Shown here in pieces: positions 1 through 64,000 of a stretch of DNA of 64,000 nt. The notes below the pieces were generated by a model. The model searched no databases, was not told where the DNA came from, and saw only the letters and a list, made by a program, of their open reading frames with translations. The first letter of the stretch is position 1. Each line of letters opens with the position of its first letter. The position numbers and the translations under genes were made by a program. This DNA comes from Bacillus subtilis subsp. subtilis str. 168. GTDB lineage: Bacteria > Bacillota > Bacilli > Bacillales > Bacillaceae. The DNA lies in contig NC_000964.3 in assembly GCF_000009045.1 (NCBI RefSeq), positions 3,906,001 through 3,970,000 of the forward strand. The letters are read 5' to 3'.

Positions 1-103
1 GATGGGAGCAGTCAGAAACTTAATCCCCGTTACGCTCGGCAATCTGACCGCGGGAATAGTTATGATGGGCTGGATGTACTACACACTGAATCCTGATCAA
101 TAA
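1..103 (+). CDS. ywcJ: 3' end of formate/nitrite transporter (FNT) family gene, partial
   Basis: Frame from position 2 reads MGAVRNLIPVTLGNLTAGIVMMGWMYYTLNPDQ* (TAA 101-103). NLIPVTLGN is the typical FNT C-terminal motif. Confidence 0.8.
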   Translation, partial: MGAVRNLIPVTLGNLTAGIVMMGWMYYTLNPDQ

Positions 104-141
104 AAAAACTTCCAGAGATCACTCCCTGCAAGTCAAAGCGG

Positions 142-972
142 TTATTCCGAGAGATCTTGAAGACGCTGGACATGCAGCGTGATATAGCCGGCCTCGGATT
201 CCGGCAAATGTAATTGATATTCATTTTTCAAAAACTCCGCCAGCTCCAGCGCACATTGATAGGCGAATGAATACTTTTTTTGGATGAAATAAAGCATCTC
301 CTCGTCCATACGATGGAGCGCTTCATTTGATTCCAACCGGCTGACCGCGTATCGCAAATGCGTGACAAGGCGTTGATAGGAAATGCTGTTTTCATCCACC
401 TTTCGATTAAAGTATTGTTTTATTTTCTCTATCATTTCTTTGATCATGGTCGTATGCTTCAGCGCTGAATACATGCTCTCCGCATCCATCTTCGCCGTAT
501 GGATGTGAAGGGCAATATAACCCGCTTCATCTTCAGGCAGAGACACGCCCAATGTCTCTTTTACATGTCCGATCGCCCACAGGCCGATCTCATATTCTTT
601 TTTATAGAGCGCCTTTATCTCATGCAGCAATTTATTCTGCACAAGCAGCCCATTTTGAATCCTTTCGATCGCAAAGGACAAATGGTCGGAAAGCGCGATA
701 TGAATGTGATCGCTCAGCGGCGCCGCGAGCTCTCCTTCCGCATAGCTGATGATATCCTCAGCTATTTCTATATGCTCCTCCGGCAGTGTTTGCAGGATTT
801 GTTTGAACTTTTCATTCTCGTCGCGCACGACAAAGATCTTTTCCACTTTATTCATAGGGATGAGATCATTTTTCTTTTTTTGAAAAGCGATTCCCGGTCC
901 CATCACGATTTTTTCCTGATCATCCTCTTTTATTAAAGCCGCATTGTTGTTTAATACTTTATAGATTTTCAA
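142..972 (-). CDS. sacT: BglG-family transcriptional antiterminator (CAT + 2 PRD)
   Basis: N-terminal [13 protein letters not shown]-binding domain; PRD histidines (SDHLSF, ALHIH, VTHLR, TLHVQ); TTG start with GGGAGA RBS. Confidence 0.95.
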
Positions 973-1011
973 GAGGTTATCTCTCCCGCCAATTTGCTTT
1001 TGACTGGGATT

Positions 1012-1314
1012 TTACCTCCTTTTGACCGCCATGTAAAGATGCGGGCCCGCTCTCTCCTGCTTTGGCGATTCCTTGAAGGCTTGCAAACATCTTCTTTTAT
1101 AAAGCGCGGCGGCTTTCGCTTTCTGCTTTTCTTCCTCATTCACAGCCATCCGCCATTCATAAAACGAAACGAGTCCTGCGGCCTGCACAGCCGCCTTTCT
1201 TTGGTATGTACGCTGAGCCGAATAGACCGCGGCAGCCGCAGTTTTTCTGTCCGGCGTCACCCAGTTCATCAAAAAGACCATCCACACCCGTAAAGATACA
1301 AGCAAACGTTTCAT
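1012..1314 (-). CDS. ywcI: Uncharacterised 100-aa ORF upstream of sacT
   Basis: ATG at 1314 preceded by GGAGG. The ORF-track extension to 1479 lacks support. No recognisable domain. Confidence 0.55.
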   Translation of the reverse strand: MKRLLVSLRVWMVFLMNWVTPDRKTAAAAVYSAQRTYQRKAAVQAAGLVSFYEWRMAVNEEEKQKAKAAALYKRRCLQAFKESPKQERAGPHLYMAVKRR

Positions 1315-1568
1315 AGAAAAACATCCCTCCGCTTCTTTTTGGCAGGCAGCCTTTTTAGCAGCCCGTTTTCTCAGCCGCAGCCCGCAAGAAAAGACGGCCG
1401 ATTTCTTTTCTCGCAAACTAGCGGCTCTAGCAAAACTCATGACTCTATGATAGACCGTGGAAAGAGAATTCTTTGTCACAATATGAGTGAAAAAACCAAC
1501 TAGTTTTTAGAAGTTTTGTTGAAAGCTGAAAGAATTGAAATGAAAATTGGAGAACCGCTTTGAAAACT

Positions 1569-1737
1569 TTATACACAAGTTATCCCAAAGATAAGAACAA
1601 CTTAATCACAAGAGATATCCACATGTCCACAAACTCTATCTATATTTTGTATACGAACGTATATTCCTAACTATATATATACACAGGTTTATTCACTTAT
1701 ACACAGGGTTCTGTGTATAACTCCTTCGTTATACACA
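1569..1737. promoter_or_regulatory. DnaA-box cluster between ywcI and vpr
   Basis: Perfect TTATNCACA at 1569, 1697 and 1729 (+) and 1712-1720 (-). One-mismatch boxes at 1602, 1615, 1677 and 1689. Confidence 0.85.
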
Positions 1738-1843
1738 AACAAAATCCAATAAATGGTCCAAATGACACAAGGATTTTTTTGAATTTTCAAGAAATATATA
1801 CTAGATCTTTCACATTTTTTCTAAATACAAAGGGGGAAACACA

Positions 1844-4264
1844 TTGAAAAAGGGGATCATTCGCTTTCTGCTTGTAAGTTTCGTCTTATTTTTTGCGTTA
1901 TCCACAGGCATTACGGGCGTTCAGGCAGCTCCGGCTTCTTCAAAAACGTCGGCTGATCTGGAAAAAGCCGAGGTATTCGGTGATATCGATATGACGACAA
2001 GCAAAAAAACAACCGTTATAGTGGAATTAAAAGAAAAATCCTTGGCAGAAGCGAAGGAAGCGGGAGAAAGCCAATCGAAAAGCAAGCTGAAAACCGCTCG
2101 CACCAAAGCAAAAAACAAAGCAATCAAAGCAGTGAAAAACGGAAAAGTAAACCGGGAATATGAGCAGGTATTCTCAGGCTTCTCTATGAAGCTTCCAGCT
2201 AATGAGATTCCAAAACTTCTAGCGGTAAAAGACGTTAAGGCAGTGTACCCGAACGTCACATATAAAACAGACAATATGAAGGATAAAGACGTCACAATCT
2301 CCGAAGACGCCGTATCTCCGCAAATGGATGACAGTGCGCCTTATATCGGAGCAAACGATGCATGGGATTTAGGCTACACAGGAAAAGGCATCAAGGTGGC
2401 GATTATTGACACTGGGGTTGAATACAATCACCCAGATCTGAAGAAAAACTTTGGACAATATAAAGGATACGATTTTGTGGACAATGATTACGATCCAAAA
2501 GAAACACCAACCGGCGATCCGAGGGGCGAGGCAACTGACCATGGCACACACGTAGCCGGAACTGTGGCTGCAAACGGAACGATTAAAGGCGTAGCGCCTG
2601 ATGCCACACTTCTTGCTTATCGTGTGTTAGGGCCTGGCGGAAGCGGCACAACGGAAAACGTCATCGCGGGCGTGGAACGTGCAGTGCAGGACGGGGCAGA
2701 TGTGATGAACCTGTCTCTCGGAAACTCTTTAAACAACCCGGACTGGGCGACAAGCACAGCGCTTGACTGGGCCATGTCAGAAGGCGTTGTCGCTGTTACC
2801 TCAAACGGCAACAGCGGACCGAACGGCTGGACAGTCGGATCGCCGGGCACATCAAGAGAAGCGATTTCTGTCGGTGCGACTCAGCTGCCGCTCAATGAAT
2901 ACGCCGTCACTTTCGGCTCCTACTCTTCAGCAAAAGTGATGGGCTACAACAAAGAGGACGACGTCAAAGCGCTCAATAACAAAGAAGTTGAGCTTGTCGA
3001 AGCGGGAATCGGCGAAGCAAAGGATTTTGAAGGGAAAGACCTGACAGGCAAAGTCGCCGTTGTCAAACGAGGCAGCATTGCATTTGTGGATAAAGCGGAT
3101 AACGCTAAAAAAGCCGGTGCAATCGGCATGGTTGTGTATAACAACCTCTCTGGAGAAATTGAAGCCAATGTGCCAGGCATGTCTGTCCCAACGATTAAGC
3201 TTTCATTAGAAGACGGCGAAAAACTCGTCAGCGCCCTGAAAGCTGGTGAGACAAAAACAACATTCAAGTTGACGGTCTCAAAAGCGCTCGGTGAACAAGT
3301 CGCTGATTTCTCATCACGCGGCCCTGTTATGGATACGTGGATGATTAAGCCTGATATTTCCGCGCCAGGGGTCAATATCGTGAGCACGATCCCAACACAC
3401 GATCCTGACCATCCATACGGCTACGGATCAAAACAAGGAACAAGCATGGCATCGCCTCATATTGCCGGAGCGGTTGCCGTTATTAAACAAGCCAAACCAA
3501 AGTGGAGCGTTGAACAGATTAAAGCCGCCATCATGAATACCGCTGTCACTTTAAAGGATAGCGATGGGGAAGTATATCCGCATAACGCTCAAGGCGCAGG
3601 CAGCGCAAGAATTATGAACGCAATCAAAGCCGATTCGCTCGTCTCACCTGGAAGCTATTCATACGGCACGTTCTTGAAGGAAAACGGAAACGAAACAAAA
3701 AATGAAACGTTTACGATTGAAAATCAATCTTCCATTAGAAAGTCATACACACTTGAATACTCATTTAATGGCAGCGGCATTTCCACATCCGGCACAAGCC
3801 GTGTTGTGATTCCGGCACATCAAACCGGGAAAGCCACTGCAAAAGTAAAGGTCAATACGAAGAAAACAAAAGCTGGCACCTATGAAGGAACGGTTATCGT
3901 CAGAGAAGGCGGAAAAACGGTCGCTAAGGTACCTACATTGCTGATTGTGAAAGAGCCCGATTATCCGAGAGTCACATCTGTCTCTGTCAGCGAAGGGTCT
4001 GTACAAGGTACCTATCAAATTGAAACCTACCTTCCTGCGGGAGCGGAAGAGCTGGCGTTCCTCGTCTATGACAGCAACCTTGATTTCGCAGGCCAAGCCG
4101 GCATTTATAAAAACCAAGATAAAGGTTACCAGTACTTTGACTGGGACGGCACGATTAATGGCGGAACCAAACTTCCGGCCGGAGAGTATTACTTGCTCGC
4201 ATATGCCGCGAACAAAGGCAAGTCAAGCCAGGTTTTGACCGAAGAACCTTTCACTGTTGAATAA
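1844..4264 (+). CDS. vpr: Minor extracellular subtilisin-family (S8) serine protease with I9 propeptide and PA domain
   Basis: Signal peptide; catalytic motifs IDTG, HGTHVAG, GTSMASP; TTG start with AAGGGGG RBS. Confidence 0.97.
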   Translation: MKKGIIRFLLVSFVLFFALSTGITGVQAAPASSKTSADLEKAEVFGDIDMTTSKKTTVIVELKEKSLAEAKEAGESQSKSKLKTARTKAKNKAIKAVKNGKVNREYEQVFSGFSMKLPANEIPKLLAVKDVKAVYPNVTYKTDNMKDKDVTISEDAVSPQMDDSAPYIGANDAWDLGYTGKGIKVAIIDTGVEYNHPDLKKNFGQYKGYDFVDNDYDPKETPTGDPRGEATDHGTHVAGTVAANGTIKGVAPDATLLAYRVLGPGGSGTTENVIAGVERAVQDGADVMNLSLGNSLNNPDWATSTALDWAMSEGVVAVTSNGNSGPNGWTVGSPGTSREAISVGATQLPLNEYAVTFGSYSSAKVMGYNKEDDVKALNNKEVELVEAGIGEAKDFEGKDLTGKVAVVKRGSIAFVDKADNAKKAGAIGMVVYNNLSGEIEANVPGMSVPTIKLSLEDGEKLVSALKAGETKTTFKLTVSKALGEQVADFSSRGPVMDTWMIKPDISAPGVNIVSTIPTHDPDHPYGYGSKQGTSMASPHIAGAVAVIKQAKPKWSVEQIKAAIMNTAVTLKDSDGEVYPHNAQGAGSARIMNAIKADSLVSPGSYSYGTFLKENGNETKNETFTIENQSSIRKSYTLEYSFNGSGISTSGTSRVVIPAHQTGKATAKVKVNTKKTKAGTYEGTVIVREGGKTVAKVPTLLIVKEPDYPRVTSVSVSEGSVQGTYQIETYLPAGAEELAFLVYDSNLDFAGQAGIYKNQDKGYQYFDWDGTINGGTKLPAGEYYLLAYAANKGKSSQVLTEEPFTVE

Positions 4265-4265
4265 G

Positions 4266-4296
4266 AAAAAGCCCTGCCGATTCGGCAGGGCTTTTT
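4266..4296. terminator. Bidirectional intrinsic terminator vpr/ywcH
   Basis: AAAAA-GCCCTGCCG-ATT-CGGCAGGGC-TTTTT. Confidence 0.9.
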
Positions 4297-4301
4297 AAAG
4301 A

Positions 4302-5303
4302 TCAGTCAGCAAACGCCTCCTGCAATAAGCGATACGATCGGAGCTTATCTTCAAAATGATGCGTGATGGTCACCACCATGATTTCCTCTGTTTCATACGC
4401 GTTACTCAAAGCTAACAGCCGCTCCTTAACCTGTTCTTTCGTACCAACAATCATTCGATTTCGATTATCAGCAATTCGTCTCTGTTCATAAGGAGAATAC
4501 GTATTTTTCCGAACAGCTTCATACGAAGGAACTCCCTCTAAAGGAATACCCTGCTCTCCCGCCAAAAGTGTAAAATCAAGCACAGCCCCAAGCTCCTCTG
4601 CCTTCTCCTCCGTGTCAGCACAAAGAACAAAAACAGCAACTGCCGCTCGAGGCGTATCTCCTAACACAGACGGTTTGAATCGCCTCTTATACTGTCTGAC
4701 AGTACCCTCTCCGCCCTCTCCATTGATAAAATGGGCAAACATATAGCCAGCGCCAGATTCAGCTGCGAGCAGCGCGCTTTCTCCAGATGAGCCGAGCAGC
4801 CACACATCCGGAGCCGTTGAAATATGCGGCGCAGCGGTCAGATTCGGAAAACGGTGTTTGTCATCCGCCAAATCATGCAAATACATGGTCAGCTCCTTAA
4901 TTTGCTGCGGATACTGATCAGCATTGCGCTTACCACCGTCATTCAGCGCCCATGATGCAATCGGCATTCCCCCCGGTGCTCTGCCAAGCCCCAGGTCAAT
5001 TCTTCCTGGTGTCAGCCCCTCCAGAACACGAAAGTTTTCAGCTACTTTATAAGCACTGTAATGCGGCAGCATGACTCCTCCTGATCCAACACGAATTCGC
5101 TTTGTTTTCGCTGCTATATGACTGATTAGCACCTCAGGACTGGACCCTGCCAGCCGTTTTGAAAAGTGATGCTCAGAAACCCAAAATCTCTTATATCCAA
5201 GGTCCTCAGCAGCTTGGGCAAGCGCAACGGTTTGCTGTAAGGCCGTTTCTGCATTGCTGCCCTCTGATACTGGAGATTGATCTAATATACTTAATGAAAC
5301 CAT
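4302..5303 (-). CDS. ywcH: Luciferase-like flavin-dependent monooxygenase (LLM class)
   Basis: LSILDQSP, WVSEHH, RVGSGGVMLPHY and GRIDLGLGRAPG motifs; start MVSLS at 5303. Confidence 0.9.
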   Translation of the reverse strand: MVSLSILDQSPVSEGSNAETALQQTVALAQAAEDLGYKRFWVSEHHFSKRLAGSSPEVLISHIAAKTKRIRVGSGGVMLPHYSAYKVAENFRVLEGLTPGRIDLGLGRAPGGMPIASWALNDGGKRNADQYPQQIKELTMYLHDLADDKHRFPNLTAAPHISTAPDVWLLGSSGESALLAAESGAGYMFAHFINGEGGEGTVRQYKRRFKPSVLGDTPRAAVAVFVLCADTEEKAEELGAVLDFTLLAGEQGIPLEGVPSYEAVRKNTYSPYEQRRIADNRNRMIVGTKEQVKERLLALSNAYETEEIMVVTITHHFEDKLRSYRLLQEAFAD

Positions 5304-5476
5304 CCCTACCACCTCATCCTCATCGTATCACTGATCCCCTATTTTTTCTCCAAAGCCGCTCACACTGCTTATCAGTGTCCCCTATCATTCGCCATTTATT
5401 TGTGAAAGCATGTCCCTATTTGTCGGAATATGTTACACGTGAAACATAAAAACCCCTCCAGACGGAGAGGTTTGCT

Positions 5477-6226
5477 TTAGTTTTTATTAAAGCCCTTTTC
5501 TTTCACGTAGTCATTTAAATACGTACGCGGCTTTTGCTTCATAAAGTTCAGTATTTGATCGGACCACGTTTCTTCCCGCTTCCCGTTTGTTCTTTCTCTA
5601 TAGTAATCAGAAATGGTTTTGTCATACGTATTCATAGTATGACGGAAATCGTCTGTGTTCACATTATACGTATTTTCATGATAAACGGCCTGCTTTGGCA
5701 ATCTCGGTTTTTTGCCGGAAAGGTTCGCAGGATGGCCTACTGCCAGTCCGAAAAGCGGGAGCACATGGTCAGGCGTTTGCAGCACCTCTGTCACCTTGTC
5801 CAATTCATTCCGAATGCCGCCGATATAGCAAATGCCAAGCCCCATGGATTCAGCGGCAATGCTCATATTTTGCGCTGCCAGCGCCGCATCAATCAAGCTA
5901 ACCATAAACATTTCTGTATTCTCGAGCAGCTCAGAAATATGTTCACCTTTTTCCTCAGCCAGTTGTTGATGGCGGTACAAATCCGCACAAAATACAAAAA
6001 AGTGTCCGTTCTTCTCAACGTAAGGCTGATTCCCAGCAAGCACGGACAGCTCACGTTTTTTCTCAGGATCAGAAACCCCGATAATCGAATATGCCTGCAC
6101 ATAGCTGGATGTAGACGCAGCCTGCGCACTTTTCACTAATGTATCAATTTCTTCAGCTGTCAAAAGCTGATCAGTAAAAGACCGGATTGACCGATGATTC
6201 AAAATGGTTTCGATTGTGTTATTCAT
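5477..6226 (-). CDS. nfrA: NADPH-dependent FMN reductase / nitroreductase
   Basis: HRSIRSF, ASTSSYVQAYS, GICYIGG and KPRLP motifs; ATG 6226 with GGAGG RBS. Confidence 0.95.
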   Translation of the reverse strand: MNNTIETILNHRSIRSFTDQLLTAEEIDTLVKSAQAASTSSYVQAYSIIGVSDPEKKRELSVLAGNQPYVEKNGHFFVFCADLYRHQQLAEEKGEHISELLENTEMFMVSLIDAALAAQNMSIAAESMGLGICYIGGIRNELDKVTEVLQTPDHVLPLFGLAVGHPANLSGKKPRLPKQAVYHENTYNVNTDDFRHTMNTYDKTISDYYRERTNGKREETWSDQILNFMKQKPRTYLNDYVKEKGFNKN

Positions 6227-6296
6227 CACAAAAACCTCCTTATCACTTTTTATCATATCCGAAAAAAAGTGATCTCAAAAGTGAAATGCTCTGCAC

Positions 6297-6326
6297 AAAA
6301 AAAGACAGCCTCTGTAAAGGCTGTCT
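6297..6326 (-). terminator. Intrinsic terminator after rodA
   Basis: AGACAGCCT/AGGCTGTCT stem with adjacent A-run, which is a U-tract on the minus strand. Confidence 0.8.
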
Positions 6327-6331
6327 GCATA

Positions 6332-7513
6332 TCAAGAATTAAAAAGATAACTTCTGTATTTCGTCAGCTGCACACTTGCATTATATACAATCCCAAATCC
6401 GATTAACGTGGAAAGTGTCGAGCTTCCCCCATAGCTGACAAACAGCAGCGGAATCCCGGTAACAGGCATAATGCCAATGTTCATTCCGATATTCTGGAAT
6501 GTGTGGATCACAATTAACGCCGTATAGCCAACGCAAAAGAAAGAAGCGAAACGGTTAAACGGATGTATTTTGTCTATCAGAACAACAAGCCTGTAGATTA
6601 AAAAGAAGAACATGATGACAACAATTGCACAGCCTATAAAGCCAAATGACTCACCTATTATAGAAAAGATAAAGTCAGTCGTACTCTCTGGAACATAAAC
6701 CTTCAAATTAGAAATACCATTACCTAAAATACCACCAGATCCTATTGCCATGATGGCCTGGTCAACTTGCCAGCTGTCATTTGAATCTTCCTGTGTCTCA
6801 TTTGAAGCAGACACCCAAGAAGTGACCCGCTTAATTTGATAATCCTGTATTCCAACTGATTTAGCAACGTCAGGAAAGTTTATCATTACTAATAAAATTA
6901 ATGAAATGAGTAAGATACCTGAACCAGCTATGATCGCAATCAATTTCCAATTTATCCCTGACATAAAAACCATTACAAGAACGATAAACATACATATTCC
7001 CGCAGTCCCAGCATCCTGCATCAGGATAAGACCTACAGGAATAACTGCGACACCCGCAATCTTTAATAACAAGTGGATATCATCCCTAAGCGTCCGAACT
7101 CCTTTAGGATTTGCTTTTCCAATAACTGAAGCAAGCATCATAATCAAACCAACCTTCATAAACTCTGACGGCTGTATTGTTATTCTACCGATCCTAAACC
7201 AACTTTTTGCCCCTTTAATAACAGGTGCAATAGACTCGGGACTGATTTTAAGAATAATCAAAGATAAAATACCAATGATAAAAATATATAAACTTAACTT
7301 TTCAAGCTGTTCTAAATCAAAGTACAAAAGAACTGTAATGGCTACAGCCCCCAAAAGATAAAACACAATTTGCTGAATCCAATCCGTGTTCCCATACTGC
7401 CCAAACTGACCGGCAGCATATATTGATACTACGCTTATAATAAAAAACACACCAAATATAAAAATCAAATCCCCCTGGTAAAAGGGGCTTTGCTGTTTCT
7501 TATATCGACTCAT
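6332..7513 (-). CDS. rodA: SEDS-family peptidoglycan glycosyltransferase
   Basis: [28 protein letters not shown] and [15 protein letters not shown] motifs. Confidence 0.95.
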
Positions 7514-7649
7514 TCTATCCCGCCTTACATTTTCATCGGAAAATCACTAATGTTTATTATACATGAACCACGTTCAAGATGACACGTGAAGCTCGCTTCC
7601 TTTTATGTTTTTTCAGCATTTGCGGCGCTTTTTCAGCTACACGAAATAT

Positions 7650-7675
7650 GACGTATCATAAACCGAAATGTTTCG
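7650..7675 (-). promoter_or_regulatory. ECF sigma (SigM-type) promoter of rodA
   Basis: Minus strand CGAAAC-N16-CGTC. Confidence 0.7.
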
Positions 7676-8008
7676 ATTGACACAAAACTTTTCAAATGAA
7701 AAAAACGCCATACCAATAGAATTTGTTAAAAAACGAATGCGATAATGTGTTATGTTCCCAAATAATGTGATACCTCATATAGAAATAGCTAAAAATTCAG
7801 AGCCCCATGCCCATACATTCTCCTAGCACATTAAACGAAAAAATAAGACGATAGATCCAGTCCATTTCTGCAAAAACACGTATCAATTTCTGGAAAACAT
7901 GGTATAATAATTGTAACAGAATGTTCAAAAAACAATCACAAAACAGACACAACTCAGTTCCTCTATTTCATTTTTGTAAACGTTATCACAAAATGAAAGG
8001 AGACGGGT

Positions 8009-8272
8009 ATGATGGACATGTTTTTTGCTTACTTATTGGTTGCCAGCGCAACGCCTCTCTTTATTTGGCTTGATAACAAAAAAGTCGCACTCTCAGCTAT
8101 TCCGCCAATCATTTTAATGTGGGTATTCTTCTTCTTTTACGCAACAGAAAGCCTTTCTCCACTTGGACACACTCTCATGATTATCTTGTTTGCCGTTAAC
8201 GTCATTGTCGCTCATATCGCCGCATTTATCATTTACGGCCTTCCGTATCTTCGCAGAAAGCGAAGCAGCTGA
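8009..8272 (+). CDS. ywcE: Small three-TM membrane protein (spore morphogenesis, holin-like)
   Basis: 87-aa hydrophobic ORF with basic C-terminus; AAAGGAG RBS; extended -10 TGGTATAAT at about 7900-7908. Confidence 0.85.
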
Positions 8273-8279
8273 AGACAGC

Positions 8280-8311
8280 AAAAAACCCTCTTCCACTGAA
8301 GAGGGTTTTTT
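8280..8311. terminator. Bidirectional terminator ywcE/qoxD
   Basis: AAAAAACCCTCTTC-CACT-GAAGAGGGTTTTTT. Confidence 0.9.
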
Positions 8312-8314
8312 GTA

Positions 8315-8689
8315 TTATTCGTTATGGCCTGAATGCTCTGAGTGTTCAGCGCCTCCAGGAGGATTTCCGTCCATATGGTCACCATGGTGATAGTGAGCCG
8401 CGAAAATCCAGATGGATCCAAGTACGATAACGATCGCGCCAAAGAATCCGAACAGCGTGTTTCCGACTTGGATCGTGCCGTTTTCGCTCTCTGTCATATG
8501 CATGAACATGAGAAGCTGCAGCGCCGCCTGAATGAAGGCGAAGCCGAAGATAATCCAAAGTTTTGCTGATGAGCTCAGGTCAGTATACACTGCAACCCAT
8601 AGAGCCAGCAGGGTCAAAACGATAGACAGGATAAAACCTACAATGTGTTTCCATGGAAAGTGACTGTGTTCAGCAGATTTGTTTGCCAT
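8315..8689 (-). CDS. qoxD: Cytochrome aa3-600 quinol oxidase subunit IV
   Basis: Start MANKSAEH at 8689; CyoD-like QLLMFMHM motif. Confidence 0.95.
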   Translation of the reverse strand: MANKSAEHSHFPWKHIVGFILSIVLTLLALWVAVYTDLSSSAKLWIIFGFAFIQAALQLLMFMHMTESENGTIQVGNTLFGFFGAIVIVLGSIWIFAAHYHHGDHMDGNPPGGAEHSEHSGHNE

Positions 8690-8690
8690 T

Positions 8691-9305
8691 TTACAGACCC
8701 CCCAATCCCATGAGATAGACACCTGTAAAGATGAAAATCCATACAACATCTAAGAAGTGCCAGTACAAGCTTGAGATAAAGATTTTAGATGAAGTTTGCG
8801 GAGTTAAGCCGCGTTTCTTCAACTGAATCAGAATTCCTGTGATCCAGAAAATCCCGATTGTTACGTGAGTTCCGTGAGTTCCAAGTAAAACAAAGAATCC
8901 AGACCAGAACGCACTTGTACTGAGAGCCGCTCCTTCATGTACATAGTGAACAAACTCGTTGATCTCGCATCCGACGAAGCCGGCACCGAGAAGAAGAGTG
9001 ATAATTGTCCAAATGACTACGCCTTTTAAACTTCCGCGGCGCATTTCATGAACAGCGATCCCGCAGGTAAAGCTGCTGATCAGCAGCAAGAACGTCATAA
9101 TCATTACCAGATTGACTTCAAATAGTTCGTCTGGCAAGACACCTCCAGCTGTTCTGTTTTTAAGAACGAAGAAGGTTGCAAATAGTGTTGAGAACAACAC
9201 AATTTCTGCCCCTAAAAAGATCCAAAACCCGAGAATATTAAGTCTGCCGGTTTCAGATTGATATTCCATAGGCGCGTTAGAATTGCCGTGTTCTGCATGT
9301 TCCAT
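8691..9305 (-). CDS. qoxC: Quinol oxidase subunit III
   Basis: GFWIFLGAE, GTHGTHV and LYWHFLDVVW motifs. Confidence 0.96.
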   Translation of the reverse strand: MEHAEHGNSNAPMEYQSETGRLNILGFWIFLGAEIVLFSTLFATFFVLKNRTAGGVLPDELFEVNLVMIMTFLLLISSFTCGIAVHEMRRGSLKGVVIWTIITLLLGAGFVGCEINEFVHYVHEGAALSTSAFWSGFFVLLGTHGTHVTIGIFWITGILIQLKKRGLTPQTSSKIFISSLYWHFLDVVWIFIFTGVYLMGLGGL

Positions 9306-9318
9306 AACTCACGCCTCC

Positions 9319-11268
9319 TTATTCGGAAATCTTTCTTTCCGTCTCTTTTATTTCATCAACACTAATGTAGTAGCCGTTGTCGTATTCGAATGAACGCAGA
9401 ACCATGCAGAGCAGGACTCCGATCAATCCGACTACGCCCATCCAGTACCATTCAAAGACAAGTCCAAAGCCTGCGAGACCGAAGGCAACAGACATAAAGA
9501 ACGGTCTGCCTGAGTTGCTTGGCATATGGATTTTCTTGAATTTGCTTTCAGGGTATAATTCAGTTTTTTCTTCTTTCATATGCAGGAATGCATCTTGAGA
9601 TTTGACTTCAGGAAGCACCGCAAAGTTGTAATGCGGCGGAATCGCAGAAGAAGTCGCCCAATCAAGCGTACGTCCCACACCCCATGAATCTCCGCTGATT
9701 TCACGAGTAGAGTAACGGAAGCTGTAGTAGATGTTATAGCAAAGGATTAAGAATCCTACACCCATCATGAAAGCTCCGACTGTTGAGATAAAGTTCAATG
9801 TTGTCCAGCCGTCATTCGGTCCGTATGTGTAAATACGGCGCGGCATGCCTTGAAGCCCCAAGAAATATTGCGGGAAGAAACAAATATTGAACCCGATCAT
9901 AAAGATCCAGAAGAACCATTTTCCGATTCTTTCGTTCAGCTTGTGGCCGAACATTTTTGGATACCAGAAAATAAATCCGGCGAAACAAGCAAATACAGTA
10001 CCCGCAATCAGCACATAGTGGAAGTGAGATACAAGGAAGTACGTATTATGGTATTGATAATCCGCTGCTGCCATCGCAAGCATAACCCCTGTAACCCCGC
10101 CGATAACGAAGTTAGGAATGAACGCAAGCGCCCACAGCATAGGTGTTGTAAAGCTGATTCGGCCTTTATACATTGTAAAGAGCCAGTTAAAGATTTTAAC
10201 CCCGGTTGGGATTGAGATTGCCATTGTCGTAATTGAGAAGAATGAGTTAACGGACGCACTGTTCCCCATTGTGAAGAAGTGGTGAGTCCAAACTAAGAAA
10301 CTCAATACAGAGATGGCGATAATAGAACCAACCATCGCTTTGTAACCAAACAATTGTTTTCTTGCAAAGCTTGAGATGATTTCTGAGAAAATACCAAACG
10401 CCGGAAGAATAACGATATATACTTCAGGATGTCCCCAAATCCAGAACAAGTTAGCCCAAAGCATCGGCATACCGCCTGCTTCCAATGTGAAAAAGTGAGC
10501 GCCGAACAAACGATCAAATGATAAAAGTGCTAATGCTACTGTAAGTACAGGGAACGCAAACACGATAATAACCATTGTGATCAGTGTTGTCCATGTGAAC
10601 ATCGGCATACGCATTAATGTCATGCCTTTTGTTCTCATTTTTAAGATTGTTACCATAAAGTTGATCCCTGTCATCAGGGTACCGATACCGGCAATCTGAA
10701 GTCCGAGGAGGTAGTAGTTCTCACCCGGCCCAGGGCTCATGTCGTTACTTGCAAGCGGCATATAACTCGTCCAGCCTGCGTTCGGAGAACCTCCGATAAC
10801 GAAAGAAATATTGAAAAGCATCGCCCCTACAAAGAACGTCCAGAAGCTCAGGTTGTTCAAGTAAGGGAACGCAACGTCGCGGGCACCGATTTGAAGAGGC
10901 ACAACAACGTTGATAAGACCGATTAAGAACGGCATCGCCATGAAGATGATCATGATTGTACCGTGAGTTGTAAAAATTTCATTATAGTGGTTTGAGTCTA
11001 AAAAACTGTTATTCGGAAGCGCTAGCTGGGCACGCATCATCAGACCGTCGACACCGCCACGGAATAACATAATTACAGCAGATATAATATACATGATTCC
11101 GAGTTTTTTATGGTCAACAGTAGTTATCCATTCAGACCACAGCCATTTCCACTTTTTGAAGTAAGTCAGAACAAAAATAATGGCAATGGTTGAAAGCGCA
11201 ATGGAAACTTGTGCGCCCAGAATTAATGGGTCACCAGTTACGAAAAATTCGTCCCATTTGAATTTCAT
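9319..11268 (-). CDS. qoxB: Quinol oxidase subunit I (heme-copper oxidase)
   Basis: WGHPEVY, WTHH and HFHY metal ligands. Confidence 0.98.
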
Positions 11269-11295
11269 GCAGGCTTCCTCCTTTCCTGATCAATA

Positions 11296-12261
11296 TCATT
11301 CTTCTGTATCATCAGACTTCTTAAATTCGTTTTTCTTTACGTTTTCAAACGGATCTGTTTTAGAATGCGGTGAAACGGCTTGATAGCCAAGGCGTTTGCG
11401 CGCCTCCATCGCGTACTCAGCGTCTTGTCCGTGATCAACGTATTTCAAGTGAGTAGAAGAGAACGTTAATTCGTCCACATTTTCAGGAAGCATCAATTCA
11501 TCATACTTCTCTTTTGTCAGCTTAGGAGCCTCGTTCTGAGTCTTTTTCACCCAGCTGTTAAAGTCTTTTTCTGTGACTGCATTCACATCAAACTCTTGGT
11601 CTGCAAAATGTTCACCTGTGAAGTTCGCGTTGCGGCCTTCGTAAGTACCCACTTTGTCAGCCTGTAAGTATTGATCCATCAGCATTCCTGCCATCGCATA
11701 TTTTTGCCCTCCAAGCTGAGGAATCCATAGCGAAGCCATTGAATCTGCAGATGAGATTTTGAACAAGATCGGGCGGTCGACAGGAATGTTTAAGTAGTTG
11801 ACCGTTTCAATATCCTGTTCAGGGTAGCTAAATACCCATTTCCAGTCTACCGAAGTAGCATAAACAACAAGAGGCTCTTTGTCTTTTGTTGCTTCAGGAG
11901 CTTTTTCTAACGAATATATCGTCTGTACTGTTGGCACAGAAAGTGCAATGACGATTAAAATTGGGATCACTGTCCAGACTACTTCTAAAAACGTGTTACC
12001 GTGAATTTCTGGGTTATAAGATCCATTATCTTTGCCTTTACGGTCGCGGTATTTTACTAAAATAATGGTAAATAGAACAAAGACGACCCCGACGATAAAC
12101 AGCATAAATCCGATAGATAACAGGATTAAATCACTTTGCTGTTCAGCTACAGGTCCTTTCGGATCTAGTACTGAAGCATTGCTGCATCCCCCAAGGACGA
12201 AAACCACAGTTAACAGCGCTAATACAAGCAACGGTTTTAATGCTCTGAACAAGAAGATCAC
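11296..12261 (-). CDS. qoxA: Quinol oxidase subunit II (lipoprotein)
   Basis: Lipobox VLGGC; LEVVWT and WKWVFSYP motifs. Start is GTG 12261 or ATG 12264 (uncertain). Confidence 0.93.
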   Translation of the reverse strand: MIFLFRALKPLLVLALLTVVFVLGGCSNASVLDPKGPVAEQQSDLILLSIGFMLFIVGVVFVLFTIILVKYRDRKGKDNGSYNPEIHGNTFLEVVWTVIPILIVIALSVPTVQTIYSLEKAPEATKDKEPLVVYATSVDWKWVFSYPEQDIETVNYLNIPVDRPILFKISSADSMASLWIPQLGGQKYAMAGMLMDQYLQADKVGTYEGRNANFTGEHFADQEFDVNAVTEKDFNSWVKKTQNEAPKLTKEKYDELMLPENVDELTFSSTHLKYVDHGQDAEYAMEARKRLGYQAVSPHSKTDPFENVKKNEFKKSDDTEE

Positions 12262-12711
12262 CATCCTTCCTATTGATGTAATAAATCTGAAGTGCATACT
12301 TCCTCAAAATCTTTTCTCTACTTTGTTATGCTATCAAAAACTTCACTTATTAGCTTTATTTTTTTATAAACTTCATCCCATTTTCGCTTAAATGTCATAA
12401 AATCGACAAAAATTGCTCCAACTTTATTCACATCTATCGCTTAAGATGAAAAGTTTCTAGTTATTTCCGCATATAAAGTAAAGAAAGATGATGAAGAACT
12501 AATTCTGACAAATTAAGGTTTACCACAATAAAAAACTTAGGTCAATCAAAAATTTCATTTTGTTAAACTTTCTAGATAGGAATTATTTTTTCCTCGTCTA
12601 GCATCTTTTCACACGGTTACCATTTTAACGCATCAAATATTGAAAGAAAAGGCGCAATGAAGAGCCAATATGCTCTGAATTGTCCGTATTTTTTTATGAG
12701 AGCATCCAGTT

Positions 12712-12737
12712 GTTTATCTTATACAAAAAAGAGGAAT
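12712..12737 (+). promoter_or_regulatory. SigB-like promoter of ywzA
   Basis: GTTTAT-N14-AGGAAT. Confidence 0.55.
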
Positions 12738-12776
12738 GATATAAGCAAATAAATAAAAAATAGGATGTGTTGCATG

Positions 12777-13022
12777 ATGAGTTTTCTTATTTCACTTATC
12801 GTCGCTATTATTATCGGATGGCTTGGAAGCCTGTTTGTAAAAGGAGATATGCCCGGAGGAATTATCGGGTCTATGATCGCAGGTCTTATAGGCGCCTGGA
12901 TCGGACACGGGCTGCTTGGAACATGGGGGCCGCACCTAGCCGGATTTGCCATTATTCCAGCGGTAATCGGCGCAGCCATTGTTGTCTTTCTAGTAAGCCT
13001 GTTAACCAGAAAAAGAGGATAA
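12777..13022 (+). CDS. ywzA: GlsB/YeaQ/YmgE-family small stress membrane protein
   Basis: Gly-rich hydrophobic ORF (IIGWLGS...GLIGAWIG...AVIGA). Start is ATG 12774 or 12777. Confidence 0.85.
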   Translation: MSFLISLIVAIIIGWLGSLFVKGDMPGGIIGSMIAGLIGAWIGHGLLGTWGPHLAGFAIIPAVIGAAIVVFLVSLLTRKRG

Positions 13023-13078
13023 AAGCAGCAGCACCCGAAGCGTCAGCGCTTTGGGTGTTTGTTTTGCCATAAAAATCG

Positions 13079-13110
13079 AAAAAGCCTCAACCCTAGCGGT
13101 TGAGGCTTTT
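13079..13110. terminator. Terminator overlapping the galT stop
   Basis: AAAAAGCCTCAACC-CTAGC-GGTTGAGGCTTTT. Confidence 0.8.
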
Positions 13111-14634
13111 GACTGGTTTGGCGCCCAACTGATCGATGAACCTTCTGAAGGCCTGTTTTCCCTCTGCTGTCTGCTTAAATACACCGGCGTGTTCAAGGAT
13201 GCGCGCGAATACATGTCCCAGCTCTTCTTTTATGACTAGATCTACGTTCTCTTTTGTTATGGTTCTTTTTTCCATCGTCCGAAGAGCCCACTCACTATGC
13301 TTTGCAGTGAGCGGATTTTGTTCTAAGGCTGTTTTCGGATCAGCAGAACATAGCGCCGCTGCCGTTTCTTTCATTTCCTCCTGTAAGCGGCCAGGCAATA
13401 TCGCCAATCCCATGACCTCAATCAGGCCGATATTTTCTTTTTTAATATGGTGGACTTCTTGATGAGGATGAAATATTCCTAATGGATGCTCCTCATCCGT
13501 CCGGTTGTTCCTCAGTACGATATCGAGTTCGTACAAGTCTCCCCTGCGCCGCGCAATCGGTGTGACCGTATTATGGGGCGTATCGCCTGTATAGGCGGCA
13601 ATGCCGGCTTTTTCATCGGAATACGTCTGCCACGTGCGGAAGATATGGTCAGCAGCTTCGGCGACATGACCCGGTTCGTCTCCTTGGAGCCTGAGCACAG
13701 ACATCGGCCACTTCACTAAGCCCAGCGACACGCCGGGATAATCATTTAATTCATAAACGTCTTCCGCTTCTGCACGTGCCATTGGAAAATCATGCGCGCC
13801 GCCTTGGAAATGATCATGGCTTAGGATGCTGCCGCCGACAATCGGCAGATCCGCGTTTGAACCGATAAAATAATGCGGATATTGGCCAAGAAATGACAGC
13901 AGCCTTTCAAATGTTTTTTTGCTGATCTCCATCGGTTCATGTTCACCTTTTAAGACAATGCAGTGCTCCGGATAATAGACATATGGCGAGAATTGCAGGA
14001 ACCATTGTTCGTCCTCAAGGATGACCGGAATGATTCTGTGATTTTGCCGGGCTGGATGATTCACGCTTCCCTCGAAGCCGACATTTTCTTTACACAGCAA
14101 ACACATCGGATAATTTGTCTGTTCCTGCTCTTTTGCAGCCGCAATCGCTTTCGGGTCCTTTTCAGGCTTTGATAGGTTAATGGTCATTTCCAGCTCGCCA
14201 TATTCGGTCGGCACCGTCCAATGAACATTTTTGGCGATTCTGTCAGTCCGTATATAATAGACATCCTCTGAATATTGATAGAATTCCTTTGTCGCCTGTT
14301 TTGGGCCGTATAATGCTTTTGTCTCTTCAAATTTGCGAATGACCTCGGACGGGGCAGGCACAAAACAGCCCATCAGCTTTGCGCTGAGCAGGTCACGGTA
14401 CGTATCTGTATCCGCTTCCATTCGGCCGGTTTCGGCAGCCCATTTATAGATGGGAGCTAGCAAGTCCGGCAGGCTTTGTGACTGCTTGATGCTGGTGCTG
14501 GAGTTCGGCTCGGGATGTGTGATGCCCAGCGCTTCATAAAGACGGTTTCTCGTATATTCCCGATCCCAGATCGAAATCAATTTTCGTTCCAGGCCATACT
14601 CAAGCAGCTGTTCCAGATGTTCAATAATACTCAT
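13093..14634 (-). CDS. galT: Galactose-1-phosphate uridylyltransferase (class II)
   Basis: CLLCKEN, GSILSHDHFQGG and KKENIGLIEVMG motifs. Confidence 0.96.
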   Translation of the reverse strand: MSIIEHLEQLLEYGLERKLISIWDREYTRNRLYEALGITHPEPNSSTSIKQSQSLPDLLAPIYKWAAETGRMEADTDTYRDLLSAKLMGCFVPAPSEVIRKFEETKALYGPKQATKEFYQYSEDVYYIRTDRIAKNVHWTVPTEYGELEMTINLSKPEKDPKAIAAAKEQEQTNYPMCLLCKENVGFEGSVNHPARQNHRIIPVILEDEQWFLQFSPYVYYPEHCIVLKGEHEPMEISKKTFERLLSFLGQYPHYFIGSNADLPIVGGSILSHDHFQGGAHDFPMARAEAEDVYELNDYPGVSLGLVKWPMSVLRLQGDEPGHVAEAADHIFRTWQTYSDEKAGIAAYTGDTPHNTVTPIARRRGDLYELDIVLRNNRTDEEHPLGIFHPHQEVHHIKKENIGLIEVMGLAILPGRLQEEMKETAAALCSADPKTALEQNPLTAKHSEWALRTMEKRTITKENVDLVIKEELGHVFARILEHAGVFKQTAEGKQAFRRFIDQLGAKPVKSLNR

Positions 14635-14637
14635 ATG

Positions 14638-15810
14638 TCACTCCCCCTTTAGTTCTCTCGCTCCCTCTCCGATATCCGCGACATAAAAGTCCGCTCGGAG
14701 CCCTGTTTTTTCTTGATATCTGTCTCCAACCTTCTGAATAAAATCATCAACGAACTCATCTTTTACAATGCTGATGGTGCAGCCGCCAAAGCCTGCTCCC
14801 GTCATTCTTGATCCAATTACACCTTCGTGATCCCATGCCGCAAACACAAGCTCATCAAGTTCAGGGCATGTTACTTCATAGTCATCCTTCAATGAAAGGT
14901 GGGATTCCTTCATTAACTGCCCGATTTCATCTATATTGTTCTCTTTGAACATATGGGCCGTCTTAATAGCACGATGATTTTCGTATACAGCGTGCTTTGC
15001 CCGGCGTCTGTTCGTTTCATTTTGGATCAGGCTGGAATGCGCATCGAAATCAGAAGGCTTGATGTCGCCCAGTGCGGCAATATCGAGGCCTTTTTTCAGA
15101 TCAAGCAATGCATCATTGCATTCTTGGCGTCTCGTATTATAGCTGGAGTCAGCCAATGTCCTTTTTTTGTTCGTGTTCGCGATGACCAGCGCGAGGCCTG
15201 AGACATTGAGTTTGCTATATTCATAGTCAAGCGTGTCACAGTTCAGCAGCATCGCATGATGTTTTTTCCCCATTCCAATTGCAAATTGGTCCATAATTCC
15301 GCAATTGACGCCGATAAAATGGTTTTCCGCATGCTGCGCCATTTTCACAAGCTCAAGCGCATCTACTTCAGGATGAAAATAACTTTGGAGCACGACCCCC
15401 ATCAGCAGTTCAATAGAAGCGGAAGACGACAGTCCCGCCCCGTTTGGAATATTCCCTGAAAATACAATGTCAAAGCCATGGGGAACTGCATATCCCCTCT
15501 GTTGAAATTCATAAATCACGCCTTTTGGGTAGTTCGCCCAGTCGTCTTCTTTTTGATAGCGAATGTCGTCAAGGCTGCATTCCTTGATGCCTGCGTTTCT
15601 AAAGTTATCTGAATACATCCGGACAAGCCCGTCGTTTCTTTCTGCAACAGCAGCATATGTACCCATTGTCAGCGCGCACGGAAAGACATGCCCGCCGTTA
15701 TAGTCTGTATGTTCTCCAATCAGATTCACTCTTCCAGGTGCGAAAAAAAACCGTAACCCCTCTTTTTCTCCGAATACACTTGCAAATATCCCCTTTAGCT
15801 CTTCCCGCAT
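14638..15810 (-). CDS. galK: Galactokinase
   Basis: APGRVNLIGEHTDY, GAGLSSSA and GAGFGGC GHMP motifs; ATG 15810 with AAAGGTGA RBS. Confidence 0.97.
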   Translation of the reverse strand: MREELKGIFASVFGEKEGLRFFFAPGRVNLIGEHTDYNGGHVFPCALTMGTYAAVAERNDGLVRMYSDNFRNAGIKECSLDDIRYQKEDDWANYPKGVIYEFQQRGYAVPHGFDIVFSGNIPNGAGLSSSASIELLMGVVLQSYFHPEVDALELVKMAQHAENHFIGVNCGIMDQFAIGMGKKHHAMLLNCDTLDYEYSKLNVSGLALVIANTNKKRTLADSSYNTRRQECNDALLDLKKGLDIAALGDIKPSDFDAHSSLIQNETNRRRAKHAVYENHRAIKTAHMFKENNIDEIGQLMKESHLSLKDDYEVTCPELDELVFAAWDHEGVIGSRMTGAGFGGCTISIVKDEFVDDFIQKVGDRYQEKTGLRADFYVADIGEGARELKGE

Positions 15811-15890
15811 GTGCAATCACCTTTCTGGTTTTTATTTTTTATTCCCCTTATTTCTTCATAGAAAACGGCAGATCATATGCTGCAGTCCTC

Positions 15891-16295
15891 TCATACCCCT
15901 TCTTCTTTTGTTTTTTTAAAGACGAGCCATTTGCTCGCAACATAGTTGACGACAACAATGACCGCGTTGTCGAGTATTTTGGCCAAGGTTTCATTTGTAT
16001 TGAACTGGCCGACAAGAATGATCATCATGCCTAAATCTATGCCGAGAGACAGGACCCGAACGCTGAAAAAAGCAGTGAGCTCTTTCAGCAGGCTCTGCAG
16101 ATCATGTGTTTTTTGCTGAAACACATATAATTTATTTGTTATGTAAGCAAACAGCACGGACAAAATCCAAGCGGCAACAGTGGCGGCTTTGTAATCCACA
16201 TTCATGATCTCTACCAATATATAAAAGCTGGCGATATTCACAATGGTTGTGAAAACCCCCATAATGATATACATAATTATTTCTCTATACTTCAC
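15891..16295 (-). CDS. gtcA: GtrA-family flippase for teichoic acid glycosylation
   Basis: GVFTTIVN...NYVASKWLVF GtrA signature. Start is probably GTG 16295, overlapping the ywcC stop; alternative ATG 16274. Confidence 0.85.
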   Translation of the reverse strand: MKYREIIMYIIMGVFTTIVNIASFYILVEIMNVDYKAATVAAWILSVLFAYITNKLYVFQQKTHDLQSLLKELTAFFSVRVLSLGIDLGMMIILVGQFNTNETLAKILDNAVIVVVNYVASKWLVFKKTKEEGV

Positions 16296-16963
16296 TGATG
16301 TTCCTCGCTTTCTGAAAAACTTTTCAAAATTCTTGGCCTCTCGTGCTCTCTGTCTAAAGTAAAAAATACCGAGAGTGCGTCTAAAAAGCTGCGGAAGGTG
16401 GCTGGCTGGCCCAATACATATGATTGTTTGATGATTCCGTCGAGGACTGCACATATTATTTTAGCCGTATATTCAGGATCAATACAGGCGTCAATCAGCT
16501 TTCTCTCCTTCAGCCACTTAATATATAACACATTTTCTTCCACCCACAATTCGTACAGCCGGACATAGGCCTTGCATTTCTTTAAGACTTTATATGTCGG
16601 CATGTTCATGGCAAACGAGGTGATGTCCCACGACGGCTTATTTATGTAATAGGAATAAAGCAGTTCTGCAGCGTGTTTTGCAGCCTCGTCCAATGTCAGC
16701 GATTTCACTGACTCCCGCTCCATTTGATCAAGATACCCTATAATGATCTTTTTTTTCATCTGACGTTTTTCGAGAAGGTACAGCAGAAAATCGTCCTTGC
16801 TGACAAAATGAACATAAAATGCTCCTTTGCTGTACCCGGCGGCTCTGCTGATATCTTCTACAGAAACCGGATCATACGCTCGGTCAATCAACAAATTCAC
16901 GCCAGCGTCTATAAAACTTTCAAATGTTGCTTCTCTTTTAATTTGAAATTTGTTTTTTTTCAT
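16292..16963 (-). CDS. ywcC: TetR-family transcriptional regulator
   Basis: N-terminal HTH VSVEDISRAAGYSKGAFYVHF. Confidence 0.92.
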   Translation of the reverse strand: MKKNKFQIKREATFESFIDAGVNLLIDRAYDPVSVEDISRAAGYSKGAFYVHFVSKDDFLLYLLEKRQMKKKIIIGYLDQMERESVKSLTLDEAAKHAAELLYSYYINKPSWDITSFAMNMPTYKVLKKCKAYVRLYELWVEENVLYIKWLKERKLIDACIDPEYTAKIICAVLDGIIKQSYVLGQPATFRSFLDALSVFFTLDREHERPRILKSFSESEEHQ

Positions 16964-17100
16964 ATTTTTCTCCTGGCGGTAATGATTACCCTTATCTTAC
17001 ACCGGATCAATCTTTAGCGGTATTTATTTCTTTAAACGGTTATGCTATTCGGTTTCCCAGGGGTCATTTTTAATAGGCTAAATGATTTATTTTCATTTAC

Positions 17101-17118
17101 ATACTATCCAGTCAGTAT
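17101..17118. promoter_or_regulatory. Candidate TetR (YwcC) operator
   Basis: ATACT-ATCCAGTC-AGTAT imperfect palindrome between divergent ywcC and slrA; resembles TACTGAC-type TetR operators. Confidence 0.5.
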
Positions 17119-17318
17119 TTAATTGTTTATTATTATAAATAAGGTCCATTGGTTATATTAGTCATTTTTTTAGGGAATAGGTAGGTGGTTTTTCCTTCAG
17201 TTTGTGAACACCGAGCAACTATGTGTGAAATTTGTTGTACTCGCCTCCATCATCGCGCTGGCTTGTCTTTTATTGCCCGCATGTTGCAGGAAAACATTTT
17301 ATACAATTGGAGGTTACT

Positions 17319-17477
17319 ATGAAAACTCATGTTAAAAAAGATTTGGACAAAGGTTGGCATATGTTAATTCAAGAAGCTAGATCCATTGGATTAGGCATTC
17401 ATGATGTGAGGCAGTTTTTAGAATCTGAGACAGCATCAAGAAAGAAAAACCACAAAAAAACCGTCCGGCAAGACTAG
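17319..17477 (+). CDS. slrA: SinI paralog, SinR antagonist (52 aa)
   Basis: MKTHVKKDLDKGWHMLIQEARSIGLGIHDVRQFL resembles the SinI dimerisation motif; GGAGG RBS. Confidence 0.93.
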   Translation: MKTHVKKDLDKGWHMLIQEARSIGLGIHDVRQFLESETASRKKNHKKTVRQD

Positions 17478-17919
17478 TCCGAACAGGCGGATCTATTTAC
17501 CTCTGGCTTTTCTATCACCTGATCTGAGTTTTCACCATATCCTCTATTCAAAAGCAAATCGCTGCGCTGAGCTTGAGGACAAACGGTGTGTCAGCTAACT
17601 ACGACAGACAGCCGGTGATGCGATCACCTCTTGGCACATGCATTGTCATAAAGAGGTGATGCGAACATGATAACCGTGCTCTGGTAAACAGCAGCTTTGC
17701 TGAGAACAAGCTGCATTCGGTGAGGTTTTGAAAGCAAACTCGTTTATACACGGCCGAGCTTGAAAACCTTCGCCTGTCTTTAGACCACTGTGTTCACCTC
17801 TTCACGACTTCCTTCTTTTTTCATCCTCCAGCTATTGTACAACGCATAAATCGGACTTTCAGTACATACCTATTGGTGTACCTTTTTGCTTACGTTTAGC
17901 GAATAAAAGGAGGAAAGCC

Positions 17920-18228
17920 ATGTACAAAGCTGATTATAAACAGATTGCTGCAACGCCGTCTTTTCAAGCTTTTTTAAAGCAGAAACGCGCTTTTATTGTT
18001 CCTTCTGCGATTTTCTTTTTTGTTTTTTATTTTTCACTCCCTGTTTTGACATCTTATTTCACCTTTTTGAATGCACCGGCCATTGGAGCTGTTTCATGGG
18101 CTTGGCTGTTCGCCATCGCCCAATTCGCTATGACCTGGATACTGAGTACTGTGTATTCCCGGAGAGCCGCCCATTTCGATAAGTATGTAAGCGCTTTAAA
18201 AGAGGATCTGAAGGGTGAACAGACATGA
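17920..18228 (+). CDS. ywcB: DUF485-family small membrane partner of a symporter
   Basis: Two TM segments; overlaps ywcA by 4 nt; AGGAGG RBS. Confidence 0.85.
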   Translation: MYKADYKQIAATPSFQAFLKQKRAFIVPSAIFFFVFYFSLPVLTSYFTFLNAPAIGAVSWAWLFAIAQFAMTWILSTVYSRRAAHFDKYVSALKEDLKGEQT

Positions 18229-19766
18229 ATATGACTGCTTTTTTATTATTTTTGGCGATTGTTGGCCTGACGCTTATTATCACGTATTTTGCCGCGAAGC
18301 GGACGAAAACGACGAGTGAGTTTTATACGGCGGGCGGCGGGCTCACCGGCGTTCAGAATGGACTGGCAATTGCCGGTGACTACATGTCTGCCGCCTCGTT
18401 TCTCGGGATTGCCGGAATGATTGCGTTATATGGATTTGATGGCTTCTTTTACAGCATCGGTTTTCTGGTGGCTTATCTCGTTGTCTTGTACATCGTGGCG
18501 GAGCCGCTTCGGAATCTTGGAAAGTACACGATGGCAGACATGATTGCCGCTCGCTTTAAAGAAAAGAAAATCCGCGGTGTCGCGGCTCTCAATACCATTG
18601 CCATCTCTACTTTTTATATGATCGCCCAGCTCGTGGGGGCGGGCGCGCTGATCAAACTGCTTCTAGGGCTGGATTATACCGCGGCTGTCCTCATCGTCGG
18701 AGTGCTGATGACCATTTATGTCGTGTTTGGCGGCATGATCGCGACAAGCTGGGTTCAAATTATTAAAGCTGTTTTGCTGATGGCCGGCACACTCGTGATT
18801 TCGATTATCGTGTTTTCGAAATTCGGCTTTAGCCTTAATACCATGTTTGAACAGATGAAAACGGCTACTCCGCTTGGCGCTGATTTTTTGAACCCCGGAA
18901 ATAAATACAAGGTGCCGCTTGAGACCTTGTCGTTAAACTTGGCACTCGTGCTGGGAACCGCCGGGCTTCCGCATATATTGATCCGGTTTTATACCGTTAA
19001 GGATGCCAAGACGGCCCGTACATCCGTTGTGTCAGCGACATGGATTATCGGTGTGTTTTACATTATGACGGTATTTCTCGGCTTTGGTGCCGCGGCATTT
19101 GTCGGTTTTGACGCGATTACGGCGGCTGATCAAGCGGGAAATATGGCGGCTCCGCTTTTAGCAAAAGCGCTCGGAGGAGACTTTCTGTTCGCGTTTGTAT
19201 CAGCCATCGCCTTTGCCACCATTTTGGCTGTCGTGACAGGGTTGGTGCTGTCTGCCGCCTCAGCATTTGCCCATGATATTTACAGCCAGATCATCAGAAA
19301 GGGAGAAGCAACTGAAAAAGAACAAATGAAAGCGGCCAGATGGGCTTCTGTCGCCGTGTCAGTGCTCTCGATTCTCCTTGCGATTTTTGCACAATCCTTA
19401 AATGTGGCGTTCCTTGTTGCACTCGCGTTTGCGGTAGCCGCCAGCGCAAACCTTCCGCTGATTGTGTTTACAGTCTTCTGGAAACGATTCAATGCCTCAG
19501 GCGCTTTATGGGGCAGCCTGACAGGCCTGATCAGCGCGCTTGTGCTGGTATCGATGAGCCCTAGTGTGTGGGACCCGGCCGGAGGTGCTATTTTTACCGG
19601 TGATCCGCTCATTCCGCTATCTAATCCAGGAATTATTTCCATCCCGCTCGGCTTTCTCGGCGCGTGGCTCGGAACGGTGCTGTCGTCTGATAAAACAATT
19701 GATGAAGATACGTTTGCAGAAATTCAGGTGAAGGCGCATACTGGCGTCCATATGGAACAGGAATAA
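18225..19766 (+). CDS. ywcA: Sodium:solute symporter (ActP-like, acetate/monocarboxylate)
   Basis: NGLAIAGDYMSAASFLG and GTAGLPHIL motifs. Confidence 0.9.
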   Translation: MNMTAFLLFLAIVGLTLIITYFAAKRTKTTSEFYTAGGGLTGVQNGLAIAGDYMSAASFLGIAGMIALYGFDGFFYSIGFLVAYLVVLYIVAEPLRNLGKYTMADMIAARFKEKKIRGVAALNTIAISTFYMIAQLVGAGALIKLLLGLDYTAAVLIVGVLMTIYVVFGGMIATSWVQIIKAVLLMAGTLVISIIVFSKFGFSLNTMFEQMKTATPLGADFLNPGNKYKVPLETLSLNLALVLGTAGLPHILIRFYTVKDAKTARTSVVSATWIIGVFYIMTVFLGFGAAAFVGFDAITAADQAGNMAAPLLAKALGGDFLFAFVSAIAFATILAVVTGLVLSAASAFAHDIYSQIIRKGEATEKEQMKAARWASVAVSVLSILLAIFAQSLNVAFLVALAFAVAASANLPLIVFTVFWKRFNASGALWGSLTGLISALVLVSMSPSVWDPAGGAIFTGDPLIPLSNPGIISIPLGFLGAWLGTVLSSDKTIDEDTFAEIQVKAHTGVHMEQE

Positions 19767-19794
19767 AAAAAGCTCTCTTTATCGAGAGCTTTTT
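19765..19794. terminator. Bidirectional terminator ywcA/ywbO
   Basis: AAAAAAGCTCTC-TTTATC-GAGAGCTTTTT. Confidence 0.85.
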
Positions 19795-19796
19795 CC

Positions 19797-20399
19797 TTAC
19801 TTTTTCTTCTGCTCGTCAGAAATCGCTTTTTCAAATACATCCTTGCCGGCAGCACCCGGAATTACAGTGTCACCGATAATAAAGGTTGGAACGGCTGTGA
19901 TGTCAGCCTCTTCATAGGCGTGCTTCAAGGCTTGGCGCTGCACGTCCTGATATGTTCTTGTTTCCAGTGCTGATTTGAATGATGCACCGTCTAATCCCAC
20001 TTCCTCGGCGAGCTTCGTCAAGATGTCAATATCGCCGATATTTTGGTCCTCCTGGAAAAATGCCTGAAAGACACGGGTGTTGTATTCATGTCCTTTATTG
20101 TATTCCTTCGCAAAATGGAAGCCTTCAAACGCGAGGTCTGTATACGGATGGGGCGAGACGTTTGGAAAATTGATCTCGACTCCTAATTTCTCCGCCATTG
20201 GCTGAATTGATGTCTGCCACATGTACTGTTTAGAAGGATCATTGACCGGATCAAGCTGAGGAGATGGGCTTGGGCGCAGTTCAAACGGCATCCACTCGAC
20301 TTCAACATCCTTTCCTTTTATCGCTTCTTCAAAAGCGGCTTTTCCAACAAAACAAAATGGGCAGACGTAATCTGAATAAACTTTAATGTGTACTGTCAT
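19797..20399 (-). CDS. ywbO: DsbA/FrnE-like thioredoxin-fold protein
   Basis: SDYVCPFC CxxC motif; ITAVPTF cis-Pro loop. Confidence 0.9.
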   Translation of the reverse strand: MTVHIKVYSDYVCPFCFVGKAAFEEAIKGKDVEVEWMPFELRPSPSPQLDPVNDPSKQYMWQTSIQPMAEKLGVEINFPNVSPHPYTDLAFEGFHFAKEYNKGHEYNTRVFQAFFQEDQNIGDIDILTKLAEEVGLDGASFKSALETRTYQDVQRQALKHAYEEADITAVPTFIIGDTVIPGAAGKDVFEKAISDEQKKK

Positions 20400-20465
20400 G
20401 ATAATCTCCTTTCATACTAAATTGATTTTAAACTGTAACAATTAAAGTTACAACTGTTTTTTAAT

Positions 20466-20681
20466 AAAGAAGCCGATTTAGGCTTCTTTCAGATTGATGA
20501 CAAAATCCTAAAAAGTTTTAGGATTTTGTCATCCTTTCAGCGTGATTGAAAACCCTTGAAGTCTAGGAAAGCCGAGCATTGGAGCGGAGCGAATGCTCTA
20601 ATTCGTGAGCACCAACGCACAGGCTTGACAACGAATGCGAGGGTTTGTCGACACGCTGAAAGAAGCCTGTAAAGGCTTCTT

Positions 20682-20682
<1 letters not shown>
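20466..20682. repeat. About 190-bp palindromic intergenic element (MITE/REP-like) flanked by duplicated hairpins
   Basis: 13-bp terminal inverted repeat 20480-20492/20656-20668; 18-bp perfect hairpin 20496-20533; inner inverted repeat 20534-20544/20652-20662. Confidence 0.8.
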
Positions 20683-21950
<1,268 letters not shown>

Positions 21951-23108
21951 TTATAGCACATTCGCAATCTTCGACATGGTTTCAGAAAGAGTCGTCAGCT
22001 TAGTGCTCAGCTCTCTGATTTGCTTTTCACTTAATTTATCATAAGACGTATAGGACTGATCATTTGTTTTGTATTTTGCCATTAAAACTTCAAATTCGCT
22101 GAACTCCGTATCCAGTTTTTCCGTCAAGTCGGAGTGATCTTTTACAAGCGCGCTTTTCACTGTTTGATAAACGGCTTCGGAGCCTTCCACATTTGCCATA
22201 AGGTCAACTAAATCAATTCGTGAGTAGCGCTCTTCTTCTCCCGTGATTTTCGAAATTCCGGCTTCGTTCAGAAGCTCCATCGCGCCTGCAACAATTTGTT
22301 CAGGTGTTAATTTCAGTGATTGAATTGAACCGTCAAGCTCTTTTACATCCTTGAGAAGCTGGTCAGCTGTTGCCTTTTCCCCGGAAATATCTTGATCCTT
22401 CCAAATGGCCTTCTCAAGCTTATGGAAGCCTGTCCATTTGTCTCCTTCTTCAACATCGTTTTCTCGTGCGTCAATTTTCGGATCAAGATCTCCGAGGCTT
22501 TCAGCGATCGGTTCGATTCGCTCGTAATAAACACGCGCTTTCGCATATAACGTTTTGGACTTTTCGATATCGCCGGATTTCACAGCACCCGTAAATGCTT
22601 CAGTCGCTTTGACAAGCTGGTCACTCTGCTCTTTGACATAGCCTTTATACTCATCCGCTGCTTTTGCCAGCTGATCGCTAGCCTTTTTGCCGCTCTTCTT
22701 CGCTTCTGTCAGGTCTTCTAAGGATGCTTTCAATGACTCGGATTCTGTCTTGATTTTTCCTGCATCCGGTTTGTCTTTTTGCGCTTCTGTGTAGATTGGC
22801 TGAAGATGCTTTTCGATTTCTGTATATTCGAATGGATAGTCGCTGCGAATATCGTTTTCAAAGGAAAGCCAGTAGCTGTTTAACTCTTTCCCCTTCTTTT
22901 CAATCTCTTTTTGGTCTCCTTTTTCCACTGAGTCATTCAGCTTAGAAATGATGGTTTCCATTTTATTTACGGATGCGGTGATTTCTTTAGTGACCCCGCT
23001 TTTTTCAGATGAAGCTTTTTCTTTGGTTGAAGATGTGTCATTGGCTCCGCAGCCTGCGCACAGCGCAAGGATGCATCCGGCTGATACAGCGATTTTTGTG
23101 AAATTCAT
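21951..23108 (-). CDS. efeO: Iron-binding lipoprotein (imelysin/M75 domain)
   Basis: Lipobox LCAGC; YERIEPIAE and GFHKLE motifs. Confidence 0.94.
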   Translation of the reverse strand: MNFTKIAVSAGCILALCAGCGANDTSSTKEKASSEKSGVTKEITASVNKMETIISKLNDSVEKGDQKEIEKKGKELNSYWLSFENDIRSDYPFEYTEIEKHLQPIYTEAQKDKPDAGKIKTESESLKASLEDLTEAKKSGKKASDQLAKAADEYKGYVKEQSDQLVKATEAFTGAVKSGDIEKSKTLYAKARVYYERIEPIAESLGDLDPKIDARENDVEEGDKWTGFHKLEKAIWKDQDISGEKATADQLLKDVKELDGSIQSLKLTPEQIVAGAMELLNEAGISKITGEEERYSRIDLVDLMANVEGSEAVYQTVKSALVKDHSDLTEKLDTEFSEFEVLMAKYKTNDQSYTSYDKLSEKQIRELSTKLTTLSETMSKIANVL

Positions 23109-24550
23109 TTTGTCAGTTCCTTTCCGTTTGTAAAATGTTTTGCCGCTTCTGAAACAAGCGCAATCAGTAAAAAGAGTAAAATCAACATTTGCGGAATCGT
23201 GCTGTACACAGACGGATAAATTCCTAGCACCGATACAGACGGCAGCCAGCTTTCTGCATCAGACGGAAGAATGCCCGCCAGTTGAAGGCTGTGAACGCCG
23301 GTTCCGAGAAATTTCACGCACATATACAGGACAACCGCCATTGATAGAAGAAAAAACGGCTTCAATGGAATGCGCATTCCGAGCTTGATCATCAGAACAC
23401 CGACGATGACGAGAACGATAAGCCCTGCGGCAGTTCCGCCGATCAGTTCAGTGAGCGGGAGCTTCCCGACAAGCCCGATGAAAAAGATGACCGTTTCGAG
23501 ACCTTCTCTTACAACTGCCAGAAATGCAATGAGCGCAAAGGAAAGCAGGCTTCGTTTTTTTAGTGCCTGTGACTTCTGGATATTGATTTTTTCTCTCCAT
23601 TTATCCATTGAGGCGTTTCTGTGCAGCCACACCCCGACATACAAAAGCATGACAGCGGACAGTACGCCGGTAACGCCGCCAAGCAAGAAATTGTTTTCTC
23701 CGAATACACTGGAGGAGAACAGAACCGTGACACCGATGCCGGCTGCTAAGGAAACAGCCATGCCGGCGGACGCCCCGCCCCAGATCCATGTCGAGGAACG
23801 CGTAACCCGCGCTTTTTTTGTCATGGTTAATAGCGCTCCGATGACAAGGAGGGCCTCCATTCCTTCACGAACCGGGATCAGCGCCGCATCCCACCAGCTG
23901 TAGCTGCTTGAAGCGATCGGCTCGAGCAATTGAATCATTTCGTCAATTTGCTTTGATACCTTTTCAGGATGGCTGCCGATCTCCGCCTTCATCAGCGCCA
24001 GATTTTCCTCCGATGTCGTATAGGCTTCTTTCGATTGGGACACGACATCTCCCTCAACAGCGAGCCAGGATGTAACTAAATTGTCGATTGCGGATGACGC
24101 TTCATCCAATTGTTTTTTTTCTATGAACTGTTTTGTGTCTTTCAAGCTTTGTATATAGGCTGTTAAGGACGCCCTTGATTGACCTGAGGATGTCTTTTTC
24201 AGCACGACAGCCTGCTGATAGGTTTCTAAATGAGACGCAAGCTCTTCAAGCTGTGTTTTGAGCTTACGTGCGTCTTGATTGATAAAAGAAAGAGAAATCA
24301 TCGCGATATTCGCGTCCATTTCACTGTGAGAAGAAAGGTTTTCTTTCTTAATAGAAGGTTCTTCTTTTTTCCACTTCGCCTTGAAGGTGTCAAACGTTTG
24401 TTGTGCCGAATCCATATCCCCGTCTTTTACGGATTTGATCATTTGCTTGTTTAATTGAATTAATGCGGCGATCGGATCATCTTCCGCATGTGCCGCAGAA
24501 CCGAAAACCATCAACAAGCTGAATAGAATAAGTGCCAGCCCCCGAGCCAT
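23105..24550 (-). CDS. efeU: FTR1-family iron permease with N-terminal extracellular domain
   Basis: Two RExxE motifs (VREGMEA, VREGLET); start MARGL at 24550 after AGGAGG. Confidence 0.94.
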   Translation of the reverse strand: MARGLALILFSLLMVFGSAAHAEDDPIAALIQLNKQMIKSVKDGDMDSAQQTFDTFKAKWKKEEPSIKKENLSSHSEMDANIAMISLSFINQDARKLKTQLEELASHLETYQQAVVLKKTSSGQSRASLTAYIQSLKDTKQFIEKKQLDEASSAIDNLVTSWLAVEGDVVSQSKEAYTTSEENLALMKAEIGSHPEKVSKQIDEMIQLLEPIASSSYSWWDAALIPVREGMEALLVIGALLTMTKKARVTRSSTWIWGGASAGMAVSLAAGIGVTVLFSSSVFGENNFLLGGVTGVLSAVMLLYVGVWLHRNASMDKWREKINIQKSQALKKRSLLSFALIAFLAVVREGLETVIFFIGLVGKLPLTELIGGTAAGLIVLVIVGVLMIKLGMRIPLKPFFLLSMAVVLYMCVKFLGTGVHSLQLAGILPSDAESWLPSVSVLGIYPSVYSTIPQMLILLFLLIALVSEAAKHFTNGKELTK

Positions 24551-24564
24551 CATGTTCCTCCTAT

Positions 24565-24584
24565 AATTGAAAATGATTATCATT
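24565..24584 (-). promoter_or_regulatory. Fur box upstream of efeUOB
   Basis: Minus strand AATGATAATCATTTTCAATT, adjacent to the RBS. Confidence 0.85.
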
Positions 24585-24706
24585 GTATAACATAATCATA
24601 GCCAGTTCCTGTCCTTTGTCAATTAAAATTTGAAGGTCTGAAAACCTTGATGGACAGCAAAAAAGCTGTCCTTTTACAGAACAGCCCTTTGAAGGAAAAT
24701 GAACGA

Positions 24707-26190
<1,484 letters not shown>

Positions 26191-26197
26191 ATTTGCA

Positions 26198-27103
26198 TCA
26201 TCCTTTACTATCTTTTTTCGGGTCCCATAAATACGATTTCGTATGTTCGAGCCAAGCTCTGGCGGCAAACGACAAGTACCTGTCCTTTCTCCAAATAATG
26301 GCGAGGTGCCAAGGGATGACCGGATCGACAAGCGGAATGACTTTCACTTTTTCCGGGTCAAGGCCGCGGCAGATCCGTTCCGGCAAAAGCCCGATCCCAA
26401 GGTTGGCGGATACCATCTCACTAATAAAATCCCATTGTGATGTTTCATAAATGATATGGGGCCGGAACCCAGCCTTGATACATTCCGTCATAATTCGGTT
26501 GTGCAGGACAAAATCCTCTCTGAAGAAAATAAAAGGCTCGTCCTTCAACTCACGCAGCTGACATTCTTTCTCATCAGCCAGCCGGTGGGAAGGGTGAACG
26601 ACAAGCATTAAGGTTTCTTTTACGATTGTAAACGAATGAAAGATATCTTCGTTTGCGGGAAGGACCACAACGCCGATATCAAGAGAGCCGTCCCCGACAC
26701 CTTCTTGGACTTTTATAGAACCGTCTTCGACTAGCTGAAAGGTGACATTCGGATAGTTTTCACGGAAATCGCCGAGCACTCTGGGGAAAAACCCCGATCC
26801 GATCATCGGCGGCAGTCCAATCCGTACGTGCCCTTTCTTGACTTCCATAATATCATTTAATTCTGACGTCAGGTTTTGAAATGATTTAATGATTTCCTGC
26901 GCCTGCACATACATGCTATGACCGGCATCAGTCAGTTCCACCTGCCTGCCGTTTCGGTAAAACAGTTCAATTCCGAGCTCTTCTTCTAAATTTTTGATCA
27001 TTTTTGATATCGTCGGCTGAGAAACATAAAGGGATTGGGAAGCCTTCGTAAAACTTTTTAAACGGGCGACTTCCAAGAAATATGTTAAATGGCGGATATC
27101 CAT
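26198..27103 (-). CDS. ywbI: LysR-family regulator (CidR-like)
   Basis: [31 protein letters not shown]. Confidence 0.93.
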
Positions 27104-27208
27104 GCGCTTCACCCTTTCTATAGACAAAAGGAATACTTCTTATTCTTAATATATATTTTACCTATAGAGAGACCTTATGTACAATAAGTATATAAGGGAG
27201 GCATCAAT

Positions 27209-27595
27209 ATGAAAAAACTGTTGCTAACCGTTATTCAAATCGCTCTGTTATTTATATTTGCTCGGCTGATTAATTGGGTGACAGCCCTTCTTCATATAAA
27301 TATTCCCGGCAGTATAATAGGGATTGTGATTCTTTTCACATTATTGCACTTTAACATTATCAAGCTTGAATGGATCGAGCTTGGTGCAGCGTGGCTTCTC
27401 GGGGAGCTGCTTTTATTTTTTATCCCGTCTGCCGTCGGAGTGATTGAATACGGAGACATTATGTCGAAATTTGGTGTCAGCATTCTGCTTGTTGTCATCA
27501 TCAGCACGTTTGTCGTGATGGTGTCTACAGGAACGCTTACACAACTCATCGCAAAGAGAAAGGAGAAAAAGCATACGTGTTCATCGGAATTGTAA
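27209..27595 (+). CDS. ywbH: CidA/LrgA holin-like membrane protein
   Basis: PGSIIG and LLLFFIPSAVG motifs. Confidence 0.9.
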   Translation: MKKLLLTVIQIALLFIFARLINWVTALLHINIPGSIIGIVILFTLLHFNIIKLEWIELGAAWLLGELLLFFIPSAVGVIEYGDIMSKFGVSILLVVIISTFVVMVSTGTLTQLIAKRKEKKHTCSSEL

Positions 27596-28254
27596 GTTTG
27601 TTTTTAACGGTTTTGGTGTATTTAGGAGCAAAAAAGGTATATCAACGCTTTCCGCGTGTTTATACGTCGCCGCTATTGGTGACGCCCGCTGTATTAGTCG
27701 GTCTGCTGCTGCTGGTGAATGTCCCGTACGAGTCCTATAATCTCGGCGGCGGATTGCTGACCGATATGCTACAGCCGGCCACCGTGGCATTCGCGATCCC
27801 GTTATATAAATATTTCCCTGTTTTAAAGAAATACGCAGTGGAAATTATTTTGAATGTGGCCGTCGGTTCATGCATCGCGATTATTTCTACCGCTCTTATT
27901 GCGAAATGGCTTCACCTCGGCACCGGCTTAATTGACAGCCTCGTCCCAAGATCAGTGACAACGCCGATCGCGATGAACGTATCTGAAATGATCGGCGGTA
28001 TGCCTGCCGTCACAGCCGTGTTTGTGATTTTAACCGCTTTGCTCGGCACAGTGATCGGCCCGATGGTCATCCGTTATTTCCGCATTGATAACGAAATTGC
28101 GCGGGGCGTGCTGCTTGGCACAAGCGCGCACGGAGCGGGAACGTCAAAGGCATTTGAGCTCAGCTCTGTGTCCGGCACGATTTCCAGCGTGTCGATGATC
28201 TTAGCTGCGATTATGACGCTTTGCGCGGCGCCGTTTTTGCTTTCATTTATGTAA
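27577..28254 (+). CDS. ywbG: CidB/LrgB-family membrane protein
   Basis: PATVAFAIPLY, RSVTTPIA and GTSAHGAGT motifs. Confidence 0.9.
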   Translation: MFIGIVSLFLTVLVYLGAKKVYQRFPRVYTSPLLVTPAVLVGLLLLVNVPYESYNLGGGLLTDMLQPATVAFAIPLYKYFPVLKKYAVEIILNVAVGSCIAIISTALIAKWLHLGTGLIDSLVPRSVTTPIAMNVSEMIGGMPAVTAVFVILTALLGTVIGPMVIRYFRIDNEIARGVLLGTSAHGAGTSKAFELSSVSGTISSVSMILAAIMTLCAAPFLLSFM

Positions 28255-28283
28255 AAAACTGTCCTCTCGAGGGCAGTTTTTTT
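28253..28283 (+). terminator. Intrinsic terminator after ywbG
   Basis: AACTGTCCTC-TC-GAGGGCAGTT followed by a T-run. Confidence 0.8.
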
Positions 28284-28357
28284 TATGTGCTTCCCCTTAT
28301 TGAAAAGCTGGCGAATTCCAATATAATGTATTTGTGGATACCAAAGGAGGCACCCTG

Positions 28358-29557
28358 ATGCACAACTTGCAGGTGAGGCGGCATTATGCCGCGTTAAAAG
28401 GATTTTATTTGTTTGCTTTTCTCGGTACGGGCAGCATAATTCCCTTACTCAGTATGTATTTAACGAAGGAACAGCATTTAAGCGGATCACAGGTCGGCTT
28501 GATCATGTCACTGGGCCCGATTGTGATGATTTTCTTTCAGCCGTTTTGGGGCATGCTGAGCGACTATACGCAAAAAACGAAAGGCCTGCTGGCGGTTTGC
28601 ACATCAATCACAGGCATCATTGGATTAGCCTATATTGCATTTGACAGTTTCCCTCTGTTTATTTTGATTGCGGCCTGTTTTGCAGCCTTTCAAAGCACGA
28701 TTATTCCACTTTCGGACAGCATTTCACTAAGGTACACACAAGAAACAAACGGCAACTACGGCGGAATCCGCCTGTTTGGTTCTCTCGGCTTCGGTGTCGC
28801 GGTGTTTGCCATGGGACAGGTGACGAACCAGCTGTACCCCATTCACGTGATCTTTATCTTTGGCTGTGCCTTTCTGTGCATTGCTGCCATATTGGCTTCA
28901 CAAGTGCCCGGCCAGCAGAAAACAACAAAGGTCAATATCCGCAAAGGATTCCGGGAGCTTATCAGCAACAAAACTTTCCTCATCTTTATGATCATCACCT
29001 TTACGACATTTGCTCCAAACTTAGCGAACAATACGTATTTCAGTCTTTTTCTGGACAAAAGCGGCGCGTCACTTTCCGCTATCGGCATTTTATTTTTCAT
29101 CGGTGTCATTTCAGAAATTCCATTTATGAGATTCGCCCAAACATTTATAGATAAAATGGGGCTGCTCAACGTCATTATGCTGTCAGGCGGAGTCTCATTA
29201 TTCAGGTGGGCGCTCTATTTCACGGCGCCTTCACTATGGATCATTTATGCGACGGTCTTTCTTCAGGGAGTGGCCATCGGTTTATTTATCCCGGCGGCGC
29301 TTCAATATGTGAAAAAGATTACCCCAAGACACGTTGAAGCGACGGCGCTGACCATGTACGCCGCCATTGGCAACGGGTTCGGCAACTGGTTCTGCACATT
29401 TGCAGGCGGGTACATTTTTGACTACGTGTCGATCTTCGCAGTCTACTTGCTTTTTGGCATTCTGAGCATAGCAGGCTTTGGCCTGACATTATATTTAATG
29501 AAGGCTGAAAAAAACAAACATACACTTCATCAGCCGGCTGTTACTTTTAAACCATAA
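28358..29557 (+). CDS. ywbF: MFS transporter (maltose/sugar-phosphate permease-like)
   Basis: 12-TM pattern; YGGIRLFGSLGF; AAAGGAGG RBS before ATG 28358; TTGAAA-N16-TATAAT at 28300-28327. Confidence 0.88.
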   Translation: MHNLQVRRHYAALKGFYLFAFLGTGSIIPLLSMYLTKEQHLSGSQVGLIMSLGPIVMIFFQPFWGMLSDYTQKTKGLLAVCTSITGIIGLAYIAFDSFPLFILIAACFAAFQSTIIPLSDSISLRYTQETNGNYGGIRLFGSLGFGVAVFAMGQVTNQLYPIHVIFIFGCAFLCIAAILASQVPGQQKTTKVNIRKGFRELISNKTFLIFMIITFTTFAPNLANNTYFSLFLDKSGASLSAIGILFFIGVISEIPFMRFAQTFIDKMGLLNVIMLSGGVSLFRWALYFTAPSLWIIYATVFLQGVAIGLFIPAALQYVKKITPRHVEATALTMYAAIGNGFGNWFCTFAGGYIFDYVSIFAVYLLFGILSIAGFGLTLYLMKAEKNKHTLHQPAVTFKP

Positions 29558-29590
29558 TGACTATAATGAACAAAAGAAAGGATGTGCGTT

Positions 29591-29788
29591 ATGAACGGGC
29601 AAGAGCGAAACAGCATTTCGAAAGGGTTGCAGGTTGATATTGTATTGAAAGCAGATCAAAAAACAGGAAAACTGACGAGAGGGACAGTGAAGGATATTTT
29701 GACGAAATCAAACTTTCATCCGCATGGCATTAAAGTCCGTCTTGAAGATGGCCGCATCGGCCGCGACCAGCAGATCGTTTCTACATAA
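29591..29788 (+). CDS. ywbE: Conserved small protein (DUF2196/YwbE family)
   Basis: IVLKADQKTGKLTRG...HPHGIKVRL motif. Confidence 0.85.
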   Translation: MNGQERNSISKGLQVDIVLKADQKTGKLTRGTVKDILTKSNFHPHGIKVRLEDGRIGRDQQIVST

Positions 29789-29821
29789 AAAAAAGCTGCC
29801 CCTGAACAGGGCAGCTTTTTC
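29787..29821. terminator. Bidirectional terminator ywbE/ywbD
   Basis: AAAAAGCTGCCC-CTGAACA-GGGCAGCTTTTT. Confidence 0.88.
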
Positions 29822-29823
29822 AT

Positions 29824-31014
29824 TTATTTTTTCTGCAGAAGGACCACTTTCAGGTAGTTGCCTTCCGGAAATGCCGAAATCGTTTTGAAATCCTCCGGCA
29901 GCGTAAATTCCTCAATGATCGTGTAGCGTTCATTTGTTTCTTTAAAGGCGGCATCAATAAAGCCTTTGAACTTCTTCATGCCAAAGGCGCTGCTGTTTGT
30001 AGAGGCAACAATGACACCCTTGTCAGCAGTGATGGCGATCGTTTCCTTCAGCAGGTTTTTATAATCCTTGGCCGCGCTGAAGGTGCGTTTTTTTGTGCGC
30101 GCAAAGGAAGGCGGATCTAGAATAATCAGATCAAAGCGCAAATCCTTTTTTGCAGCATATGAAAAATAGTTAAAAACGTCCATCACTTTAATGTCGTGCG
30201 CTTCGTAATCCAGCTTGTTCACGCTGAATTGCTCGATCGTTTTGGCAAGACTTCGATTTGCCACGTCGACGCTTGTTGTTTTCTCCGCTCCGCCAAGCGC
30301 CGCCGCCACGGAGAATGCACCCGTATAAGAAAACGTATTTAAAACGGTTTTCCCTTTTGCATAGCGGTCTCTGATCGCCTTGCGCACATGTCTCTGATCC
30401 AAAAAGATGCCCGTCATGGCGCCTTCATTCAGATCCACCGCGTATTGAATGCCATTCTCTTGGATGATGATCGGGAACTCGCCCCTTCTCCCTTTCACGA
30501 AGTCATCATCTTCAACGTATTGTCCAGCCGTGTCGAAGCGTTTCTTCTCGTAAATCGCTTTATAATCAAGATCCATCTCATCCAATGCGGAAATCAGCAT
30601 GTCTTTAAAGGTGTAAATTCCCTTGCTGTACCATTGAATCAGCAGGTAGCCGTCATAATAGTCGATGGTGACGCCGCCGACACCGTCACCCTCACCGTTG
30701 AACAGGCGGAAAGCTGTTGTATCTTGAGCCTCAAATAGTTTGGCGCGCGCTTGGGCCGCTTTTGTTAATTTGCTGAGAAAAAATGCTTGGTCAATCTGTT
30801 CATGTTTATTGCGGGTAAGCGTCCAGCCAACCCCTTTGTTTTGCAGGCCGTAATAGCCCCGCGCGAGAAACTCGCCGCCGCTCTCAGACACGATATCAAC
30901 GAGGTCTCCTTCTTTCATGTGCCCCGCACTCCCTGCGAGAGCTTCTTTTTCAATAAGGGGATAGCCTTTTTTTATTTTGGCAGCGTGTGCTTTTTTTAGG
31001 GTGAGTAGCTTCAT
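29824..31014 (-). CDS. ywbD: Class I SAM-dependent methyltransferase (RlmI-like)
   Basis: TGIFLDQR, LNTFSYTGAFS and LDPPSF motifs. Confidence 0.92.
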   Translation of the reverse strand: MKLLTLKKAHAAKIKKGYPLIEKEALAGSAGHMKEGDLVDIVSESGGEFLARGYYGLQNKGVGWTLTRNKHEQIDQAFFLSKLTKAAQARAKLFEAQDTTAFRLFNGEGDGVGGVTIDYYDGYLLIQWYSKGIYTFKDMLISALDEMDLDYKAIYEKKRFDTAGQYVEDDDFVKGRRGEFPIIIQENGIQYAVDLNEGAMTGIFLDQRHVRKAIRDRYAKGKTVLNTFSYTGAFSVAAALGGAEKTTSVDVANRSLAKTIEQFSVNKLDYEAHDIKVMDVFNYFSYAAKKDLRFDLIILDPPSFARTKKRTFSAAKDYKNLLKETIAITADKGVIVASTNSSAFGMKKFKGFIDAAFKETNERYTIIEEFTLPEDFKTISAFPEGNYLKVVLLQKK

Positions 31015-31076
31015 ATATGTCGTCCTCTTTCCGTTTGCTTTCTCTTATGGTACCACAAAACGCCAAGATGTCTGCA

Positions 31077-31105
31077 TTGACAGAAAGGAAAGGTTTTTCT
31101 ACGAT
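31077..31105 (+). promoter_or_regulatory. SigA promoter of glxA/ywbC
   Basis: TTGACA-N17-TACGAT. Confidence 0.7.
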
Positions 31106-31134
31106 AGACAAAAAGAGTTACGAGGAGGAGCAGC

Positions 31135-31515
31135 ATGGCAAAACGAATTGACCATACAGGCATCATGGTAAGAGATATTAACGCGTCCATCACATTTTAT
31201 GAAGAGGTACTAGGCATGAAATTGAAGGATCGCATCACTCACACGAACGGTGTAATCGAGCTTGCTTTTCTTGGCTTTGAAGACGGCCCGGAAACAGAAA
31301 TTGAACTGATTCAAGGCTACAGCAGCGAGCTTCCCGCTGAAGGAAAAGTGCACCACATTGCCCTGCTGACGGATGACATCGCGGCTGAATATACAAAAGC
31401 GGAAAAAATGAACGCAAAATTTATCGACGAGGAGATCACAACACTTCCAAACGGATACCGTTATTTCTATATCGAAGGCCCTGACGGTGAGTGGATTGAG
31501 TTCTTTCAGCGGTAA
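31135..31515 (+). CDS. glxA: Glyoxalase I (VOC family)
   Basis: IDHTGIMV, EIELIQ, HHIA and GPDGEWIEF motifs. Also known as ywbC. Confidence 0.9.
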   Translation: MAKRIDHTGIMVRDINASITFYEEVLGMKLKDRITHTNGVIELAFLGFEDGPETEIELIQGYSSELPAEGKVHHIALLTDDIAAEYTKAEKMNAKFIDEEITTLPNGYRYFYIEGPDGEWIEFFQR

Positions 31516-31519
31516 AAAT

Positions 31520-31554
31520 AAAGAACGTACATTTTGTGATGTACGTTCTTTTTT
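31520..31554. terminator. Bidirectional terminator glxA/ywbB
   Basis: 13-bp stem AAAGAACGTACAT/ATGTACGTTCTTT. Confidence 0.88.
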
Positions 31555-32230
31555 ATCTATACCAACTGATATACGTTGACTCATCGCAAATCATAGCTTC
31601 CCAGCCCATACGCTCAACCAATTCATGGATGTTTTTATCTTTGGCTAAAAAGACATTAATGAATGAGTCATATACACTCATAAACACAAAATCCATTTTC
31701 TCATCAGTTAAAACGAGCTCTGTTGCGGCTTCATCAAGAACCGTCCGCAAGTTGGCTTCAGTTATGTCCAAAACGCCGCGGTTTTCCACAATCGGTTCTG
31801 CGTAATAAAACCGATTGGATCCGTTCGCACCTAATACCTTTACCAAACTCGGAATATGAAAATTTGAAATATGATCCTCACTGGGATAATAGAGGTCTCC
31901 ATTTATGTTTTCATGTAACACCTCAGCCAAATCCTCTCTCGCGAACTCGTCCCTTAAAGCGCCTATCGACGTCATTAAAGCCAGCGCCAGCTCAGCATGT
32001 GTTTGAAAGCCGCAAGAAGACATAACCTTCTTCCAGGAAACAGCCTTGCCTATTCCTCTTATTTCATTATCGTTTGGATAAATATGTTCATAATCATTTT
32101 TTCTTTTTGCATTCTCCCATCCTTCAGGCATTTGGATAAAAGGAGAAAAGATAAGAGCAGCAGATGAGTATTCAACTGGTACTTGTTGTAAGATTGGTGA
32201 TTCGTCATCTAACCATATATAATCTAGCAT
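31553..32230 (-). CDS. ywbB: Uncharacterised protein (DUF2711-like)
   Basis: ATG 32230 after GGAGGTG; 225-aa ORF. Confidence 0.75.
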   Translation of the reverse strand: MLDYIWLDDESPILQQVPVEYSSAALIFSPFIQMPEGWENAKRKNDYEHIYPNDNEIRGIGKAVSWKKVMSSCGFQTHAELALALMTSIGALRDEFAREDLAEVLHENINGDLYYPSEDHISNFHIPSLVKVLGANGSNRFYYAEPIVENRGVLDITEANLRTVLDEAATELVLTDEKMDFVFMSVYDSFINVFLAKDKNIHELVERMGWEAMICDESTYISWYR

Positions 32231-32306
32231 GCGCACCTCCTTTACATATTCTAACATTCCTTTCGTTTGAAAGAGATGATCAGCCCTATGACAGGCTGAT
32301 CATCTA

Positions 32307-33641
32307 TCACATCACATTTTTATCCCCAGATTCAACCGCACTCTCTTCCCGCCATTTTTGATGATCCCATATTCTGAAAAACGGATAGTAGATAGCACAG
32401 GTGATCAGCAGATTTACCAGCTGCATAACTGCGCCCGACACCTTTCCGCCTGTCGCCAGGTAACCTGATATGAGCGGCGGCATCGTCCATGGCACCGCGA
32501 TTCCGGCCGGTCTTGCCACCAGCCCGGTGCTCATGCCGATATAAGTCGCGGTAATCGTGAGGAGCGGTGCGATGATAAATGGGACAATAAGGAGGGGATT
32601 CATGACAATCGGCATGCCGAAAATGATCGGCTCGTTGATATTAAATAGCGCAGGGCCGATTCCTAATCGTCCAAGCTGCTTCATTTGTTTGCTGCGGGAG
32701 CGCACAAGCATCGTCAGGACAAGCGCCAGCGTCGCCCCGCTTCCGCCGACATTGATCCAAATTTGAAAAAACTGAGTCGTAAAAATACTCGGCAGCGCCT
32801 CGCCTGCTTGGAAGGCGAGACGGTTGGCATCCATCGCGCCGTACCAAATCGGCGCCATGATTCCGCCAATGATGGAAGCCCCGTGAATCCCGCACGACCA
32901 AAGCAGCATCTGCACAAATTCAGCGATCAGGCTTCCGCCGAGACTGCCGCCAAGGATGGAAAGCGGTGTGCCAAGCAGGTCTCCTACGACATTGTGCAGA
33001 CTCTGAAAAGGTGTCATTTCAATCAGAAGACGCGCCAGCCATACGAGAAGCACAATGATAAAGCCGGGAATCAGCGCGACAAATGATTTGCTTACCGCAG
33101 GCGGCACACCGTCTGGCATTTTGAAGACGATATTTTTTTGAATAATGTACCGATAGATTTCGGTTGAAAACAAGGCGATCAGCATGGCGACAAATAAGCC
33201 CTTGCTGCCGAGCAGCGTGATCGGGATTCCGCCCCCTACCATGATGGACTCCGTTGAGCCATGCGGTGTAAACGGCACCTCAAACGGTGTTGCCAGCAGA
33301 AATGCGGCAATTGAAATCGCTCCGGCAGAAAGGGCATCGACACCATAGCTTTCTGCCAGCCGATAGGCGATCCCAAAAGCGGCAATCATCGCCATAATAT
33401 CAAACGAAGCGTTAACAGGATATCCGAGCTTATCGGCCCACTCGTTCCCAAACACACTCGCCATGAAATCAGCATACCCCGGAATCGGCAAGCTCGTTAA
33501 AATCAAGAAGACAGACCCGATAATAATCAGCGGCATGGTCAGGATAATTCCGTCACGCAAAGCGCTGAGATGCCGCTGCCCGGCAATTTTCCCGGCGACA
33601 GGCATTATTTTTTCCTCCATCACCCGAGTGAATGTGCTCAT
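32307..33641 (-). CDS. ywbA: PTS cellobiose-family EIIC component, LicC paralog
   Basis: GGSGATL, FNINEPIIFGMPIV and PWTMPP motifs; strong similarity to licC in this window. Confidence 0.93.
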   Translation of the reverse strand: MSTFTRVMEEKIMPVAGKIAGQRHLSALRDGIILTMPLIIIGSVFLILTSLPIPGYADFMASVFGNEWADKLGYPVNASFDIMAMIAAFGIAYRLAESYGVDALSAGAISIAAFLLATPFEVPFTPHGSTESIMVGGGIPITLLGSKGLFVAMLIALFSTEIYRYIIQKNIVFKMPDGVPPAVSKSFVALIPGFIIVLLVWLARLLIEMTPFQSLHNVVGDLLGTPLSILGGSLGGSLIAEFVQMLLWSCGIHGASIIGGIMAPIWYGAMDANRLAFQAGEALPSIFTTQFFQIWINVGGSGATLALVLTMLVRSRSKQMKQLGRLGIGPALFNINEPIIFGMPIVMNPLLIVPFIIAPLLTITATYIGMSTGLVARPAGIAVPWTMPPLISGYLATGGKVSGAVMQLVNLLITCAIYYPFFRIWDHQKWREESAVESGDKNVM

Positions 33642-33705
33642 CTTAAAAACCCCCTTTTCTCATTGCTTTGTGAACAACCTCCGCAATGTTTTCTTTATCT
33701 TATTT

Positions 33706-33719
33706 TGAAAACGCTTACA
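33706..33719. promoter_or_regulatory. cre (CcpA site) upstream of ywbA
   Basis: TGAAAACGCTTACA, a full match to TGWAANCGNTNWCA. Confidence 0.8.
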
Positions 33720-33808
33720 AATTCATTTGGAAAATTTCCTCTTCATGCGGAAAAAATCTGCATTTTGCTAAACAACCCTGCCCATGAAAAATTTTTTCCT
33801 TCTTACTA

Positions 33809-33834
33809 TTAATCTCTCTTTTTTTCTCCGATAT
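33809..33834 (+). promoter_or_regulatory. SigD-like promoter of epr
   Basis: TTAA...TCCGATAT (consensus TAAA-N15-GCCGATAT). Confidence 0.6.
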
Positions 33835-33868
33835 ATATATCAAACATCATAGAAAAAGGAGATGAATC

Positions 33869-35806
33869 ATGAAAAACATGTCTTGCAAACTTGTTGTATC
33901 AGTCACTCTGTTTTTCAGTTTTCTCACCATAGGCCCTCTCGCTCATGCGCAAAACAGCAGCGAGAAAGAGGTTATTGTGGTTTATAAAAACAAGGCCGGA
34001 AAGGAAACCATCCTGGACAGTGATGCTGATGTTGAACAGCAGTATAAGCATCTTCCCGCGGTAGCGGTCACAGCAGACCAGGAGACAGTAAAAGAATTAA
34101 AGCAGGATCCTGATATTTTGTATGTAGAAAACAACGTATCATTTACCGCAGCAGACAGCACGGATTTCAAAGTGCTGTCAGACGGCACTGACACCTCTGA
34201 CAACTTTGAGCAATGGAACCTTGAGCCCATTCAGGTGAAACAGGCTTGGAAGGCAGGACTGACAGGAAAAAATATCAAAATTGCCGTCATTGACAGCGGG
34301 ATCTCCCCCCACGATGACCTGTCGATTGCCGGCGGGTATTCAGCTGTCAGTTATACCTCTTCTTACAAAGATGATAACGGCCACGGAACACATGTCGCAG
34401 GGATTATCGGAGCCAAGCATAACGGCTACGGAATTGACGGCATCGCACCGGAAGCACAAATATACGCGGTTAAAGCGCTTGATCAGAACGGCTCGGGGGA
34501 TCTTCAAAGTCTTCTCCAAGGAATTGACTGGTCGATCGCAAACAGGATGGACATCGTCAATATGAGCCTTGGCACGACGTCAGACAGCAAAATCCTTCAT
34601 GACGCCGTGAACAAAGCATATGAACAAGGTGTTCTGCTTGTTGCCGCAAGCGGTAACGACGGAAACGGCAAGCCAGTGAATTATCCGGCGGCATACAGCA
34701 GTGTCGTTGCGGTTTCAGCAACAAACGAAAAGAATCAGCTTGCCTCCTTTTCAACAACTGGAGATGAAGTTGAATTTTCAGCACCGGGGACAAACATCAC
34801 AAGCACTTACTTAAACCAGTATTATGCAACGGGAAGCGGAACATCCCAAGCGACACCGCACGCCGCTGCCATGTTTGCCTTGTTAAAACAGCGTGATCCT
34901 GCCGAGACAAACGTCCAGCTTCGCGAGGAAATGCGGAAAAACATCGTTGATCTTGGTACCGCAGGCCGCGATCAGCAATTTGGCTACGGCTTAATCCAGT
35001 ATAAAGCACAGGCAACAGATTCAGCGTACGCGGCAGCAGAGCAAGCGGTGAAAAAAGCGGAACAAACAAAAGCACAAATCGATATCAACAAAGCGCGAGA
35101 ACTCATCAGCCAGCTGCCGAACTCCGACGCCAAAACTGCCCTGCACAAAAGACTGGATAAAGTACAGTCATACAGAAATGTAAAAGATGCGAAAGACAAA
35201 GTCGCAAAGGCAGAAAAATATAAAACACAGCAAACCGTTGACACAGCACAAACTGCCATCAACAAGCTGCCAAACGGAACAGACAAAAAGAACCTTCAAA
35301 AACGCTTAGACCAAGTAAAACGATACATCGCGTCAAAGCAAGCGAAAGACAAAGTTGCGAAAGCGGAAAAAAGCAAAAAGAAAACAGATGTGGACAGCGC
35401 ACAATCAGCAATTGGCAAGCTGCCTGCAAGTTCAGAAAAAACGTCCCTGCAGAAACGCCTTAACAAAGTGAAGAGCACCAATTTGAAGACGGCACAGCAA
35501 TCCGTATCTGCGGCTGAAAAGAAATCAACTGATGCAAATGCGGCAAAAGCACAATCAGCCGTCAATCAGCTTCAAGCAGGCAAGGACAAAACGGCATTGC
35601 AAAAACGGTTAGACAAAGTGAAGAAAAAGGTGGCGGCGGCTGAAGCAAAAAAAGTGGAAACTGCAAAGGCAAAAGTGAAGAAAGCGGAAAAAGACAAAAC
35701 AAAGAAATCAAAGACATCCGCTCAGTCTGCAGTGAATCAATTAAAAGCATCCAATGAAAAAACAAAGCTGCAAAAACGGCTGAACGCCGTCAAACCGAAA
35801 AAGTAA
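33869..35806 (+). CDS. epr: Minor extracellular S8 protease with Lys/Ala-rich C-terminal repeats
   Basis: IDSG, HGTHVAG and GTSQATPH motifs; five repeats ending in LxKRL. Confidence 0.97.
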   Translation: MKNMSCKLVVSVTLFFSFLTIGPLAHAQNSSEKEVIVVYKNKAGKETILDSDADVEQQYKHLPAVAVTADQETVKELKQDPDILYVENNVSFTAADSTDFKVLSDGTDTSDNFEQWNLEPIQVKQAWKAGLTGKNIKIAVIDSGISPHDDLSIAGGYSAVSYTSSYKDDNGHGTHVAGIIGAKHNGYGIDGIAPEAQIYAVKALDQNGSGDLQSLLQGIDWSIANRMDIVNMSLGTTSDSKILHDAVNKAYEQGVLLVAASGNDGNGKPVNYPAAYSSVVAVSATNEKNQLASFSTTGDEVEFSAPGTNITSTYLNQYYATGSGTSQATPHAAAMFALLKQRDPAETNVQLREEMRKNIVDLGTAGRDQQFGYGLIQYKAQATDSAYAAAEQAVKKAEQTKAQIDINKARELISQLPNSDAKTALHKRLDKVQSYRNVKDAKDKVAKAEKYKTQQTVDTAQTAINKLPNGTDKKNLQKRLDQVKRYIASKQAKDKVAKAEKSKKKTDVDSAQSAIGKLPASSEKTSLQKRLNKVKSTNLKTAQQSVSAAEKKSTDANAAKAQSAVNQLQAGKDKTALQKRLDKVKKKVAAAEAKKVETAKAKVKKAEKDKTKKSKTSAQSAVNQLKASNEKTKLQKRLNAVKPKK

Positions 35807-35808
35807 CC

Positions 35809-35851
35809 AAAAACCTTTAAGATTTGCATTCCAAGTCTTAAAGGTTTTTTT
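35809..35851 (+). terminator. Terminator after epr
   Basis: AAAAACCTTTAAGA/TCTTAAAGGTTTTT stem with T-run. Confidence 0.85.
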
Positions 35852-35971
35852 CATTCTAAGAACACCACACACAACCTTTTTCCCATCCATTGTACAGGCT
35901 TTTCATACTATTGCTATACAGCCATGAACAGCATAAAATGAACGTTATTACAGTTATCACCACATATGGCG

Positions 35972-36000
35972 GGATTGTGACTGGGCAGGCAGGCAAGACC
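35972..36000 (+). promoter_or_regulatory. RAT (ribonucleic antiterminator) in the sacX leader
   Basis: GGATTGTGACTGGGCAGGCAGGCAAGACC matches the SacT/SacY RAT consensus. Confidence 0.85.
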
Positions 36001-36022
36001 CAATGATGCAAAGGGAGTATTA

Positions 36023-36073
36023 ATGCCTAAAAAACAGGGCATTTTAACTCTTCTTTTCGTGTTGGGCTCATAA
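36023..36073 (+). CDS. Putative 16-aa leader peptide MPKKQGILTLLFVLGS
   Basis: AAGGGAG RBS 5 nt upstream of ATG; lies between the RAT and a terminator-like hairpin. Confidence 0.4.
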   Translation: MPKKQGILTLLFVLGS

Positions 36074-36100
36074 CGGCGCCTTGGACAACCCCCTATTCTC

Positions 36101-36129
36101 ATGCTCCGTCGTCGACGCGGGCATTTTTG
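36101..36129 (+). terminator. Leader terminator-like hairpin upstream of sacX
   Basis: ATGCTCCGTC-GTC-GACGCGGGCAT followed by TTTT; one bulge. Confidence 0.65.
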
Positions 36130-36233
36130 TCATTTTCAGCCGGTATTTCTCACTTTTTTCATTTTGATTGTCAACTTTTCATTTGATACGATGAACAAGC
36201 CGACTTTTCTTCAGCAAAGGAGGTTTTAATTGC

Positions 36234-37613
36234 TTGCATAAAGAGATTGCAAAAGAATTACTGCTGCTCGCAGGAGGAAAAAACAATATTATCAGCATCA
36301 GCCATTGTACGACCCGTCTTCGTTTTGATGTAAAGGACGAGACGAAAATTGATATACATGCCATTGAGAACCTGCAAGGTGTGCAGGGCACCTTTTTCCG
36401 CTATGGGCTTTTCCAGATTATCTTCGGAGCAGGCGTCGTCAACAAAATATATAAAGAAGTCGTTCATGTATGGGAGACCGCGCCTTCTGAAGAGCCTGTC
36501 CACCAGAAAAAAGCCAGCCGGAAGCTGAACCCTGCCGCAGCTTTTGCGAAAACACTGTCCGATATTTTTGTGCCGATTATTCCGGCAATAACAGCAAGCG
36601 GCCTGCTCATGGGGCTGATCGGCATGATTAAGGTGTTTCATTGGTTCGCTGCCGGCAGCCCATGGATTAAAATGCTCGACCTCGTGTCCAGCACAGCCTT
36701 TATTTTACTGCCGATTTTAGTCGGCTTCAGTGCTGCACGGCAATTTGGCAGCAACCCATACCTAGGGGCAGTGATTGCAGGGCTTTTGACGCATCCTGAT
36801 CTGCTGGACCCGTCTATGCTCGGCAGCAAAACCCCGTCTTCTTTAGACATATGGGGGCTTCATATCCCAATGATGGGCTATCAGGGTTCCATGATACCGA
36901 TTCTTCTTTCCGTTTTTGTCATGAGCAAAATTGAGAAGCTATTAAAATCGATTGTGCCGAAGTCGCTTGATGTCGTGATCATTCCCTTTATTACGGTCAT
37001 GGTGACAGGGTGCCTCGCGCTGATTGTGATGAATCCCGCCGCGTCCATCATCGGCCAGATCATGACACAATCGATCGTCTATATTTATGATCACGCCGGC
37101 ATTGCTGCCGGAGCTCTTTTCGGCGGCATCTACTCCACCATCGTCCTATCTGGATTGCATCATAGCTTTTATGCAATTGAGGCAACGCTGCTTGCTAATC
37201 CGCATGTCGGTGTCAACTTTTTAGTGCCGATATGGTCGATGGCGAATGTGGCCCAAGGCGGAGCGGGGCTTGCGGTATTCCTCAAAACGAAACAATCAAG
37301 CCTGAAGAAAATTGCGCTCCCCGCTTCTCTGACCGCGTTTTTAGGCATTGTTGAGCCGATTGTATTCGGGGTAAATCTCAAATTGATCCGTCCCTTTATC
37401 GGAGCAGCCATCGGCGGTGCTATTGGCGGAGCATACGTGGTTGCGGTACAAGTTGTGGCAAATTCCTACGGACTGACAGGCATTCCGATGATTTCAATCG
37501 TGCTGCCGTTTGGCGCCGCTAATTTTGTTCATTATATGATCGGTTTCTTGATCGCAGCCGTCTCTGCTTTTATAGCTACATTGTTTCTCGGGTTTAAAGA
37601 AGAGACAGAATAA
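36234..37613 (+). CDS. sacX: PTS sucrose-family EIIBC, negative regulator of SacY
   Basis: HCTTRLRF EIIB motif; GLHHSF and GIVEPIVFGVN motifs; TTG start after AAAGGAGG. Confidence 0.95.
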   Translation: MHKEIAKELLLLAGGKNNIISISHCTTRLRFDVKDETKIDIHAIENLQGVQGTFFRYGLFQIIFGAGVVNKIYKEVVHVWETAPSEEPVHQKKASRKLNPAAAFAKTLSDIFVPIIPAITASGLLMGLIGMIKVFHWFAAGSPWIKMLDLVSSTAFILLPILVGFSAARQFGSNPYLGAVIAGLLTHPDLLDPSMLGSKTPSSLDIWGLHIPMMGYQGSMIPILLSVFVMSKIEKLLKSIVPKSLDVVIIPFITVMVTGCLALIVMNPAASIIGQIMTQSIVYIYDHAGIAAGALFGGIYSTIVLSGLHHSFYAIEATLLANPHVGVNFLVPIWSMANVAQGGAGLAVFLKTKQSSLKKIALPASLTAFLGIVEPIVFGVNLKLIRPFIGAAIGGAIGGAYVVAVQVVANSYGLTGIPMISIVLPFGAANFVHYMIGFLIAAVSAFIATLFLGFKEETE

Positions 37614-37666
37614 CTGGATTTATTCGATTTCATTCATAAAACGGGGGATGAAAGGACAAAAAAGCT

Positions 37667-38509
37667 ATGAAAATTAAAAGAATCTTAAATCATAATGCTA
37701 TCGTCGTAAAGGATCAAAATGAAGAGAAGATTCTCTTGGGTGCAGGAATTGCGTTTAACAAAAAGAAGAATGATATTGTCGATCCGTCAAAAATAGAAAA
37801 AACCTTTATCAGAAAAGATACACCTGACTATAAGCAGTTCGAAGAGATTTTAGAAACATTGCCTGAAGACCACATTCAGATTTCTGAGCAAATTATCTCT
37901 CATGCCGAAAAAGAGCTGAACATCAAAATCAACGAGCGCATTCATGTCGCTTTTTCAGACCATCTTTCTTTTGCAATTGAACGCCTGAGCAATGGGATGG
38001 TTATCAAAAATCCGCTGCTGAATGAAATCAAAGTCCTTTATCCAAAGGAGTTCCAGATCGGCTTATGGGCCAGAGCACTGATTAAAGATAAACTGGGGAT
38101 TCACATTCCTGATGATGAAATCGGCAATATCGCCATGCATATCCACACAGCAAGAAACAATGCCGGCGATATGACACAAACGCTTGATATTACAACAATG
38201 ATCCGTGATATTATCGAGATTATCGAAATTCAACTGTCTATTAATATCGTTGAAGATACCATCTCTTATGAAAGGCTCGTGACCCATCTCCGCTTTGCCA
38301 TTCAGCATATCAAAGCAGGCGAATCCATTTACGAGCTGGACGCAGAAATGATTGACATCATTAAAGAGAAGTTTAAGGATGCCTTCCTGTGTGCCCTAAG
38401 CATCGGCACCTTTGTGAAGAAGGAATACGGCTTTGAGTTTCCTGAAAAAGAATTGTGCTACATCGCCATGCATATTCAGCGGTTCTACCAACGGTCAGTC
38501 GCACGCTGA
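37667..38509 (+). CDS. sacY: BglG-family antiterminator
   Basis: [13 protein letters not shown] domain and two PRDs; paralog of sacT. Confidence 0.96.
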
Positions 38510-38516
38510 GACAAAC

Positions 38517-38552
38517 AAAAAACGCTTTTGATCATCTCAAAAGCGTTTTTTT
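38517..38552. terminator. Bidirectional terminator sacY/gspA
   Basis: AAAAAACGCTTTTGA-TCATC-TCAAAAGCGTTTTTT. Confidence 0.9.
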
Positions 38553-38559
38553 ATCTGAT

Positions 38560-39420
38560 TTATTGGTTGATCGCCGGATTCCCAATCGTATTCCACTTCG
38601 TATAGGACATGTAATGGAAATACTCATCGCGATACGGATGTTTTGTATTGGAGTTCCAAGGCTTTTCTCCGCCGCAGAAGTGCACGATTGCCGGGTTTTC
38701 TCTTGTTTCATTATATTGCTTCCGCCCTAACAGAGTCGATGGGGTTTTCAGCTTTAACATGATATAGGTTTGAGCGTTCCAGCGCGGATGAAGTTCATAC
38801 CACTGATCATACAAGATCGCATTCAGTGCATCTTGGTCATGCAGCACAAGAAAGTCTTCGTCTGGGTGTTCATTGATAAAGTTGATGACTTTTTCTGTGA
38901 TGTTTTGCTTTCTCCAAGACTCAAAATCAATAATCATGATACCTGAGTTAAAATACTTCCCTGTATCAGTGACGTTCATTTCTTTCAGGCGTTCATGCTG
39001 CCCCGCATCCTCAACAGCGGCTACGGTGTATGGCGCAATGTCTAAGTCCCATAGCTTAGAAATATCCTCTAGGACAAGCGCATCACAATCGATGTAAATC
39101 ATTCGTTTGATGCTTTCATCCTTAATTAAGTCGGGAATCGAAATGCGGTAATACGCGGCTTTTGTAATATGGCTGCTCTCAACCGCATGTTCATACATGT
39201 TGGTATCCACTTCTAAAAACTCAATCGGCACTCCGAATTTCAAAGTGGTTTCTTCCAGTCTTTTTTTGTTATCAGGCTTAATTCCGCCATCAATGACGTA
39301 TAATTTTACCTCTCTCTCCTGATCCATGTTAGTCAATAAAGAAACGAACATCCCACCTAAATGACGAGCATAATTATCATCTGCGCATGATACGATATGC
39401 ATGATTTCATCTTTCCTCAA
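38560..39420 (-). CDS. gspA: GT8-family glycosyltransferase, general stress protein
   Basis: YIDCD, YFNSG, HDQDALN and IVHFCGGEKPW motifs. Confidence 0.95.
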   Translation of the reverse strand: MRKDEIMHIVSCADDNYARHLGGMFVSLLTNMDQEREVKLYVIDGGIKPDNKKRLEETTLKFGVPIEFLEVDTNMYEHAVESSHITKAAYYRISIPDLIKDESIKRMIYIDCDALVLEDISKLWDLDIAPYTVAAVEDAGQHERLKEMNVTDTGKYFNSGIMIIDFESWRKQNITEKVINFINEHPDEDFLVLHDQDALNAILYDQWYELHPRWNAQTYIMLKLKTPSTLLGRKQYNETRENPAIVHFCGGEKPWNSNTKHPYRDEYFHYMSYTKWNTIGNPAINQ

Positions 39421-39454
39421 TGGTATTCATCTCCCTTTTTGTTGTACAAGTTAC

Positions 39455-39478
39455 ATACCCTTTTTCAAAAAAATAAAC
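39455..39478 (-). promoter_or_regulatory. SigB promoter of gspA
   Basis: Minus strand GTTTAT-N12-GGGTAT. Confidence 0.85.
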
Positions 39479-39529
39479 ACGTTCTCCGACATTTTTTTAA
39501 ACAGAATGTGTGATACAACAAAAAAGGTG

Positions 39530-40243
39530 TCATTTTTTGAAGATGCGATAAAGCCAATAAAGAATGAAAAAGCTTGCGATTGTGATGGCTTCAGCCGAGA
39601 CGATATACCACGGCCATGGCCCGAGAACATCTAAGAGAGAGGAACCGCCCGGTTTTTTCGTCAAATACATATAATTCGCGCCAAGCCAGCGATCAATCAG
39701 AAAAATACAGACGCCGTACACATTAACAAGCAGGACTGTCACCCATAACGAGCGCTGGCCCATTCTGTAGGTGCCAATCACAGCCATCAGCAGACAGGAT
39801 AAAAACACAGACCCGTGAGAAATAAAAAAGAGGATATATCGGATATGCGGAAATGAAAACATACCGAGGTCAGGAGTGGCAAGAGCCTGAATCGAACTGC
39901 CGATGCCGACAAAAAACAAAAACACAAACAGCTTTCTGCTTTTTGTCACTAACATAATAGCTGACAAATACACCGACAGGTCACTAAGCTGGAGAGGCAA
40001 TGAAGTGCGCACCGACCACCTGTCCGTGGCGACCATCCATATTTGATAGCCGATTTGCGAACCAAGCAAAAGAAACACAAACAGAGAACGCAAAAACCGG
40101 CTGGCCCTCGGCTGCTTGACCTCATCTTGGAACAAAAACAACAGAATGGCCAAAAGGGAGATAATCGCTAACGTCACTACATGCTCTGTCGAAAACAGAT
40201 GAAACGGATCATGCTTATAGTCGGATTGAACATATTTTTGCAA
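39530..40243 (-). CDS. ywaF: Integral membrane protein (YwaF/TMEM164-like family)
   Basis: Multi-TM; [14 protein letters not shown] and ANYMYL...PWPWY motifs. Confidence 0.8.
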
Positions 40244-40393
40244 AACTGCACCCCCGTTTTCGGGTTTTTGTTTATTTTGGCGTTGTTTGGGCTTTTTTTA
40301 TTCAACCGATATATGGGCTTGAAGTTCACACCAGACTCTGTTAAAATTCGTTTCATAGCTAATGATTCTGATAATTTAAGGCAGGCCTAAAAA

Positions 40394-40909
40394 ATGGAAC
40401 GTTCACATCAACATCAGCAGCTTCGGAAGGAAGAACACGATACACTTTCTAAGCTCAAACAAATGCCCGTCGAGTCACTCAACCTGGAAGCCATTTCGAT
40501 CGCTACGAATCTGTATCGGTCTGCACAAAGGCTCCGTGTCAAAATGGAGACTGAGGTTCTTTCTACCTATAACCTTTCTTGGACCGCTTTCTCCATTCTT
40601 TATGATCTATGGGTATGGGGAGCGCTCGAAACGAGAAAAATCGCTGAGCTGTCAGGGATATCTACAGCTACAGCAAGCAACGTGATCAAAACGCTCGAAA
40701 AAAAGAGTTTTTGCCGTAAAAGCATCGACACAAGAGATCGGCGACTCGTGTTTGTCTCAATCACCGATTCCGGCAAACAAGCGATCGAAGAACTCTACCC
40801 GGAGTTTCACAAAGGGGAAACAGAGCTCATTGCGGGAATGACGAAGGACGAACAGAAAATATTGACAGGGCTGCTTAGAAAGGTAGCTGACAATCTTCAT
40901 ACAACATAA
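40394..40909 (+). CDS. ywaE: MarR-family regulator of tyrZ (DtrR)
   Basis: Winged HTH IAELSGISTATASNVIKTLEKK...DRR. Confidence 0.9.
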   Translation: MERSHQHQQLRKEEHDTLSKLKQMPVESLNLEAISIATNLYRSAQRLRVKMETEVLSTYNLSWTAFSILYDLWVWGALETRKIAELSGISTATASNVIKTLEKKSFCRKSIDTRDRRLVFVSITDSGKQAIEELYPEFHKGETELIAGMTKDEQKILTGLLRKVADNLHTT

Positions 40910-41134
40910 GCTTTGACGGGAATCCAGTAGCGGTTTGTCTCCCTGTTTCAGAGAGCCGGCGGTAGGTGCGAGCCGGCGCACAGGCAAACGTGAATTACCT
41001 CCCCAAGCTTTCTTTGTGAACCTTAGTAGCAAAGAACGGGAAACCGTTATTCGAATGAGCGGAAGACAATGTCTTCAACCAGGGTGGTACCGCGTGCATT
41101 GAGCCACGTCCCTTATTGGGATGGGCTCTTTTTT
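40910..41134 (+). ncRNA. Tyrosine T-box riboswitch
   Basis: AGTAG, AGAGA and GGTGCGA stem I motifs; specifier TAC at 40996-40998; T-box AACCAGGGTGGTACCGCG at 41077-41094; terminator at 41101-41134. Confidence 0.93.
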
Positions 41135-41157
41135 GTGTTTGTAAAAAAGGAGGAAAA

Positions 41158-42399
41158 ATGATGAGAACATTTGAGCAGCTCACAGCGTCACAACAAAAAG
41201 AGGTAGAAAGACAGCTTCAGCTATACATGACAGGCGCCCACGAAGTCATACCGCCGGAGGAATTAAAGGCAAAGCTCGTGAAATCAATTTCCACGGGCAC
41301 GCCGCTTAAAATTAAGCTCGGATTAGATCCGTCTGCACCGGATGTACATTTGGGCCATACGGTTGTGTTAAATAAGCTTCGCCAATTTCAAGAAAACGGC
41401 CACATTGTCCAGCTGTTAATTGGGGATTTCACAGGAAAAATTGGTGATCCGACCGGAAAATCGGCAGCCAGAAAGCAACTGACTGATGAAGAAGTTCAGC
41501 ACAATGCCAAAACCTACTTTGAGCAATTCGGAAAAGTGCTTGATCCAGAAAAAGTCGAGCTTCACTATAACTCAAAATGGCTGAAAACATTGAATCTAGA
41601 AGATGTCATTGAATTAGCAGGGAAAATAACGGTAGCCCGCCTGATGGAGCGCGACGACTTTGAAGAACGCATCGCCATGCAAAAACCAATCTCACTGCAT
41701 GAATTCTTTTACCCATTGATGCAGGGCTATGATTCTGTCGTTCTCGAAAGTGATATTGAATTAGGCGGAACGGATCAGCATTTCAATGTCCTCATGGGAC
41801 GGCATTTCCAAGAACGATACAACAAAGAAAAACAAGTCGTCATCCTTATGCCGCTCTTGGAAGGCTTGGATGGCGTCGAGAAAATGTCGAAGTCGAAACA
41901 CAACTACATTGGCATTAACGAACATCCAAACGACATGTACGGAAAAACGATGTCACTGCCCGACAGCCTGATGAAAAAGTACATCCACTTGGCGACAGAC
42001 TTAGAGCTTGAAGAGAAAAAACAGCTCGTAAAAGACTTAGAAACCGGCGCCGTTCATCCGCGTGATGCCAAAATGCTTTTAGCCAGAACAATCGTCCGAA
42101 TGTATCACGGAGAGAAAGCAGCAGAAGCTGCCGAACACTCGTTTAAAACAGTCTTTCAGGAAAACAGCCTGCCGGAAGATATACCGGCCGTAAACTGGAA
42201 AGGCGAAAAAACGATAGCGATGATTGATCTGCTCGTCAAGCTAAAGCTCCTCTCTTCGAAGAGCGAGGCGCGCCGCATGATTCAAAACGGAGGTGTACGC
42301 ATCGACGGAGAGAAAGTAACAGATGTTCACGCCAAAGCAGAGATAAGAGAGAATATGATCATCCAAGTCGGCAAACGCAAGTTTTTAAAGCTCCAATAA
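41158..42399 (+). CDS. tyrZ: Tyrosyl-tRNA synthetase 2
   Basis: HLGH (HIGH) and KMSKS motifs; C-terminal S4 domain; start ATG 41158 or 41161 after AGGAGG. Confidence 0.96.
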
Positions 42400-42411
42400 T
42401 CTGATATTCCG

Positions 42412-42447
42412 AAACGCTTATGACCCTTCATTCATAAGCGTTTTTTT
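42412..42447 (+). terminator. Terminator after tyrZ
   Basis: AAACGCTTATGA/TCATAAGCGTTT stem with T-run. Confidence 0.85.
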
Positions 42448-42554
42448 GCAGGTATAAAGCACTGTCTTTTCAAAAACGCTCTCCATCTTGCAGGAAACTC
42501 CTTTAGCATCCCGAAATATTCCCCAACCATACATTTAGGGGAGGTTTATTTTTG

Positions 42555-43922
42555 ATGAAAAAGCTTTTGACTGTCATGACGATGGCTGTTTTAACTGCCG
42601 GCACACTGCTCTTGCCGGCACAGAGTGTCACCCCTGCCGCGCACGCTGTACAAATATCAAATAGCGAGCGCGAGCTTCCATTCAAAGCAAAACATGCGTA
42701 CTCTACCATTTCTCAGCTAAGTGAAGCAATCGGCCCCAGAATAGCCGGAACTGCAGCTGAAAAAAAGAGTGCCCTATTGATCGCCTCATCAATGAGAAAA
42801 TTAAAGCTTGATGTGAAGGTTCAACGATTCAACATTCCTGACCGGCTTGAGGGTACACTGTCTTCAGCAGGACGCGATATTCTTCTCCAAGCGGCGTCGG
42901 GCTCAGCTCCGACTGAGGAACAAGGGCTGACGGCCCCGCTTTACAATGCGGGATTGGGCTATCAAAAGGACTTTACCGCTGACGCCAAGGGCAAAATCGC
43001 CTTGATTTCCAGAGGAGACCTGACTTATTACGAGAAAGCCAAAAATGCCGAAGCCGCCGGAGCGAAAGCTGTCATCATTTATAACAACAAAGAAAGCCTC
43101 GTGCCTATGACGCCAAACCTGTCGGGAAATAAAGTCGGCATTCCGGTCGTCGGCATTAAGAAAGAAGACGGCGAAGCACTTACCCAGCAAAAAGAAGCCA
43201 CCTTAAAACTAAAAGCATTCACAAACCAAACCTCCCAGAATATCATCGGAATCAAAAAACCAAAGAACATCAAACATCCAGACATTGTGTACGTGACCGC
43301 CCATTACGACAGTGTTCCTTTTTCGCCCGGAGCAAATGACAACGGCTCAGGTACCTCTGTTATGCTGGAGATGGCGCGTGTCTTAAAAAGCGTTCCATCT
43401 GATAAAGAAATCCGCTTTATCGCTTTCGGCGCCGAAGAGCTCGGCCTGCTCGGCTCCTCTCACTATGTAGATCATCTATCGGAAAAAGAGCTGAAACGAA
43501 GCGAAGTGAACTTCAACTTAGATATGGTAGGCACAAGCTGGGAAAAAGCGTCTGAGCTGTATGTCAACACATTGGATGGCCAATCTAACTATGTTTGGGA
43601 ATCCAGCCGTACGGCTGCTGAAAAAATTGGGTTTGACAGCCTGTCTCTGACACAGGGAGGATCATCTGATCATGTGCCATTCCACGAAGCCGGCATTGAT
43701 TCCGCTAACTTTATTTGGGGAGACCCGGAAACAGAAGAAGTTGAGCCGTGGTATCATACCCCTGAAGACTCGATCGAACATATCAGCAAAGAACGCCTCC
43801 AGCAAGCAGGCGATCTTGTGACAGCCGCTGTCTATGAGGCTGTGAAAAAAGAGAAGAAACCGAAAACCATTAAGAAACAAATGAAGGCGAAAGCATCTGA
43901 CATTTTTGAAGATATCAAATAA
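42555..43922 (+). CDS. ywaD: Secreted M28 aminopeptidase with PA domain
   Basis: AHYDS, GANDNGSG, AEELG, NLDM, SDH and YHTPED motifs; signal peptide. Confidence 0.93.
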   Translation: MKKLLTVMTMAVLTAGTLLLPAQSVTPAAHAVQISNSERELPFKAKHAYSTISQLSEAIGPRIAGTAAEKKSALLIASSMRKLKLDVKVQRFNIPDRLEGTLSSAGRDILLQAASGSAPTEEQGLTAPLYNAGLGYQKDFTADAKGKIALISRGDLTYYEKAKNAEAAGAKAVIIYNNKESLVPMTPNLSGNKVGIPVVGIKKEDGEALTQQKEATLKLKAFTNQTSQNIIGIKKPKNIKHPDIVYVTAHYDSVPFSPGANDNGSGTSVMLEMARVLKSVPSDKEIRFIAFGAEELGLLGSSHYVDHLSEKELKRSEVNFNLDMVGTSWEKASELYVNTLDGQSNYVWESSRTAAEKIGFDSLSLTQGGSSDHVPFHEAGIDSANFIWGDPETEEVEPWYHTPEDSIEHISKERLQQAGDLVTAAVYEAVKKEKKPKTIKKQMKAKASDIFEDIK

Positions 43923-43953
43923 AAAAAGACGGCACTTGGGTGCCGTCTTTTTT
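43921..43953. terminator. Bidirectional terminator ywaD/ywaC
   Basis: AAAAAAGACGGCAC-TTGG-GTGCCGTCTTTTTT. Confidence 0.9.
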
Positions 43954-44584
43954 AATCCACTTCTTTCTTAATCCCCAGCATTTTCTCATCTAGGTAATGG
44001 GCAATCTCCGCGGCTTCTTTCAGCTCATCTGTTAATTGCTTAGGAACGTCATTGTTCAATTTATAATAAATTTTATGTTCAAGGCTCGCCCAGAAATCCA
44101 TCGCGATTGTCCGGATTTGAATTTCTGCTTTGACGTATTCCACACGGTTCGTTAAATTCACAGGCATCTCAATGATTAAATGCAGGCTTCGATAGCCATT
44201 CGGTTTGGGTGTCTGGATATAATCCTTTACCTTTACGATTCTCAAATCTTCATGCTGCTTCAACACATTCACGACATTATAAATGTCAGAAATAAAGGAA
44301 CAGATGATGCGCACGCCGGCAATGTCGTGAATATGCTCCTTCATTTCCTTCGTCGTAATCTCACAGCCCTTTCTCATTAACTTATTCACGATGCTTTCAA
44401 AGCTTTTTACACGGGATTTTGTATGTTCAATCGGGTTGTGTCCGTGAATGAGGTTATATTCCTGGCTGATAATTGAGAACTTTGTATCGAGCGCATCTAG
44501 CGCAAATTTATAAACTAATAACTCATTTTTCCAATCTTCCATTACTGTTTTTAAATCGTCCATATGTGTTACAGATAAATCCAT
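43952..44584 (-). CDS. ywaC: Small alarmone (p)ppGpp synthetase (RelP/SasA)
   Basis: SRVKS, HDIAGVRIIC, GYRSLH, EIQIRT and WASLEH motifs; ATG 44584 after AAAGGAG. Confidence 0.95.
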   Translation of the reverse strand: MDLSVTHMDDLKTVMEDWKNELLVYKFALDALDTKFSIISQEYNLIHGHNPIEHTKSRVKSFESIVNKLMRKGCEITTKEMKEHIHDIAGVRIICSFISDIYNVVNVLKQHEDLRIVKVKDYIQTPKPNGYRSLHLIIEMPVNLTNRVEYVKAEIQIRTIAMDFWASLEHKIYYKLNNDVPKQLTDELKEAAEIAHYLDEKMLGIKKEVD

Positions 44585-44630
44585 GTTCGTCATCTCCTTT
44601 AACGGAACTTTATCCGCTGTCCATGTACTA

Positions 44631-44656
44631 GACGTCCCTGTCTGCTGCAAGGTTCT
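44631..44656 (-). promoter_or_regulatory. ECF sigma (SigM/SigW-type) promoter of ywaC
   Basis: Minus strand AGAACC-N16-CGTC. Confidence 0.7.
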
Positions 44657-44725
44657 ATGAATTTTTTTACAAAATGCGGTCGATTGTAACAAAAAAAGAC
44701 CGCATGAAACGAGCGGTCTTTTTTA

Positions 44726-45661
44726 TTATCGGAAATAGCTGATCAATAATCCGATCGAGAGCAGGAATCCGAAAAATGTATTTGTTTGGGCTGTTGATTT
44801 CATTGCGACAATCATATTCATCGGCATTTCGTTCTGGACGAAGCCCTTCACTGCCTGAACCGGCTTAGGCACGCTCAAAAAGACGACAAACAGCCATGGG
44901 CTTGCGGCACCGGTAATAACCAAGCCGACAACCCAGATATAAGCGACGGCAAACGACGCAGCTAACAGAGTAACAGCTCCCTTATGCCCCATCAAAATCG
45001 CCAATGTTTTGCGTCCGCCTTTTTTGTCCTCTTCAATATCACGAATGTTGTTCGACAGGTTAATCGCGCCGACAAGAATCGCAATCGGGATGGAAATCAA
45101 AATGCTCTGCATATTGATCTTATCTGTCTGAATGAAAAACGAAATCAGCACAAACACCGAACCCATGCAAATGCCTGAGAATAATTCACCGAACGGCGTG
45201 TACGCAATCGGCAGCGGCCCGCCTGTATACAGGTAGCCGATCGCCATGCCGACAAGGCCGATCAGCGCAAGCCACCAGCTGCTGCTGGCACAAATATAGA
45301 CACCGAGCAAAATGGCAATCCCGTATGAGGCAAGAGCTAATTGCAAAATCGTTTTAGGCTTCATTCCGTGGCGTACAATGGCCCCTCCGATTCCGACTGA
45401 TTCTGCTGTATCTAATCCGCGTTTAAAATCATAGTATTCATTAAATAAGTTCGTCGCGATCTGGATCCATAGGCAAGAAAACAGCATAGCCAAAAACAGC
45501 AGCAGATCAACCTTCACATAAAACATCGCCAAAACGGTTCCGAGCAGCACAGGCACAAACGATGCGGTTAACGTATGAGGACGGGTTAACTGCCAAAGGA
45601 TCTGCCCCATGCTTTCTTTTTGCGGCGCTGTCTGACCCTCACCCTTATTTGTTTGGTTCAT
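44726..45661 (-). CDS. menA: DHNA octaprenyltransferase
   Basis: RPHTL, NEYYDFKRGLD and NNIRDIEEDKKGGRKT UbiA motifs. Confidence 0.96.
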   Translation of the reverse strand: MNQTNKGEGQTAPQKESMGQILWQLTRPHTLTASFVPVLLGTVLAMFYVKVDLLLFLAMLFSCLWIQIATNLFNEYYDFKRGLDTAESVGIGGAIVRHGMKPKTILQLALASYGIAILLGVYICASSSWWLALIGLVGMAIGYLYTGGPLPIAYTPFGELFSGICMGSVFVLISFFIQTDKINMQSILISIPIAILVGAINLSNNIRDIEEDKKGGRKTLAILMGHKGAVTLLAASFAVAYIWVVGLVITGAASPWLFVVFLSVPKPVQAVKGFVQNEMPMNMIVAMKSTAQTNTFFGFLLSIGLLISYFR

Positions 45662-45981
45662 CTTCCTCTTCCTTTCTATTAAAAGGCTTACTTTTTTTCA
45701 GCCGGCAGCTTAATAAAAAACTCCTTTTGCTTCCTTATCTATCATAATGACTTCTCCCTTATTTCACAAGATACCGCAAGAAGGCGTTTTCTTTCTTATT
45801 ATACGCTTCTCGCCCTGATTTCATTAGGTTTCTGCTTTCACTTGAACGAACAGGTACAGAAAAATTTTTTTAAGTACATTACACTTTTTAAAAGTTAAAA
45901 AGATCTTTTGACTCCAGGTATCTTTTCCTTTATTATGAATCAGCTCGAAACATTCCATTCTTGCCCTTGCAGGTATAAAGA

Positions 45982-46008
45982 TTCATTTTCAAAAACATAC
46001 GCCGATAT
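45982..46008 (+). promoter_or_regulatory. SigD promoter of the dlt operon
   Basis: TTCA-N15-GCCGATAT. Confidence 0.7.
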
Positions 46009-46036
46009 ATTAATTTGAGGGAGATTAGGGAAAAAA

Positions 46037-46062
46037 TGAAACTTTTTGAGCATCTGATCGTC
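46037..46062 (+). promoter_or_regulatory. ECF (SigX-type) promoter of the dlt operon
   Basis: TGAAAC-N16-CGTC. Confidence 0.85.
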
Positions 46063-46077
46063 AAATAATCATGTGAT

Positions 46078-46084
46078 TGTCGAA
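46078..46084 (+). promoter_or_regulatory. Spo0A box downstream of the dlt promoters
   Basis: TGTCGAA perfect match; a short motif, so chance occurrence is possible. Confidence 0.5.
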
Positions 46085-46107
46085 AAAACGGGAAGGGAAT
46101 TTTTGAT

Positions 46108-46257
46108 ATGCTGCAATTAATGAAACAGCTGTATGAAAAACCCGCTGTCAAGTGGACATGTCATACAGGCTTTTATTTGATGATACTGCTTGTTTTGTTT
46201 TTTATGTATGGTTTTCACACCGCGAATACCGGTTCATATATTTATAACGATTTCTAA
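46108..46257 (+). CDS. dltX: DltX, small membrane protein of the D-alanylation system (49 aa), missed by the ORF track
   Basis: [49 protein letters not shown]; one TM helix and C-terminal YIYxxF. Also annotated ywzH. Confidence 0.85.
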
Positions 46258-46274
46258 TTGGAGAGAGAATAACT

Positions 46275-47786
46275 ATGAAACTTTTACATGCTATTCAAAC
46301 ACATGCGGAAACTTATCCGCAAACCGATGCCTTCCGCTCTCAAGGCCAGTCGCTCACGTATCAGGAATTATGGGAGCAGTCTGACCGCGCGGCTGCCGCG
46401 ATCCAAAAACGCATTTCTGGGGAAAAGAAATCTCCTATCCTTGTGTACGGCCACATGGAGCCGCACATGATCGTTTCCTTCTTGGGAAGTGTCAAAGCGG
46501 GACATCCTTATATTCCGGTTGACCTGTCTATTCCGTCCGAACGGATTGCGAAAATTATCGAAAGCTCTGGAGCAGAATTGCTGATCCATGCAGCAGGACT
46601 CTCAATTGATGCAGTCGGCCAGCAGATTCAGACAGTTTCTGCGGAAGAACTGCTGGAAAACGAAGGCGGCTCTGTCAGCCAAGATCAATGGGTCAAAGAA
46701 CACGAAACGTTTTATATCATTTACACTTCCGGGAGCACAGGAAATCCGAAAGGCGTGCAGATTTCCGCTGCGAACCTTCAAAGCTTCACAGACTGGATTT
46801 GTGCAGACTTTCCAGTCAGCGGAGGAAAAATATTTTTAAACCAAGCGCCGTTCTCATTTGATTTGTCTGTCATGGACCTATATCCGTGCCTTCAATCAGG
46901 CGGGACTTTACATTGCGTGACAAAGGATGCTGTGAATAAGCCGAAAGTCTTATTTGAAGAGCTGAAGAAGTCCGGGCTGAATGTGTGGACATCAACACCT
47001 TCCTTTGTGCAAATGTGCCTGATGGATCCGGGTTTTTCACAGGATCTGCTGCCTCATGCGGACACATTTATGTTTTGCGGAGAGGTTCTTCCGGTTTCTG
47101 TGGCCAAAGCGCTGCTTGAGCGTTTTCCGAAAGCGAAGATTTTTAATACGTACGGCCCGACTGAAGCGACAGTGGCTGTCACATCGGTTGAAATTACGAA
47201 TGACGTCATCAGCCGCAGCGAATCGCTTCCAGTGGGCTTCGCCAAACCAGATATGAACATTTTCATTATGGATGAAGAGGGACAGCCGCTTCCTGAGGGA
47301 GAAAAAGGAGAAATCGTCATTGCAGGGCCGAGTGTAAGCCGAGGCTACCTTGGTGAGCCAGAGCTGACGGAAAAAGCGTTTTTCTCTCATGAAGGCCAGT
47401 GGGCATACCGAACTGGCGATGCCGGCTTTATTCAAGACGGTCAGATTTTCTGCCAAGGACGTTTGGATTTTCAGATTAAACTTCACGGCTATCGAATGGA
47501 GCTGGAGGAAATCGAGTTCCATGTCAGACAGTCACAGTACGTTCGTTCTGCTGTCGTGATTCCTTATCAGCCAAACGGAACAGTTGAGTATCTGATCGCT
47601 GCTATTGTGCCTGAGGAGCATGAGTTCGAGAAGGAATTCCAGCTGACAAGCGCTATTAAAAAAGAGCTTGCCGCTTCTCTTCCGGCATATATGATCCCGA
47701 GAAAATTTATCTATCAGGATCACATTCAAATGACGGCTAACGGCAAAATTGACCGAAAACGCATTGGCGAAGAGGTTCTTGTATGA
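46275..47786 (+). CDS. dltA: D-alanine--D-alanyl carrier protein ligase
   Basis: [21 protein letters not shown] and NGKIDRK motifs. Confidence 0.98.
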
Positions 47787-48970
47787 CGCCTTACAGCTCG
47801 TTTTTATTCTTTATACTGCTTGGCATTCTTCTTCTGCCGACGATCATTCTCGGCTTAAACGGAAAAAGATTTCAAGCATACAACATGTTCATATCTATCA
47901 TTATATTGGCTTTAATTTTTTCGCACGACTTACACGGGGTCATCGCGCTGTGCCTGTTTACAATATGGCAGGTGCTCCTGATCAGCGGCTATCTGGCATA
48001 CCGGCAGAAAGCGAACAGCGGCTTTGTCTTTTGCGGAGCTGTTATCGCGTCTATTCTGCCTTTATTTCTGTCAAAAATATGGCCGTTTCTTTCACACCCG
48101 CAGCCGCATCATCCGCCGCATAACCTGATCAGCTTTTTAGGGATTTCATATTTAACCTTTAAAGGCGTTCAGCTGATTATGGAAGCAAGAGACGGACTGC
48201 TGAAAGAACAGCTGCCATTGCACCGTCTGCTGTATTTCATCCTGTTTTTCCCGACGATTTCCTCCGGCCCGATCGACAGATACCGCCGGTTCGTCAAGGA
48301 TGAACAGAAGGCTTGGACGAAAGAAGAATACGCCGACCTGCTGTATACGGGAATCCATAAAATCTTCATCGGTTTCCTGTATAAATTTATTATCGGCTAC
48401 GCGATCAATACGTACTTCATCATGAATCTTCCCGCAATCACGCACAATAAGATTCTTGGGAACCTGCTGTACATGTACGGCTACAGCATGTATTTATTCT
48501 TTGATTTCGCCGGCTACACGATGTTTGCCGTCGGGGTCAGCTACATTATGGGCATTAAATCACCAGAAAACTTTAATAAACCGTTTATCAGTAAAAATAT
48601 TAAAGATTTCTGGAATCGCTGGCATATGTCTCTGTCATTTTGGTTCAGAGATTATGTGTTTATGAGATTCGTATTTTGGATGACTAAGAAAAAGTGGATC
48701 AAAAACCGTATGGCCGTCTCAAACATCGGGTATTTCCTGCTGTTTATGCTGATGGGGGTTTGGCACGGGCTCGCGCCGCAATATATCATTTACGGCCTCT
48801 ATCACGCCGTTCTGATGACGTGTTACAACTTTTTCGAGAAGTGGAATAAGAAATATAAATGGCTGCCGTCCAACCGCTGGACAACCATTCTCGCTATTGT
48901 GATCACATTCCATTTCGTTTGCTTCGGGTTTTATATTTTCTCAGGAAAACCATTTCATCACCACCATTAA
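47783..48970 (+). CDS. dltB: MBOAT membrane protein
   Basis: [17 protein letters not shown] and GVWHG motifs. Confidence 0.97.
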
Positions 48971-48986
48971 AGGAGATTAGAAAGCT

Positions 48987-49223
48987 ATGGATTTTAAACA
49001 AGAGGTATTAGACGTTTTAGCAGAGGTTTGCCAGGATGACATCGTAAAGGAAAATCCTGATATTGAAATTTTTGAAGAAGGTTTGCTTGATTCTTTTGGA
49101 ACAGTAGAATTGCTGCTTGCGATTGAAAACCGTTTTGATATTTTAGTGCCGATCACTGAATTTGACCGGGACGTTTGGAATACACCTAACAACATTGTAA
49201 ATCAGCTGTCTGAGTTGAAATAA
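48987..49223 (+). CDS. dltC: D-alanyl carrier protein
   Basis: GLLDSFGTV phosphopantetheine site. Confidence 0.97.
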
Positions 49224-50401
49224 TGAAAAAGCGTTTTTTCGGTCCAATTATTTTGGCGTTTATTCTATTCGCAGGCGCCATCGCAATTCCATCTTCATGG
49301 CTGACAGGCTTCATCACCGATAAGCGTGTGAAAGAGTCAGCAACAGCCTTGAATCCGAGTATGTTTCAAGGGCTATATTTACAAGATCAGATGCTCAAAG
49401 ATCCGACATATCTTCCGATTTACGGGTCTTCTGAGCTTTCTCGGCTGGACGAGTTCCACCCATCTAATTATTTTCAGGTAAACAATGAGGGATTCACGCC
49501 ATACCTTGTCGGCAAAGGCGGATCCCAGTCATTGATTCATTCTTTAAACTTCGCTGCCCACATGGATCAGCTGAAGGGCAAAAAAATCGTATTCATCGTG
49601 TCTCCGCAATGGTTTATTAAGCGCGGGTCTGATGAACAGCATTTCGCGCCGAACTATTCTGCGCTGCAAGGGCTTGATTTGGCATTTAACGATCAGATCG
49701 ATCCTGAAATTAAAAAGAAAATGATGAAACGCATGCTTCGCTTTAAGGCTGTGCAAAACGATGCCATTCTTTCTGAGCTGTACAAAGCAATGGTAAACGG
49801 TCAGACGTGGAAAGTGAACGCGCTGAAGCCGGCGGCGAAAGTGTATTACAGCATGCTGGAAAAGAAAGATCTGTATTATTCAACGACAGAATCATCCGGG
49901 CCAAAGCGCTATATCTCGCAGTCAGTAAAGGATAAGTCATGGTCTGAATTGAATAAACTAGCGGATCAATCGGGCAAACGCCACTCCGGTTCTAACGATT
50001 TTCACATCGACAACCCTGTCTATAAAAAGCTGAAGCCGAAAGTGCCTAAGCTGAAAGGGAAAAACAAAGGAAGATCGTATGCGGTGTCACCGGAATATGG
50101 CGACTTTGAAATGATGCTCGATATCCTGAAGGATGCGGGCGCAGAGCCTATGTTTGTCACCATTCCTGTTAACGGGAAATGGTACGATTACACGGGCTTC
50201 CCGAAAAAAGGACGCACTGACTATTACAAAAAGGTAAATAAACAAATCAGAGCGAAGGGCTTCCAGGTTGCTGATTTCTCAGGGCATGAATATGACCCGT
50301 ATTTCATGAAAGACACCATTCACATCGGCTGGAAAGGCTGGGTGTATGTCGATAAAGCAATTGACGAATTTTATAAAACCGGAAAAGTCACTTCATCCTG
50401 A
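49223..50401 (+). CDS. dltD: D-alanyl transfer protein (SGNH-like)
   Basis: YGSSEL, SPQWF and DTIHIGWKGW motifs. Confidence 0.97.
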   Translation: MKKRFFGPIILAFILFAGAIAIPSSWLTGFITDKRVKESATALNPSMFQGLYLQDQMLKDPTYLPIYGSSELSRLDEFHPSNYFQVNNEGFTPYLVGKGGSQSLIHSLNFAAHMDQLKGKKIVFIVSPQWFIKRGSDEQHFAPNYSALQGLDLAFNDQIDPEIKKKMMKRMLRFKAVQNDAILSELYKAMVNGQTWKVNALKPAAKVYYSMLEKKDLYYSTTESSGPKRYISQSVKDKSWSELNKLADQSGKRHSGSNDFHIDNPVYKKLKPKVPKLKGKNKGRSYAVSPEYGDFEMMLDILKDAGAEPMFVTIPVNGKWYDYTGFPKKGRTDYYKKVNKQIRAKGFQVADFSGHEYDPYFMKDTIHIGWKGWVYVDKAIDEFYKTGKVTSS

Positions 50402-50491
50402 GCATCTCATAGGACGCGGCTGCATATTTCCTGCTAAGATTTGTAATAGTAAAGGAATCACAGCCAACTTAATTAAGAGGTGTTACATCCA

Positions 50492-51250
50492 ATGAAGATG
50501 ACAAATAATACGGTTTTAATCACAGGGGGTTCTGCTGGCATCGGGCTTGAACTGGCCAAGCGCCTGCTGGAACTTGGCAATGAAGTTATCATTTGCGGAC
50601 GCAGCGAAGCACGTCTTGCAGAAGCGAAGCAGCAGCTCCCAAACATCCATACAAAGCAATGTGATGTTGCAGACCGTTCGCAGCGGGAAGCATTGTATGA
50701 ATGGGCTTTAAAGGAATATCCGAACTTGAATGTTCTCGTCAACAACGCCGGCATTCAAAAGGAAATTGACTTTAAAAAAGGGACAGAGGAGCTTTTTGTG
50801 GACGGTGATGAAATTGAACTTAATTTCCAAGCGCCTGTCCATTTATCCGCCCTTTTCACACCTCATTTGATGAAGCAGCCCGAGGCGGCAATCGTTCAGG
50901 TCACATCCGGGCTTGCGTTTAACCCGTTAGCTGTTTATCCGGTGTACTGCGCAACAAAAGCGGCACTTCACTCGTTCTCGCTTACGCTCAGACACCAGCT
51001 CCGCGACACGAGCGTGGAAGTGATTGAAATGGCACCGCCTATGGTGGACACGGGCTTAAACCAAAAATCACGCGATAAACAAGGCCTGACGTACCGGGGC
51101 ATTTCATCTGAAGAATATGTTCAATATTTCTTGGACGGCTTGAAGGAAGGCAAACAGGAGATTACAAATGAACGTGTTGAAGGTCTTCGGGATGCCACTC
51201 GCGCCGATTATGACAGGTTATTCGAGCAAATGAACACGCAGGAGAATTAA
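50492..51250 (+). CDS. dltE: Short-chain dehydrogenase/reductase
   Basis: TGGSAGIG, NNAG and YCATK motifs; GAGGTG RBS. Confidence 0.93.
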   Translation: MKMTNNTVLITGGSAGIGLELAKRLLELGNEVIICGRSEARLAEAKQQLPNIHTKQCDVADRSQREALYEWALKEYPNLNVLVNNAGIQKEIDFKKGTEELFVDGDEIELNFQAPVHLSALFTPHLMKQPEAAIVQVTSGLAFNPLAVYPVYCATKAALHSFSLTLRHQLRDTSVEVIEMAPPMVDTGLNQKSRDKQGLTYRGISSEEYVQYFLDGLKEGKQEITNERVEGLRDATRADYDRLFEQMNTQEN

Positions 51251-51266
51251 TTTCTCCTGCTTTTTT
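51238..51266 (+). terminator. Terminator of the dlt operon
   Basis: GCAGGAGA/TCTCCTGC stem with T6, overlapping the dltE stop. Confidence 0.85.
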
Positions 51267-51390
51267 CATATGAATTTCTTACAAATTTGAGCAAACCTAT
51301 TGCGATTATTTGTTGAAGGTATACAATAGAATATAATTATTTTCAAATAAGTTTGATAATATAAACAATTTAACAGCAGGGAGATTGACC

Positions 51391-52482
51391 ATGACTAAAC
51401 AAACAATTCGCGTTGAATTGACATCAACAAAAAAACCGAAACCAGACCCAAATCAGCTTTCGTTCGGAAGAGTGTTTACAGACCACATGTTTGTAATGGA
51501 CTATGCCGCAGATAAAGGTTGGTACGATCCAAGAATCATTCCTTATCAACCCTTATCAATGGATCCGGCTGCAATGGTCTATCACTACGGCCAAACCGTG
51601 TTTGAAGGGTTAAAGGCTTACGTGTCAGAGGATGACCATGTTCTGCTTTTCAGACCGGAAAAAAATATGGAACGCCTGAATCAATCAAACGACCGCCTCT
51701 GCATCCCGCAAATTGATGAAGAACAGGTTCTTGAAGGCTTAAAGCAGCTTGTCGCAATTGATAAAGACTGGATTCCAAATGCGGAGGGCACGTCCCTTTA
51801 CATCCGTCCGTTCATCATCGCAACCGAGCCTTTCCTTGGTGTTGCGGCATCTCATACGTATAAGCTCTTGATCATTCTTTCTCCGGTCGGCTCTTATTAC
51901 AAAGAAGGCATTAAGCCGGTCAAAATCGCTGTTGAAAGTGAATTTGTCCGTGCGGTAAAAGGCGGAACAGGAAATGCCAAAACCGCAGGAAACTATGCTT
52001 CAAGCTTAAAAGCGCAGCAGGTAGCCGAAGAGAAAGGATTTTCTCAAGTACTCTGGCTGGACGGCATTGAGAAGAAATACATCGAAGAAGTCGGAAGCAT
52101 GAACATCTTCTTCAAAATCAACGGTGAAATCGTAACACCGATGCTGAACGGGAGCATCCTGGAAGGCATTACGCGCAATTCAGTCATCGCCTTGCTTAAG
52201 CATTGGGGCCTTCAAGTTTCAGAACGAAAAATTGCGATCGATGAGGTCATCCAAGCCCATAAAGACGGCATCCTGGAAGAAGCCTTCGGAACAGGTACAG
52301 CAGCTGTTATTTCCCCAGTCGGCGAGCTGATCTGGCAGGATGAAACACTTTCGATCAACAACGGTGAAACAGGAGAAATCGCAAAAAAACTATATGACAC
52401 GATTACAGGCATTCAAAAAGGCGCTGTCGCAGACGAATTCGGATGGACGACCGAAGTCGCAGCGCTGACTGAAAGCAAGTAA
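51391..52482 (+). CDS. ywaA: Branched-chain amino acid aminotransferase
   Basis: [23 protein letters not shown] and EEVGSMN motifs. Also called ilvK. Confidence 0.95.
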
Positions 52483-52483
52483 G

Positions 52484-52517
52484 AAAAAAGCCGGCCCATT
52501 ACAGGCCGGCTTTTTTT
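52484..52517. terminator. Bidirectional terminator ywaA/licH
   Basis: AAAAAAGCCGGCC-CATTACA-GGCCGGCTTTTTT. Confidence 0.9.
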
Positions 52518-53844
52518 ACGCTTCAATTTTGTTGAAAAACTGCGGCAGATACGCTTTGTGCGCCTCTAGCATTTCGTCTAAAATCTGTTTGGCCACAGTA
52601 TCGGACGGGACAAGCGGGTTAATCGTCATGGCAAGGAGCGCAGTTTGATAGTCACCTGTAACTGCCGCTTCTGCCGCGACACGTTCAAAGGATTTGATTT
52701 GCTGGACAAGGCCGCGGACAGACACCGGCAAGTCGCCGACAGCAATTGGCTTAGGGCCGGTTTTCGTCATCACACAGTTCACTTCAACTGCGGAATCGTC
52801 TGGAATACTCGCTATTGCACCATTATTGATCGTGTTCACCGGCTGAATGTCATGTTTATCATTATAAATGGAGCTGATTAAGTTACATGCTGCATCACTG
52901 TAGTAAGCTCCGCCCCGTTTTTCCAGCTGCGGCGGTTTGATCGCAAGGTTTGGATCTTTATAAAGCTCGAACAGCTCTTTTTCGACCTTCTGTACGACTT
53001 CAGCGCGGGTGCCCTCCGTTTGTGATGCTTCCAGTTCGTGCTCCAGCATCTCTTTTGTTTTAAAATAGTAACGGTGATAGCCGCAAGGGATGACATTGAG
53101 CGCTTTTAAGAAATCCGGTTCCCATTCGGCGCCTGAGATATTTTTCATCGTCATCGCGTTTTTCGGGTCGCCCATCGCCTCGATGACTTGCTCCTTCACA
53201 CTTACGCCGTCCAAGAAAACATCCAGCCCGAATACCATATGGTTCAGTCCGGCAAATTGGACTTCTACGCGGTCCACATCTACATCAAGCGCTTTGGCTA
53301 CGCCCATTTTGATGCCGATTGGAACATTGCAAAGACCGACGACTTTCTTCAGGTTGGAGTAGCGAAGCAAGGCTTCTGTTACCATGCCGGCAGGGTTTGT
53401 GAAGTTAACAAGCCAAGCGTTCGGGCAAAGCTCTTCTATGTCCTTTGCGATCTCAAGGATGACCGGAATTGTGCGCAATCCTTTAAACAGACCTCCCGGG
53501 CCGTTTGTTTCCTGGCCTATCACTCCGTATTTTAGCGGAATGCGCTCATCCTTTGCTCTTGCCTGCAAAAGTCCGACGCGGAATTGGGTCGTGACAAAGT
53601 CTGCGTCTTTCAGCGCCTTTCTCCGGTCGAGCGTAAGATGAATGTCAATCGGGACGCCAGCTTTTTCAACCATCCGTTTGGCGAGTGTGCCGACAATATT
53701 CAGCTTTTCTTCGCCCTCGGGGATATCGACAAGCCATAATTCACGGACAGGCAGCTCATCATACCGTTTAATGAACCCCTCCACTAGCTCGGGCGTATAG
53801 CTTGAACCTCCGCCAATCGTTACAATCTTCAATCCTTTTGTCAT
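52516..53844 (-). CDS. licH: 6-phospho-beta-glucosidase (GH4)
   Basis: [28 protein letters not shown] and GLNH motifs. Confidence 0.96.
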
Positions 53845-54173
53845 ATGCTTGCTCCCCTTTGCTCGGTGATTTTTTCATATAACTCAATGATCTCTGCAGC
53901 CATATCCTTCACTGTCATTGCATTCATTAAATGATCCTGTGCATGAACCATCAGAAGCGTCATTTCCGTCTTTTCTCCGCCCGCTTCATTTTGGATCAGC
54001 TCTGTCTGATAATGATGGGCTTTTGACAATTCTTCAGCAGCGTCTTGAAGCTTTTTCCGCGCTTCTTCTGCGTCACCGCTTTTCGCAGCGGCAATGGCCT
54101 CCATTGCGGAGCTCCTACCGTTTCCTCCGTGAAGGATGATTTGAAAAATGATTTGTTCCATTTCCTCATTCAC
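53841..54173 (-). CDS. licA: PTS lichenan EIIA
   Basis: AHHYQT and LMVHAQDH motifs; GTG start at 54173. Confidence 0.95.
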
Positions 54174-54191
54174 GCGATTCACTTCCTTTCT

Positions 54192-55550
54192 CTACAGAGC
54201 CGCTTCTTTGTCATCTGTTGCTGCAGGCGTTTGGACCAGCTCCAGATCGTTTTCTTCTTTCAGCTTCTGCTTATCCCACATTCTGAAGAATGGATAGTAG
54301 ACAACAAAGGACACGGCAATATTAATGGCTTGCATGACCGCGCCTGAGACTTTTCCTCCTGTCGCCAAGTAGCCTGAAAAGATCGGCGGCATGGTCCACG
54401 GCACTGCGATACCCGCCGGTTTGGCGACAAGGCCGGTGCTCATTCCGATGTACGTGAGTGTCACTGTGACAAGCGGCGTGATGATAAACGGAAGTAAGAG
54501 CATTGGGTTCATGACGATCGGCATTCCGAATATAATCGGTTCGTTAATATTGAAGATGGCCGGGCCGACCGCAAGCTTCCCGAGCTGCTTCATTTGTTTG
54601 CTTCGGGCGCGCAGGAACATCGTGACAACCAGTGCCAATGTGGCGCCGCTTCCGCCAATATTGACCCAGATATCGAAAAATTGCTGGGTGAAAATCTTAG
54701 GAAGCTCCTCACCGGCTTGGAATGCGATCCGGTTGGCATCCATTGCGCCGTACCAAATCGGTGCCATGACGCCGCCAACAATGTTTGCACCGTGAAGGCC
54801 GCAGGCCCATAAAAGCATTTTGACGGCTTCGGCGACAAGGCTTCCTCCAAGGCTTCCTCCCAGAATGGAAAGCGGAGTCCCCAATAAAACGCTTACAATA
54901 TTATGAAGGCTTTCAAACGGTGTCGCTTCAACAATCAGCCGGGCTGCCCAAATTAGGAAGATGACGGCAAAGCCGGGGATTAACGCGACAAATGACTTGC
55001 TTACCGCCGGCGGGACACCGTCCGGCATTTTGAAGACTAAATTGCGCTGGATAATAAGGCGGTAAATCTCTGTGGACACCATTGCGATAATCATGGCGAC
55101 AAATAAGCCTTTGCTTCCCATGAGCGAAAGCGGAATCCCGCCGCCAACCATGATTTCTTTCGTCGCGCCATCCGGCATAAACGGCACTTGATAAGGTGTT
55201 GCTAATAAAAATGCCGCAAGGGAAATGGCTCCGGCCGACAAGGCATCAACACCGTATTTCTCGGCGAGCCGGTAGGCAATGCCGAACGCGGCGACAAGAC
55301 CCATAATTTCAAAGGTCGCGTCGACTGGGTAGGCCAGTTTTTCAGACCAGGAGCTGCCAAACGTTTTTGCCATAAACTCAGCGTATCCCGGGATCGGGAG
55401 GTTGCCAATGATGAGGAAAAAGGAACCGATGATAATCAGGGGCATCGTGAGGATGATACCATCACGCAGCGCCTGCAAATGACGCTGTCCCGCAATTCTT
55501 CCCGCTATAGGCATGACCTTTTCTTCTAAGATCTGATTGACTTTATTCAC
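54192..55550 (-). CDS. licC: PTS lichenan EIIC
   Basis: GGSGATL and FNINEPIIFG motifs. Confidence 0.95.
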   Translation of the reverse strand: MNKVNQILEEKVMPIAGRIAGQRHLQALRDGIILTMPLIIIGSFFLIIGNLPIPGYAEFMAKTFGSSWSEKLAYPVDATFEIMGLVAAFGIAYRLAEKYGVDALSAGAISLAAFLLATPYQVPFMPDGATKEIMVGGGIPLSLMGSKGLFVAMIIAMVSTEIYRLIIQRNLVFKMPDGVPPAVSKSFVALIPGFAVIFLIWAARLIVEATPFESLHNIVSVLLGTPLSILGGSLGGSLVAEAVKMLLWACGLHGANIVGGVMAPIWYGAMDANRIAFQAGEELPKIFTQQFFDIWVNIGGSGATLALVVTMFLRARSKQMKQLGKLAVGPAIFNINEPIIFGMPIVMNPMLLLPFIITPLVTVTLTYIGMSTGLVAKPAGIAVPWTMPPIFSGYLATGGKVSGAVMQAINIAVSFVVYYPFFRMWDKQKLKEENDLELVQTPAATDDKEAAL

Positions 55551-55565
55551 ATAGCCCGCCCCTCT

Positions 55566-55874
55566 CTATGACACATGTCCAAGCTGTTCAGCTGATTTCA
55601 GCACTTCCGCCCCATTGCACGTTCCATAATGGACGGTATTAATGACGTCTACCGGAACCCCCTTTGACTCTCCTAATTTTTTGAGCTGCGGAAGCATGTA
55701 ACGGACTTGCGGACCGAGAAGCAATACATCCGCTTTATCGATATGATTTTGTACAGAATCGCCTGAAACTGCCCAAATGGTATAGTCTTTTCCCTGTTCC
55801 TGCGCACTTTTTTCCATCTTGCTCACCAGTAAGCTAGTAGACATGCCTGCTGCACAAACGAGTAATATATTCAT
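55566..55874 (-). CDS. licB: PTS lichenan EIIB
   Basis: [10 protein letters not shown] and LGPQV motifs. Confidence 0.96.
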
Positions 55875-55936
55875 GTAAAAGACCCCCTAGAGTTTGATCA
55901 ATTTTGTAATGTCCTGCTGTTGCTATCATCATATTA

Positions 55937-55950
55937 TGAAATCGCTTTCA
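55937..55950. promoter_or_regulatory. cre at the licB promoter
   Basis: Minus strand TGAAAGCGATTTCA. Confidence 0.85.
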
Positions 55951-55963
55951 TAAACACTCAGGG

Positions 55964-55986
55964 TTTTTCCGCAGGCAACGGAAAAA
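55964..55986. promoter_or_regulatory. Inverted repeat, probable LicR binding site
   Basis: TTTTTCCG-N7-CGGAAAAA just upstream of the licB promoter and cre. Confidence 0.7.
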
Positions 55987-56002
55987 AGGTATATACAGGC
56001 TG

Positions 56003-57928
56003 TCAGCTCAGCATTTTTTGGTCAAACACATCCGAAAGCTCTTGATATGAACGGCATTTGATCAGCTGGTTCATCGCCGCCGGGTCATCCAAAATGCTGC
56101 CAAGCAGTTTATACATGCTTTGTAAATCCGCTTTGTTCTCCTTTTCGACACAAAGCAGACAGACAAATTGAACTCGCTGACTCTCCCAATCGATCGGTTT
56201 TTTGAGCGTACAAACGGCCCAAAACGTTGTTTTCGTCTGCGGAACAAGCGGGTGCGGGATGGCAACAAGATTGCCAAAACACGTTGGCGACATGTCTTCT
56301 CTTTCAAAAATGGAATCTATGATTTCTTCATCGGCAAAGCCGCATTCGACCACTTTCTGCCCTAAAAATTGAATCACTTCTTCTTTTGAGCGCAGATCCT
56401 CCTGAAAAAAAACGAGTTCTTTTTTTAGGTAGCGATTGGCTTTTTCCTTTTCATCACTCAGAATAGATTCTATTTTTGTAAAGTCAGTTCCGCCTAAGAT
56501 GGTGTTAACCTTCAGTACTGGTACAGGGAGCTCTTTTTTAATCGGAATGGTGCTGATGACAAAATCAATTGATTCGTAGGACATTTGATCAAGACTATAA
56601 TACTCAGCCGTTCCAAGAATATCGAGCCGCTTGCCGAAATGGGAACGCAGTTTTTCGCGCAGAAGCTGGGCGCTTCCGGCTCCCGATGCGCATACAATGA
56701 TACAGCGTTTCGGCGGGCTTTCTGTTTTTTTTCGTTCAATCGCGGCGCCAAAGTGGAGAGCCAAATATCCAATTTCGTTTTCATGAATCTCAATACCCGT
56801 TTGTTCCTTTATCACGATTCCGGCAATGATCCCGGCTTCAAAAGCGAGTGGATAATGTTCCTTGATCGCTGCCAGCATCGGATTTCGAAGATTCATGCCG
56901 TATCGGTTGCGGCTGATCGCCGGCTTCATATGCAGTGCCAAGCCGATTTTCAGCTCTTTGTCATGCAGGATGCCAAGCTTCAGTTCACGATCAACAGCTT
57001 TGATCATGGCAAGTGTCAGCTGATCGGTTTCCTCTTCTATTGAAAATGTGTCCTCTCCGCATTGTGATTGTGTCATTCGTTTTGTGCCAAGGAGATGCAT
57101 GGTGATGTAGGCCGTCTCGTCTTTCGGAAACGTAACGGAAAGCTTTGATTCCAGCTCTTTTACGATGGCTTCTGCAGCCTGGTACTCCTTTTGATGCAGG
57201 ATATGATCCATATCTTTCGGGAAAAGAGAAACATAGTTTTCCGTTCTGATCCGTTTACAGGCGATAGCGATATGGATAATGAGGTTATTCAGTCCCATGT
57301 TGGACAGAGGGATGCGGTCGTTTTTCATTTTTTTCAAGATGGCGGAACGGATGATCTCAATTTCTTCTTTTGGCAAAATATCAGCCTTTTCATTTAAAAC
57401 ATCTATCTCCGTTTCTCTTTCATCAACAATGTACTCCGCCATGCAGTACCTCATCTGCACCTCGTCCCCGCGCAGCTTGAAGCCGTAATTCGGACGTGTT
57501 TCCATGACGATGCGGTAAGGCAGCAGACGTTTCTTTACTTCCTTTAAATCCGTTTGGAGTGTAGATTTTGAGATAAATAGTTCTTCAGCAAGTTCATCGA
57601 GCTTGAGATAATGGTCCGCCAGCAGCAGACGTTTCATAAGATAGGCCATTCTCTCCTCCGGCAATACCGGCAGGCCCTTTTTTTGCTGAAATTCATCTTG
57701 CAGCAGTGTTCTGAATACTTGCTCGTCATCAATGCGGAGCTTGTAGCCGGAGCCTCTTACAGATTGTACAAAGGCACCGTGGCCGCTTAGCACACCTTGA
57801 AGTTCCTTTATATCATTGCGGACTGTCCGCGTCGTTACGTTTAATTGCGCGGCAAAAAACGAACTTGTCACCGGGGCTTCAGCCGCCATCAGCAAGCGCA
57901 GAATATCACGTAGTCGCCCATGAAGCAT
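56003..57928 (-). CDS. licR: PRD-containing transcriptional activator (HTH, 2 PRD, EIIB, EIIA)
   Basis: N-terminal HTHs; PRD histidines; VCASGAGSA EIIB motif; VAIPH EIIA motif. Confidence 0.95.
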   Translation of the reverse strand: MLHGRLRDILRLLMAAEAPVTSSFFAAQLNVTTRTVRNDIKELQGVLSGHGAFVQSVRGSGYKLRIDDEQVFRTLLQDEFQQKKGLPVLPEERMAYLMKRLLLADHYLKLDELAEELFISKSTLQTDLKEVKKRLLPYRIVMETRPNYGFKLRGDEVQMRYCMAEYIVDERETEIDVLNEKADILPKEEIEIIRSAILKKMKNDRIPLSNMGLNNLIIHIAIACKRIRTENYVSLFPKDMDHILHQKEYQAAEAIVKELESKLSVTFPKDETAYITMHLLGTKRMTQSQCGEDTFSIEEETDQLTLAMIKAVDRELKLGILHDKELKIGLALHMKPAISRNRYGMNLRNPMLAAIKEHYPLAFEAGIIAGIVIKEQTGIEIHENEIGYLALHFGAAIERKKTESPPKRCIIVCASGAGSAQLLREKLRSHFGKRLDILGTAEYYSLDQMSYESIDFVISTIPIKKELPVPVLKVNTILGGTDFTKIESILSDEKEKANRYLKKELVFFQEDLRSKEEVIQFLGQKVVECGFADEEIIDSIFEREDMSPTCFGNLVAIPHPLVPQTKTTFWAVCTLKKPIDWESQRVQFVCLLCVEKENKADLQSMYKLLGSILDDPAAMNQLIKCRSYQELSDVFDQKMLS

Positions 57929-58090
57929 GAGAAAAACCTCCTAACTAGTAGATGCAGGGATTCAGTGAATAGGCAGAAAGGATGATGAAGGGATGCGAAA
58001 TGTATATAAATTCTATAATGGAGAGAATGGCAAGTCAATGAACATCCGGAGGACTAGAGGGAAAACTGACCTATAAAAAAACAGCCGGGA

Positions 58091-58249
58091 TCAGCCGGCT
58101 GTTCTAGATGCGGACATATTCTTTTGTTTAGACGCCTTGCGGTCCTTCATGATTTTTCGAACAATCGGGTAAATGACCGGCGCCCATTTGATAACGGTTT
58201 TGATCATCTTTTTCAAAGCTCCGATTCTCCCTTCTTTTTTCTCAACCAT
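58091..58249 (-). CDS. yxzF: Small basic protein (52 aa)
   Basis: [38 protein letters not shown]...; followed by a hairpin at 58075-58103. Confidence 0.65.
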
Positions 58250-58277
58250 TCCCCTGATTGCCTCTTCCTTAAACATG

Positions 58278-58868
58278 CTAACGCGACACGTACCTGTTTC
58301 CCGTCACCCAGAAACGCCATGGATAATCGCGTGCCTCCCCGCTGTTGTCAATGCCGATGCGCGGGCCGGTTGAAATTGCTTCCGGTGTGTACCCGCTTTC
58401 GATGTAAAGCGGCTGTTCCGTGATCCAGCGTCCGTAGTCATTCATCGTGACGCCAAGCGCTTTCGTCAGCTTTCCTGGTCCGTTTGTCCATTCCCTCGGA
58501 CTCCTGCCCGGCCTTCTCTCCTCCATTAACAGCTGGCCTTCATGCGGCTCAATCGCCCTGATTAATACTGCTTGCGGGACATCCTCTTCCGCCGCAACGA
58601 CATTCAGCAATGTATGGGTGTGCATCACGTATGTATATACCCGCCCAGCTTCTGCAAACATGATCTCAGTCCGCTTCGTCCGGCGGTTGTTAAAGCTGTG
58701 GGCCGCTCTGTCTCCAGCCCCCATATAGGCCTCTGTTTCCACAATATAGCCTGACGCTGTGCCTTCGTCTGTTTCTTTTACAAGAAGGCAGCCCAGAAGC
58801 GATGGGGCAAGCTCAAGAGCGGTTTTTTGATAAAACGTGATGGGCAGCGGATTTTTTTCTCTCGTCAC
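58278..58868 (-). CDS. aag: 3-methyladenine/hypoxanthine DNA glycosylase (AAG/MPG family)
   Basis: [27 protein letters not shown] and GPRIGI motifs; GTG start. Confidence 0.95.
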
Positions 58869-58937
58869 GAATCGACCTCTCCTTTTACCGATTTTTGTAC
58901 ATTGTACCATTCCCGAAGCAGATCAAAAAAAACGGCT

Positions 58938-58964
58938 GTTTTAAAATCTTTCCATTCAGGGAAT
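58938..58964 (+). promoter_or_regulatory. SigB/SigF-type promoter of katX
   Basis: GTTTTAA-N14-GGGAAT. Confidence 0.75.
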
Positions 58965-58996
58965 ATTGTTACCGTTCAAAAAAGGAGGGCCAACCA

Positions 58997-60640
58997 TTGA
59001 AAGATGATCATCAAAACAAGCAGCACCAATCAAATGCCCAAGGGAGCGAGGAAGCGTTTTCTCATAAGACATCCGGGAAAAACGAGTCAGAGGATACCTT
59101 AACGAATAGGCAGGGGCATCCTGTTACTGACAACCAGAATGTGAGAACCGTCGGGAATAGAGGGCCTACAACACTTGAGAACTATGATTTTCTCGAAAAG
59201 ATCAGCCACTTCGACCGGGAACGCATCCCAGAGCGGGTTGTTCATGCCAGGGGAGCAGGTGCACATGGATATTTTGAAGCGTACGGAAGCTTCGGAGACG
59301 AACCGATTTCAACATACACAAGGGCCAAGCTCTTTCAGGAAAAAGGCAAGAAAACACCGGCATTTGTCCGTTTTTCAACTGTGAATCATGGAAAACACTC
59401 GCCTGAAACATTGAGAGACCCGCGCGGTTTTGCTGTAAAGCTATATACAGAAGACGGAAACTGGGATTTGGTCGGAAACAACCTGAAAATCTTTTTTATC
59501 CGCGACCCGCTGAAATTTCCGGATCTTGTACACGCATTTCAGCCTGATCCAGTGACAAACATCCAGGATGGTGAACGTATCTTCGATTTCATTTCTCAAT
59601 CTCCTGAAGCGACACACATGATCACCTTCTTGTTTTCGCCTTGGGGCATTCCGGCCAACTACCGGCAAATGCAGGGTTCAGGCGTACATGCCTATAAATG
59701 GGTGAATGAGGAGGGCAAGGCCGTTCTCGTGAAATACCATTTTGAACCGAAGCAGGGCATCCGCAACCTGACACAGAAGGAAGCAGAAGAGATTCAAGGG
59801 AAAAACTTTAACCATGCCACACAGGATCTATATGACGCGATTGAAAATGGCGATTATCCAGAGTGGGAAGTATATGCTCAAATCATGAGCGATGATGAGC
59901 ATCCTGAACTGGACTTTGATCCTCTTGATCCAACAAAACTGTGGTATAAAGACGATTTCCCATGGAAACCGATCGGCAAATTGGTTCTGAACAAAAATCC
60001 GGAAAACTACCATGCGGAAGTGGAGCAAGCTTCATTTGGAACGGGAGTGCTTGTCGACGGGCTTGATTTTTCAGACGACAAATTGCTCCAGGGGCGTACG
60101 TTTGCCTACTCTGATACGCAGCGCTACCGTGTAGGCGCAAATTACCTGCAGCTTCCGATCAACTCGCCGAAAAAGCATGTCGCCACCAACCAGGAAGGCG
60201 GGCAAATGCAATATCGGGTCGATAGAGCAGAAGGACAAAACCCGCACGTCAACTACGAGCCATCCATTATGGGCGGGCTGAAGGAAGCGAAGCAAGACGG
60301 AAAAGACCATACGCCGCATGTCGAAGGTGATGTAAAGCGTGAAGCGATTGACAGAACAAACAACTTCGGACAGGCTGGAGAAACGTACCGGAGATTTACT
60401 GAATTTGAGCGGAACGAATTGATTACGAATTTGGTGAATACGCTTTCTACGTGCCGAAAAGAAATTCAGGATCAAATGATTGAGAATTTCACAAAAGCTG
60501 ATCCTGACTACGGAAAACGCGTAGCAGAAGGGCTAAAAAAGGTCTCCGAAAACAACAGCAACGGGCCGATCGGCACAACTGAAACGGAACAGGCTGCAAA
60601 GCAGGCTGAACAGGAGAGTCATCCGTCTGATCCGTATTAA
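58997..60640 (+). CDS. katX: Monofunctional heme catalase (spore catalase)
   Basis: [20 protein letters not shown] and [14 protein letters not shown] motifs; TTG start after AAAGGAGG. Confidence 0.97.
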
Positions 60641-60648
60641 CAACAGCG

Positions 60649-60679
60649 AACAGGGCTTTTTTAGAAGCCCTGTTTTTTT
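60649..60679 (+). terminator. Terminator after katX
   Basis: AACAGGGCTT/AAGCCCTGTT stem with T-run. Confidence 0.85.
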
Positions 60680-60744
60680 ATTTTTCTATTGAAACGCTTT
60701 CAATAATTGTGTTGTACTTGGAAGGAAAGGGGTGGAGAGATACG

Positions 60745-61947
60745 ATGGAATTACAGCAGGACTTGATTCCTCAGAAAAAAACAATCGGCGCTTTAGATCA
60801 CGCCGTTTTTTTATGCATGGTATTTTGTTTCTGGTTTTCAGGCTATATTTACGTTCCTGTATTCAGTCTGTATTTGGAGGATCTGCACTTTTCATATGGC
60901 GCAATCGGCATCATTCTCGGCAGCTACGGGGTCACGCAAATCCTTCTGCGATTCCCGCTCGGCCTTTTGTCAGACATCCTGTTTTCCTTGCGCAAGCAAT
61001 TGTTAATTGCCGGGTTCGGCTTTTCCGTCCTCAGCAGCCTGCTTTTTCTGATGTTTGATTCTTTCTTCTTCGTGCTGGCCGCCCGGCTTTTCGCGGGAAT
61101 CACTGCTTCTACGTGGGTGATGGCGACCATTTTATACGCACATTATTTCAACAATGGCAATGCATCAAAAGCAATGGGCATCATGCAGTTTTTTACCGTC
61201 ATGCCTCAGTTTGCCAGCATTGTGTTCTGCGGGCTCGCCGCAGCCCATTTAGGGAGGCAGGTTCCTTTTTGGATGGCGCTGGCAGCTTCTGCCGCAGGTC
61301 TGGTGATCTGCTGCTTTATTCAGGATCCGTCTGCTCCTCCCGCAAACCGTGGCACCATTCGTGTCAATCAGTACATCAAAGATACATTGCGGCTGCCAAA
61401 GCTGAAGCTTTTCACCATCCTGTCTATGACGGCCCATGCCGTATTATTTATCACAGTGTTTGGTTTTACGCCGCTTTACATGAATCAGCTCGGAATGGGC
61501 GACGCGGAGCTGCTTTGGGTGATGAGCGCCTTTTTCCTCCCACACGCAGCCGCCACATTAAGCTTTGTGTTTCTGCGCTTTACAAGCCGTATCGCTTACT
61601 CCGTGATGCTCATTAGTTTCGCTGTCACCGGGGTCTGTTTGCTATATGTTCCTTTTTTAGCTGCATTGTTCACGGTTTGCATCACACACGCCTGTATTGG
61701 GCTGGCGCTCGGCTTCGTTTTTCCTCTGCTGCTAAGCCATGTCGTCGAAATCAGTTCTGCCCGTTTAAAAATGTCAGTGATGGGGTTTTACCAATCATTT
61801 TATGCGCTAGGCATCTTCCTCGGGCCCCTTCTTGCCGGAAAAATCGCACAGCTTATCGGGCTTGCGGGAGTTTTTTATGGAGCCGGTTCTCTGGCATTTG
61901 CCGCCTTTTTTGTGATGCTCGCGCAAAAACGTAACATGATCAATTAA
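60745..61947 (+). CDS. yxlH: MFS transporter
   Basis: GLLSD motif A-like; 12-TM pattern. Confidence 0.88.
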
Positions 61948-62720
61948 TAGCTTTCATACCGCCGGAAGCGCCACACAGAAAACACGGCCAGAAGCATGAT
62001 GCACAGAATGGAGAAAGTGAGTGACCATCCGAAAAAATCTGCCCGCTCTCCATGAAGAAGGATATGCTCCGCCTGCTTGCAAATCTCAGCCGGAAGCCAC
62101 TTCGCACCATCTGGAAATAGTGAAACAGCAAAGGAAACGGCTGCTGTGAGCCCGATCCCGCAAGCCGCAGCTGCTCCGACAGACCGGAATATCGTACTTC
62201 CGGCAAGGCCGGCGGTCACAATAAATATCACCCAAAGAGCGTAAAGGCCAAGGCTTGCGGCAAAGCGGCTGAATGATGCGTCCTCAAACAGCAGCCGGAC
62301 GTAATAGTAAGCAAGCCCGTATCCAGCTGCAAACGACATAATGCCGATCACGCTTTGGATGAGCCATTTACTCACGATATAATGGGCTGCCGTCACAGGC
62401 CGCGACATAATCAGCGCTGTTACCCCTTGATTTCTTTCATTGGCTACACTGCCCATCACGCTAAAGATGACCAGAGCCATGCCAAGCGTGTTGAATTGAG
62501 AAAGCGTGCTGACCATCACTTCAGACCCGGAGGGCATCGTAAAACTGATTTTCATGCCGTCAGGAAGGTTCCCTCCATGTGCGATGATTTCCGGCATATA
62601 ATAAATGGTCAGCGGCTGTGTCAGCCCGACGATCATCATCGCAATCGGCAGCCAAATCAGCTTGCCGCTTTTCCATCCTTCCAGCCACTCCTTCTGCAAT
62701 AGCGCCATCATCACCTTCAT
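61944..62720 (-). CDS. yxlG: ABC-2 type permease
   Basis: LLQKEWLE and [10 protein letters not shown]...SRP motifs. Confidence 0.9.
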
Positions 62721-63604
62721 GCGTGCACCACCTTTAGATAGACGTCTTCTAGAGACTCCGTTTTCTGTTCAAAGCGGGTGACGGTCAATCCCTTTCGGAT
62801 ACAGTCACTTAATAATGACCGGCCAGCGTGTATATCAGGCAGCTCGAAAACCGCTTGGGACGGATTCTTATAGACAATAGCTGAGACGTAAGGCTTCTCT
62901 TCAAGCCAACCTTCCAGCTTCTCTTTCACTGAAAGGGTAAAAACGTTCGTTTGCTGCTGTTGTTTCAGCTCCTGTAACTCGCCTTTCCATGAAATCTCAC
63001 CGTTTTTCATAATCACCACTTGATCACACACCTGTTCTGCATCGTGCAAAACATGTGTAGAAAACAGAACGGCCATATGCTTTTTCAGCTCCCGCATCAT
63101 GTCCAGCACCTCGAACCGTCCTGTCGGATCAAGCGCAGACACCGGTTCATCCAATATCAAAAACTTCGGTTTATGGAGCAGTGCCTGTGCCAGACCGAGT
63201 CTTTGTTTCATGCCTCCTGAATAGCCCCCGATCCTTTTGTGCGCCGCTTCGTGCAAACCGACAAATTCCAGCATCTCGCCGATTTTCTCTTGGCATTTTC
63301 TCTTCGAAAGGCCGGACAGTCTCCCCGCAAATGTCAAAAATTCATTTGCGGTCATCCACGAATAAAAAGCAGGATACTGCGGGAGGTACCCAATCAAACG
63401 CCGATCCAGCTTTTTCTCTCCTAACAGCTTTATGGTTCCAGAGGTTGGCGAAAGCAGTCCGGCCAGCATTTGCAGAGTCGTGGTTTTGCCGGCTCCATTA
63501 GGTCCTAATAGTGCGACACACTCATTTTCATTCACGTGAAAACTGACATTCTTTACAGCTTCATGGTGCCTGTACGATTTGCATAATGATTCAATAGACA
63601 GCAT
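62717..63604 (-). CDS. yxlF: ABC transporter ATP-binding protein
   Basis: GPNGAGKTT, YSGGMKQR and LILDEP motifs. Confidence 0.95.
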   Translation of the reverse strand: MLSIESLCKSYRHHEAVKNVSFHVNENECVALLGPNGAGKTTTLQMLAGLLSPTSGTIKLLGEKKLDRRLIGYLPQYPAFYSWMTANEFLTFAGRLSGLSKRKCQEKIGEMLEFVGLHEAAHKRIGGYSGGMKQRLGLAQALLHKPKFLILDEPVSALDPTGRFEVLDMMRELKKHMAVLFSTHVLHDAEQVCDQVVIMKNGEISWKGELQELKQQQQTNVFTLSVKEKLEGWLEEKPYVSAIVYKNPSQAVFELPDIHAGRSLLSDCIRKGLTVTRFEQKTESLEDVYLKVVHA

Positions 63605-63610
63605 ATCGGC

Positions 63611-63799
63611 TTACCTTTGCTTTCTGCCGACGGTGAAAAATAAAATCGGCCCGATAATATTGATACATACGATGATTGCAGCCCACATCCACTTTGGCCC
63701 GTTCGTCCGCTCTTCTTTTATACAGCTGATAAGGGCAAACACCGCCAAAGCCAGCTGTAATACAATCAGCGGCAAAATCATTTCCCAAGAAATATTCAT
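63611..63799 (-). CDS. yxlE: Small membrane protein (PLD N-terminal-like) of the sigY operon
   Basis: KWMWAAIIVCINIIGPILFF motif. Confidence 0.88.
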   Translation of the reverse strand: MNISWEMILPLIVLQLALAVFALISCIKEERTNGPKWMWAAIIVCINIIGPILFFTVGRKQR

Positions 63800-64000
63800 T
63801 GCTTGATCCCCCTTTTCTTCCGATCCGGCCTAATGACAAAAAAGTAATAACAAATCAGAGGCATCGGTGCTTGAATCAATCCGACAATCCCCCAAACCCA
63901 TGCCATGTGATTACGTTTTTTCGCATCAATAAATAAAAAGATTCCCTGCGCCAATACGATGAGACAAGCCGCAACCGTTATGATAATTTCTGTTTGTGTC
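63796..64000 (-). CDS. yxlD: Small membrane protein (SigY negative regulator), 5'-truncated by the window edge
   Basis: Reads TQTEIIITVAACLIVLAQGIFLFIDAKKRNHMAWVWGIVGLIQAPMPLICYYFFVIRPDRKKRGIKQ*; stop overlaps the yxlE ATG. Confidence 0.8.
   Translation of the reverse strand, partial: TQTEIIITVAACLIVLAQGIFLFIDAKKRNHMAWVWGIVGLIQAPMPLICYYFFVIRPDRKKRGIKQ

Follow-up and report, generated by a model that had tools for sequence, protein, structure and literature searches.

A gene-less mobile element of Bacillus that duplicates intrinsic-terminator hairpins and most likely descends from IS1182-family insertion sequences

The window analysed here, a stretch of 64 000 nucleotides of the Bacillus subtilis chromosome, carries efeB and a ywbO-like gene, both on the minus strand and separated by a spacer of 282 bp; the spacer has the same length in another B. 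subtilis strain. It contains a 169-bp element flanked on both sides by a hairpin (table 1). A profile hidden Markov model (HMM) built from 39 members of the family described below matches this element from end to end (E = 7e-51), and comparisons of filled and empty alleles give the same boundaries. According to both BLAST and the profile HMM, the window contains one copy. The family has no conserved open reading frame (ORF), and only chance ORFs cross the window copy, for which the first-pass annotation of this sequence had noted none. There is no match to the element in Rfam 15 at the gathering score, and extending the search up to E = 10 yields only hairpin-driven chance matches. The sole Rfam match in the window is a T-box leader at positions 40904-41116 of the plus strand (140.8 bits, where the gathering score is 93).

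Table 1. Features of the element and of its surroundings in the window.
Feature	Position	Strand	Remarks
Element proper	20490-20658	+	169 bp, 5'-CAGATTGATGACAAA ... TTTGTCGACACGCTG-3'; from profile HMM and filled/empty comparisons
Left target-duplicate	20466-20489	.	efeB terminator hairpin AAAGAAGCC-GATTTA-GGCTTCTTT; on the minus strand followed by TTTATTAAAAAA
Right target-duplicate	20659-20682	.	efeB terminator hairpin AAAGAAGCC-TGTAAA-GGCTTCTTT; adjoins the efeB stop codon (20682-20684)
Left terminal inverted repeat	20490-20504	+	CAGATTGATGACAAA; like IS1182-family left ends (GAGGYTGGGACAAAACCC)
Right terminal inverted repeat	20644-20658	+	TTTGTCGACACGCTG
Internal hairpin	20496-20513 / 20516-20533	+	perfect, 18 bp; followed by a T-rich run
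Conserved core	20538-20658	+	one long irregular hairpin, closed by CAGCGTG / CACGCTG
Core helices			AAACCYU/AGGGUUU, ARGNC/GNCYU, GYAYYGG/CCRRCRC, CGAAU/AUUCG
efeB	20682-21932	-	Dyp-type deferrochelatase/peroxidase (TIGR01412, 624 bits); gene whose terminator was struck
ywbO-like gene	19797-20399	-	DsbA-family oxidoreductase; downstream neighbour of the element
Unoccupied target terminator hairpin	8280-8308	-	AAACCCTCTTCAGTGGAAGAGGGTTTTTT; between convergent ORFs 8009-8272 (+) and 8315-8749 (-)

The two hairpins that flank the window copy have a 9-bp stem in common. The loops have diverged, and the window copy is therefore old. Because the element lies antisense to efeB, it splits the efeB terminator into a proximal hairpin without a T-run and a distal hairpin that has one. 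All the inverted repeats listed in the first-pass annotation were found where it had placed them, namely a 13-bp pair (AGGCTTCTTTCAG / CTGAAAGAAGCCT), which is enclosed in an outer imperfect inverted repeat of 39 nt (20466-20504 / 20644-20682), and the pairs CTTTCAGCGTG / CACGCTGAAAG, AAACCCT / AGGGTTT and GAGCATT / AATGCTC. The 13-bp pair had been taken as the terminal inverted repeat of a 189-bp element (20480-20668), and this delimitation is wrong: the pair is a composite of the duplicated host hairpin stem and the terminal CAG / CTG of the element, so that the element extends from 20490 to 20658. The GAGCATT / AATGCTC stem is present in the window copy but is not conserved in the family, where this region keeps instead the pairing of G(C/U)A(Y)(Y)GG to CC(R)(R)C(R)C, together with a CGAAU-loop-AUUCG hairpin.

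Two other features of this region were observed. A bidirectional terminator-like hairpin (AAAAAGCTCTCT...AGAGAGCTTTTT, 19765-19796) lies between the ywbO-like gene and a convergent gene resembling those of cation/acetate symporters; it is of the type of site used by the element and is empty in the window. Upstream of ywbO, an inverted repeat TTGTAAC-N-GTTACA accompanied by a promoter-like site (window 20425-20453, minus strand; L127:2945-2990) is kept in B. subtilis and B. amyloliquefaciens, is unaffected by the insertion and may be a ywbO operator.

The distribution of the element was established by searching one genome per species for a pattern made up of two blocks that do not vary in the core (AGTCTAGGAA-N28-40-CGTGAGCACC). 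There are at least 120 matching stretches, in agreement with the earlier proposal of a non-autonomous multi-copy element. Among the matches listed, all but one contig of 352 bp belong to the B. subtilis, B. licheniformis and B. pumilus clades; some individual genomes of the pumilus clade carry 15 loci or more, and none of the matches listed comes from the B. amyloliquefaciens/velezensis group. A blastn search of a plasmid collection gave four matching records that look like mis-assigned Bacillus contigs; in their alignment only a core of about 127 nt is conserved, and the adjoining hairpins vary by locus. Bacillus-type copies were seen in records labelled as plasmids of Klebsiella variicola (L001, CP063894.1) and Stutzerimonas stutzeri (L003 and L004, NZ_CP078512.1 and NZ_CP078511.1), and in the 352-bp contig, assigned to Rhodobium orientis (L120, NZ_NPEV01000131.1). 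The flanks of L001 are 93-97% identical to those of Bacillus sp. N13C7 (L052). All of these sequences are probably contaminants or mis-assigned.

Members of the family are 169-181 bp long, with a consensus of about 175 bp, and have the form 5'-CAGATTGTTGACAAA ... TTTGTCTACACGCTG-3'. The two termini constitute an imperfect inverted repeat with 12 matches in 15 positions, which is kept in the 39 representatives. The left end adjoins a hairpin of 16-18 bp, followed by a T-rich run, and the remainder forms an irregular hairpin of about 120 nt, the core, with roughly 72-98% pairwise identity over the three Bacillus clades.

Several derivatives of this form exist. Short forms lack the left 45 nt, the T-run of the host hairpin being fused to the T-run that follows the internal hairpin; at least one of them (L119) arose by deletion in situ, since the orthologous locus of another species (L012) carries the long form. 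In L014 (minus strand, oriented position 4479) there is a solo left module composed of the host hairpin, CAGATTGTTGACAAAGGGC..., the internal hairpin and the T-run, without the core, apparently derived by deletion. At L008:1-480, L021:6350-6700 and L113:2100-2450 there are complete or partial tandems with a common middle hairpin, in the order hairpin-element-hairpin-element-hairpin. They could have arisen when a hairpin that was already duplicated received another insertion, or through unequal exchange involving the hairpin repeats.

The sequences adjoining the element were analysed in 110 copies for which both flanks were present. In 75 of them a direct repeat of 16-34 bp (median 25; 41 perfect) abuts both ends of the element, and perfect duplications are found in all three clades. 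The repeat is in each case a locus-specific hairpin with its loop, in direct orientation, with an A-run before it and a T-run after it, that is, the palindrome of an intrinsic terminator; no target sequence is common to the loci. In 54 of 74 cases the ends of the duplication are symmetric around the dyad to within 1 nt, and A·T pairing could lengthen the stem by 1-8 bp past the repeat.

Comparison of 400-bp flanks among all fetched loci revealed more than 10 filled/empty pairs between related genomes, and every empty site has exactly one hairpin. The cleanest pair is L111 (B. zhangzhouensis) and L027, with flanks 93-98% identical; others are L001 and L052, L060/L075 and L054, and L027 and L056. 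The window itself provides an empty allele at 8183-8392, where the corresponding locus of B. inaquosorum (L123) is filled and has its hairpin duplicated. At the efeB-ywbO locus, where a search for an empty site had been recommended, B. amyloliquefaciens has the empty allele: its spacer measures 86 bp, against 282 bp in the window, and contains one terminator hairpin. Such pairs, with a single hairpin in the empty allele, prove that the element inserts at terminators and that the hairpin is duplicated, as the first-pass annotation had supposed from the window copy. The element is thus mobile and non-autonomous; it targets terminator palindromes of any sequence, and the whole palindrome is duplicated symmetrically. 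[quoted passage not shown] Its target duplication, which comprises a whole hairpin and is variable in length, is atypical for a MITE.

With long ORFs taken as gene calls, the copies always adjoin the 3' end of a gene. There are 25 copies between convergent genes, 22 in the (-,-) arrangement seen in the window, antisense to the terminated gene, nine in the (+,+) arrangement, co-oriented with the terminated gene, and none between divergent genes. For 90 of 125 copies the plus strand of the element coincides with the negative-GC-skew strand (p about 1e-6), indicating that its orientation is non-random relative to replication or transcription.

The stretch 20466-20682 is predicted to fold with an energy of -105 kcal/mol on the plus strand (z = -11.8) and -93.9 kcal/mol on the minus strand (z = -11.0), values equalled by none of 200 shuffled sequences in either case. 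Covariation was analysed in 39 representatives less than 93% identical to each other. In a structure of 52 pairs, 95.1% of the cells are paired and 16 pairs have changed on both sides; none of 500 shuffles reaches the observed values, and all measures collapse when the partners are slid by one to three columns. The internal hairpin (helix 1) has 97.9% of its cells paired and five pairs changed on both sides, its stem being AAATCC/GGATTT in the subtilis clade and AAGGGC/GCCCTT in the pumilus clade. The conserved secondary structure suspected from the window copy is therefore borne out. A single copy genome-wide, no empty alleles and no covariation were the findings that the first-pass annotation had named as fatal to its proposal, and each is contradicted by the data.

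The fold also shows an asymmetry between strands. There are 144 G·T against 24 A·C pairs, or 68 against 24 when only minority states are considered (counts uncorrected for shared ancestry), and two G·U pairs are nearly invariant. This excess favours folding of the plus strand rather than duplex symmetry. A mutational bias was considered as its source and rejected, as the bias expected on the plus strand, which is mostly the lagging strand, runs the opposite way. The conserved, covarying fold, read on the plus strand, suggests that the single strand of the element, as RNA or DNA, is also under selection.

IS1182-like elements of Ureibacillus, Kurthia and Staphylococcus have inverted repeats that can be aligned with the ends of the element. 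The set used for comparison comprised IS1272, as present in a plasmid record, together with IS1182-like copies of Kurthia, Paenibacillus, Ureibacillus, Niallia and Heyndrickxia. The best alignment has z = 5.1 (0 of 3000 shuffles), and the right ends of the element give z = 3.4-3.8. Most of the IS1182-like inverted repeats read GAG(G/T)(C/T)TGGGACA(A/T)AAC..., and that of the Paenibacillus copy differs (ACGGGGCTGTCCCAAAAGT). The layout of the left end, inverted repeat, hairpin and T-run, is the same in the IS1182-like elements and in the element described here. This likeness of short ends is suggestive of a relationship with the family. No homology of the core to the interiors of these insertion sequences could be retained, the nhmmer matches (E = 0.66 and 4.9) being too weak; they lie inside the left end of the Paenibacillus copy (L133) and about 70 nt past the right inverted repeat of the Niallia copy (L142). 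In the Kurthia (L134:330-520) and Paenibacillus (L133:360-530) copies, an imperfect palindrome of about 170-200 nt follows the left-end hairpin and recalls the core of the element by its position and layout, with no significant similarity in sequence (nhmmer E = 0.66); it is absent from the Ureibacillus, Niallia and Heyndrickxia copies.

Members of the IS1182 family target terminator hairpins by shape, without a sequence consensus (PMC4923244, PMC5678879). The insertion of IS1272 is structure-dependent and takes place at terminator hairpins, with deletion of the stem-loop and no duplication (PMC4923244). No hairpin duplication was found around the IS1182-like copies inspected here. Those of Ureibacillus and Heyndrickxia have an A-run on one side, a T-run on the other and no remaining hairpin, which is the outcome expected of stem-loop replacement. 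The element therefore behaves unlike its studied relatives.

IS1182-like elements, including ISBpu1, have been reported in B. pumilus (PMC7820076). ISBpu1 is 1709 bp long, with terminal inverted repeats matching at 14 of 15 positions (ISfinder values in PMC10780176, table S1). The same table lists six short BLASTN matches to ISBpu1 in each of two B. subtilis isolates (60-121 bits, 83-97% identity) and no match in one B. velezensis isolate. This distribution agrees with that found here for the element, and the short matches are probably copies of it and not transposase genes, although the authors of PMC10780176 did not interpret them so. ISBpu1 may accordingly be regarded as a candidate parent of the element, a link suggested by the similarity of the short ends and by this published table.

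A source of transposase was sought in several ways. In about 1 Mb of fetched Bacillus loci, no copy had a transposase nearby, and no larger element sharing these ends was present. All loci were also searched for left or right ends without the core, for repeats of more than 600 bp common to loci and, by tblastn, for the IS1272 transposase, with no result. Neither blastn of both element types against PLSDB plasmids and phage records nor a search of viral contigs for the exact left end revealed an autonomous parent or a longer element, respectively, and tblastn of two IS1182 transposases against plasmids gave no copy from the B. subtilis group. B. subtilis 168-type genomes are not known to carry IS1182 transposases, and the copies in them would then be relics. 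The source record of ISBpu1 is NC_009848 (B. pumilus SAFR-032).

These data make IS1182-family insertion sequences the most likely ancestors of the element, and the best explanation as a whole is that of a gene-less, terminator-targeting MITE moved in trans by a DDE transposase of this family, to which we assign a probability of about 0.7. The transposase, for which ISBpu1 is the obvious candidate, would cut and join the element, and would recognize a hairpin or cruciform by its shape and not by its sequence; we put the probability of this mobilization in trans at about two in three. The whole stem-loop would then be duplicated, with about even odds, by strand transfer at the 5' feet of an extruded cruciform or of a hairpin at the replication fork. 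Such a reaction corresponds to 'pathway b' of the published model for IS1272, an alternative outcome drawn there only as hypothetical and unobserved. Neither the orientation bias (90 of 125) nor the strand-specific excess of G·T pairs is expected from a DDE reaction on a symmetric cruciform, or from a symmetric double-strand reaction in general; both may reflect a role for a single strand, RNA or DNA.

The same observations may be read in terms of a structured RNA family, in which the element would be a small RNA or a 3'-UTR module and mobility would merely spread an RNA gene. The plus-strand transcript would start from a promoter in the left arm (TTGACA, spacing of 16-18 nt, weak -10) or come from read-through, and would end at the right-hand hairpin. 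The covariation, with compensatory changes in 16 pairs, favours this reading, and the G·T excess and the nearly invariant G·U pairs point to a fold of the plus strand and not of a duplex. The right hairpin copy retains its T-run in the plus orientation, and the left arm has a promoter-like site (ATGACA-16-TAGGAT, 9/12), with a perfect TTGACA in most family members. The bcr1 repeat of the Bacillus cereus group, a transcribed mobile repeat with compensatory changes (PMC3184786), provides a precedent. Against this stand the poor -10 elements, promoter-like sites no more frequent than in shuffled sequences (three found, 1.9 expected) and the lack of any Rfam match, even at E = 10. The copy number and insertion polymorphism resemble those of a parasite, covariation in a palindrome could partly reflect the fitting of both ends to one transposase, and the duplication of the hairpin is left unaccounted for. 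As an explanation of the element we consider a structured RNA unlikely; it would be compatible with trans mobilization by an IS1182-family transposase as a second layer.

A more specific role for the core seems rather improbable. The core would be an RNA or single-stranded DNA structure that aids the transposition of the element itself, or else a 3'-end module recruited by the host, and the duplication of whole terminators would represent 'pathway b'. It could, for example, serve to bring the transposase to extruded terminator hairpins or to set it in place there; the non-coding RNAs of IS110 and IS605 relatives offer an analogy.

It is also conceivable, but very unlikely, that no dedicated enzyme is involved, and that polymerase template switching or target-primed copying of RNA at hairpin-stalled forks, guided by microhomology in the A-run and T-run, copied the hairpin twice. 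Both junctions always lie inside the A-run and the T-run, the duplication is variable in length and set by the hairpin, the 5'-shortened forms join at T-run microhomology, and orientation is biased relative to replication, as such a process would have it. The ends of the element are precise (CAG ... CTG), though, and form an inverted repeat related to those of insertion sequences, at least one short form is a deletion in situ (L119, by comparison with L012), and accidents of replication could hardly yield, in one genome, dozens of insertions that are independent, clean and full-length. LINE-like target-primed reverse transcription, suggested by the variable duplications and the 5'-short forms, was set aside as a leading explanation on the same two grounds, the in situ origin of the L119 short form and the IS-like inverted repeat, and because an RNA copy would bring the hairpin of the donor and not that of the target.

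The weakest candidate is a single-stranded DNA transposon remnant, either a PATE of the IS200/IS605 type or a REPIN, moved by an HUH/Y1 transposase or a RAYT acting on hairpins at the replication fork, as the first-pass annotation had proposed. Conserved subterminal hairpins, hairpin targets, a strand-specific structure and the orientation bias relative to GC skew are all in its favour. IS200/IS605 elements and REPINs do not duplicate their target and insert 3' of a fixed target of 4-5 nt; here the duplications are 16-34 bp long, no target sequence is common to the insertions, and the terminal inverted repeats resemble those of a DDE family, IS1182. The plus strand has negative skew, where use of the lagging-strand template would favour the other strand, and neither a tnpA nor a RAYT gene was seen in the fetched loci (loci without systematic annotation). 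Nor does the element consist of paired short REP units as a REPIN does, being one unit of 175 bp that duplicates a long target, and the long duplications without a fixed target are foreign to IS200/IS605-type PATEs; this origin is not supported.

A full-text literature search found no published account of this element as a terminator-duplicating MITE of IS1182 lineage, and no comparative proof of its behaviour; the targeting of hairpins by IS1182 members and the long direct repeats of ISBpu1 (ISfinder) were already known. The element presumably corresponds to a repeat of about 190 bp, with about ten copies in B. subtilis 168, that has been regarded as unexplained since the genome paper of 1997. 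A repeat of the best-studied Gram-positive genome is given here a concrete identity that can be put to the test. A number of about ten copies fits with the six short ISBpu1 matches per B. subtilis isolate (PMC10780176, table S1), and ISfinder-based 'ISBpu1' calls in B. subtilis genomes should probably be read as copies of the element rather than as transposase genes.

The family also illustrates, in dozens of natural before-and-after pairs, a mode of transposition in which an entire intrinsic terminator is copied. Each copy alters the architecture of a 3' end, leaving a proximal hairpin without a U-run, so that the transcript can extend by about 200 nt to reach the distal one. This should be allowed for when terminators are predicted and 3' UTRs are mapped in the host species. 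If the core did have the function in transposition or at 3' ends considered above, the natural duplication of whole terminators would show 'pathway b' of structure-dependent transposition, predicted and so far unobserved.

Among known systems, the element is closest to the IS1182 family (IS1272, ISBpu1, ISBspe1), with which it shares structure-dependent targeting of terminators and palindromes (PMC4923244, PMC5678879), a terminal sequence of the type nAGnnTGn(n)GACAAAAyCC and a left end composed of inverted repeat, hairpin and T-run. The direct repeats listed for ISBpu1 (30 bp) and ISBspe1 (23 bp) fall within the range of its duplications (ISfinder values in PMC10780176, table S1); IS1272 (PMC4923244) and the Ureibacillus copies have no such repeat. 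It differs from the family in having no transposase gene, in its size of about 175 bp instead of 1.5-2 kb and in its additional covarying core of about 120 nt, and from IS1272 and the IS1182-like copies inspected here in that it duplicates the whole stem-loop, which IS1272 removes. The bcr1 and Group A repeats of the B. cereus group are likewise multi-copy, non-autonomous and intergenic; bcr1 is of similar size (about 155 bp), varies between close strains and keeps an RNA-type fold through compensatory changes (PMC3184786). In contrast to the element, with its duplicated hairpins of 16-34 bp, bcr1 is flanked by direct repeats of 5 bp, belongs to another host clade and has another sequence, and terminator targeting is not among the properties given for it in that account (PMC3184786).

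Other systems offer more distant parallels, among them the integration machinery of CRISPR arrays. The element has no Cas1, array or leader, and any terminator hairpin may serve as its target; the resemblance is an analogy of mechanism only. In spacer integration by Cas1-Cas2, staggered attacks flank a palindromic repeat, which is duplicated in full when the gaps are repaired. Class C group II introns, IS1397 and IS110 relatives find safe places for insertion in terminator or REP hairpins, with no duplication or one of 3-4 bp, and carry ribozyme or transposase genes; the element, which uses the same kind of site, has neither.
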